A DNA stretch of 18,533 nt, taken from the UHGV virus genome UHGV-2195102; one strand, written 5' to 3'. Below the pieces are notes generated by a model, which had not been told where the DNA came from, did not search any database, and saw only the letters and a list, made by a program, of their open reading frames with translations. Origin of the DNA: a virus. Below are positions 1 through 18,533 of the stretch, piece by piece (position 1 is the stretch's first letter; the number at the start of each line of letters is the position of its first letter). The position numbers and the translations under genes were made by a program.

Positions 1-516
1 CCAGCCGTTCGGCGGGTAAAATGCCTGCCAGAACGGGTCATCCCAGCGCAGCACCAGACCATGCAGCGCCAGATGGCTCCTGCGGGTATGGCTGTCGTTG
101 ATGCCGGTATACATCCAGTACGGCCTGTCGTCGACGTTTTCCATCTGTTCCGCCCAACGACCGGCGCTGTAGAGTACGGACATATTGGTGCGAAAGATGG
201 TATCGAGCCGCCACGGACTGCCCTGCTGAATGGTGACCGGCTCACCCGTTACCGGGTCAGTCGTGTCACGTGGTCCCCACCATCCCTTACGCTTCAGCAC
301 CGGCTCCAGCTCCTGCCGGAACCAGCGATCGGTTTTTCCTTCATCGACAGCCTGCTGCAGTGCCCCGCGAATATCTTCCAGGATATCCAGGCGGGTCACT
401 TTAGCAACGGTAAAGGCGCGGGCATGGGCCTCCTGCCACATTTCTTCCCAGTCCCAGGTAATCTGATACCCTTTGGACTTCAGGTAGTTGATTGCCCGCT
501 TCGGGGGAAGCGTCAT
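1..516 (-). CDS. Mu F-like head morphogenesis protein, N-terminal ~172 aa (gene continues past window start)
   Basis: Hand translation of minus strand from ATG 516..514 gives MTLPPKRAINYLKSKGYQITWDWEEMWQEAHARAFTVAKVTRLDILEDIRGALQQAVDEGKTDRWFRQELEPVLKRKGWWGP..., open to position 1. Lies directly downstream of the portal gene as in the Mu late operon. Not in the ORF track because no stop occurs in the window. Confidence 0.65.
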   Translation of the reverse strand, partial: MTLPPKRAINYLKSKGYQITWDWEEMWQEAHARAFTVAKVTRLDILEDIRGALQQAVDEGKTDRWFRQELEPVLKRKGWWGPRDTTDPVTGEPVTIQQGSPWRLDTIFRTNMSVLYSAGRWAEQMENVDDRPYWMYTGINDSHTRRSHLALHGLVLRWDDPFWQAFYPPNGW

Positions 517-529
517 GCAGTACGCCAGT

Positions 530-2026
530 TCAGCCGTTGTCACGCTCATGCAGACGCCCCCAGATATTTGTCACAAAGAGAATGCGGGCCAGCCGCTCCT
601 GCAGATCGTCCGTGTTCATCTGAGGGTAGAGCTCCGCCAGTTCGCCCAGCAGCTCAGACGGGTTAACCCCATTTTCGACCCGCCTGAACAGAGGTGCCAG
701 GACGGGTTCCAGCGTGCCATTTAACGCGCCTCCGTTCATCAGAATGTCCAGCGCGTCGTCAAGCTGCTGCTGAGCCTGAATATCAGCATCAATCGCCTCG
801 GCAAATGACAGCGGCAGCATGTTATTCTGGCGTTCCGACGGTGGTGTCTCGTCAATATCGCCGTCCTGCAGTTGGTACTCACGCCTGAAGTACTGCGGGG
901 TCAGACGCAGACCCGCCCGGGTGAGTTTTTCGTCGCGGGTGGCACGGGTGTCATCAATGGCCTCCTGTTCCCACATGGCCCAGACCGGACACGGCACATC
1001 GCCGAAGTTCAGGGTGACCACCGTTCTGATGACCTGATTCACTGCCGCCTGAATGATGTCCGCATCCGCATCGCGGATATCAGCCGTTACCTCCAGCCCG
1101 GCCTGTGCAGAGGCCTTGTTACTGTTCGCTTCCGTGGTCTGATTCTGACCGAGTAATGCAATGGAGATCTCACTGCGTGACAGTGTGATCAGCTCGCGAA
1201 ATACCTCGCTGCTGTCTGCCTTGCCATCCGCTGCCCTGAGCTCAATACTGCTGTCATCGGGGATGGCGGCCACCGCGTCCTCCACCATCTGCTCCATGGA
1301 GTCCAGCAGTTTTTCAATCTCTGCATCATTTGCGCCCCTCGGGTGCTTACCGATCACCCACGGGGAGCCAAACTTTTCGGCAAAGCGGAGCCAGAATTTC
1401 ATCCCGCCTTTCTTGAAGGCGACCGGCCAGAAGCACATGGACAGGTCCGGGAAACCGTAAGGATTGTCATACGAGGCATCCTGTGCCGGCACCACGAATT
1501 TTGACGGTGACAGCAGCTCACCCTCCACACCCGCATCACGCGCCCGGAAGCGCAGGCAGTTGTCCGTATCAAACTGAAACCACTCAGGCGGTTTGCCGAC
1601 AATATCCGTCACCGCCCACGACCTGACCGAACGGCCCCACATGATTTCACAGGGCTGATACCCGTAGAGCACGGCATCGCTCATTTCACCGATGATGCGG
1701 GACAGATCCAGATCGTCGAGCATGTCGCGGATGAAACGGAAGACCCGGGCAGAGGCGTGACCACGCTCCAGTCCACGCTCCAGCGATTTGAGCGCTGCTT
1801 TACGTCTGCGGATACAGCCCCCGACCAGCGGGTCGGTGCGCAGTTCGCGGTAGATATGGATATCCCGTCCCTGAGCCTTGAGAATGGGATCAGGATTGGG
1901 CAGATACATGCCCAGTCCGTAAAAGTCGATCGCGCGGCTGCGGGAGGCAATCTGCGCGGTCAGTGATTTCTGAGGCTCAGAAAAAGCAACAAATTCATCG
2001 GGTGAAACCCAGATACCCCTCGCCAT
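530..2026 (-). CDS. phage portal protein (Mu gp29-like)
   Basis: 498-aa ORF immediately downstream of the large terminase with a 1-nt TGATG stop/start overlap; size and position match Mu gp29-type portals. Confidence 0.8.
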   Translation of the reverse strand: MARGIWVSPDEFVAFSEPQKSLTAQIASRSRAIDFYGLGMYLPNPDPILKAQGRDIHIYRELRTDPLVGGCIRRRKAALKSLERGLERGHASARVFRFIRDMLDDLDLSRIIGEMSDAVLYGYQPCEIMWGRSVRSWAVTDIVGKPPEWFQFDTDNCLRFRARDAGVEGELLSPSKFVVPAQDASYDNPYGFPDLSMCFWPVAFKKGGMKFWLRFAEKFGSPWVIGKHPRGANDAEIEKLLDSMEQMVEDAVAAIPDDSSIELRAADGKADSSEVFRELITLSRSEISIALLGQNQTTEANSNKASAQAGLEVTADIRDADADIIQAAVNQVIRTVVTLNFGDVPCPVWAMWEQEAIDDTRATRDEKLTRAGLRLTPQYFRREYQLQDGDIDETPPSERQNNMLPLSFAEAIDADIQAQQQLDDALDILMNGGALNGTLEPVLAPLFRRVENGVNPSELLGELAELYPQMNTDDLQERLARILFVTNIWGRLHERDNG

Positions 2027-3621
2027 CAGAATCCCTCCAGCATACGGGCCGCCTGACGACGACGGCGTGAGCTTGCCTTCACCGACCCTTTGTTAATTTC
2101 ACGGCTGGCGAAATACGCCAGCGCCAGTGCGATGGCTGAATCCCCGTGGCGTTTACCACCGTCAGCCTTTGCTTTTGAGCGTTGCTCCGGTACGCGGGGG
2201 ACACCGTTCACCACCTGAACGGCCCGCAGGTCATCCAGTGTGTCTTCATCCTTTGGTAAGTCCACCAGGTTACCGTCTTCCAGTGCAGCTTTGACCGGAG
2301 GCATATGCTCCCGGTACCAGCCTTCGGTTGGCATCACCTGCTGAACCCGGCTGGAGCCGTAGCGCTGCATGGCGTATTCAGCCAGATAGGCACCATTACC
2401 ACGGGCATCAAACGCTGCACCCAGCAGACCGGGCAGGCCATCCATCAGATACCAGGTGATTTGCTCCTGCTGTCTGAACGGCACGTTACGCAGCTCCAGT
2501 ACGAATGGCACGCGTCGTACCAGGTTCTTCTCCTGCAGCAGGGGATAGTCCACCGACAAATCACCGCTACGGCCAAAGTCGCGCCCCAGGAAAGAGCGGG
2601 CATCAGTGGGGAGTGCCTCCAGCAAGGGTTTCAGATACTCATCAAGCCAGTCCTGCGTCTCGCGGAAGCGAACCTCATCAGACAGCAGTTCATAACCTTC
2701 CTTGCAGGTCAGACGCAATACCGGCGTATCAGCGGACATGCGGGACTCTATCAGGGCACGGGACAGCCAGGCACCGCCACCGTTGGCCGGAATACAGTCA
2801 AGCTCTTCGGATACGCCGGCACCGTAGAATTTGTACACCGATGCCATCCAGGCCTGCTCGGATGCCTCCGACCATTCCTTCCCGGTGCGCAGACAGACGC
2901 GCCGGAACAGCCCCTCAGATACGGCTTCCCGGAAAGTGATGCGATGTATGCTGCCTCCCTGACGTCCGGCACGGATATCCCCGATAAGCGTATTGAACGG
3001 ATTGTCGTCACCGTCATGGGTGGAGATAACGCGTACCTTTCCCCCCCAGATAAGCATCGCCAGCGCCGCTTTCAGCAGTTCGTCCAGTTGCTCATGGAAC
3101 GCCGCTTCGTCGATAACAATAATACCCTGACGGCCACGCAGGTTAGACGGGCGGCTGGAGAGCGCAACAATACGAAAGCCGGAGTCAGGAAATTTGATGG
3201 TGTAAGTCTTGATGTGTTTGTCGTCGTCGTCCTCTTCCCAGAATCCTTCTTCAATTTCACTGGCCGCATAGTTGAATGCCCGTGCCCACATCGCACACGC
3301 CTGAATGTATTCGACGGTCATGTCCTGGTTATAAGCGATGTAATACACATTCATCCCGCCTGCTGGCGCAGAAGAGGCGGCGGTCAGTACGTTATCGGAT
3401 GCCTCAGCCCATGTAATACCGGTACGACGGCTCTTTTCTATCACCTTAAGCGGAGAGGTGTCTGCCACCCAGCGCTGCTGGTAAGGCAACAGAACGGGAG
3501 GGGCATCCAGCGCCGAGGTATCAGGCAAAACGGGAGCAAGGTTATTCCTCCCGTCCATGGGACTCATCCCTTCGGGGCCGCCGCCAGCGGCGTTTAAAAT
3601 CACTCCGGATGATTTTGTCAT
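2026..3621 (-). CDS. terminase large subunit (Mu gp28-like)
   Basis: 531-aa ORF between the gp27-like gene and the portal; ATGA overlap with upstream gene at 3618-3621; acidic patches (FWEEDDDDKH) and size typical of Mu-type TerL. Confidence 0.8.
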   Translation of the reverse strand: MTKSSGVILNAAGGGPEGMSPMDGRNNLAPVLPDTSALDAPPVLLPYQQRWVADTSPLKVIEKSRRTGITWAEASDNVLTAASSAPAGGMNVYYIAYNQDMTVEYIQACAMWARAFNYAASEIEEGFWEEDDDDKHIKTYTIKFPDSGFRIVALSSRPSNLRGRQGIIVIDEAAFHEQLDELLKAALAMLIWGGKVRVISTHDGDDNPFNTLIGDIRAGRQGGSIHRITFREAVSEGLFRRVCLRTGKEWSEASEQAWMASVYKFYGAGVSEELDCIPANGGGAWLSRALIESRMSADTPVLRLTCKEGYELLSDEVRFRETQDWLDEYLKPLLEALPTDARSFLGRDFGRSGDLSVDYPLLQEKNLVRRVPFVLELRNVPFRQQEQITWYLMDGLPGLLGAAFDARGNGAYLAEYAMQRYGSSRVQQVMPTEGWYREHMPPVKAALEDGNLVDLPKDEDTLDDLRAVQVVNGVPRVPEQRSKAKADGGKRHGDSAIALALAYFASREINKGSVKASSRRRRQAARMLEGF

Positions 3622-4163
3622 GTGGCAATCCCCAGAATCTCGCGACGAAGCGCCTGTACTGCGTCGCTTGACAGTCCCCCCTTACGGGCAATTTTCTCGG
3701 CGTTGCTGGCTGCCTGCTGCGCTCTGGCCCGTACTTCAGACTGGAACTTTTTGAGGTTGACGGACGCGCGGGACAGCGTAGCCACATTCTTCGCCACCTT
3801 CGACAGCAGGGCCACGCGTTCTTTAGGATCGACTTCGCCTTCTTCCGCCTCCTGCAACTGGACAATACTCTCGAACAGCTCGGTCTGAATAAGGGCTATC
3901 ACAGCCTCCGAACGCGCATCCTGATCGTCTGCTGCGCCTTCGGTCAGCATGCGGGCCGCTTCTGTTGCCGCACGGATAGCACCATAGCGGCGCTCAATCT
4001 TCTGTCCATAGCGATGGATAGCGGATTTGCTGATGACGTACCCCCGCTCACGCAGCAGGGACTCCAGCTCGTTATACCCGCTGAAGCCGGATTCAGTCAG
4101 CGCCCGTTCAAGCCAGCGGCGCACGTCTTCCGGCAGCTTTTCTATTGTGCTGCGTCTGGCCAT
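3618..4163 (-). CDS. Mu gp27-like protein (DUF3486-type, putative small terminase/DNA-binding subunit)
   Basis: 181-aa ORF beginning MARRSTIEKLPEDVRRWLERALTESGFSGYNELESLL..., directly upstream of TerL and translationally coupled to it, as for Mu gp27. Confidence 0.65.
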   Translation of the reverse strand: MARRSTIEKLPEDVRRWLERALTESGFSGYNELESLLRERGYVISKSAIHRYGQKIERRYGAIRAATEAARMLTEGAADDQDARSEAVIALIQTELFESIVQLQEAEEGEVDPKERVALLSKVAKNVATLSRASVNLKKFQSEVRARAQQAASNAEKIARKGGLSSDAVQALRREILGIAT

Positions 4164-4474
4164 TATTCACTCCAGTACTTTTCCGGGCGGGCAATACCCG
4201 GACCACATTCCACGGTGTATTCCACCAGGTCTACGCCGAGGCGGGTCAGGTCAGCAAACCAGTCGCCAGAAGGTTTTTTCTCCAGATCAACCATTTTACG
4301 GTCAGCCAGATAATCCAGTTTGCGGCGCAGTTCCAGCGGTGTGGTGTCCGGGTAGATGGCACGGGACACATCCAGCAGCAGCGTCTCGCTGGCGGTGTAA
4401 GGGCGGGTCTTGTTCAGGGCAACCAGCAGACTCCAGCGCAGGGATTCGCGGCGTACCCGGGTAATATCGACCAT
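4163..4474 (-). CDS. Mu gp26-like conserved hypothetical protein
   Basis: 103-aa ORF in the gp25-gp26-gp27 position of the Mu late operon; start/stop overlaps with both neighbours. Confidence 0.55.
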   Translation of the reverse strand: MVDITRVRRESLRWSLLVALNKTRPYTASETLLLDVSRAIYPDTTPLELRRKLDYLADRKMVDLEKKPSGDWFADLTRLGVDLVEYTVECGPGIARPEKYWSE

Positions 4475-4800
4475 TATTGACCTCCGGTATTGCGGTACTG
4501 CTGTACCACTTCCAGTTTGTTATAAAGCGCGTCCAGTTTGGCCTCAATGACTGTCTGGCCACGGATATAATCCTCTCGACGGACATAATTCAGCGGTAAA
4601 TCCGCTTTAAATCGCATAAATTCTTTTTCCAGCTCGCCCCAGTTGGAGGCGGATTGTTGCAGGGCCTGTTCAAGGGAGGCGAATCGTGCCGCCTGGCGTT
4701 CTTCTGTTTTACTGAACAACCATTTGGCGAGCCCTCCCACAAACCCCATGAAGGTGAGCAGAAAACTCACCACCGTCCAGAATTCAACCTGCAGTGTCAT
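4474..4800 (-). CDS. small membrane protein, Mu gp25-like (DUF2730-type; candidate releasin)
   Basis: 108-aa ORF with N-terminal TM segment (FWTVVSFLLTFMGFVGGLAKWLF) and charged C-terminal domain, immediately after the spanin genes as Mu gp25 is. Confidence 0.55.
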   Translation of the reverse strand: MTLQVEFWTVVSFLLTFMGFVGGLAKWLFSKTEERQAARFASLEQALQQSASNWGELEKEFMRFKADLPLNYVRREDYIRGQTVIEAKLDALYNKLEVVQQYRNTGGQ

Positions 4801-5447
4801 TTCTGTAATCCTTCCCGTTCATCCAGTAACGCGTTTATCTGGTTCCGCCAGCGACGACATTGTCCTGCGTTGTCGATGATGTTGGCGAGAACGTCACGCT
4901 GGGAGACACCCGAATCGCGTAACCGGGTGTCAGTGGTTTCAGGTTGCCCGGTCGCTGTGCCAGAGCGGGTGCCAGCGGCGGCAACTGAGTCTGAATGACC
5001 GGTGTCGACGGATGCGTTGTCATATCCGAGTGCGGCGTTGTACTGACGCACGAAACCGCGAGTAAACACGCACTCAATGGGATGGCTCTTACCTTTTTCA
5101 TCAATCCAGCGCTGTGTGACATCGTTAATTTGCCCCTGTAGTTGTTTATTCCGGCTCTCCAGTTGAGCAATCTGCTCAAGATAACCGGCTTCAGCCCGCT
5201 GCCCGGCGGCCACCTGCTCCTGATACCGTCTGGCCCAGGCCCGCAGCGCAGCATTCTCAAGCGTTGCCTGCTCCGTTTTGTACGCGTCAAATGCTGACTG
5301 CAACTGACTGAGCGCGGTATCACCGTCACGCTTTGCAGAGTCATGACCACTTCTGTATCCCATGGCATACAGGCCGACCAGAAAGGCATTGATAAGAATG
5401 GCCAGCAGAATGCCGCGCCACGGCAGCTTTTTAATCAGATGCCACAC
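4797..5447 (-). CDS. i-spanin (Rz-like inner-membrane spanin component)
   Basis: Likely start is GTG at 5447..5445 preceded by GGAGG 8 nt upstream (the ORF track extends to 5549). N-terminal TM (WRGILLAILINAFLVGLYAMGY) then long coiled-coil-like periplasmic domain (LQSAFDAYKTEQATLENAALRAWARRYQEQ...LESRNKQLQGQ). Overlaps the end of the endolysin gene. Confidence 0.7.
   Translation of the reverse strand: MWHLIKKLPWRGILLAILINAFLVGLYAMGYRSGHDSAKRDGDTALSQLQSAFDAYKTEQATLENAALRAWARRYQEQVAAGQRAEAGYLEQIAQLESRNKQLQGQINDVTQRWIDEKGKSHPIECVFTRGFVRQYNAALGYDNASVDTGHSDSVAAAGTRSGTATGQPETTDTRLRDSGVSQRDVLANIIDNAGQCRRWRNQINALLDEREGLQK
4835..5101 (-). CDS. o-spanin (Rz1-like outer-membrane lipoprotein), embedded in +1 frame of the i-spanin gene
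   Basis: ATG at 5101..5099 confirmed in sequence. Protein MKKVRAIPLSACLLAVSCVSTTPHSD...QLPPLAPALAQRPGNLKPLTPGY... has a signal peptide with lipobox-like Cys (LSAC/AVSC) and is proline-rich, lying wholly inside the i-spanin ORF. Confidence 0.65.
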   Translation of the reverse strand: MKKVRAIPLSACLLAVSCVSTTPHSDMTTHPSTPVIQTQLPPLAPALAQRPGNLKPLTPGYAIRVSPSVTFSPTSSTTQDNVVAGGTR

Positions 5448-6171
5448 AACTGCTGCCTCCCCATGTGAGATATCGCGGTGCCAGTTCGCGCAGGATGCGC
5501 TGCGGATAATGGCGGTTCTCCCGCCAGCTGGCCGCATTGCGTCCGGCATTCACCGTGGCGACATGTCCGAACCAGCGGGTGCTGTCCAGACCTTTCTGTG
5601 ATGCAAGCCGCCTGTCCCGTTGTACCCAGCCCAGACCACCGTTATAGCCCGACAGTGTCATGGCCATACGCTCGCAGTCACTGGCGGCGCTGACACGCTG
5701 CCACAGCCAGCGGTCATAGCTGACCAGCGCCCGGATAGCCCATGCCGGATTAAACGGCTCACGACTGCTCAGCATCGGTATCAACTGGCTTATCCAGTCG
5801 GCAGTGGCAGGCATGAACTGCGCCAGTCCCTGAGCGCCAGCCGGCGAGATCGCATCAGGTCGCCAGCCGCTTTCCTGATGCAGTTGCGCGGCGAAATCGG
5901 CCACCGGCGCAGACAGTCCCCATTCAAGCCGGGCATTACGGATCACATCATCGCGATACTGCAGCGCAGCCTGCGGAGGTTGTGCTGCGCATGCCTGGCT
6001 GAAAAAGCCGCCACACCAGAGCAACATTGCGACAAAGAATACCCATGCCATATGAACCAGAAAGGTCCCGGCGCGGACTGACAGGCGTTCGGTTCTGATG
6101 AAGACCCGAAAGGCTTCGAAAGCCAGTTTCAGGGACATGCATACAATCCAGGTGATCTGCGGCCAGTTCAT
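5431..6171 (-). CDS. endolysin, lytic transglycosylase (SLT domain) with N-terminal membrane anchor (SAR-like)
   Basis: 246-aa ORF containing the SLT catalytic motif LHQESGWRPDAISPAGAQGLAQFMPATA. Hydrophobic N-terminus (MAWVFFVAMLLWCGGFFSQACAAQ). Start is uncertain between ATG 6171 and ATG 6051. Confidence 0.8.
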   Translation of the reverse strand: MNWPQITWIVCMSLKLAFEAFRVFIRTERLSVRAGTFLVHMAWVFFVAMLLWCGGFFSQACAAQPPQAALQYRDDVIRNARLEWGLSAPVADFAAQLHQESGWRPDAISPAGAQGLAQFMPATADWISQLIPMLSSREPFNPAWAIRALVSYDRWLWQRVSAASDCERMAMTLSGYNGGLGWVQRDRRLASQKGLDSTRWFGHVATVNAGRNAASWRENRHYPQRILRELAPRYLTWGGSSCVASD

Positions 6172-6173
6172 GA

Positions 6174-6524
6174 TTAAAGCCCCATCGCAACAGCCAGGCA
6201 GACCGCTGCAACAATCAGTACACGGCGGATTAACGCAGCAGAAAACACCAGGTGAAGGCCGGTCTGTACCGGGAAACGCCCTTCAGCCATCAGCCTGTCG
6301 TCATGTTTCAGGTACTGACCGGGACGGGCTTTGGGGAAGAGCGAACGGTCAAGCCAGTAACCCAGCACTGCTGCCAGCGTGATGAGTGCCAGCTTGTAGA
6401 TCACAACAGGCAGCTGCTGTGGTGAGACCAGAGCGATGGTGCCCAGCAACAGCACTGAGGTCAGCAGCCAGCCGCTGAGGCGAGGTTTTTTAACAGGGGG
6501 AATGAATTTTTTCAGGTTTTTCAT
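6174..6524 (-). CDS. putative holin-like membrane protein (about 3 TM segments), first gene of late operon
   Basis: ATG at 6524..6522 with GAGGA about 8 nt upstream; the ORF track start at 6572 is probably too long. Protein MKNLKKFIPPVKKPRLSGWLLTSVLLLGTIALV... has three hydrophobic helices; sits immediately upstream of the endolysin. Confidence 0.5.
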   Translation of the reverse strand: MKNLKKFIPPVKKPRLSGWLLTSVLLLGTIALVSPQQLPVVIYKLALITLAAVLGYWLDRSLFPKARPGQYLKHDDRLMAEGRFPVQTGLHLVFSAALIRRVLIVAAVCLAVAMGL

Positions 6525-6654
6525 GTGTGTATCCTCGTTTGGTGGAGACAGCATCACAAATACAGGGCGCAAAGGATTTTAAAGCGCGTTAAGAGAGCCG
6601 GGGATACGGGATGTGCAGGATAAACGATGAATTATTCACAGAGGAGAATACGAT

Positions 6655-7131
6655 ATGACGCACACACTGAATCCGGTCATCACTGTCACTGTGTCCGGTC
6701 CTGTGGGCAGCGGTAAAAGTTACGTACTGGCGCGGATAGAAGAGATGGTGAAACAGGAACTCGGAAACAGCGTCATTGTCGATGCTGCTGACGTGGAGAA
6801 TGAGCGCCGTATGAATGGCGAAGATCTGACGACCTGGCAGAAGCCACGGGGTGGCACAGTGATCAGGCTAGAGGAATACACGGGACAGGGCCTGTTGTCA
6901 TACGGCGAGGAGCGTATCTGTCGGACGAATGAGCTGCTGGATGTTATATGCCCCACGGGCCGGCAACCCTGGATACTGCCCGATGCACTGCATGCCACCA
7001 TTGCGGCACTGATGACAGTTTACGATCAGGAGCTGCTCATGAAGGAGTTACGTAAACTCACCGGTCAGCCAACAGAATGTTGTTCGTCTCCGAAGTACGG
7101 CAAACAGGAAAACGCCCCGGATAATCCTTAA
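6655..7131 (+). CDS. small P-loop NTPase-like protein (158 aa), accessory gene of unknown function
   Basis: Strong RBS GAGGAG 6640-6645 before ATG 6655. Walker A motif VSGPVGSGKSY near the N-terminus, followed by hydrophobic-Asp stretch VIVDAADVE. Opposite strand to the late operon. Confidence 0.6.
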   Translation: MTHTLNPVITVTVSGPVGSGKSYVLARIEEMVKQELGNSVIVDAADVENERRMNGEDLTTWQKPRGGTVIRLEEYTGQGLLSYGEERICRTNELLDVICPTGRQPWILPDALHATIAALMTVYDQELLMKELRKLTGQPTECCSSPKYGKQENAPDNP

Positions 7132-7150
7132 GATACCTCCTGAACAGAAA

Positions 7151-7166
7151 CAGCCCTGAAGGGCTG
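7151..7166 (-). terminator. GC-rich hairpin CAGCCC-TGAA-GGGCTG between convergent genes; likely intrinsic terminator for the minus-strand cassette
   Basis: Perfect 6-bp stem with 4-nt loop at 7151-7166, 3 nt past the TAG stop (7169-7171) of the 196-aa ORF. On the minus strand it is followed by TTTCTGTT; on the plus strand it is followed by an A-run, so termination for the P-loop gene is less clear. Confidence 0.45.
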
Positions 7167-7168
7167 CA

Positions 7169-7756
7169 CTAAAAAAAGAAGTGTATTATTGCCCAAACAG
7201 CTATAACGATGATTCCCAGCCCAAGAGCCGATTCTAACTTATCTTTGGCAGTCATTTTTACTGTTGTAGCGGGCGCAGGTAAGTCTTGCTGCTGTGGATT
7301 TTCTGTTAGTTGTTTACGAGAAGAAACATCGCCCCTATTAGTTTGCTTCATGTTGATTACAGATGCGTTATGGGCATTATCAGCAGCAATTGACTGAAGT
7401 TTTACAAAAGTTTTTGAATCTGTTTTAGCCAGAAGTAACCTATTTCCCGTAAACATTGCCTTAAAAGTGATAGTTTTTTTCGTCTTGTCCGCCGCACCAA
7501 GCAAACCTCCAATGACCAACCCTGCACCACCAAAGATTAATCCACCAAGCAAACCTGCGCCTGCCGCCTTACCTATACGACTTTCCTCTTCACTATCCGC
7601 AAGTTCAATCGATAAAAGCTCTTCTTTCAGATTTAATACAATATTTTCAGGAAAGCCTTGTTTTGGTTTTTTGGCAAACACGATGGTACCGAACCCCATG
7701 CTTGCCCACCCTTTAGGAAAACTTCCTGCGATAACCTGAATCCCTGCCATGTTCAT
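7169..7756 (-). CDS. glycine-zipper membrane protein (about 195 aa), unknown function
   Basis: Start region reads GTG-ATG-AAC-ATG; AGGTGA lies upstream of the ATGs at 7756 and 7750. Central GxxxG-rich segment GAGLLGGLIFGGAGLVIGGLLGA and C-terminal hydrophobic tail LGLGIIVIAVWAIIHFFF. Noticeably AT-rich compared with flanking phage genes. Confidence 0.6.
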   Translation of the reverse strand: MNMAGIQVIAGSFPKGWASMGFGTIVFAKKPKQGFPENIVLNLKEELLSIELADSEEESRIGKAAGAGLLGGLIFGGAGLVIGGLLGAADKTKKTITFKAMFTGNRLLLAKTDSKTFVKLQSIAADNAHNASVINMKQTNRGDVSSRKQLTENPQQQDLPAPATTVKMTAKDKLESALGLGIIVIAVWAIIHFFF

Positions 7757-7840
7757 CACCTTTTACATTAAAATTTCAGAACGCAGCATGATGCCGCCTT
7801 TGTCTTTTTTCTGATCCCATGGTAATTCAGCTGTTATTTT

Positions 7841-8827
7841 CTATTTAAGAATAAAACGGTATTTACTGTCAGGAGTGCTTTGCTGATCAAGTAGCAGTGA
7901 ACGACATGGAGCAGTCAAAACCCGAGCATAACTACCATCAGGGCTTATGTTAATGTAACAAACCTTGCCCTTAACACTATAATTTTCGGGGACGGATGCC
8001 TTTGCTGATACAGTAAATTTAAGGGTATGCCAGCCCGTTTTTTGCTTGTAGCTTGAAACCGAATGGAAATCATCTGAGTACTTATTTAACCCTGGAAACA
8101 TGCTGCGCAGTGCGGGGATGGAATCTTCTATTATTTTATCGTTGGTTTTAATGTTAAAAACGCTGGTTTCAGTAGAAGCTACTGCTTTGGCATTTCCCCA
8201 TTTACCAGCGAACACAATCATTCCCACGAAAAATATTGCTACAAGAACTAACACTCCCCCCAACACTACTACATGAGGCTTCCGGCTTCTGGTTGGTACA
8301 GTTGCGACTGATTTTGCACCGCTTTCCGATGGAGGTGATAGAGTTTTACTCTCATCACGAATATTCAGCAGATCATCAAAATAACCAAACACAGCCTGCA
8401 ACTGCTCTTTGTCTAGGCCTTTAAGATGGGTTGTACCGAAATGCTTCAGACAGTATCTGTCACGGTCAAGACGATACCCAGGGTCAGTAAGCGCCATTAT
8501 TTTGCTGACCAGAAGATTACAGTCCTTCATATTCTGGATCTGTTGTGCATATCTCTGAAGGATCTCAACCGCACCATGATAATCAGCCGCAGTCATTTCA
8601 TTAACTGTTTTGGTATTAAGTTTCGTGTGGATCGTCATCCATAGCTCGCGCTTACTTTCCCCCAGATCAACCAATTCATCCATCAATCTGTGTAAATCGC
8701 GTTTTTGCAGCAACGAAATTGGTTGCTGGGCCGAAGGAAGTATGTCAGCAGAATAGTTATGAATGGTAACATCACCGCTGACAACGTTACCCACATCCCC
8801 GTTAACTGTTTGCTTCTCTTTACTCAT
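7841..8827 (-). CDS. single-pass membrane protein (328 aa), unknown function; translationally coupled to the repressor gene
   Basis: ATGA overlap with the repressor stop at 8824-8827 confirmed in sequence. Soluble N-terminal ~185 aa, TM segment HVVVLGGVLVLVAIFFVGMIVFAG, C-terminal ~120 aa domain. AT-rich. No family recognised. Confidence 0.6.
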   Translation of the reverse strand: MSKEKQTVNGDVGNVVSGDVTIHNYSADILPSAQQPISLLQKRDLHRLMDELVDLGESKRELWMTIHTKLNTKTVNEMTAADYHGAVEILQRYAQQIQNMKDCNLLVSKIMALTDPGYRLDRDRYCLKHFGTTHLKGLDKEQLQAVFGYFDDLLNIRDESKTLSPPSESGAKSVATVPTRSRKPHVVVLGGVLVLVAIFFVGMIVFAGKWGNAKAVASTETSVFNIKTNDKIIEDSIPALRSMFPGLNKYSDDFHSVSSYKQKTGWHTLKFTVSAKASVPENYSVKGKVCYINISPDGSYARVLTAPCRSLLLDQQSTPDSKYRFILK

Positions 8828-9249
8828 CTTCTCTTGGTATTTTTGTTCATTATTCCACCTGTTCCTATGGTTACGTTACCTTTGATAACATTCCCCAGAA
8901 CATCTCCATGAATAACCTGTTCCGCCCGTTCTCTGGAGGAGCCAGTAGTCAAGGCCGACAAAACTGAACCTTTGACCTGTAATGGTGCCTGCCGGTAGTG
9001 CTGCAGTAACTCCATTTCATCACGTGATAAAGTTATACCTGATGACTCCCCGGTAAGAATGAACTGTACATTGGCCCCAATTCTTGCAAAGGCTGCAAGT
9101 AACTCACCTCCGGGAACAGCAACCCCTCGTTCATATTTCCCCCACATTTCTCTTGAAACGCCACAAAGGGCTGCTACTTCAGCCTGCTTGAGTGATAACC
9201 GCGAACGCTCAGCTTTGAACCGCGACGCGCAAAGAGAATCAAAATTCAC
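8824..9249 (-). CDS. XRE-family HTH transcriptional repressor (prophage c-type repressor)
   Basis: HTH segment LSLKQAEVAALCGVSREMWGKYERG. Preferred start GTG 9249..9247 with GAGG 5 nt upstream; the ORF track start ATG 9285 would place the plus-strand promoter and palindrome inside the coding region. Divergent from the early operon. Confidence 0.7.
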   Translation of the reverse strand: MNFDSLCASRFKAERSRLSLKQAEVAALCGVSREMWGKYERGVAVPGGELLAAFARIGANVQFILTGESSGITLSRDEMELLQHYRQAPLQVKGSVLSALTTGSSRERAEQVIHGDVLGNVIKGNVTIGTGGIMNKNTKRR

Positions 9250-9259
9250 ATAAACCTCA

Positions 9260-9288
9260 TTGACAATGAGAACAATAGTTCTCATAAT
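9260..9288 (+). promoter_or_regulatory. putative early promoter: -35 TTGACA (9260-9265), 17-nt spacer, -10 CATAAT (9283-9288), with operator palindrome GAGAAC-N4-GTTCTC (9268-9283) in the spacer
   Basis: Read directly from sequence: consensus -35, 17-bp spacing, near-consensus -10, about 45 nt upstream of the ner-like start; the perfect 6-bp inverted repeat overlaps the spacer and -10. Confidence 0.5.
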
Positions 9289-9335
9289 CTATCACATATA
9301 AAACAAACATCATTGCATCAACAAAGGAGACAACA

Positions 9336-9524
9336 ATGACTTCCGAACAAGTTAAAAATCTCTTCCGTCAGCGTGGTATCACGTTTACCCGCTGGGCCGA
9401 AGAACACGGCTACAGCCGCAATGAGGTCTATCGTGTTCTCAATGGACAGACCAAAGCTCGTTACGGCAAAGCCCATGAAATTGCCGTAAAACTGGGATTA
9501 AAACCCACGTCAAATGCGGCATAA
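9336..9524 (+). CDS. small HTH DNA-binding protein in the Ner/Cro position (62 aa)
   Basis: AGGAG 9325-9329 before ATG 9336. First gene of the rightward early operon, divergent from the repressor. Sequence MTSEQVKNLFRQRGITFTRWAEEHGYSRNEVYRVLNGQTKARYGKAHEIAVKLGL is consistent with a small HTH regulator. Confidence 0.6.
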   Translation: MTSEQVKNLFRQRGITFTRWAEEHGYSRNEVYRVLNGQTKARYGKAHEIAVKLGLKPTSNAA

Positions 9525-9576
9525 ATTTTCCACATATGCAACAGGTTATCACATATTGCAAAAATGGAAATGTGAC

Positions 9577-9885
9577 ATGAGTAAAGTAAATATTTCCAGT
9601 TCTGGGACCCGCATCCTACGTGTACTCAAAGCTCTACGCGGTCATGCTCTGAACGGTGTTTCTAACGGTGAACTGGCATCAGCCCTGGGGGAGTCCCCGG
9701 CGAATATCAATCGAGCACTTAATACCCTTATTGAAGAGGGACTGGCCATGAAATTAGAGAACGGACGTTTCGCACCGGGAATCCAGTTACTACAGATCGC
9801 CATGGCTCACAGTCACGAGATGGCGCGTGCACAGGATCGTATTAACGAAATCAACCAACGAGTTATTTCAGGTAGTCGTTTGTAA
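9577..9885 (+). CDS. winged-helix DNA-binding protein (IclR-like N-terminal HTH pattern), about 102 aa
   Basis: Preferred start ATG 9577 (the ORF track start 9514 overlaps the ner-like gene). Sequence TRILRVLKALRGHALNGVSNGELASALGESPANINRALNTLIEEGLAMKLENGRF resembles a winged-helix HTH. Confidence 0.5.
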   Translation: MSKVNISSSGTRILRVLKALRGHALNGVSNGELASALGESPANINRALNTLIEEGLAMKLENGRFAPGIQLLQIAMAHSHEMARAQDRINEINQRVISGSRL

Positions 9886-9895
9886 GGAGTAATCA

Positions 9896-10810
9896 ATGGG
9901 ACGCACCAAATCACCCGTTAACACTGAACTGAATGTTGAGGTTCCGCTGTCAGATAACATCAATGTCAATTTGAACGCTATGACACAGCATCGCATGGAA
10001 ATTATGCAGCAGTTTGGTGATGGACTGCCTTATGAACGTGATCGCATTGTTCACGAAGCACGTTTTTATATGGCGCAGAGTGCTGAATCTATGCTGGAAG
10101 CGGGTAAGCGGCTGATCATCTTAAAAGAAAATGAGCCACACGGTGATTTTACAAACATTTTAGAAAATGAACTCGGACTTGCACCACAAGTTGCTCGCCG
10201 CATGATGCAAGCCAGTATGAAGTTTTTGGGAGAAGGTGATGAGCCAACAAAACGCTCAACGTTGAGCGTTTTGGGGAAAGCCAAACTGTACGACCTGATG
10301 GTTCTGGATAATGAAGAACTTGATGAATTGGCCGACGGCGGCACAGTTGCCGGCCTGACGCTTGACGACGTTGATCGCATGTCAGTACGTGAATTGCGTC
10401 AGGCCCTGCGCGAAGCGCGCGAAACCAACGCAGCACAACAGCGCGTACTCGCTGACAAAAATGAAAAAATAGACTCACTCTCCACCAGACTGGAGAAGAA
10501 ATCCCGTATTCAGCCGCCTGAGCCTGATGAAGAGGTTAAGAAGCTGCGGGCGGAAGTGACAGCATTAGCGGTTGAGGCGGAATCTGCTATCGCCGTTCGA
10601 CTGTCCAGCGCTTTTGAGACGCTGTGCGCATATTGTGCTGAAAACATGATTGATACCCCCAGAGACTTCATGGCAGGCCTGGTCTGTCAACTGGAAAGCA
10701 CAGCGCGTAGCCTGCGCTCCACATTTGACCTGCCGGATGAGCCAACAGGCAATGCCGCGCCTTCATGGCTGACTGAGCCGACGCCACAGATTAACGGGCT
10801 GGAGGCATAA
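9896..10810 (+). CDS. hypothetical early protein (304 aa), coiled-coil rich
   Basis: AAGGAG 9884-9889 before ATG 9896; ends 3 nt before the transposase start. No family recognised with confidence. Confidence 0.6.
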   Translation: MGRTKSPVNTELNVEVPLSDNINVNLNAMTQHRMEIMQQFGDGLPYERDRIVHEARFYMAQSAESMLEAGKRLIILKENEPHGDFTNILENELGLAPQVARRMMQASMKFLGEGDEPTKRSTLSVLGKAKLYDLMVLDNEELDELADGGTVAGLTLDDVDRMSVRELRQALREARETNAAQQRVLADKNEKIDSLSTRLEKKSRIQPPEPDEEVKKLRAEVTALAVEAESAIAVRLSSAFETLCAYCAENMIDTPRDFMAGLVCQLESTARSLRSTFDLPDEPTGNAAPSWLTEPTPQINGLEA

Positions 10811-10813
10811 CCA

Positions 10814-12583
10814 ATGAATGCTGCCCTGACTGAACGACTGGTTTATGTCGCCCGCGCGGCACGTGACGCGGGGCATGGTAAACGCGGTGCAATATACGAC
10901 GCTGCCTGTGCTGAACTTGGCATGTCCCGCGCCACTCTGCTGCGCAGGCTGAAGGAGGTCTCTGTGACTGATAAACGCAAAAAACGCGCTGATGCCGGAC
11001 GCAGCGCCCTGACCCGCGACGAAGCCGCGCTGATATCTGCCACACTGCGTGAGGCCACCCGCAAGAACGGTAAACGCCTCTATTCCATCGCAGATGCAGT
11101 GGAAACCCTGCGGGCTAACGGCTTTATCACCGCAGGCAGAACAGATGAAACCACCGGTGAGTTTTTCCCGTTGTCTGAAGATGCCATCAGCCGTGCTCTG
11201 CGTAACTATGGCCTGCACCCGGAACAACTGGATGCTCCTGCACCGCATACCGAAGTGGCCAGTCTGCACCCCAATCATGTCTGGCAGATTGACGCCTCAC
11301 TCTGCACGCTTTACTACCTGAGCAATGGACATAAAGGGCTGCAGGTGATGGACAGCGCGAAGTTCTACAAGAACAAGCCCGCTAACCTTGCCCGTATCGC
11401 CAGTGACCGCGTGTGGAGTTACGAGATTACCGACCATGCCAGCGGCTGGATTTACGTTGAGTATGTGACGGGCGCGGAATCAGGTGAGAACCTGTGTTCT
11501 GTGCTTATCAACGCCATGCAGGAGCGTGGCGGCGCAGACGTGCTGCACGGCGTGCCAAAAATACTCTATCTCGACCCCGGCTCGGCAAACACCGCGGGTA
11601 TGACGAAAAACATGTGCCGCTCACTGGGCATCGACCTGATAGCGCACAAGCCGCATAACGCCCGCGCCACCGGACAGGTGGAAAAGGCGCGGGACATTAT
11701 CGAACGCAAGCTGGAGCCGGGTCTGAAGTTCCGGCCGGTTCACAGTCTGGAAGAACTCAATGCGCTGGCCGCGAAATGGCGCAGCCACTTTAACGCCACG
11801 GCTGTTCACAGCCGCCACGGTAAAACCCGCACGGATATCTGGCTGAAGATTACTGCTGAGCAGCTGAAAAAAGCGCCTTCCGTTGAGGTATGTCGTGAAC
11901 TGGCTGTGGCGGCACCAGAACTCCGCAAAGTCACGCCAAAACTTCGTGTCTCGTTCCGGGGCACTGAATTTGACGTATCAACGGTACCGGGCGTACTGGT
12001 CGGTGAAAAACTGATGATTACCCGTAACCCGTGGCGCAGCGATGTGGCACAGGTGGTTCTGACCGGTGAGGACGGCCACGAGACGTTCTTCCTGGTCGAA
12101 GAAGTCAGAAAGAACGAGTTTGGCTTTGCTGAAGGCGCGGCGGTATTTGGCGAAAGTTACAAAGCCCTGCCGGAAACCCCGGCGCAGATGGCGGCAAAAG
12201 AAACCGAAGCGCTGGTCACCGGTACAGACAACGCCGCAGATGCAGCTGCCGCACGCAAGGCGAAGGCGCTGCCGTTCGGCGGGCGGCTTGACCCATATAA
12301 ACATATTGATGACGCCACACTTCCGGCCTATATGCCGAAGCGAGGTCAGGCCTCTGACGTACGCGGGCCGCGCACTGAACAACGTCCCATGACTCATGTG
12401 GAGGCCGCGAAAGCCCTGCGCGATAAGTTCAGCGCCGACGGCCTTACCTGGACGCCGGAACATTACCGCCAGTTAACGGCACAGTATCCGGACGGCGTAC
12501 CGGAAGCCGCACTGGATGAAGTCATGGCCACGCTGACCACGCCGGCCCGCAGCAGCGTTATCAGCATTGTTAACGGCAACTGA
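10814..12583 (+). CDS. DDE transposase (Mu A-like, integrase-core rve fold)
   Basis: 589-aa ORF with candidate catalytic residues in HVWQIDAS and ILYLDPGSANT and a downstream Glu region (ATGQVEKARD); immediately followed by an AAA+ ATPase gene, as in the Mu A/B module. Confidence 0.8.
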   Translation: MNAALTERLVYVARAARDAGHGKRGAIYDAACAELGMSRATLLRRLKEVSVTDKRKKRADAGRSALTRDEAALISATLREATRKNGKRLYSIADAVETLRANGFITAGRTDETTGEFFPLSEDAISRALRNYGLHPEQLDAPAPHTEVASLHPNHVWQIDASLCTLYYLSNGHKGLQVMDSAKFYKNKPANLARIASDRVWSYEITDHASGWIYVEYVTGAESGENLCSVLINAMQERGGADVLHGVPKILYLDPGSANTAGMTKNMCRSLGIDLIAHKPHNARATGQVEKARDIIERKLEPGLKFRPVHSLEELNALAAKWRSHFNATAVHSRHGKTRTDIWLKITAEQLKKAPSVEVCRELAVAAPELRKVTPKLRVSFRGTEFDVSTVPGVLVGEKLMITRNPWRSDVAQVVLTGEDGHETFFLVEEVRKNEFGFAEGAAVFGESYKALPETPAQMAAKETEALVTGTDNAADAAAARKAKALPFGGRLDPYKHIDDATLPAYMPKRGQASDVRGPRTEQRPMTHVEAAKALRDKFSADGLTWTPEHYRQLTAQYPDGVPEAALDEVMATLTTPARSSVISIVNGN

Positions 12584-12593
12584 GGAGGGATAC

Positions 12594-13760
12594 ATGCTGG
12601 TACTGAAGCAGCAACTGAAAGAGGCCCGTATTCCACAGGCGGTGGTGGCGAGAGCTGTCGATGTTTCTGAGGCCACGCTGGCCCAGATTGTGAATCATAA
12701 CGCGTGGCCCCGCACCAGCCCCGGAGAAGTGCGCCGGCGTCTTGCGTCCTGGCTGGAAAGTCAGGGGATTGATACAACGAAGAGTTTTGATGCTGTACAG
12801 GGCGCGGCCACGCCCCGTACAGCGGGTACCACAGATAAAACGAGCCTCAGTGAGGAAGAGAATATGTTACTCAAAAAACAGGTGTTATTTCCAGCAACCA
12901 AAAAAGCGTTTGGTCTTTTCCGTGACCCGTTCGCCGACGAAGCCATGCAGGGTTCTGATGATGTGTTCACCACTCCGGACATTCGCTACGTGCGTGAGGC
13001 GCTGTACCAGACAGCCCGTCATGGTGGGTTTATGGCCGTCATCGGTGAGTCCGGTGCGGGTAAATCCACGCTGCGCCGTGACCTGACTGAACGTATCAAC
13101 CGCGAGAATGCGCCGGTGATTGTTATCGAGCCATACATCATCGCTATGGAAGACAACGATGTGAAAGGGAAAACCCTGAAGGCAGCAGCGATTGCCGAAG
13201 CCATTATCAGTACCATCGCACCACTGGAAAGCATCAGACGCAGTCAGGACGCCCGCTTTCGCCAGCTGCATCGCGTCCTGAAAGACAGCAGCCAGGCGGG
13301 GTTCAGCCACGTTCTGGTGATTGAGGAGGCCCACAGTCTGCCCATTCCGACACTGAAACACCTCAAACGCTTTTTTGAGCTGGAGTCCGGTTTCAAAAAA
13401 CTGCTGTCCATCGTACTGATTGGCCAGCCGGAACTGGCGACAAAACTGTCTGAACGCAATATGGAAGTCCGTGAAGTCGTTCAGCGCTGTGAGGTGGTCG
13501 AACTTCTGCCTCTGGACAATAACCTTGAAGAGTTTCTGACGTTCAAACTGCAACGGGCCGGTAAACAACTGACGGACATTATGGACGCCAGCGCAGTGGA
13601 TGCCATACGTGCCCGCCTGAGCAATCCGGGAAGTCATCGTAAAAATATGGTCAGCCTGCTGTATCCGCTGGCCGTCAGTAACCTGGTAATAGCCGCCATG
13701 AATCTGGCCGCTGAAATCGGGGTTCCACAGGTCAACGCTGACGTTGTCAAAGGGGTTTAA
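12594..13760 (+). CDS. AAA+ ATPase, transposition protein B-like (N-terminal HTH plus P-loop)
   Basis: Preferred start ATG 12594 after GGAGGG 12584-12589 (the ORF track start 12567 overlaps the transposase). Walker A VIGESGAGKST, Walker B-like HVLVIEEAHSL, N-terminal HTH-like segment ARIPQAVVARAVDVSEATLAQIV. Confidence 0.75.
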   Translation: MLVLKQQLKEARIPQAVVARAVDVSEATLAQIVNHNAWPRTSPGEVRRRLASWLESQGIDTTKSFDAVQGAATPRTAGTTDKTSLSEEENMLLKKQVLFPATKKAFGLFRDPFADEAMQGSDDVFTTPDIRYVREALYQTARHGGFMAVIGESGAGKSTLRRDLTERINRENAPVIVIEPYIIAMEDNDVKGKTLKAAAIAEAIISTIAPLESIRRSQDARFRQLHRVLKDSSQAGFSHVLVIEEAHSLPIPTLKHLKRFFELESGFKKLLSIVLIGQPELATKLSERNMEVREVVQRCEVVELLPLDNNLEEFLTFKLQRAGKQLTDIMDASAVDAIRARLSNPGSHRKNMVSLLYPLAVSNLVIAAMNLAAEIGVPQVNADVVKGV

Positions 13761-13762
13761 TA

Positions 13763-14032
13763 ATGAAATCCACCACAGGTATCAACCAGCAAATCAGCAA
13801 AGTGCAGTCAGCCATTATGGCGCTTAAGGCGACGAACACGGATGTACAAAGCATCACCATCAGGGGTAACAAACCTGTCATCCGCGTTTCCCGGAGTGCG
13901 CATTGCATGCGCATGCTTGAGCAGGGAAAGGCCTGTTATCTGTATACCGGACATGACCACAGGGGATATTTCCGTCAGGGCGTTTTCGAACTGCACGGCT
14001 GTCGCGTCGTGTGGCCGGAATCTTTGTGGTAA
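13763..14032 (+). CDS. hypothetical small early protein (89 aa)
   Basis: Begins 2 nt after the B-like stop; between B and Gam (the Mu semi-essential region equivalent). Confidence 0.45.
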   Translation: MKSTTGINQQISKVQSAIMALKATNTDVQSITIRGNKPVIRVSRSAHCMRMLEQGKACYLYTGHDHRGYFRQGVFELHGCRVVWPESLW

Positions 14033-14059
14033 TCAGCACAACTGGAGAAATCATAAAAA

Positions 14060-14590
14060 ATGGCAAAAAGTACAAAAGGTGCAAAACGTATCAAGGCCGC
14101 AGCAGCACTCTGGGTGCCGGGGACACGTGAAGAGGTCATTGAGGGAATCAGACTACTCGGTGACGCACAACGTGAACTGGTCAGGGCTGAAACAGAAATG
14201 AATGACGCCATTGGCGATATCACCGCACGTTATGCCCCGCTCACCGAGAGCCTGAAAAAACGCATGGCCGAACTGCAGTCCGGTATTCAGACATGGTGTG
14301 AGGCACACCGTGATGAACTGACCGGCAACGGGAAGGTGAAGTTCGCTAACCTCACCACCGGCGAGGTGCAGTGGCGAAACCGTCCGCCATCAGTCAGTAT
14401 CCGTGGGGCGGATAATGTTATTGAATTACTGAGACGTCTGGGGCTTGAGCGCTTTATTCGTGTAAAAGAGGAAATAAATAAAGACGCTATCCTGAATGAA
14501 AAAGAGGCCGTGAAAAATATTCCCGGTATTTCCATTAAAAGCGACATTGAGGATTTTTCAATAATTCCTTTTGAGCAGGATGTGCAGTAA
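14060..14590 (+). CDS. gam: Gam-like host-nuclease inhibitor protein
   Basis: 176-aa protein sharing long motifs with Mu Gam as recalled: ETEMNDAIGDIT, WCEAHRDELTGNGKVKFANLTTGEVQWRNRPPSVSIRG, RFIRVKEEINKDAIL, SIKSDIEDFSIIPFEQ. Confidence 0.8.
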   Translation: MAKSTKGAKRIKAAAALWVPGTREEVIEGIRLLGDAQRELVRAETEMNDAIGDITARYAPLTESLKKRMAELQSGIQTWCEAHRDELTGNGKVKFANLTTGEVQWRNRPPSVSIRGADNVIELLRRLGLERFIRVKEEINKDAILNEKEAVKNIPGISIKSDIEDFSIIPFEQDVQ

Positions 14591-14687
14591 ACACACCACG
14601 TTAATTATTTAATAAAAACATTTTCTTTTTTATTCCGGCGTCAGCGCCGCGGGCTTCTGCACGCCGGAAACAGAGGAGAATTAAATC

Positions 14688-14882
14688 ATGATATTTAAAT
14701 GTATTCAGTGCGAGAGGGATATAACAGCCCTGCGTTTTCACAGCGCCATCGCCGTGATGTCCGGTAAATACCACATCCCTGCGGTACGCGTCACCCAGGT
14801 CTGCCCGTACTGCAGCCAGCATTTTTCGGCAGACGTGCCCGTCATGGAATTCTCCCGCCCTGACAGGGAGGACTCGCAATGA
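14688..14882 (+). CDS. small zinc-ribbon protein (64 aa, CxxC...CxxC)
   Basis: GAGGAG RBS before ATG 14688; Cys pairs CIQC and CPYC; ATGA coupling to the next ORF. Confidence 0.5.
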   Translation: MIFKCIQCERDITALRFHSAIAVMSGKYHIPAVRVTQVCPYCSQHFSADVPVMEFSRPDREDSQ

Positions 14883-15151
14883 TTACCCCACAGGAAGCAC
14901 GACAGCGCACCCGAACCCTTGTTGAACACTATGTCAACGAGTGTGAATGCCGCGACCTCACCGATGTGAAGCACGTCCTGACGGCGCTAATCAGCATGAC
15001 CGCTCAGGCCATTGTGGCGACCAACGGAAAGGCGGCTGCCCTGCAGGTACTGGTGAACACACTCACCCACACGGCAGAGCATGAGGTGCCGTACCGGATG
15101 GAAACCACTGCAGAAGGCGGCCTGCACATCACCGTCAGCCGGAAGCACTGA
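14879..15151 (+). CDS. hypothetical early protein (90 aa)
   Basis: ATGA start overlapping the previous stop; packed in the co-directional early gene array. Confidence 0.45.
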   Translation: MITPQEARQRTRTLVEHYVNECECRDLTDVKHVLTALISMTAQAIVATNGKAAALQVLVNTLTHTAEHEVPYRMETTAEGGLHITVSRKH

Positions 15152-15160
15152 GGGCGCGGC

Positions 15161-15457
15161 ATGACACGGAACACCATACTCACCCGCACCGCCCTCTACC
15201 GTCTGGCCCTGCAGCGTTTCGGGCCGGACGCACAGGCCCTGAAACTGACAGAAGAGGCCGCTGAACTGGCGGCCAGTGCTGCCCGCAATCTGAACGGACA
15301 GGGCAGCGAAAGTGACCTCGCGGCAGAGCTGGCAGACGTGGAAATCATGACAGAGCAATTGCGCCTTCAGGGGATGGACCGGCTGATTGACTTCCACAAA
15401 CAGAAAAAACTGGAACGTCTGGCTGCACGACTGGGCGTGATTTACACGAACGAGTAA
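15161..15457 (+). CDS. hypothetical early protein (98 aa), possibly MazG-like all-alpha NTP-pyrophosphatase fold
   Basis: GAGGG RBS before ATG 15161; segments EEAAELAAS and AELADVEIM recall MazG-type EExxE motifs. Weak call. Confidence 0.4.
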   Translation: MTRNTILTRTALYRLALQRFGPDAQALKLTEEAAELAASAARNLNGQGSESDLAAELADVEIMTEQLRLQGMDRLIDFHKQKKLERLAARLGVIYTNE

Positions 15458-15471
15458 CCGGGAGGCATTCA

Positions 15472-15687
15472 ATGGCTGACATACTCAGGGAAATCACCGC
15501 ATGGACACTGATTCTTACTGGCCTGGCGACATGCCTCAGTGCGGGGGCAGCCCTGGCTGCCCTGCTGATGCACATAACAACACAGTGGTTATGGGAAAAG
15601 CTTAAAGCAGCATACAGCCTGAAAGAGCTGTCCGACGCTGTCCGGGCATGGAAACGGCAGAAAAATACCGGAGATACAGAACAATGA
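15472..15687 (+). CDS. small membrane protein (71 aa)
   Basis: GGGAGG RBS before ATG 15472; hydrophobic segment ITAWTLILTGLATCLSAGAALAALLM. Confidence 0.45.
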   Translation: MADILREITAWTLILTGLATCLSAGAALAALLMHITTQWLWEKLKAAYSLKELSDAVRAWKRQKNTGDTEQ

Positions 15688-16367
15688 CAGACCAGAATAA
15701 ACACATTGAGAAACTGAAAAAGTTGCTGGCGCTGGCCGCATCCGGCAACCCGCACGAGGCCGCTCTGGCACTGCGCCGAGCCCGTAAACTGATGGATGTT
15801 CACGGCATCACACATTCCGACATTGCTATGAGTGATATTGATGAAACCATCAGTCATTACTGGCCGACAGGCAGTCTCCGTCCACCGCGCTACATGCTGG
15901 GCCTGATGAACATCATCCGCGAGGCATTTGGTGTTAACTCCATCATTCACCCCGGCACGCATCCGTCTGTGGGGTTCTACGGTAACCGGGAACGAGCGGC
16001 ACTGGCTGCGTACACCTGGGAAGTGCTGGTCCGCCAACTGAAAAAGGCGCGTCAGCAGTATATCAGCGCACAGAACAAAAGAATAAAAAACGCCACCCGT
16101 ACCAGCCGTGGAAACCAGTTTGCTGAAGGCTGGGTACTGGCCGTTATCAGTGAAATACAGTCCTTTGCCCTGACCGATGATGAGCGTGAACTGATGCAAC
16201 AGTGGCTGGAACATAAATACCCGCAAACGCAAACCACCAGGGCGCGTAAACCGGGAAGAAGCCGCAATGGCGACGCCTCGCGCTATGCGGGGTTTCGTGA
16301 AGGGCAGAACGTCAGACTGCACCGCCCGGTCAGTGGGCAGGAACAACAGAAACTGGAGGCCAGATGA
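15684..16367 (+). CDS. conserved early protein, DUF2786-like N-terminus (227 aa)
   Basis: Preferred start ATG 15684 (ATGA overlap with previous stop). N-terminus MTDQNKHIEKLKKLLALAASGNPHEAALALRRARKLMDVHGI matches the DUF2786 pattern common in Mu-like early regions. Confidence 0.55.
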   Translation: MTDQNKHIEKLKKLLALAASGNPHEAALALRRARKLMDVHGITHSDIAMSDIDETISHYWPTGSLRPPRYMLGLMNIIREAFGVNSIIHPGTHPSVGFYGNRERAALAAYTWEVLVRQLKKARQQYISAQNKRIKNATRTSRGNQFAEGWVLAVISEIQSFALTDDERELMQQWLEHKYPQTQTTRARKPGRSRNGDASRYAGFREGQNVRLHRPVSGQEQQKLEAR

Positions 16368-16594
16368 TTACGCTATCAGGTAACAGCCGGAAATTAAAAG
16401 CCTGCCGAATATCTGCCAGATACCTTTTTGCCCGCGCCTTTTTTAAGAACGTCAGGCCGGGGATCACAATTGGTGTTATTGCCGGACGCGAACAGGTTGA
16501 AAAATACATGTCAGGTGCATGGTGGAATAACGACCCTGTCATTGCTGCCCGTAATATTCATATCAGTTGGGGGGATATTCAGAATGACGGCTGA
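16364..16594 (+). CDS. hypothetical early protein (76 aa)
   Basis: ATGA overlap with upstream stop; co-directional packing. Confidence 0.4.
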   Translation: MITLSGNSRKLKACRISARYLFARAFFKNVRPGITIGVIAGREQVEKYMSGAWWNNDPVIAARNIHISWGDIQNDG

Positions 16595-16799
16595 ATCTGT
16601 TGTATGTGCCCTGTTCTGGTATTGTTTTGTCGGTTGGTGTACTGCTGAACTGCACCGCCGTTCAGGGTTTTATTCACGTTACAGTGGTGCCGGCTACTGG
16701 ATTAGCTGGTCGGTGATGTTCCTGTGCTGGCCTGTGGCGCTTCCTTTATATGTCGATTATATCGGTGGCGCAGGTAAAAGGAGCAACGATGATGACTAA
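16584..16799 (+). CDS. small membrane protein (71 aa)
   Basis: Internal ATG 16584 of the track ORF 16428..16799, overlapping the previous stop; two hydrophobic segments (VVCALFWYCFVGWC and WISWSVMFLCWPVALPLYV). Confidence 0.4.
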   Translation: MTAESVVCALFWYCFVGWCTAELHRRSGFYSRYSGAGYWISWSVMFLCWPVALPLYVDYIGGAGKRSNDDD

Positions 16800-17241
16800 A
16801 CAACGTCTTATCCAGCTCATTCATATTGCCCGTAATGAACTGGGTATGGATGAAGACACCTACCGCCAGATGTTACAGGGGCTGACCGGTAAAGCCTCAA
16901 CCAAAGGAATGGATACCACACAACTAAACTGCGTGCTGGAATCCATGAAAAGGAAAGGCTTTCGCGTTAAGCCTGCCGGAAAAGCCAGCTCCGGTTTACC
17001 GCTGGATAACCATCCGCAGTCCAGGAAAATCCGTGCGCTATGGCTTGAAATGGCTGCTGCCGGCATTGTTCGTGACCGTTCAGAAAATGCATTAGCGCGG
17101 TGGATCAAGCGGGAAACGGGCATCAGCGCCCTGCGCTGGCTCAATACTGAACAGGCAAGCAGTGTTATTGAGAAACTGAAGAAGTGGCAGCACAGAGCTG
17201 CGGGAGTAAAACATGAGCGACCTGAATCAGTTTCGAAGTAA
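16789..17241 (+). CDS. GemA-like protein (Mu gp16 family)
   Basis: Preferred start ATG 16789 after AAAGGAG 16776-16782. Sequence MMTKQRLIQLIHIARNELGMDEDTYRQMLQGLTGKAS...QASSVIEKLKK matches the pattern of Mu GemA-type proteins, located just before mor. Confidence 0.65.
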   Translation: MMTKQRLIQLIHIARNELGMDEDTYRQMLQGLTGKASTKGMDTTQLNCVLESMKRKGFRVKPAGKASSGLPLDNHPQSRKIRALWLEMAAAGIVRDRSENALARWIKRETGISALRWLNTEQASSVIEKLKKWQHRAAGVKHERPESVSK

Positions 17242-17602
17242 AGGGCCGGAACTCCTGGTGGAACTGGCACAGCATACCTCTGAGACCGTTCGCGAGATTA
17301 TTGATATTGAGCCCGCAATTGCCGACCAGATTGGTCAGGCCGTCGCGAACCGCATGATGCAGGTCTGGGGCGGGCAAAACGTTTATTTCCCGATGGGCAT
17401 GGTATGGAAGGTCAGTCAGCGCGACCGGGAAATCTTCAGGGAGTTTAACGGACGTAACCACCATGAACTGGCCCGCAAATTTGGTGTTTCGCTTCAGTGG
17501 GTCTACAGCGTGGTTAAGCGGGTAAGAAAAGAAGAACTGGATCGGATGCAGGGCAAGCTATTTGCTGATGAACCCGATGTAGATACGGAGAAAAAAGAGT
17601 AA
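17213..17602 (+). CDS. mor: Mor/C-family transcriptional activator (middle operon regulator)
   Basis: 129-aa protein with C-terminal HTH region FNGRNHHELARKFGVSLQWVYSVVKR resembling the conserved Mor/C motif; GGGAG RBS upstream; last gene of the early operon. Confidence 0.75.
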   Translation: MSDLNQFRSKGPELLVELAQHTSETVREIIDIEPAIADQIGQAVANRMMQVWGGQNVYFPMGMVWKVSQRDREIFREFNGRNHHELARKFGVSLQWVYSVVKRVRKEELDRMQGKLFADEPDVDTEKKE

Positions 17603-17631
17603 TATCTGCAATCAGGCTGGAGCGAGTTCTG

Positions 17632-18533
<902 letters not shown>

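Follow-up and report, generated by a model that had tools for sequence, protein, structure and literature searches.

The window analysed here, a stretch of 18,533 nucleotides (nts), is a BcepMu-like (Bcepmuvirus-type) transposable prophage of Escherichia coli, and the gene under study lies on its plus strand between the holin gene and a two-gene cassette adjoined by the repressor gene (Table 1). Inspection of the locus confirmed what the original prediction had reported, namely an open reading frame of 158 aa, the Walker A motif GPVGSGKS and a strong ribosome-binding site 8 nts upstream of the ATG, as well as the orientation against the surroundings, the holin gene and both cassette genes being located on the minus strand.

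The 598 nts comprising the gene and its flanks (6573-7170) are 100% identical in E. coli CE10 and IAI39, and the gene order around the P-loop gene in CE10 matches that of the window. Escherichia phage PhiKM is 98% identical to the window over 5500-7119, its homologue (XRL29432.1) occupies the equivalent position adjoining the holin, and it is the only one among 50,697 phage records with a close homologue. The CE10 prophage (L002), otherwise identical to the window, carries a stop codon inside the DUF3486 (Mu gp27-like small terminase) gene at 9046-9591 and an IS3 insertion in the early region at 21904-23081, and on account of these two lesions the CE10 copy is probably defective; the gp27-like gene of the window (3618-4163) is intact.

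Table 1. Features at and around the P-loop gene (window positions unless residues or codons are stated)
Feature	Position	Strand	Remarks
Holin, 116 aa	6174-6524	-	true ATG at 6524
Divergent holin/P-loop intergenic region, 130 nt	6525-6654	.
Conserved block GGAGACAGCATCACAAAT	6544-6561		in the holin/P-loop intergenic region
Conserved block TTTTAAAGCGCGTTAA	6577-6592		in the holin/P-loop intergenic region
TAAAAT, candidate -10 of the late/lysis operon	6581-6576	-	within TTTTAAAGCGCGTTAA; without -35 partner
Ribosome-binding site GAGGAG	6641-6646	+	8 nt before ATG
P-loop gene CDS	6655-7131	+	ATG to TAA, 158 aa; PHROG 3787 member
Module A (mini P-loop head)	6655-6882, codons 1-76	+	from homologue alignment and model
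Walker A GPVGSGKS	6697-6720, residues 15-22	+	after hydrophobic strand VITVTVS, before helix
Module A elements (predicted)	residues 8-76		strand 8-15, helix 21-39, ER loop (E50), W61, strand 69-76 ending at E74
Module E	6907-7062, codons 85-136	+	three predicted helices
22-aa tail TGQPTECCSSPKYGKQENAPDNP	7063-7128	+	low model confidence, predicted disordered
GC-rich hairpin	7150-7167	-	18 nt after the P-loop gene stop
Variable low-GC cargo and immunity segment	7169-9285	-
196-aa two-TM protein	7169-7759	-	Gly-rich TM segment and C-terminal TM segment; PHROG 12025
328-aa Flk-N-like single-TM protein with C-terminal domain	7841-8827	-	PHROG 10002
HTH repressor	8824-9285	-

The two conserved blocks of the divergent intergenic region are kept in the E. 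coli alleles and in Klebsiella phage KP12, recur with a few changes in C. braakii, and are present even in phages without the P-loop gene. The block containing the TAAAAT element is probably an activator-dependent late (lysis) promoter together with its leader. At the other end of the gene, the original prediction had the gene converging on a hairpin, which holds as far as its position just past the stop codon is concerned, but the hairpin is likely to act mainly as the terminator of the repressor-cassette operon. This assignment is based on the T-rich run TTTCTGTTC that trails the minus-strand side, where the plus-strand side has an A-run, on the fold, which is significant for the minus-strand RNA (z = -3.1) versus z = -1.4 for the plus strand, and on the location of the hairpin in variable cassette DNA.

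Distribution, selection and the variable interval

Of 5426 complete E. coli genomes, 571 have the stretch with the P-loop gene, in each case on the chromosome, and the gene is therefore not the orphan that it had been taken for. The adjacent holin/SLT lysis genes were found in 636 complete E. coli genomes, and comparison of the two counts indicates that about 90% of the E. coli prophages of this type carry the gene. The product matches PHROG 3787, a phage protein family without functional annotation (E 2.1e-107, residues 1-157 against profile positions 1-157 of 242); a literature search with WP_000149906 found no paper on the protein.

When dN/dS was determined by the Nei-Gojobori method over codons 1-135, using all allele pairs with more than a handful of substitutions, values of 0.16-0.36 were obtained for alleles of 73-97% identity, one near-identical pair with 4 differences being uninformative. 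The reading frame is kept in alleles down to 73% identity. From the dN/dS values it is clear that the P-loop gene is genuine and that its plus-strand frame is under purifying selection. An antisense open reading frame (6720-7001) was considered as a gene and rejected, because the substitution pattern fits the plus frame. The synonymous divergence within the gene is a mosaic: against the 141-aa alleles of L012 and L035, dS was 0.03-0.3 over codons 1-50 and 1.4, which is near saturation, over codons 51-100, indicating either intragenic recombination breakpoints or an extra DNA-level constraint on the 5′ end beside the late promoter.

The interval from the holin to the repressor is a cargo slot. 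In blastn comparison with seven relatives (PhiKM, KP12, L009, L012, L043, L042 and C. braakii), the left breakpoint of the variable interval was located at window position 7055, 7120 or 7131 and the right breakpoint at about 9283, and the interval thus includes the repressor gene. Its content varies by prophage and comprises membrane proteins, Dam methylase, a DUF2441 protein and different repressors. In KS10/BcepMu, the equivalent interval is bounded by the repressor (gp17) and the holin (gp21) (PMC2628397). The two cassette genes of the window are co-oriented with the repressor and lie directly downstream of it; 97 E. coli genomes have the whole cassette, and 30 others have only the 328-aa gene. 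The N-terminal domain of the 328-aa protein matches the NCBIfam Flk model with E 3e-12, which is below the cut-off, and the 196-aa/328-aa pair is a candidate for an exclusion or conversion unit expressed in the lysogen.

The GC content is 53-56% for the P-loop gene, 54-63% for the late operon and 39-45% for the cassette. Because of this backbone-like GC content and the carriage by about 90% of the E. coli prophages of this type, the P-loop gene is regarded as the conserved, backbone-like left border of the slot and not as imported cargo. Of the cargo locus proposed in the original prediction, the variability of the holin-to-repressor interval was thus borne out, but not the inclusion of the P-loop gene. 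The presence/absence comparison that had been suggested along with it did reveal variation among syntenic relatives, the gene being absent in KP12 and E. coli 503829, both of which keep the holin and the early genes. Such variation is one property of a moron; with regard to the other properties, no sigma-70 consensus promoter for the plus strand was found in 6525-6654, the hairpin has no U-tract on the plus strand, and the GC content does not deviate from the backbone.

A P-loop head of about 75 residues

The conserved unit of the protein is its N-terminal part, module A. An exhaustive HMMER search of 1.8e9 representative proteins gave only 68 clusters at E <= 1e-3, so that the module is rare, and, beyond the closest E. 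coli relatives, nearly all of them align to profile positions 1-75 only. The pattern starts with a hydrophobic strand, GPxGxGK[ST], an amphipathic helix (xIExxLxxE[FY]G) and a short strand, and continues with a loop that has a near-invariant Glu (E50, usually ER) and Trp-x-x-Pro, and with a last strand ending in the near-invariant Glu74. In the module alignment, G15, G20, K21, E50 and E74 are invariant or nearly so, and 122 of the 127 distinct sequences of the module have a canonical Walker A motif. In three homologues of the Salmonella type the motif is degenerate and acidic, GA[ED]xxGKN (GAESSGKN, GAEDAGKN), and for this reason phosphate binding may not be universal across the homologues.

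Module A is also short. In 44 of the 127 cases the whole protein is no longer than 95 aa, and several stand-alone members end no more than a few residues from Glu74. At least five strands make up the core of a canonical P-loop NTPase, and module A, with about three predicted strands, tentatively appears too short for such a core. AlphaFold2 gave a mean pLDDT of 47.8 with the close-family alignment and of 61.0 with a 67-sequence alignment containing distant stand-alone members, and the two weak models agree in strand 8-15, helix 21-39, strand 69-76, three helices and a disordered tail. Examined for a canonical fold, the prediction consists of two long strands and one bridge at pLDDT 48-61, with Walker A and Glu74 present. 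Since the models are weak, the three-strand topology is tentative.

Fold searches, which the original prediction had suggested for kinase, zeta-toxin-like or AAA-type folds, gave no significant match to any solved structure, and the best structural match was to a viral protein of 72 aa (E 1e-5, TM 0.65 on the target). When PDB sequences were searched with the profile, only generic strand-P-loop-helix matches were obtained, none with a whole-sequence E better than 8e-5 and none significant for an individual domain, and the designed minimal P-loop proteins 6C2U and 9JIX were among these matches (E ~5e-4).

Comparison with family models led to the same region. For the 158-aa protein, the score was 13.6 bits for ABC_tran against a cut-off of 25, 14 bits for the GlnQ and PhnC equivalogs (cut-offs 266-379), 17.9 for AAA_30 (27), 16.6 for AAA_22 (27), 13.3 for AAA_16 (32.6), 14.6 for KAP_NTPase (20), 12.6 for Zeta_toxin (22.3) and about 13 bits for the NCBIfam kinase equivalogs (180-263). 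The sub-threshold AAA+ and KAP matches are all within residues 4-63; taken together, the Pfam, NCBIfam and PADLOC matches all fall in roughly the first 60 residues, and most of them span approximately 4-50. The PADLOC-DB defence models gave no significant match, the best having E 0.0014-0.007 with the listed stretches in the P-loop region only, and when Pfam, NCBIfam and PADLOC were searched with the window protein and 18 homologues, nothing except the P-loop element was above the cut-off. Membership in the AAA+, KAP or STAND NTPases and in the zeta toxins or small nucleotide kinases was rejected because the family HMM scores are below the cut-off. The ABC transporter ATPase, which is the RefSeq/PGAP name of WP_000149906.1, was rejected because the protein has no SGG-type signature, scores below the cut-off and is too short.

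The proposal of a recognisable small kinase, zeta toxin or AAA-type NTPase was therefore not borne out, all the Pfam and NCBIfam matches being sub-cut-off and confined to the Walker A strand and helix. The more general statement that the protein is non-structural and bears a P-loop is supported, and the gene is not a core gene with a known morphogenetic role. Members of the family and fragments of them carry the names 'ABC transporter ATPase', 'KAP family NTPase', 'P-loop NTPase fold protein', 'uridine kinase' and 'Ni2+-binding GTPase', and these RefSeq names all derive from the Walker A element alone. Neither "ABC transporter ATPase" nor "KAP family NTPase" is a supported label, and both should be kept out of further annotations.

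A remaining enzymatic interpretation is that the protein is an autonomous small enzyme, either an NTPase or a nucleotide or small-molecule kinase, which acts either in nucleotide metabolism or as a toxin of the zeta type. Consistent with such an enzyme, almost no variation is seen at the Lys and Ser/Thr of Walker A or at E74, an acidic residue at the end of a later strand, and the top matches, although weak, are to P-loop kinases and NTPases (adenylate and cytidylate kinases, UreG, PPK2 and PilT). We regard this interpretation as quite unlikely.

Module A alone occurs as 70-90-aa proteins in unrelated phages and prophages, and from the sequences collected the module appears to be restricted to phages. 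In a Yersinia mollaretii prophage, the last base of the lysis gene LysC is the first base of a 71-aa gene, with HNH and terminase genes downstream. An Acinetobacter pittii prophage and a related contig have the stand-alone gene between HNH and NinB/terminase, a marine prophage has it two genes away from the integrase, and in Thalassolituus it is located in an island of small genes without assigned function beside type I-F CRISPR-Cas and BrxR. In addition, a 159-aa protein (P0087; L045, 1919-2398) combines PG_binding_1 (E 4.7e-15) with module A. It is a singleton of the homologue search on one 2.9-kb metagenomic contig, may be a rare true fusion or an artefact of assembly or gene calling, and is given little weight here.

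These contexts bear on another possibility, that the protein is a lysis or late-phase accessory factor, made with the lysis genes and modulating lysis or late transcription, for example via a phosphate-bearing envelope or regulatory ligand. Wherever its location was checked, in BcepMu-like prophages of E. coli and C. braakii and in the IMG/VR prophage L046, the P-loop gene was the immediate divergent neighbour of the holin, with a control region of 100-130 nts in common. The start of the Yersinia homologue within LysC suggests translational coupling, and P0087 joins a peptidoglycan-binding domain, PG_binding_1, to the head. However, the other stand-alone members are early, replication-proximal or beside the integrase, without lysis genes nearby, the PG_binding_1 fusion is a single sequence on one short contig, and in KP12 and E. 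coli 503829 the same lysis cassette is present although module A is absent. Furthermore, the slot after the lysis cassette is a common site for unrelated accessory genes, which weakens the argument from position. A lysis or late-phase role is therefore considered improbable, and the reading that we prefer is that of an accessory P-loop head to which different C-terminal modules are attached.

C-terminal modules and the end of the 158-aa allele

The allele of the window consists of head A, the helical module E and the 22-aa tail; the helices after the head are predicted at residues 83-98, 110-122 and 125-136 in the weak AlphaFold2 models. Module E is also the closing module of the Salmonella-type proteins P0034 and P0036 and of the module-D protein P0068. 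Among the E. coli alleles, the 141-aa form is A-E, the 158-aa form is A-E with the tail, and the 242/247-aa forms are A-E-F, in which module F, approximately 90 aa long, continues from the tail linker. The Salmonella and Citrobacter relatives (195-364 aa) have a head of about 50-58% identity, behind which recurring blocks are found in varying order.

When the architectures of E. coli, Citrobacter and Salmonella-type prophages were surveyed by blastp with eleven seed modules, at least 11 C-terminal modules and approximately 17 architectures built from modules A-K were obtained, some of the shortest of which may be truncated gene calls: A-E, A-E-F, A'-F, A-B-C-E, A-G, A-C-J, A-B-I, A-K-C-D, A-K-C-J, A-B-C-G, A-I-H, A-I, A-K-C-H, A-C, A-H, A-C-D and A-B-C-D. 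No Pfam or PADLOC match was found for any of the modules, and a few of them match other PHROGs, again without assigned function.

In a 182-aa E. coli allele (P0028/P0030), the linker and module F directly follow the first 51 residues of A. Residues 51-124 are deleted, including Glu74 and the last strand, and the first strand, Walker A, the helix and the second strand stay. If this allele is functional, it would argue that part of the activity resides in just the P-loop strand and helix.

The head can also be missing from the slot. In KP12 (L003) and E. coli 503829 (L042), where the lysis cassette is kept and module A is absent, homology ends at window position 6591, and the place of the P-loop gene is filled by an unannotated 107-aa plus-strand open reading frame (KP12 7145-7468, 503829 1657-1980). 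This frame is preceded by an equivalent ribosome-binding site and corresponds to module D, with the motif MTEPKQ.G.KKGFLFG...YTLS.DA...HFASGENNVM.IG.VAATS. Module D is the closing module of several Salmonella-type P-loop proteins, and P0068 has the architecture D-E. From the module-D frame in KP12 and 503829 and the architecture of P0068, it is concluded that the slot holds a modular gene whose head is itself replaceable. Part of the variation at the 3′ end could have arisen incidentally, as cassettes were exchanged at a recombination hot spot, and not through selection for diversity.

We examined where the 158-aa form ends relative to other alleles. The 158-aa and 247-aa forms share the linker TGQPTEC..PKYGKQE up to about codon 155 and diverge at 7119/7120, homology to the 141-aa allele ends at 7055, and homology to another 158-aa allele, P0008, which is 83% identical, ends exactly at the stop codon. 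P0008 has the same PDNP-stop, its DNA differs directly after the TAA, and the cassette behind it is another one, with a Dam methylase among its products. The idea that the stop was made by the particular cassette of the window was therefore rejected, as the diverged P0008 ends identically before another cassette. Judged from this identical ending, the 158-aa end is a stable allele boundary, and the 158-aa form is probably descended from an A-E-F ancestor that lost F. The exact arrangement of the 158-aa gene with the window cassette is at least 99% conserved in 97 genomes.

That the 158-aa frame is a decaying or functionless remnant, namely the 5′ stump of the 247-aa gene cut by insertion of the low-GC cassette, is in line with the linker that the 158-aa and 242/247-aa alleles have in common before they differ and with the predicted disorder of the tail, but it is highly improbable in view of the completeness of modules A and E, as in the naturally short 141-aa allele, P0034 and P0036, the dN/dS of 0.2-0.3, the PDNP-stop that P0008 has before its own cassette, and the conservation of the arrangement in the 97 genomes.

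Proposed role and comparison with known systems

We interpret the gene as an accessory gene under purifying selection that encodes a P-loop head with exchangeable C-terminal modules, and give this descriptive part a probability of roughly 0.85. The mechanistic part, according to which the head would be oligomeric and bind phosphate or nucleotide, the modules would bind partners and the protein would act in conflict, is tentative and is given somewhat less than even odds. As a hypothetical prophage gene the gene is ordinary; the truncated P-loop and the modular architecture are unusual.

According to this mechanism, the head would bind a phosphate-bearing ligand, most likely Mg-NTP, via Lys21 and Ser22 of Walker A and the Walker-B-like Glu74, as suggested by the near-invariance of the Walker A Lys, the Ser/Thr and Glu74. 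As strands are missing, the head would probably be a dimer or oligomer that completes the sheet. It could then serve as a common scaffold or switch for the exchangeable helical modules, each of which would engage a different host or rival-phage partner, the tails giving the target specificity. The protein would thus be a conflict factor, for counter-defence or exclusion, and not a metabolic kinase or a transporter ATPase. The combinatorial tails and the hypervariable slot beside the immunity region point in this direction, and we consider a role in phage-host conflict more likely than one in metabolism. A more specific form of the proposal is that module A, at about 75 aa, would be a minimal P-loop protein of natural origin, which depends on oligomer formation both to fold and to bind nucleotide or phosphate ligands and is thus the natural equivalent of the engineered P-loop prototypes, and that it heads a set of small shuffled counter-defence or exclusion effectors of enterobacterial transposable prophages at the holin slot; this form is unlikely at present.

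If a head of about 75 residues does bind a ligand, it would be a rare natural P-loop protein of sub-domain size, and such a ligand-binding mini head would bear on the origin of the most common enzyme fold. The exchange of about eleven modules behind a constant head, at one locus and in about one tenth of the E. coli genomes, is a pattern to be expected in an arms race. The modules may therefore be regarded as a compact set of candidate counter-defence or exclusion modules.

Compared with ABC ATP-binding proteins, the common feature is Walker A only. ABC proteins have LSGGQ, a Q-loop and an H-loop, which the window protein does not have, and an ABC nucleotide-binding domain exceeds 200 aa, whereas the window protein has 158 aa and no transporter partner nearby. 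The agreement with PHROG 3787 is much closer, as residues 1-157 match and the position beside the holin is the same in PhiKM; the profile represents the 242-aa form with the extra C-terminal module F, whereas the window allele is without F.

Polyvalent proteins are likewise encoded by phages and shuffled combinatorially in their domains, and those of phages and conjugative elements have been read as conflict weaponry (Iyer et al. 2017, PMC5512222). However, polyvalent proteins are large, with 2-15 recognisable and often enzymatic domains, and are usually found in virion or transfer contexts, whereas the present family is 140-360 aa long, its modules have no known domain, and the gene lies beside the lysis/immunity boundary. 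Membership among the polyvalent proteins was rejected, because no module has a Pfam or PADLOC match and the gene is outside the virion module.

Among the systems compared, the protein would work most like a P-loop phosphate binder. With P-loop NTPases in general, module A has in common the hydrophobic strand, GxxxxGK[ST], the helix and an acidic residue that ends a later strand. It differs in having three predicted strands in about 75 aa and no family-level match, and the stand-alone proteins end where a canonical P-loop domain needs two or more further strands. Two reports on designed phosphate-loop proteins describe them as binding or acting on phosphate ligands without a full NTPase domain (bioRxiv 10.1101/2020.07.30.228619, PMC10119929). 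Similar to module A, 6C2U ('phosphate-loop protein') and 9JIX ('PL2x4_2') are short beta-alpha polypeptides with a Walker A loop. These two are engineered whereas module A is natural, and the likeness, which is confined to the P-loop element, lies in size and motif only.

Follow-up and report, generated by a model that had tools for sequence, protein, structure and literature searches.

A membrane protein encoded directly behind a BcepMu-like prophage repressor shares a co-varying terminal motif with that repressor

The closest described relatives of the locus examined here are the cI-rexA-rexB operon of phage lambda and the gp17/gp18 gene pair of BcepMu. In lambda, genes lying directly behind the repressor gene on the same strand are expected to be expressed in the lysogen, membrane proteins are encoded, and the operon closes before the next transcription unit. 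For gp18, the papers on BcepMu and KS10 give no function. A different precedent is offered by amyloid signaling pairs, among them E. coli Bab/Agp (BASS11), fungal HET-S/NWD2, and BASS1–10, in which a motif of ~20–25 residues is found at the C-terminus of one protein and recurs at the N-terminus of the protein encoded next to it. These motifs are punctuated by Gly and Asn, contain short hydrophobic stretches, and are more alike within pairs than between them; their carriers are a death domain of the Bell/HeLo type and a receptor of the NLR/TPR type. Flk (Fluke/RflH), which in Salmonella and E. coli regulates the flagellar type III secretion switch, is anchored in the membrane by a C-proximal helix. 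Lastly, the antirepressors Qtip of VP882 and RstC of CTXphi/RS1 inactivate repressors by sequestration or aggregation; they are soluble proteins, their synthesis is induced when needed, and their genes lie away from the repressor gene.

The window, that is, the whole 18,533-nucleotide stretch that was analyzed (UHGV virus genome UHGV-2195102), is a BcepMu-like transposable prophage of E. coli; the prophages of E. coli IAI39, CE10 and others match it at 100% DNA identity, and its gene content includes MuA/MuB-like proteins, Gam, Mor, gp16, and portal_Mu. An Rfam search of the window returned no RNA family. An earlier note on this DNA, made from the letters alone, had called two same-strand ORFs directly downstream of the repressor gene, and both are present on the minus strand where it placed them (ORF1 and ORF2, Table 1). 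Their layout resembles that of lambda in each of the respects listed above. It departs from lambda in that neither protein resembles RexA or RexB by sequence or profile, ORF1 and ORF2 are separable, and a shared motif connects ORF1, unlike Rex, with its repressor as a protein. BcepMu gp17 and gp18 are the direct counterparts of the repressor and of ORF1, with the same position, the same 4-nucleotide overlap, and the same pairing of tail and N-terminus (QVFHGSVGQAV... and QEFNKPVGQAI...). Unlike ORF1, gp18 carries a motif of another class and a different, shorter periplasmic segment, and gp19/gp20 occupy the slot in which the window has ORF2.

Table 1 Features of the repressor-ORF1-ORF2 region of the window
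Feature	Position	Strand	Basis
Prophage repressor, XRE-type HTH, 141 residues from the probable GTG start	8824..9249	-	HTH_31/HTH_3 matches
Repressor C-terminal tail motif GDVLGNVIKGNVTI, then basic end NKNTKRR	8866..8907	-	motif search, homologues
ATGA stop/start overlap of repressor and ORF1	8824..8827	-	sequence
ORF1, 328-residue bitopic inner-membrane protein, candidate partner of the repressor, phrog_10002	7841..8827	-	profiles, AF2, homologues
ORF1 N-terminal motif GDVGNVVSGDVTI, matching the repressor tail	8762..8800	-	alignment, conservation
ORF1 cytoplasmic all-helical Flk_N domain, residues ~30–157	8357..8740	-	NCBIfam, PF27202, AF2
ORF1 transmembrane segment, residues ~186–208	8204..8272	-	hydropathy peak 3.05; AF2 helix 189–203
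ORF1 predicted periplasmic alpha/beta domain, residues ~220–328	7844..8170	-	AF2 pLDDT >90
ORF2, 193-residue PH_gly_zipper membrane protein, phrog_12025	7169..7750	-	profiles, homologues
ORF2 glycine zipper GKAAGAGLLGGLIFGGAGLVIGGLLGAADK, residues ~60–88, inside the predicted PH-like domain	7487..7573	-	sequence
ORF2 C-terminal hydrophobic anchor, residues ~171–193	7172..7240	-	hydropathy 2.49
Terminator-like hairpin, end of the repressor-ORF1-ORF2 unit	7150..7167	-	2 nucleotides past the ORF2 stop
Mosaic block of repressor, ORF1, and ORF2, swapped relative to an ST131-type prophage	7120..9283	.	blastn breakpoints, annotated variants

The repressor gene diverges from the ner-like gp16 gene at 9336–9524 and probably begins at GTG 9249, and not at the RefSeq ATG 9285, which would yield 153 residues; a GAGG lies 5 nucleotides before GTG 9249, and the Salmonella homologue has been called from the equivalent start. 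At its other end, the gene overlaps ORF1 in the ATGA that had been pointed out before, and ORF1 stands directly behind the repressor with the same 4-nucleotide overlap in Salmonella (68% identity), Serratia (53–61%), Burkholderia savannae, and BcepMu. The coupling, as a 4-nucleotide overlap or a gap of ≤22 nucleotides, is kept across the range from E. coli to Burkholderia as well as in P2-like prophages, which bears out the earlier proposal that ORF1 is made whenever the repressor is: ORF1 would be translated in step with the repressor, and the layout suggests that both are expressed in the lysogen. An upstream HTH protein with a 4-nucleotide overlap is also the typical layout of toxin-antitoxin genes, and the repressor has weak matches to HTH proteins of the MqsA, HipB, and PezA types; ORF1 might then be a membrane toxin that the repressor tail restrains and that is freed upon loss of the repressor or the prophage. 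We consider such an addiction-type pair very unlikely, given that Pfam, PHROG, PADLOC, and NCBIfam searches found no toxin family in ORF1, that host Flk, a distant ORF1 relative, is not toxic, and that a near-identical motif on both partners is foreign to toxin-antitoxin pairs.

This motif, at the C-terminal tail of the repressor and near the N-terminus of ORF1, gave only two matches when all six frames were searched, both in the window and in the 42-kb IAI39 locus. A local alignment of the repressor tail with the ORF1 N-terminus scored 55, while shuffled sequences scored 19.8 ± 4.1 and none of 2000 shuffles reached 55. The tail motif is kept in the repressors of Salmonella and Serratia, including those with a different HTH domain; on the ORF1 side, G12-N13-V14-V15-S16-G17, V19, I21, and Y24 are invariant in 20 homologues (44–82% identity). 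The two coding stretches lie only 66 nucleotides apart in the DNA, and the resemblance could be a functionless relic of local duplication or gene conversion. However, seven of the 11 identical motif residues use different codons and the nucleotide identity is 32/54, synonymous differences that argue against gene conversion. Together with the invariance of the motif residues down to the most distant of these homologues, and with a pairing that is kept in two phage families and across four or more diverged motif classes, these differences largely refute the relic as an explanation, and we regard it as extremely improbable.

The pairing is specific to lineages. When tails and N-termini were scored against each other across lineages, cognate combinations reached 36–60 and non-cognate combinations 16–31. 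Among the 62 distinct adjacent pairs obtained from another 91 IMG/VR loci, 55 were significant (z ≥ 4 against shuffles), although many of the 62 are close relatives and the independent support amounts to about four motif classes. Seven pairs fell short of this threshold, of which six were inspected. A tailed HTH protein is kept upstream in five of them; an extra gene has been inserted in loci L062/L079 and L068/L105, the start of the partner was miscalled in L085, and L130 ends at a contig edge. The seventh, BcepMu, is borderline (z 3.4). The motif classes, at least four in number, extend across BcepMu-like and P2-like prophages; tail-tail and N-terminus–N-terminus similarities correlate at 0.91, and the class matrix is diagonal in three of four classes. 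The upstream ORFs tested are HTH proteins in eight of ten cases, drawn from the XRE and Phage_CI_repr families, and tail-less repressors, as in the ST131-type and Citrobacter prophages, have no partner. The shared motif is a co-varying pair of ~20 residues in the repressor and ORF1. Two of its classes, GDVxGNV and NRVAGRDY, occur in E. coli, in ~115 and ~520 of 5426 complete genomes, the class of the window being that of the ~115.

Matching motifs at the exposed ends of two proteins could also be read by a third party, for example a protease or chaperone of the host, with ORF1 acting as a membrane decoy or adaptor that sets the stability of the repressor, in the way that lambda CIII shields CII from FtsH. 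Consistent with this, residues 1–29 of ORF1, which include the motif, are disordered in the AF2 model (pLDDT <50), and every repressor has a basic cluster behind the motif. The coexistence of motif classes in E. coli, with partners that change together, fits pair-specific recognition better, and we hold the third-party explanation to be quite improbable.

ORF1 had been described as a single-pass membrane protein of 328 residues, and it does possess one hydrophobic segment (residues ~181–213). Ahead of this segment, residues 19–147 match positions 14–143 of the NCBIfam Flk model (NF007987; E 2.9e-12), homologues of ORF1 carry precomputed PF27202 Flk_N annotations, and BLASTP aligns ORF1 to E. 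coli Flk with 25% identity over 133 residues; the domain is modeled by AF2 with pLDDT >90. The PHROG families phrog_10002, 5825, and 6521 are linked by cross-hits. Like Flk, ORF1 combines the Flk_N helical domain with anchoring by a single membrane helix. Unlike ORF1, Flk has no N-terminal motif and no periplasmic domain, and it is not encoded beside a repressor. ORF1 is not a full-length equivalent of Flk, scoring 46.6 bits against a family cut-off of 353 bits, and with ~120 residues beyond the transmembrane segment it does not share the tail-anchored topology of Flk. That topology is found in the short homologues of ORF1 (180–220 residues); most members of the ORF1 family are tail-anchored proteins of ~200 residues that have no periplasmic domain and still have the motif and a tailed repressor. 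The host Flk proteins are marginal members (E ~1e-4) of a family made up mostly of ~200-residue phage proteins.

The domain beyond the membrane helix contains two nearly invariant cysteines among homologues, C289 and C307. It is homologous to lipoproteins of 175–177 residues with lipobox signal peptides, the genes of which lie just downstream in loci L027 and L042 (BLASTP, 1e-15 and 8e-14), and as a stand-alone domain it has ~40 representatives of 120–200 residues. The homologous lipoproteins support a periplasmic placement of the ORF1 C-terminal domain, which by these comparisons is fused to ORF1 in this lineage and is a separate predicted lipoprotein elsewhere. Exclusion factors that are expressed in lysogeny and are periplasmic proteins or lipoproteins are common, examples being Cor, Llp, and Glo of K139. 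The confident fold of the domain, its conservation and Cys pair, and the existence of free-standing lipoprotein versions in the same lysogenic slot would suit a protein that acts mainly in superinfection exclusion, with the periplasmic domain blocking receptor use or DNA entry and the motif serving merely for self-assembly or for co-production with the repressor. We find this doubtful: the majority of the family retains the motif and the tailed repressor yet has no such domain, the Burkholderia counterparts have a different, small periplasmic segment, and self-assembly alone leaves the co-variation of motif and tail unexplained.

ORF1 and ORF2 had further been taken for one two-gene functional cassette like rexA-rexB. 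This did not hold, as each gene is found without the other: ORF1 in Salmonella, Serratia, and E. coli variant B, and ORF2 in a Citrobacter prophage after a different repressor. The gene that follows ORF1 differs among Salmonella, Serratia, B. savannae, and BcepMu, and P2-like prophages have an ORF1-type partner and a repressor tail without ORF2. The two genes do occur together, with their order unchanged, in E. coli, Morganella, and B. savannae; ORF2 of B. savannae is 57% identical, on a par with the core genes at 51–68%. This co-occurrence makes a functional link between ORF1 and ORF2 possible. A joint lysogeny-expressed exclusion or abortive-infection system, with ORF2 as a pore-forming effector, would account for the shared order, for the common strand and operon layout with the repressor, and for the membrane nature of both proteins, and the same slot holds other membrane-active or defense-like cargo, namely Dam methylases and BcepMu gp19, which has a weak PADLOC match to a 2TM effector (E 6.7e-5). 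It appears improbable to us in view of the solitary occurrences of either gene, the invariant tie of ORF1 to the repressor tail that persists in the P2-like prophages, and the failure to match either protein to a PADLOC system or to RexA/RexB.

These comparisons place ORF1, as judged from sequence, in the immunity module, with the repressor tail as its constant partner. A variable cargo slot had been suspected here, and the region from the immunity genes to the holin is indeed variable, but ORF1 is the constant partner of the repressor and not part of the cargo. Within the mosaic block, E. coli variant B has a second breakpoint near 7830 that parts ORF2 from ORF1. The two genes had also been singled out as more AT-rich than the phage genes around them. 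GC content is low, at 0.40–0.45 over 7000–9000 versus 0.52–0.63 for the late genes, but the AT-rich tract runs from ~7000 to ~10300 and takes in the repressor and early regulators besides ORF1 and ORF2; because AT-richness is common to the repressor and early genes, it is no mark of foreign origin for ORF1 and ORF2.

In agreement with the earlier note, no known defense family was recognized in either protein: PADLOC returned no match for ORF2 and a best match at noise level for ORF1 (E 0.014). Beyond Flk_N, no functional family was assigned to either ORF by PADLOC, Pfam, PHROG, or NCBIfam searches, and PDB sequence searches with the ORF1 and ORF2 family profiles gave no match. The description of both as being of unknown family needs amending; the proteins are uncharacterized, but both fall into named Pfam families, Flk_N (PF27202) and PH_gly_zipper (PF27000).

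For ORF2, a longer frame of 196 residues can be read from a GTG at 7759 (7169–7759, minus strand). The protein almost certainly starts at ATG 7750 and begins MAGIQV; an AAGGTG lies 6 nucleotides before this ATG, which RefSeq and all homologues take as the start. PF27000 is precomputed on homologues of 97%, 71%, and 66% identity, and the glycine zipper and C-terminal hydrophobic tail that had been noted in ORF2 are both present. The AF2 model, which is poor (mean pLDDT 48), contains six strands followed by a helix at residues 112–140, a succession compatible with a PH-like β-sandwich and C-terminal helix; at this low confidence, β-strands lie on either side of the zipper and are accompanied by a long helix. 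A Burkholderia homologue (P0037) has PF09851 SHOCT in place of the hydrophobic anchor. A literature search found no report on PH domains with glycine zippers in phages.

The hairpin at which the genes had been said to end was found, with a 7-bp stem of about −12 kcal/mol followed by UUUCUGUU; it is the only such site in 6400–9700, though it is not statistically unusual against shuffles (z −1.6). A hairpin in the ORF1-ORF2 spacer is likewise not significant (z −1.4). ORF2 is plausibly read through from the repressor operon, since the genes share a strand, no terminator was called between them, and the terminator-like hairpin comes after ORF2. Membership of ORF2 in the lysis cassette, suggested by its position next to the holin on the same strand, was rejected as the main reading because this hairpin and an opposite-strand gene lie between ORF2 and the holin.

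On balance, we favor a model in which ORF1 is the membrane partner of the repressor by way of the shared motif, and ORF2 is a separable cargo of the slot. The N-terminal motif of ORF1 and the repressor tail would pair as short Gly/Asn-punctuated β-strands and so hold part of the repressor pool at the inner membrane. Repressor availability would then be set by the state of ORF1, possibly by an envelope or periplasmic cue, and would govern immunity and the lysis-lysogeny switch. The sequence comparisons establish the order and coupling of the genes, the domains they encode, the pairing and co-variation of the motifs, and the separability of ORF1 and ORF2. That ORF1 and the repressor bind physically, that the repressor is tethered at the membrane, which partner controls the other, and any phenotype are what we infer here; ORF1 could sequester, stabilize, or merely localize the repressor, or the repressor could control ORF1. 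In its proposed mode ORF1 resembles Qtip and RstC, as it would be a small phage protein that acts by binding and not by cleavage, and neither the repressor paired with ORF1 nor targets of the Qtip/RstC type need a LexA-like autocleavage domain. Unlike these antirepressors, ORF1 is membrane-bound, is made together with the repressor, and mirrors the repressor tail. In the favored model, ORF2 is inherited independently; it would be a PH-like protein into which a glycine-zipper hairpin has been inserted and which is anchored by its C-terminus. Its transcription would probably start at the repressor promoter and run as far as the terminator-like hairpin, and in the lysogen ORF2 most likely works on the cytoplasmic side of the inner membrane. 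An exclusion role is plausible for ORF2, and exclusion or abortive infection is a possible role for ORF2 and the periplasmic domain of ORF1.

A bolder interpretation takes the analogy with amyloid pairs literally. Compared by published descriptions, the repressor/ORF1 pair is like them in the placement and length of the motif, in its short hydrophobic stretches punctuated by Gly and Asn, and in its within-pair co-variation; it is unlike them in its carriers, the motif being borne here by an HTH repressor and by a membrane protein of the Flk_N type. A cue from the envelope or periplasm would cause the membrane partner to assemble, and the ORF1 motif would template the C-terminal motif of the repressor into an ordered β-assembly, withdrawing the repressor from its operators; orthogonal motif classes would stop cross-talk between co-resident prophages. 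By analogy, we regard a bacterial amyloid-type signaling pair as a minor possibility. If true, it would amount to RecA-independent, prion-like prophage induction or immunity control, and would be the first case of amyloid signaling on a transcription factor and a lysis-lysogeny decision; short-motif templating known from cell death may extend to gene regulation.

Modules of a repressor plus a partner are common, occurring in BcepMu-like and P2-like prophages, two unrelated temperate groups, and in several bacterial orders. The partner is annotated merely as "hypothetical" or "membrane protein", and a literature search returned nothing on these proteins by accession or on membrane-anchored prophage-repressor partners. 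Repressors of this type have no LexA-like cleavage domain, and a membrane protein that mirrors the repressor tail would provide a testable link from the envelope to the lysis-lysogeny decision. A membrane gene behind a repressor is not always a defense moron, and the slot occupied by ORF2 is a defined hotspot in which to seek lysogen-expressed membrane functions.

The window covers part of an E. coli prophage, a BcepMu-like transposable element. Its 2.25-kb region of interest recurs with 100% identity in prophages of IAI39, CE10 and ~95 other complete genomes. The annotated IAI39 copy possesses MuA/MuB-like transposition genes, Gam, Mor, a Ner-like gene of the BcepMu gp16 type, a Mu-type portal and myovirus tail genes; two of its prophage genes contain internal stops. 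The end of this copy (L001 ~30500-34600) adjoins a truncated Lom-family gene and lambdoid tail-fibre genes beside sitABCD, indicating insertion into an older prophage remnant.

An earlier note described two genes directly downstream of the XRE-type repressor, ORF1 (a membrane protein) and ORF2 (a glycine-zipper membrane protein), as an AT-rich cassette and a candidate lysogeny-expressed exclusion or abortive-infection module. The features that it named, namely both ORFs, the ATGA overlap, the hairpin and a low GC of 0.40-0.45, are all confirmed, but the AT-rich tract is no property of the two genes alone, as it reaches ~10300 and covers the early regulators and the repressor as well. For the repressor, GTG 9249 is the probable start. 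This shorter version is supported by a strong sigma-70-like promoter match that points toward the ner-like gene from within the 5' end annotated for the repressor ORF. Between ORF1 and ORF2, the spacer has a small hairpin (GCGGCAUCAUGCUGC) with a U-rich stretch and a 14-codon ORF behind it; statistically, neither hairpin nor ORF stands out (z -1.4).

Features of the immunity region and its flank, in window positions
Feature	Position	Strand	Remarks
XRE-type repressor	ends 8824	-	ATGA overlap with ORF1
ORF1	7841-8827	-	328 aa
ORF1-ORF2 spacer	7760-7840	-	81 nt
ORF2	7169-7759	-	real start ATG 7750 (193 aa), preceded by AAGGTG
Terminator-like hairpin	7150-7167		after ORF2
P-loop protein gene	6655-7131	+	between ORF2 and holin
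Sigma-70-like promoter match	9260-9288	+	TTGACA-17-CATAAT, 11/12

ORF1 belongs with the repressor. The repressor ends in EQVIHGDVLGNVIKGNVTIGTGGIMNKNTKRR and ORF1 begins with MSKEKQTVNGDVGNVVSGDVTIHNYS; no third match to the motif exists in any of the six frames, either in the window or in the whole 42-kb prophage locus, and the alignment of the two scores 55, against 19.8 +/- 4.1 in shuffles. The ORF1 motif residues are invariant in homologues down to 44% identity, though they lack structure in the AF2 model. The different codons used at 7/11 identical residues argue against gene conversion as the source of the shared motif and point instead to selection on the protein sequence. In other lineages the repressor tail and the N-terminus of the partner, the ORF1-type membrane protein, vary together: KQQQVFRKEVGQAVQVEG and AKQEFNKPVGQAIQA in B. 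savannae, QEQVFHGSVGQAVKVEG and GKQEFNKPVGQAIQAG in BcepMu (gp17 and gp18), QVFHQAPTGDIFGRDLV and QEFSGPVGDVAGRDII in a Ralstonia phage. Across lineages, cognate tail/N-terminus combinations score 36-60 and non-cognate ones 16-31.

ORF2 follows a different path, as four prophage variants demonstrate. In ST131-type relatives the entire block 7120-9283 is replaced by another, shorter repressor and other cargo, among it a Dam methylase. E. coli variant B still has repressor and ORF1 (95% identity), with a 203-aa protein and a DUF2441 protein in place of ORF2; Salmonella and Serratia prophages likewise retain both (53-68% identity, same ATGA overlap) ahead of still other genes. Conversely, a Citrobacter prophage places an ORF2 homologue (71%) directly behind an unrelated Phage_CI_repr repressor, without ORF1. 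The interpretation given in the earlier note is only partly supported: the layout is reminiscent of lambda cI-rexAB, but the genes here are neither jointly inherited nor similar to those of lambda. Both ORFs occur in unchanged order in Morganella and Burkholderia savannae prophages, and in B. savannae the PH/zipper domain of ORF2 shows 57% identity, comparable to the 51-68% of core phage genes. Separable from ORF1 yet co-occurring with it at core-gene-like identity, ORF2 is an old yet dispensable resident of the variable slot that separates the immunity genes from the holin.

In BcepMu the same slot holds gp19/gp20. There, gp19 (L046 3664-4200) has two TMs and weakly matches a CBASS-type 2TM effector in PADLOC (E 6.7e-5), a hint that membrane-active cargo gathers in this slot. 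The P-loop protein next to the holin has 158 aa here versus 242 aa in ST131-type prophages; homology to the latter ends at 7119 (junction 7119/7120); apparently, then, the 3' end of the gene was lost to the immunity block that was swapped in. Another variant (L042) also has the 158-aa version.

Residues 19-147 of ORF1 (phrog_10002) match the flagellar regulator Flk in its N-terminal domain (NCBIfam, E 2.9e-12, with a score well under the family cut-off), and ORF1 homologues bear the new Pfam domain Flk_N. Four parts appear in the AF2 model, built on 20 homologues: residues 1-29 are disordered, 30-157 form a confident helical domain, 189-203 a TM helix and 220-327 a confident alpha/beta domain that has a conserved Cys pair; structure searches returned no informative relative. 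ORF2 (phrog_12025), a member of Pfam PH_gly_zipper, has a PH-like domain broken by a glycine zipper and then a C-terminal hydrophobic anchor; its structure model is of poor quality. PADLOC matched neither protein; the earlier note, too, had recognised no known defence family in them.

The periplasmic domain of ORF1 is an add-on. In loci L042/L043 a 197-aa tail-anchored protein serves as partner, and directly downstream a separate gene encodes the periplasmic-domain homologue as a 177-aa lipoprotein; L027 has full-length ORF1 plus such a lipoprotein. The fusion in the window suggests that cytoplasmic partner and periplasmic domain may act together.

A profile search among 1.84 billion representatives retrieved 114 relatives of two kinds: ~200-aa tail-anchored proteins (motif, Flk_N and C-terminal TM) and 120-200-aa stand-alone periplasmic domains, with host Flk proteins as marginal members. 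Chromosomal Flk (L015, E. coli K-12 flk; representatives P0130-P0147) is distant and motif-less in a family of mostly ~200-aa phage tail-anchored proteins, raising the possibility that flk originated from a prophage gene. For an IMG/VR sample of 91 loci from two subgroups, the ORF that stops -4 to +22 nt upstream bears a tail matching the partner N-terminus at z>=4 in 55/62 distinct cases (for example, SINVSGQGNRVAGRDYNENKK then MTVNSTGEQNRVAGRDFNEN). Of the seven failures, BcepMu is a borderline case (z 3.4). Among the other six, which were inspected, five keep a tailed HTH protein upstream, with an inserted extra gene or a miscalled start, and one is truncated by the end of its contig. HTH domains of two different families were found in 8/10 upstream ORFs tested, and tail-less repressors have no partner. 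Four motif classes emerge, with a correlation between tail and N-terminus similarity of 0.91, without phylogenetic correction.

Many module-bearing loci are P2-like (Peduoviridae) prophages, in which the module sits between cox and int; this class occurs in ~520/5426 complete E. coli genomes, annotated as hypothetical. In L140 (E. coli FORC_031, 3501-5955) and L139 (phage 520873, 2459-3485), the module between a cox-like gene and int is followed by a DUF2511 protein; the phage 520873 partner gene is unannotated, was matched as three pieces and is possibly a pseudogene. In L047 (Ralstonia phage YO107_2, 3774-4253) and L068 (2020-2484), the N-terminal motif recurs in a third protein, small and multi-TM or TM-anchored, that adjoins the partner; one repressor tail may thus serve more than one protein with the motif.

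The analysis shows that ORF1 and repressor synthesis are coupled, that the two proteins share a terminal motif which co-varies, that ORF1 is membrane-anchored and that ORF2 is independent. From sequence and comparative genomics, on which all functional statements about ORF1, ORF2 and the repressor are based, we infer that the two motifs would pair directly, that pairing would tie a portion of the repressor pool to the inner membrane, and that repressor availability would answer to the membrane protein and possibly to an envelope cue. Repressors of this type possess no LexA-like cleavage domain; some such route would therefore be needed for induction. The coexistence of different motif classes in E. 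coli favours recognition specific to each pair over a host factor common to all. Formally, the motif pair comes closest to amyloid signalling (Bab/Agp in E. coli, HET-S/NWD2, BASS1-10): there too, a motif of ~20 residues with glycine-punctuated short strands lies C-terminally in one protein and N-terminally in the product of the neighbouring gene, and is alike within a pair. The motif carriers here are entirely different, and we regard amyloid signalling as an unlikely reading rather than as the explanation. ORF2 would be an independent membrane cargo made in lysogens, for which an exclusion role is plausible.

The finding exposes a widespread, unannotated repressor-partner module, and is for that reason more interesting than a candidate moron.

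What the first reader, a model, noticed from the sequence alone, without database searches (positions are those of the whole stretch)
8765..8905. Duplicated GDV-GNV-x-G-x-VTI peptide motif on both sides of the repressor/cassette gene junction
The repressor C-terminus reads ...VIHGDVLGNVIKGNVTIGTGG... and the next protein begins MSKEKQTVNGDVGNVVSGDVTIHNYS.... The two copies are about 100 bp apart and straddle the ATGA junction; the DNA is similar but diverged. This could be the footprint of an ancestral fusion or duplication, a shared interaction or oligomerisation tag, or a common recognition site (for example for a protease) linking repressor state to the downstream protein.
Basis: seen in the sequence. 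Interest (0 to 1): 0.5.

Follow-up and report, generated by a model that had tools for sequence, protein, structure and literature searches.

The report
Repressor and membrane partner share tag
A prophage repressor ends with, and the membrane protein encoded right after it begins with, the same short glycine/asparagine/valine-rich peptide; this pair is conserved and co-evolves across many temperate phages, which points to an undescribed physical link between the lysogeny switch and a membrane protein.

Summary
The 153-aa XRE repressor (8824-9285, minus strand) ends in QVIHGDVLGNVIKGNVTIG. The 328-aa protein that overlaps it by ATGA (7841-8827) starts with QTVNGDVGNVVSGDVTIH. In each protein the motif is the best-conserved segment. 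Across about 230 phage and prophage loci the motif comes in many sequence classes, and the repressor tail matches the head of its own downstream gene (permutation p about 5e-6). Synonymous sites are randomised, so the match is kept at protein level. A motif-first scan of viral contigs found one class almost only at ORF termini; 43 of 47 heads had a matching tail upstream. The partner is a membrane-anchored relative of the flagellar regulator Flk. One Mu-like prophage has a single fused gene (HTH, motif-like linker, Flk-like domain) at the repressor position. AlphaFold2 leaves both motifs disordered. Best reading: a homotypic beta-strand docking tag that joins the repressor to a detachable regulatory subunit. 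Its gene arrangement and composition resemble amyloid signalling motif pairs, but the partner domains are new. The function (induction sensor, scaffold or effector) is inferred, not shown. I found no description of it in the searchable literature.

The parts
8848..8919 (-). Tail motif of the repressor, residues 123-146: QVIHGDVLGNVIKGNVTIGTGGIM
   Evidence: It is 83-96% conserved where the rest of the repressor is 41-79%. pLDDT is below 50 in the AF2 model.
8827..8847 (-). Basic C-terminal end of the repressor (NKNTKRR). A K/R-rich end follows the tail motif in nearly all tail-bearing homologues.
8824..8827 (-). ATGA overlap: repressor stop codon TGA and partner start codon ATG, an arrangement consistent with translational coupling
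   Evidence: Gaps of -4 to +35 nt in related loci.
8750..8812 (-). Head motif of the partner, residues 6-26: QTVNGDVGNVVSGDVTIHNYS
   Evidence: It is 84-100% conserved where the rest of the partner is 49-81%. pLDDT is mostly below 50 (mean 45-50 over residues 1-26).
8824..9285 (-). XRE/CI-type prophage repressor gene (153 aa): HTH residues 22-79 (9049-9222), helical hairpin residues 87-115 (8941-9027), then the disordered tail
   Evidence: Pfam HTH_31/HTH_3. AF2 model. Divergent from the ner-like gene and the Mu-type early operon.
7841..8827 (-). Partner gene (328 aa): head motif, Flk-like helical domain, one TM helix, periplasmic domain
   Evidence: PHROG 10002/5825. NCBIfam Flk NF007987, E 2.9e-12. 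AF2 model.
8348..8719 (-). Flk-like cytoplasmic helical domain of the partner, residues 37-160
8204..8275 (-). Transmembrane helix of the partner, residues 185-208 (basic residues on the N-terminal side, so N-terminus inside)
7844..8161 (-). Periplasmic alpha/beta domain of the partner, residues 223-328, with two conserved cysteines
   Evidence: No significant fold match.
7169..7759 (-). Third gene on the same strand (196 aa, two hydrophobic segments, no motif). Probably the last gene of the repressor operon.
   Evidence: (PHROG 12025). Terminator-like hairpin at 7150-7167.
9260..9288 (+). Sigma-70-like promoter (11 of 12 matches) facing the ner-like gene and overlapping the repressor start. 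Candidate early promoter and operator region.
   Evidence: a consensus match only.
9336..9524 (+). ner-like small HTH gene, first gene of the divergent early (transposase) operon. It fixes the identity of 8824-9285 as the immunity repressor.

Best explanation
The two motifs are a co-evolving pair of terminal, intrinsically disordered beta-strand tags. Through them the C-terminal tail of the prophage's XRE-type repressor docks on the N-terminal head of the protein made from the next, translationally coupled gene. That protein is a Flk-like regulatory module, usually anchored in the inner membrane and here carrying a periplasmic domain.

Together the two proteins form a two-piece repressor: a DNA-binding subunit plus a detachable regulatory or sensor subunit. 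In sister repressors this place is taken by a covalently attached C-terminal domain such as the S24 autocleavage domain.

The two tags are kept similar, not merely complementary, and the shared positions are mostly G, N, Q, V and I. I therefore infer that they pair by stacking like on like (in-register beta-arches), as amyloid signalling motifs do.

Shown here: the motif pair, its conservation, its covariation, its terminal position, the partner's domain make-up and the natural fusion. Inferred: the physical contact, its beta-stacking geometry, and that the partner modulates repressor availability or oligomerisation in response to a membrane or envelope signal. That would give these RecA-independent Mu-like prophages an induction or control route.
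For: (1) Significance in the window.
(2) Each motif is the best-conserved part of its protein.
(3) Covariation: 116 loci were found through the repressor. After dereplication to 48 pairs, the sum of cognate tail/head scores beat all 100000 permutations. Among 19 distinct motif-bearing pairs the cognate head ranks first in 13 and third or better in all, p = 5e-6. Examples are HRFALGDYHEN/HRIALGDYYEH, GGVQVGYVGGSV/GGVQVGKVDGDV, HGGQFSTGTINNY/HGGQFGQVINNY and GQVSAENIYNI/GQVAANNIYNI.
(4) Selection acts at protein level: 90 of 196 identical residues share a codon against 84.3 expected, and nucleotide identity is 55%.
(5) A motif-first scan of IMG/VR for NR[VI]AGRD[FY] gave 156 matches: 96 at ORF N-termini, 51 at C-termini and 9 elsewhere, most of them ORF start mis-calls or contig-end truncations. 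43 of 47 distinct head ORFs have an upstream ORF that ends in the matching tail.
(6) The pair is present in the type phage BcepMu (gp17/gp18), in Pseudomonas phage Ps59 and in Ralstonia phage RsoM1USA. It occurs in both transposable and integrase-type prophages.
(7) Rosetta-stone fusion: the 262-aa protein P0385/P0397 is an XRE HTH, a G/V/N/H-rich linker and a Flk-like domain. It sits at the repressor position of a Mu-like prophage with no separate partner gene.
(8) Phage-type Flk-like proteins almost all start with such a motif. Chromosomal Flk does not.
(9) Both motifs are disordered in monomer models. Their composition bias (N, H, G, Q, V, I enriched; L, P, C depleted) matches that reported for bacterial amyloid signalling motifs (Dyrka et al., bioRxiv 2020.01.06.895854, section 9).
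(10) In the same HTH family the tail is replaced by an S24 peptidase domain in some members (P0068, P0069, P0078).
Against: There is no direct evidence of binding, and AF2 multimer could not be run.

The partner is membrane-anchored whereas the repressor must sit on DNA, and the fused version has no TM segment. A permanent 1:1 complex is therefore hard to picture.

About four tail-bearing lineages have no matching head in the next ORF or anywhere in the fetched flanks (L022/23, L026/101, L017, L019).

Some partners carry a head-like motif internally while their repressor has a helical C-terminus without a tail (L004-8, L014-20, L032/35). The pairing is therefore frequent but not obligatory.

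At aligned charged positions, like charges (32) outnumber opposite charges (7). The window pair also differs by a one-residue indel. Neither favours simple in-register stacking.

The partner's function is unknown: there are no PADLOC hits and no significant PDB fold match for the whole domain.
Confidence: 0.55

Rival explanations
1. True amyloid (prion-like) signalling. One side is clustered by a signal, either repressor tails on operator DNA or partner heads in the membrane. It adopts a cross-beta fold and templates the other side in an open-ended, irreversible way. The outcome is either activation of the membrane protein as an effector (superinfection exclusion, abortive infection or help with lysis) or trapping of the repressor in aggregates (induction).
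For: The genomic signature is the one used to discover fungal and bacterial amyloid signalling motifs: the same motif of about 20 aa at the C-terminus of one protein and the N-terminus of the adjacent gene's product. The composition bias is the same. Both motifs are disordered in monomers. Several partners have two motif units while the repressor has one, as in HET-S/NWD2 and BASS1/6. An all-in-one fusion exists, as for NLR/effector pairs. A working amyloid signalling pair (Bab/Agp, BASS11) exists in an E. coli prophage island.
Against: Neither partner belongs to the classes found so far in such systems (NLR, STAND or TGP sensors; Bell, HeLo, TIR or CHAT effectors). No amyloid-propensity program or fibril test could be run. 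The two proteins are co-transcribed and apparently coupled, so a constitutively oligomeric repressor would fire the switch all the time. Like charges are aligned. PADLOC gives no defence-family hit.
Confidence: 0.2
2. The tail is mainly a self-association element that lets repressor dimers form higher oligomers for cooperative operator binding. The partner's head is a mimic that competes with tail-tail contacts, making it a membrane-tethered dominant-negative antirepressor.
For: Some tail-bearing repressors lack a head-bearing neighbour, so the tail may have a partner-independent role. The Flk-like unit is also the C-terminal domain of Rha/ORF6C antirepressor-like proteins. Mimicry would explain why the sequences are similar rather than complementary.
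Against: An antirepressor made from the same transcript in fixed ratio with its target is hard to reconcile with stable lysogeny. The natural fusion shows that the Flk-like domain is compatible with a working repressor in cis.
Confidence: 0.12
3. Both peptides are recognition sites for one third party, such as a host protease, chaperone or membrane-targeting factor. This would link the fate of the two proteins without direct contact between them.
For: Both motifs are terminal and disordered, as degrons often are. The C-terminus of the Mu repressor is known to control its ClpXP degradation (established knowledge, not tested here).
Against: Many motif classes coexist in one host species; for example, E. 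coli prophages carry both GDV-GNV-x-G-x-VTI and NRVAGRDF classes. Each tail matches its own head better than other heads. A common host receptor would not predict this.
Confidence: 0.06
4. The similarity is a neutral leftover of a junction duplication or gene fission, or simply chance similarity of low-complexity sequence.
For: A fused form exists, so fission or fusion did occur in this family. The sequence is G/N/V-rich.
Against: No shuffle reached the observed score. The motifs are the most conserved parts of both proteins. Cognate-specific matching persists although synonymous sites are randomised. The motif is restricted to termini in a motif-first scan.
Confidence: 0.02

Closest known systems
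Amyloid signalling motif pairs (fungal HET-S/NWD2 and other FASS; bacterial BASS1-10 with Bell/NLR; E. coli Bab/Agp with BASS11)
   Same: One short (about 20-25 aa) motif sits at the C-terminus of one protein and the N-terminus of the product of the adjacent gene. The motif is enriched in G, N, Q, V and I and depleted in P and L. Many sequence classes each match within their own pair. One side sometimes has two pseudo-repeats. All-in-one fused architectures exist. Bab/Agp shows that such a pair can work in an E. coli prophage region.
   Different: Here the C-terminal motif is on a transcription factor (a CI-like XRE repressor) and the N-terminal one is on an Flk-like or other small membrane protein. 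No NLR, STAND or TGP sensor is present, and no Bell, HeLo, TIR or CHAT effector. The hosts are unicellular Proteobacteria and the elements are temperate phages. Amyloid formation is untested. No sequence match to a named BASS family was established.
Flk (Fluke/RflH), flagellar export-switch regulator of Salmonella and E. coli
   Same: The partner's cytoplasmic helical domain is homologous to the N-terminal domain of Flk (NF007987, E 2.9e-12 to 4e-17; 25% identity over residues 28-152 with E. coli K-12 Flk). Most phage relatives also share Flk's C-terminal membrane anchor.
   Different: Scores are far below the equivalog cut-off (47-62 against 353 bits). Flk has a P/G/Q-rich N-terminus without the beta motif and two copies of the domain. 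The window protein has a periplasmic domain after its TM helix. No link to flagella is implied.
CI/LexA-type repressors with a C-terminal S24 autocleavage and dimerisation domain
   Same: Same HTH family and the same genomic role. Some homologues of this repressor carry PF00717 in place of the tail (P0068, P0069, P0078). The logic of a DNA-binding domain plus a regulatory domain that decides induction is shared.
   Different: The regulatory domain here would be a separate polypeptide held by a peptide tag. There is no peptidase domain, so no RecA-dependent self-cleavage is expected.
BcepMu gp17/gp18 and related Bcepmuvirus or B3-like immunity regions
   Same: This is the same gene pair. BcepMu gp17 (annotated cro/cI-type repressor) ends in QVFHGSVGQAVKVEGNL, and gp18 (annotated membrane protein) starts with QEFNKPVGQAIQAGEANI. 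The window prophage has the BcepMu-like gene order.
   Different: The records annotate only 'transcriptional regulator' and 'membrane protein'. I found no paper that mentions the shared motif.
Membrane-tethered regulators of DNA-binding proteins (anti-sigma factors such as RseA with sigma-E; ToxR/CadC-type membrane-bound transcription factors); a functional analogy recalled from knowledge, not tested
   Same: A single-pass, N-in membrane protein with a periplasmic domain is co-transcribed with a DNA-binding protein that it is inferred to bind through its cytoplasmic N-terminus.
   Different: There is no sequence or fold relationship. Contact here would be through a short homotypic peptide pair rather than a folded binding domain.
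Rha / ORF6N-ORF6C antirepressor-like phage proteins
   Same: The first Flk-like unit matches the ORF6C-type C-terminal domain found after Phage_pRha domains (P0357, P0373, P0381, P0382). PHROG profiles annotated anti-repressor give weak hits to related partners (L001, L010, L011), not to the window protein itself.
   Different: The partner has no Rha/KilA-N DNA-binding domain. The hits are weak and cover only about 60 residues.

Membership tests
Amyloid signalling motif pair (FASS/BASS type) | The same short motif at the C-terminus of one protein and the N-terminus of the product of the adjacent gene | tested here: met
   The motif is terminal in 147 of 156 motif-first matches, and 43 of 47 heads have a matching upstream tail.
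Amyloid signalling motif pair (FASS/BASS type) | Length of about 20-25 aa with G/N/Q/V/I enrichment and P/L depletion | tested here: met
   Cores are 18-24 aa. N is enriched 2.8x, G 2.2x, Q 1.8x, V and I 1.4x; L is at 0.16x and P at 0.32x.
Amyloid signalling motif pair (FASS/BASS type) | One partner is an oligomerising sensor (NLR, STAND or TGP) and the other a cell-death or immune effector (HeLo, Bell, TIR, CHAT and similar) | tested here: not met
   The partners are an XRE HTH repressor and an Flk-like membrane protein. No defence-family hit above noise was found.
Amyloid signalling motif pair (FASS/BASS type) | The motif forms cross-beta fibrils or prion-like foci, and the sensor-side motif templates the effector-side motif | not testable with these tools
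   The only observation is that both motifs are disordered in AF2 monomer models. Multimer prediction and amyloid predictors were not available.
CI/XRE-type prophage immunity repressor | HTH_3/HTH_31 DNA-binding domain, with the gene divergent from the early lytic operon | tested here: met
   Pfam HTH_31 at 4.7e-7. The gene is divergent from ner, wHTH, DUF3102, transposase and the MuB-like gene.
CI/LexA-type repressor | C-terminal S24 peptidase domain for RecA-stimulated self-cleavage | tested here: not met
   The window protein has no PF00717 hit. The domain is present only in distant homologues P0068, P0069 and P0078.
Flk (NCBIfam NF007987 equivalog) | Full-length match above the curated cut-off (353 bits), with two Flk domains and a C-terminal tail anchor | tested here: not met
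   The score is 46.6 bits and covers only profile positions 14-143. The protein has one domain, and its TM helix is followed by a periplasmic domain.
Flk-like domain superfamily (precomputed Pfam PF27202; PHROG 10002/5825) | Homology of the cytoplasmic helical domain | tested here: met
   (173 representative clusters in 1.84 billion proteins).
Pentapeptide-repeat or bactofilin-type beta-helix | Many tandem repeats that form a stable solenoid, with a Pfam pentapeptide or bactofilin match | tested here: not met
   There are only 3-4 G-[DN]-V-x-x units. No Pfam hit was found even at E up to 5 for the partner. AF2 gives no fold.
Type II toxin-antitoxin pair with an XRE antitoxin | The downstream or upstream partner belongs to a toxin family, and the antitoxin neutralises it through its C-terminal region | tested here: inconclusive
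   No toxin family hit was found in Pfam, NCBIfam or PADLOC. Toxicity was not testable. The gene's position and the divergent ner/transposase operon identify it as the phage repressor.

The most novel reading that the evidence does not exclude
Lysogeny in BcepMu-like and many integrase-type prophages is controlled by a prion-like switch. A signal sensed at the membrane makes the partner's N-terminal motifs assemble, and they then template the repressor's C-terminal tails into a cross-beta assembly. This removes the repressor irreversibly and induces the phage without RecA. In the reverse direction, repressor clustering on incoming homoimmune DNA would fire the membrane protein as an exclusion or abortive-infection effector. 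Either way, this would be the first amyloid signalling pair with a transcription factor as one partner.
Probability: 0.2. Interest if true: 0.92.

Novelty: new variant of a known kind. Interest (0 to 1): 0.75.

Why it matters
BcepMu-like and related transposable prophages are common in E. coli, Salmonella, Serratia, Pectobacterium, Pseudomonas, Burkholderia and Ralstonia. The region around this gene pair matches 573 of 5426 complete E. coli genomes, and most of the pair is present in 127 of them. Their short repressors lack the LexA-like cleavage domain, and how they are induced is largely unknown. For one Mu-like prophage, ECA41, known inducers fail (PMC13566846); I could not verify that ECA41 belongs to this family.

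A conserved, co-evolving peptide link between the repressor and a membrane protein gives a concrete, testable candidate for that missing control route. It would also extend the paired-terminal-motif principle, so far tied to NLR-type immune receptors and death effectors, to transcription control. Finally, the many mutually specific motif classes would be a ready-made set of orthogonal short docking tags.

Tried and rejected
- A composition-only detector of tail and head motifs gave a weak, unreliable 2x2 association (p = 0.04) because heads with few glycines are missed. I did not use it.
- The search for related loci with the diverse partner alignment failed because no stretch was conserved enough. 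The afdb50 fold library was not available.
- PADLOC gave only noise for the partner; the repressor's weak hits (RmrA, E about 5e-5) cover only its generic HTH region. Pfam at E up to 5 gave nothing for the partner.
- I looked for a second motif copy in loci whose repressor lacks a tail and found none above noise. I also looked for a displaced head in loci whose tail-bearing repressor lacks a head-bearing neighbour. None was convincing; L017 has a weak candidate ORF that starts ...GNHNRVAGRDIV about 1.1 kb downstream.
- A possible internal repeat (GATVLHVNS / GATVNQIHN) in the linker of the fused protein is not significant: 1180 of 5000 shuffles reach its score.
- I tested for HET-s-like charge complementarity between tail and head and did not find it (32 like-charge against 7 opposite-charge positions).
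- A DNA- or RNA-level explanation (direct repeat, gene conversion) is rejected. Nucleotide identity is 55% and codon sharing is at the random expectation. Direct repeats also cannot pair as RNA.
- Literature searches by concept and by motif string found no description.
- I could not confirm that the essential XRE gene ECA3708 of prophage ECA41 is a member of this family.
Full report
**What is in the window.**
On the minus strand, ORF 8824-9285 encodes a 153-aa XRE-family protein (Pfam HTH_31 4.7e-7). It ends ...AEQVIHGDVLGNVIKGNVTIGTGGIMNKNTKRR. ORF 7841-8827 overlaps it by ATGA and encodes a 328-aa protein that starts MSKEKQTVNGDVGNVVSGDVTIHNYS.

The surrounding element is a BcepMu-like transposable prophage of E. 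coli. The repressor is divergent from a ner-like gene, a winged-HTH gene, a DUF3102 gene, an rve transposase and a MuB-like ATPase. Downstream, on the repressor's strand, lie a third small membrane protein, then the holin, the SLT endolysin and the head genes. The 1.7-kb region is 100% identical in many E. coli genomes, including CE10 and IAI39. It matches 573 of 5426 complete genomes, 127 of them over at least 80% of its length.

**Is the similarity more than chance?**
The local alignment of the repressor's last 45 residues with the partner's first 60 scores 60. None of 20000 composition-preserving shuffles reached this (mean 22, maximum 58). Shuffling only within the G/N/V-rich cores also never reached the observed 56 (maximum 49). 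The other 22 adjacent same-strand gene pairs of the prophage score 33 or less.

The head (residues 6-24) is 84-100% identical in 16 of 17 homologues, whose remainder is 49-81% identical (68% in the most distant one, remainder 45%). The tail (residues 123-146) is 83-96% identical in repressors whose remainder is only 41-79% identical. This includes repressors with a clearly different HTH domain. Each motif is therefore the most constrained part of its protein.

**Covariation.**
The repressor family has a constant plan: HTH, a helical hairpin (DE.ELL..YR.AP...K.A.LAAL), a short linker, a variable G/N/Q/V-rich tail and a K/R-rich end. I fetched 38 genomic and 78 viral loci through the repressor and compared each tail with the N-terminus of the next ORF.

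The motif comes in many classes, and the head follows the tail class by class:

| Locus | Repressor tail | Partner head |
|---|---|---|
| L010 | SVSGKGNRVAGRDFNENKK | NSTGGQNRVAGRDFNENKI |
| L080 | GHRFALGDYHEN | EHRIALGDYYEH |
| L096 | AGGVQVGYVGGSV | SGGVQVGKVDGDV |
| L100 | HGGQFSTGTINNY | HGGQFGQVINNY |
| L070 | FNGNIDGQVSAENIYNI | FNHTVGQVAANNIYNI |
| L001 | QIFNGDISGQFAGNQIIN | QEFNGTAQGQFSSRDIIN |

After dereplication to 48 pairs, the summed cognate score exceeded all 100000 permutations. Within the 19 distinct motif-bearing pairs the cognate head ranks first in 13 and third or better in all (p = 5e-6). Mean cognate score is 49.7 against 25.2 for non-cognate pairs.

The match is kept at protein level. 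Nucleotide identity over the aligned codons is 55%. Identical residues share a codon 90 times out of 196, against 84.3 expected from local codon usage. Recent gene conversion, a DNA repeat or an RNA element therefore cannot explain it. Independent drift after one ancient duplication cannot explain it either, because that would not make cognates more alike than non-cognates.

**A motif-first test.**
To avoid sampling through either protein, I scanned IMG/VR for DNA that encodes NR[VI]AGRD[FY]. Of 156 matches, 96 lie within 25 residues of an ORF start and 51 within 15 residues of an ORF end. The other 9 are mostly start-codon mis-calls or truncated contigs. All tails sit on XRE-type proteins with several different HTH variants.

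The heads sit on at least four partner architectures:
- an Flk-like domain plus a tail anchor;
- a zinc ribbon plus two TM helices;
- a small helical protein plus a TM helix;
- others.

For 43 of 47 distinct head ORFs, the upstream ORF ends in the matching tail.

The pair is also present in phage BcepMu itself: gp17 has QVFHGSVGQAVKVEGNL and gp18 has QEFNKPVGQAIQAGEANI. Pseudomonas phage Ps59 and Ralstonia phage RsoM1USA carry it too. It also occurs in integrase-type prophages of E. coli and Klebsiella, where the order is repressor, partner, small lipoprotein-like gene, integrase.

**What the partner is.**
AF2 gives three confident parts:
- a helical cytoplasmic domain (residues 31-162, pLDDT above 90);
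- a TM helix (residues 187-207);
- an alpha/beta C-terminal domain (about residues 220-328), with two conserved cysteines, consistent with a periplasmic location.

The helical domain is homologous to the N-terminal domain of the flagellar regulator Flk (NF007987, E 2.9e-12, and up to 4e-17 for relatives). These scores are far below the equivalog cut-off. Identity with E. coli K-12 Flk is 25% over residues 28-152. [quoted passage not shown]

An exhaustive HMMER search of 1.84 billion representatives found only 173 clusters in this superfamily. The phage-type members almost all begin with a G/N/Q/V-rich motif of one class or another. Chromosomal Flk proteins begin with a proline/glycine-rich segment and have no such motif.

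**The fusion.**
One representative, P0385, has a near-identical second copy, P0397, from an independent assembly. It is a 262-aa single chain with three parts:
- an XRE HTH that is 47% identical to the window repressor;
- a G/V/N/H-rich linker of about 45 residues;
- an Flk-like domain (hhalign probability 96.8%).

It sits at the repressor position of a Mu-like prophage. It is divergent from an HTH_35 (ner-type) gene, MuA, MuB and Gam, and it is followed directly by an amidase and late genes, with no separate partner gene.

This is Rosetta-stone evidence that the repressor and the Flk-like protein work as one unit. It also shows that the Flk-like domain is compatible with a functioning repressor. 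It parallels the all-in-one architectures known for amyloid-signalling systems.

**How it most likely works.**
Shown here:
- two terminal peptides, disordered in monomer models (repressor 119-153 below 50; partner head mean 45-50 over 1-26);
- the peptides are conserved, class-matched between neighbours and terminal;
- a partner that is usually membrane-anchored;
- a natural fusion.

Inferred: the tail and head bind each other. The two are kept alike rather than merely complementary, and 129 of the 196 shared positions are G, N, V, Q or I. The simplest geometry is therefore like-on-like beta stacking, which is the principle of amyloid signalling motifs. Those motifs have the same composition bias.

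The partner would be a detachable regulatory subunit of the repressor. In some homologues this place is taken by an S24 domain. It would tie repressor availability or oligomerisation to something sensed at the membrane or in the periplasm.

I commit to this two-piece-repressor docking model at about 0.55. A true open-ended amyloid switch is the main rival at about 0.2. A competitor or antirepressor model follows at about 0.12. A shared host recognition site gets about 0.06; it is disfavoured because several classes coexist in one host species and matching is cognate-specific. A neutral relic gets about 0.02.

**Caveats.**
- Nothing here shows binding.
- Membrane anchoring and DNA binding are hard to combine in a permanent complex, and the fused form lacks a TM segment.
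- A few tail-bearing repressors have no head-bearing neighbour (L022/23, L026/101, L017, L019).
- Some partners carry an internal motif next to tail-less repressors.
- Like charges are aligned more often than opposite ones (32 against 7).
- The window pair differs by a one-residue indel.

**Comparison with what is known, and novelty.**
The arrangement meets the genomic and compositional criteria of FASS/BASS amyloid signalling pairs, including the E. coli Bab/Agp system. It fails the criterion on partner types (NLR or TGP sensor; Bell, HeLo or TIR effector), and fibril formation is untested. I therefore do not file it as a member of that family.

The repressor is an ordinary XRE/CI-type repressor without an S24 domain. 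The partner is an Flk-like protein but not Flk. The searchable literature and the phage records describe these genes only as 'transcriptional regulator' and 'membrane protein'. No paper contains the motif strings or the concept.

A Tn-seq study reports that the XRE regulator of the Mu-like prophage ECA41 is essential, that its neighbours are dispensable, and that the prophage resists known inducers (PMC13566846). This fits a regulatory, non-essential partner. However, I could not verify that ECA41 belongs to this family.

I rate the finding as a new variant of a known kind, namely paired terminal signalling motifs in adjacent genes, with new partner domains and a new biological setting. Interest is 0.75.

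Noticed in passing
L231:6001-6789 (also L230:838-1626); proteins P0385/P0397: A single-chain protein combines an XRE HTH, a G/V/N/H-rich linker and an Flk-like domain (262 aa, no TM). It sits at the repressor position of a Mu-like prophage that has no separate partner gene. It was seen in two independent assemblies.
   Followed up: yes
Proteins P0251-P0396; L229:3951-4946 (E. coli K-12 flk): The whole Flk-like superfamily has only 173 clusters among 1.84 billion representatives. Phage-type members start with a beta-motif of many classes. Chromosomal Flk starts with a P/G/Q-rich segment and has two copies of the domain.
   Followed up: partly
Proteins P0357, P0373, P0381, P0382: The first Flk-like unit also occurs as the C-terminal (ORF6C-like) domain after Phage_pRha domains. 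This links the partner's domain to antirepressor-like phage regulators.
   Followed up: partly
L066:3001-4520; L121, L122, L145 and many similar IMG/VR loci: An abundant integrase-type enterobacterial prophage carries repressor (134 aa, tail NRIAGRDYNETKGR), partner (216 aa), a 115-aa lipoprotein-like gene and an integrase. L066 has two consecutive tailed HTH genes before the partner, so three proteins share the tag.
   Followed up: partly
L118:2160-2942 (BcepMu gp18); L120:2214-2810 (Ps59 gp18); the 209-216-aa family (alignment A2): Several partners carry a second beta-unit after the head, while the repressor has one. Examples are gp18 ...GSIGSVAGRDIVNVNHG and Ps59 ...SISVTVGGDQAGNISLGGTQINIQ. 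This recalls the pseudo-repeats of HET-S and BASS effectors.
   Followed up: no
L004-L008, L014, L016, L018, L020, L032, L035, L112, L113: These repressors have a helical C-terminal domain (...RIDSVLKLVINH) and no tail. They are followed by membrane or soluble proteins that carry a head-like motif internally, after an N-terminal helix. No second motif copy was found in these loci.
   Followed up: partly
window 7169-7759 (-), 7150-7167 (-): The third gene on the repressor's strand encodes a 196-aa protein with a glycine-rich hydrophobic segment and a C-terminal hydrophobic tail (PHROG 12025, function unknown). A terminator-like hairpin follows it. It is missing from the close relatives L043 and L044.
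   Followed up: partly
window 6655-7131 (+): A convergent 158-aa ORF with a P-loop is annotated 'ABC transporter ATPase' in CE10. It has only weak AAA and defence-model hits. It may be a moron or a fragment lying between the immunity and lysis regions.
   Followed up: no
window 16465 (junction); L117:17777-18954: The E. coli CE10 copy of this prophage has an IS3-family insertion in the early region that the window lacks. Otherwise the two are 99.9% identical over 16.5 kb.
   Followed up: yes
window 9260-9288 (+): A strong sigma-70-like promoter match (TTGACA, 17-nt spacer, CATAAT) faces the ner-like gene and overlaps the repressor start codon. It is the likely early promoter and operator region.
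   Followed up: no
window 1-6572 (-): Gene order is BcepMu-like rather than Mu-like. Holin, SLT endolysin, small and large terminase-like genes, portal (DUF935) and head morphogenesis genes run leftwards from the immunity region, on the same strand as the repressor operon.
   Followed up: partly

Follow-up and report, generated by a model that had tools for sequence, protein, structure and literature searches.

Which protein would bind the perfect inverted repeat that lies between two divergently transcribed genes of this phage DNA, and which promoter would be controlled from there? The window, i.e. the whole stretch of 18,533 nucleotides analysed here, is a BcepMu/B3-type transposable (Mu-like) prophage of E. 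coli. Identical DNA is found in many E. coli chromosomes at differing coordinates. Relatives of the stretch spanning the first two early genes (the gp16 and winged-HTH genes described below) are present in 620 of 5426 complete E. coli genomes (~11%), including the ST131 strain JJ1886. The nearest isolated phage is PhiKM, which is classified as a Bcepmuvirus. Positions 9234-9335 are very probably the immunity switch of this prophage, the functional part of this assignment being derived from comparison with related loci.

Genes and promoter of the divergent region

The genes at the region and their translation signals are as follows.

8824-9249, minus strand: immunity repressor, 141 aa from GTG 9249 (family scans, clade alignment and P22 C2 alignment)
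9255-9258, minus strand: Shine-Dalgarno sequence GAGG of the repressor gene, 5 nt before GTG 9249 and directly abutting the -35 hexamer of the early promoter
9324-9329, plus strand: Shine-Dalgarno sequence AAGGAG of the gp16 gene
9336-9524, plus strand: gp16 gene, the first of the early genes; encodes an HTH protein of 62 aa (TIGR04111, BcepMu gp16 family)
9577-9885, plus strand: gene of a winged-HTH regulator (IclR-like HTH), second of the early genes and conserved across immunity types
9896-10810, plus strand: DUF3102 gene
10814-12583, plus strand: transposase gene, rve-type, phrog_310
12567-13760, plus strand: gene of a MuB-like AAA ATPase, phrog_296

On the opposite strand the region is followed at left by the genes of the XRE-HTH protein, of two proteins of unknown function and then of lysis and morphogenesis. 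PADLOC returned no matches for the genes that follow the repressor gene downstream. The first early gene had been called ner-like in the preliminary description. This was apt with respect to position; the family is a different one. The protein scored 94.4 bits against TIGR04111 of NCBIfam (cut-off 34), which clearly places it in the BcepMu gp16 family; PGAP gives this family name in another E. coli record, too. The Pfam scan yielded HTH_31 at 24.2 bits only (cut-off 27) and no Mu Ner-type family. At the DNA level the gene is 70% identical to B3 ORF17 over 154 nt.

The N-terminal domain of the divergently encoded protein is an XRE-type (Cro/C1) HTH (Pfam HTH_31, 30.5 bits, cut-off 27; HTH_3, 23 bits, cut-off 23). 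Beyond XRE-type HTH and generic phage-repressor matches, neither Pfam nor PHROGs returned anything for it, and no Mu-repressor-type family was among the matches. Peptidase_S24 was not matched in the Pfam scan of the 141 residues, i.e. the C-terminal part of ~70 aa is devoid of an S24 domain. A single-sequence AlphaFold model had a mean pLDDT of 46 and was unusable. For BcepMu, gp17 is described in the literature as repressor and gp16 as DNA-binding (PMC2628397); the window repressor is the counterpart of gp17.

Where does the repressor start? PGAP annotates 153 aa from ATG 9285, which is located inside the palindrome. Almost certainly, to judge from its relatives, the protein starts at GTG 9249. 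In the Serratia member of the repressor clade an ATG is aligned to GTG 9249 and is immediately preceded by an in-frame TGA. In the Pseudomonas members this position is occupied by GTG or TTG with GGGG before it, and the arrangement of GAGG or GGGG, 5 nt and GTG, TTG or ATG is common to all members of the clade. Read from GTG 9249 the N-terminus aligns residue for residue with the DNA-binding domain of P22 C2 (phmmer against the N-terminal domain 1adr, E = 9e-5, repressor residues 5-70 to C2 residues 4-70). The clade start codons, the position of the Shine-Dalgarno sequence and the C2 alignment led us to reject ATG 9285. The preliminary description had placed the start codon region of the repressor immediately beside the promoter. 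The adjacency holds, GTG 9249 being 11 nt left of the -35 hexamer; the start is at 9249 and not at 9285. Therefore, the intergenic region extends exactly from 9250 to 9335 (86 bp). The corrected start fixes a recurrent annotation error.

The elements of the early promoter, Pe, and its surroundings are:

9260-9265, plus strand: -35 hexamer TTGACA of Pe (sequence reading and promoter scan)
9283-9288, plus strand: -10 hexamer CATAAT of Pe (sequence reading and promoter scan)
9266-9285, no strand: putative primary operator O1, the perfect inverted repeat ATGAGAAC-AATA-GTTCTCAT (sequence and comparison)
9289-9335, plus strand: leader of the early transcript, conserved whatever the operator class

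The preliminary description had proposed a near-ideal sigma-70 promoter composed of both hexamers and a 17-nt spacer. On direct reading all its coordinates were exact, the spacer being 9266-9282. Pe matches the consensus at 11 of 12 positions and is the sole match of at least 11/12 on both strands of the whole 18.5-kb window, compared to an average of 0.19 in dinucleotide-shuffled windows; in a consensus scan of 8700-9700 it was again the single promoter match. The one non-consensus base of the -10 hexamer is its first, C, which coincides with the outermost base of the operator core. Transcription is expected to start at about 9294-9296. The inverted repeat GAGAAC-AATA-GTTCTC was likewise confirmed at 9268-9283, and its perfect arms were found to be 8 nt long, spanning 9266-9285. 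The core GAGAAC-N4-GTTCTC is centred at 9275.5 and its perfect form occurs once in the window. O1 occupies the whole Pe spacer; it borders directly on the -35 hexamer and reaches three bases into the -10 hexamer. A perfect inverted repeat with arms of at least 8 nt and a loop of at most 6 nt appeared in 130 of 20,000 shuffles (0.65%) of the 86-nt intergenic region.

The protein which the palindrome follows

Is this architecture peculiar to the window? With the gp16 protein, 80 loci were retrieved from one-genome-per-species contigs. In almost all of them a strong sigma-70-like promoter preceded the gp16 homologue by 50-140 nt, and its spacer held a palindrome particular to the locus; in most loci a hexamer resembling -35 was found at the matching position. 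Among 63 distinct promoter cores 57% contained a perfect inverted repeat with arms of at least 6 nt, compared to 2.4% of the shuffles and 2.1% of equal-sized windows from the flanking genes. The palindrome centres in these cores clustered at spacer positions 9|10 and 10|11. About a quarter of the related cores had short or imperfect repeats only. A divergent XRE-type repressor was encoded in 74 of 82 loci. The isolated phages B3, phiE255, JBD18, PhiKM and a Ralstonia phage have the same layout.

In an AT-rich intergenic region hexamers and palindrome might coincide by chance and be devoid of a regulatory role. Consensus scans do give false positives: at a looser threshold of 9/12, 1.6 promoter-like matches are expected in the 1-kb region scanned. 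However, a match of 11/12, found once in the window against an expected 0.19, and a palindrome with p ~0.0065 in intergenic shuffles argue against coincidence. The same geometry moreover recurs in dozens of otherwise diverged loci from Gamma- and Betaproteobacteria. The probability of a chance origin is close to nil.

Next to be decided was which protein the palindrome belongs to. Six repressors with 45-56% identity to that of the window in the aligned core, one from Serratia (L053) and the others from Pseudomonas (L023, L025, L041, L052 and L054), were all paired with GAGAAY-N4-GTTCTC. All repressors with less than 40% identity had other palindromes. The closest relative by core identity (L006, 67%) carries an altered recognition helix, IKRETWSR, and at the same place a different palindrome. 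Across the loci, spacer and repressor distances were correlated (Mantel r = 0.72; none of 2000 permutations reached this value), and the correlation persisted when gp16 was controlled for (partial r = 0.66). The recognition helices VSREMWGK and VSREIWGR pair with the half-site GAGAAC, ASRKSQIR with GTCCCA, ASYKSQLR with ATCCCA, ASKRSQIG with GTGCCA and VKKLAQLK with GTATC. In one instance, a replacement of R by Y in the recognition helix goes along with A instead of G in the half-site.

The first early proteins were considered as well. The palindrome could be the binding site of gp16 or of the winged-HTH regulator and thus serve autoregulation of the early genes instead of repressor immunity. 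They are small HTH proteins, the genes of which follow immediately downstream, and in lambda Cro shares its operators with CI. Yet gp16 and the winged-HTH protein are conserved across immunity types whose palindromes are unrelated, as in the window and PhiKM, and the partial correlation of spacer and gp16, with the repressor controlled for, was -0.05. Conservation across operator classes and this correlation ruled out both proteins as binders of the palindrome, and we consider such a role very improbable. As far as sequence comparison can tell, the palindrome tracks the divergent XRE/P22-C2-like repressor and not the downstream gp16 protein. The earlier proposal that the spacer of an early promoter contains a repressor operator is strongly supported by the conserved position and by the covariation of palindrome and repressor; from this comparative evidence O1 is predicted to be bound by the repressor.

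A putative auxiliary operator, the immunity cassette and the proposed switch

The preliminary description had suggested looking for further GAGAAC/GTTCTC half-sites. Every locus was scored at all offsets with its own operator pattern, and patterns of other classes served as controls. A class-specific site emerged left of O1, which in the window is:

9234-9249, no strand: putative auxiliary operator O2, GAGAATCAAAATTCAC, matching O1 at 9 of 12 core positions

In most operator classes a weaker, class-specific copy of the operator is located 28-36 bp left of O1. At offsets -36 to -28 the own pattern scored on average 7.86/12 and foreign patterns 5.36/12 (Mann-Whitney p = 2e-9); matches of at least 9/12 at these offsets were obtained with 48% of the own patterns and with none of the foreign ones (0%). 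Elsewhere, left or right of O1, none of the offset windows gave a signal. The window O2 taken alone is not significant, as six sites with up to three mismatches in the window equal the chance expectation. Its centre is 34 bp, or ~3 helical turns, left of that of O1. It begins exactly at the GTG start of the repressor and spans the start and the first five codons. Hence, sequence comparison points to multiple neighbouring operators at a spacing compatible with cooperativity. A systematic distant second operator was not found (2 of 41 loci).

Two further resemblances to the operator were discarded. First, TGAGAAC in the gp16 gene (9435-9441, within a match at 9434-9444) encodes V-L of the conserved motif VYRVLNGQ. 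It is present in PhiKM despite the different operator of this phage, i.e. it is a coincidence. Second, a site with one mismatch in the transposase gene (11486-11501) is absent from those clade relatives which cover the position and is probably due to chance (by our own estimate roughly p = 0.04).

O2 also bears on another explanation of the inverted repeat. The repeat might be important chiefly in the leftward repressor mRNA, where it would form a hairpin in the 5' leader and act on stability or translation, and not as protein-binding DNA. The leader must contain the repeat, the ribosome-binding site being left of it, and in the leftward RNA a hairpin of 8 bp can indeed form shortly before the Shine-Dalgarno sequence (-14.3 kcal/mol, z = -2.7). 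However, the imperfect palindromes of the family had no bias toward G.U pairs on the leftward strand (7 of 36 mismatches, 6 expected). The recognition helix of the repressor is tracked by the sequence of the repeat and not by its pairing alone, O2 repeats the O1 sequence yet folds poorly as a hairpin, and the position of the repeat relative to both hexamers of the promoter on the opposite strand is constant. The RNA does fold; as a selected feature the hairpin is opposed by the missing G.U bias, the covariation and O2, and we rate it as highly unlikely.

E. coli harbors at least three immunity types with identical geometry and different O1 and O2 sequences. In PhiKM and E. coli JJ1886 homology to the window exists only from 9284 rightward, i.e. 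from the -10 hexamer, and in the other E. coli types it begins at 9284, too. From this point rightward the nucleotide identity of window and PhiKM is ~83%, and the gp16 proteins are 87% identical. On the left side PhiKM and JJ1886 encode a different XRE repressor of 118 aa, which is unannotated in PhiKM. Their promoter consists of TTGATA, TGCTCATAATTATGAGC and AATAAT, with a different perfect palindrome at the same place in the 17-nt spacer (GCTCAT-N4-ATGAGC in PhiKM vs GAGAAC-N4-GTTCTC in the window). The third type (MS1737, USVAST219) has TTGACT, GGTGAGATAATCTGCAC and CATAAT, paired with yet another repressor. These other types also possess an O2 of their own, e.g. GTGAGTTTTTCTGCAC at -31 in MS1737. 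From the alignments we conclude that the repressor gene, O2, the -35 hexamer and O1 are exchanged as one immunity cassette with the right-hand junction at the -10 hexamer. Knowing the operator, the repressor start and the immunity types then predicts which transposable prophages are mutually immune.

Leader and gp16 gene, on the other hand, are common to the immunity types. Therefore, gp16 should have a conserved target site of its own, distinct from the operators. Conserved leader elements are TATCACATAT at 9290-9299, ACAAAC at 9303-9308 and CATCATTGCATCA at 9308-9320. The leader may be where the conserved gp16 protein acts, and/or it may form part of a leftward promoter.

How is the repressor itself transcribed? 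Its ribosome-binding site (9258-9255) abuts the -35 hexamer of Pe; therefore, the repressor transcript starts at or right of O1. A leftward promoter was sought in the sequence. The search returned weak candidates only, none of them decisive:

9286-9313, minus strand: weak candidate for a proximal repressor promoter, -35 ATGATG 9313-9308, 16 nt, extended -10 TG-a-TAGATT 9294-9286
9524-9552, minus strand: weak candidate for a distal leftward promoter, GTGATA 9552-9547, 17 nt, AAAATT 9529-9524

The proximal candidate, with its -10 at 9291-9286 back-to-back with that of Pe, is conserved in the three E. coli immunity types and in the Serratia locus L053. The distal candidate is located in the intergenic region between the gp16 and winged-HTH genes. 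In the Pseudomonas phages Fc02 and B3 the promoters pE and pC2 are predicted to overlap, and in Fc02 a distal promoter beyond ner, pC1, supplies repressor in lysogens (PMC9936078). The distal candidate is possibly an analogue of pC1. Tightly overlapped divergent promoters, as anticipated in the preliminary description, are thus plausible: the ribosome-binding site forces the promoter to the operator or right of it, and the prediction for B3 and Fc02 is in line with this; a convincing leftward promoter did not emerge from the sequence.

Taken together, the switch may operate as follows. Pe would drive an early operon of the gp16-family HTH protein, the winged-HTH regulator, the DUF3102 protein, transposase and ATPase. 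The repressor, presumably as a dimer, would bind to O1 across the Pe spacer and the first bases of the -10 hexamer. As O1 overlaps spacer and -10 hexamer, RNA polymerase and repressor should exclude each other at Pe by steric occlusion. A second dimer might bind to O2 on the same face of the DNA, most likely resulting in cooperative binding and negative autoregulation. The repressor transcript would read through both operators. Because O1 and O2 are located in or downstream of the repressor promoter region, occupancy would also limit repressor synthesis.

A more elaborate version of this switch is tentative, and we regard it as rather doubtful in its entirety. It would be a minimal two-operator, back-to-back design in which a tetramer bridging O1 and O2 shuts off Pe as well as the proximal repressor promoter, the -10 hexamer of the latter overlapping that of Pe. 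The lysogen would obtain its repressor from the distal promoter by transcription antisense through gp16, as from pC1 of Fc02, and gp16 would act at a separate, invariant site in the leader. If this were true, the family, with its invariant geometry and at least 20 repressor/operator specificity classes, would also provide naturally orthogonal pairs and a readable HTH recognition code, of which the R/Y and G/A replacement mentioned above is an example.

The analysis adds a second operator, predicted from class-specific recurrence, a revised start codon and, from the whole family, a set of repressor-operator pairs that covary. A new principle is not involved. By comparison, the locus illustrates cleanly how repressor and operator co-evolve and how immunity modules are exchanged at a promoter, and it provides compact, apparently orthogonal cassettes of repressor, operator and promoter with fixed geometry.

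Comparison with known switches

Among the closest counterparts are the control regions of the Beetreviruses B3 and Fc02. They share with the window a divergent XRE/P22-C2-like repressor, a short intergenic region and a homologous first early gene. The window fits this type with an XRE repressor and a gp16/ner homologue ~85-130 bp apart and a strong rightward promoter. The B3 promoter reads TTGACA, GGTGCAATATTTGGCAC, CACTAT, with an imperfect palindrome at the same position of the spacer. The operator class, however, is different (GGTGCA/TGGCAC vs GAGAAC/GTTCTC), as is the repressor allele, and B3 has two extra genes, ORF16 and the cII-like ORF15, between ner and the winged-HTH gene. In Fc02 the intergenic stretch is 106 bp long. 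When a temperature-sensitive Fc02 repressor was shifted to 40 °C, a transcriptional burst set in at pE, the promoter upstream of ner, a result from a homologous system which supports the proposed control of Pe; derepression of pE and transcription of the repressor from pC1 and pC2 were demonstrated by RNA-seq, in Fc02 only, and an operator has not been described for this phage (PMC9936078). In the literature examined on B3/BcepMu-type phages no operators are described; Braid et al. (2004), which is outside this scope, may already note the B3 repeat.

With BcepMu, phiE255 and PhiKM the window shares the gp16-family module (TIGR04111), and the promoter of the Bcepmuvirus phiE255 reads TTGACA, GGTAACGAATTTGTTAC, CATAAT. 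These phages differ from the window in the specificity class of operator and repressor; the host of the window is E. coli. The papers examined describe neither operators nor promoters for them. phiE255 and BcepMu differ from each other in the repressor gene, and the repressors of KS10 and BcepMu, both of which are prophages in strain J2315, are only 36% identical (PMC2920897; PMC2628397). These differences, between phiE255 and BcepMu and between KS10 and BcepMu, fit an exchangeable immunity cassette.

A further comparison is with the lambdoid switches (CI/Cro at OR of lambda, P22 C2, 434 cI). They resemble the window in the HTH fold class, in a repressor gene divergent from the early operon and in inverted-repeat operators of 16-20 bp with AT-rich centers which overlap the early promoter. 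More than one operator at a cooperativity-compatible spacing and exchangeable immunity regions are further common properties. There are four differences to lambda. The window has two putative operators, a strong O1 and a weak O2, ~3 turns apart, whereas lambda has three at ~2 turns, and O1 is located inside the spacer and not over a single hexamer. Its repressor is without the S24 autocleavage domain of the RecA-dependent induction type. Finally, the protein in the position of Cro does not appear to share the operators (partial r -0.05, see above).

In phage Mu the repressor gene is oriented leftward, a small DNA-binding protein followed by transposase and ATPase is encoded rightward, and the early and repressor promoters are close and divergent. 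Like Mu with its c/Ner switch, the window is a transposable phage with this gene order. The window repressor is of the XRE type without a Mu-repressor-type match, the early protein belongs to TIGR04111, the operator takes the form of a single palindrome in the spacer with a weak upstream copy, and the module is located mid-window beside leftward lysis and structural genes. On the family scans run, the window switch is not a homologue of Mu c/Ner; its likeness to Ner appears to be positional and functional only.

By its sequence, then, the element is homologous to the control regions of B3/Fc02 and of BcepMu gp17/gp16, and its predicted mode of action is that of a lambdoid immunity region. As a phage switch it is of an ordinary kind; the evidence for it is unusually clear.

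Repressor start codon and downstream genes

The RefSeq/PGAP annotation starts the repressor, the divergent XRE/P22-C2-like protein on the minus strand, at ATG 9285 within the operator, which gives 153 amino acids (WP_001259268.1, WP_001259267.1). The same 5'-end annotation (window 9247-9285) is present in the related loci L001 and L084. Homologues and the ribosome-binding site in the sequence point to GTG 9249 as the start codon and to a protein of 141 amino acids. The over-extension by PGAP probably recurs across many E. coli genomes with identical sequence. Two ORFs follow the repressor:

7841-8827, minus strand: 328-aa ORF, phrog_10002, with a weak N-terminal similarity to Flk
7169-7759, minus strand: 196-aa ORF, phrog_12025, next after the 328-aa ORF

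The repressor stop and the start of the 328-aa ORF overlap (ATGA, 8824-8827), and both ORFs probably share the repressor transcript in lysogeny. In the other E. coli immunity types, i.e. classes of repressor/operator specificity, a DNA adenine methylase takes their place. PADLOC reported no match for the genes downstream of the repressor.

Inverted repeats in the window

Besides O1, the palindromic repressor operator in the spacer of the early promoter Pe, a perfect inverted repeat lies over the -35 hexamer:

9256-9270: CTCATTG-A-CAATGAG, centred on the Pe -35 hexamer

Part of it coincides with the repressor SD, and it has ATGAG in common with O1's left arm. In RNA transcribed leftward, the O1 hairpin could give way to an alternative pairing between its 3' arm and the SD region. 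The repeat is not kept in locus L053 or in the Pseudomonas members of the clade and is therefore probably incidental. An operator-like site, GAGAACCTGTGTTCTG, is located within the transposase gene at 11486-11501; it has one mismatch against the O1 core (p~0.04, a rough estimate) and is missing in those clade relatives which cover the equivalent position. Perfect inverted repeats with arms of at least 8 and loops of at most 6 number four in the window versus 1.9 expected. Apart from O1, the three others of these four are:

centres near 1974, 10260 and 15553: perfect inverted repeats (arms at least 8, loop at most 6)

Conserved leader blocks and a duplicated motif

Further elements are found around the first early gene, gp16:

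9303-9320: leader blocks ACAAAC and CATC(A/T)TTGCATCA, immediately 5' of the gp16 SD
9290-9299: TATCACATAT, copy 1, immediately 3' of the Pe -10, at about the place where the transcript is expected to begin
9547-9556: TATCACATAT, copy 2, in the intergenic region between gp16 and wHTH, the second early gene
9527-9570: imperfect inverted repeat with 20-nt arms, enclosing copy 2

Equivalents of both leader blocks exist in most of the loci L003-L082. They are kept from E. coli through Pseudomonas and Photorhabdus while the operators differ. Because gp16 is conserved as well, the obvious guess is that the blocks are a putative gp16 binding site. The isolated Bcepmuvirus PhiKM keeps both TATCACATAT copies although its immunity type differs. 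TATCACATAT is a candidate site for gp16 or for the wHTH regulator, or may be a portion of the leftward promoters.

Variant relatives

The repressor of L006 (Serratia sp. Ag1; 2049-2135, 2133-2500) is 67% identical to that of the window in the aligned core. Its recognition helix reads IKRETWSR versus VSREMWGK, and its operator, ATGTGACTTATTGATCACAT, is unlike that of the window. The locus appears to have changed its specificity recently. In L006 an additional ORF separates the control region from the gp16 homologue. Phage JBD18 (L090) has three half-sites, GTCCC-N8-GGGAC-N6-GTCCC, around the -35, in the stretch from about 60 to 30 nt before the -10 of the promoter. The JBD18 arrangement is a variant in which the second site lies over the -35 and not three turns off.
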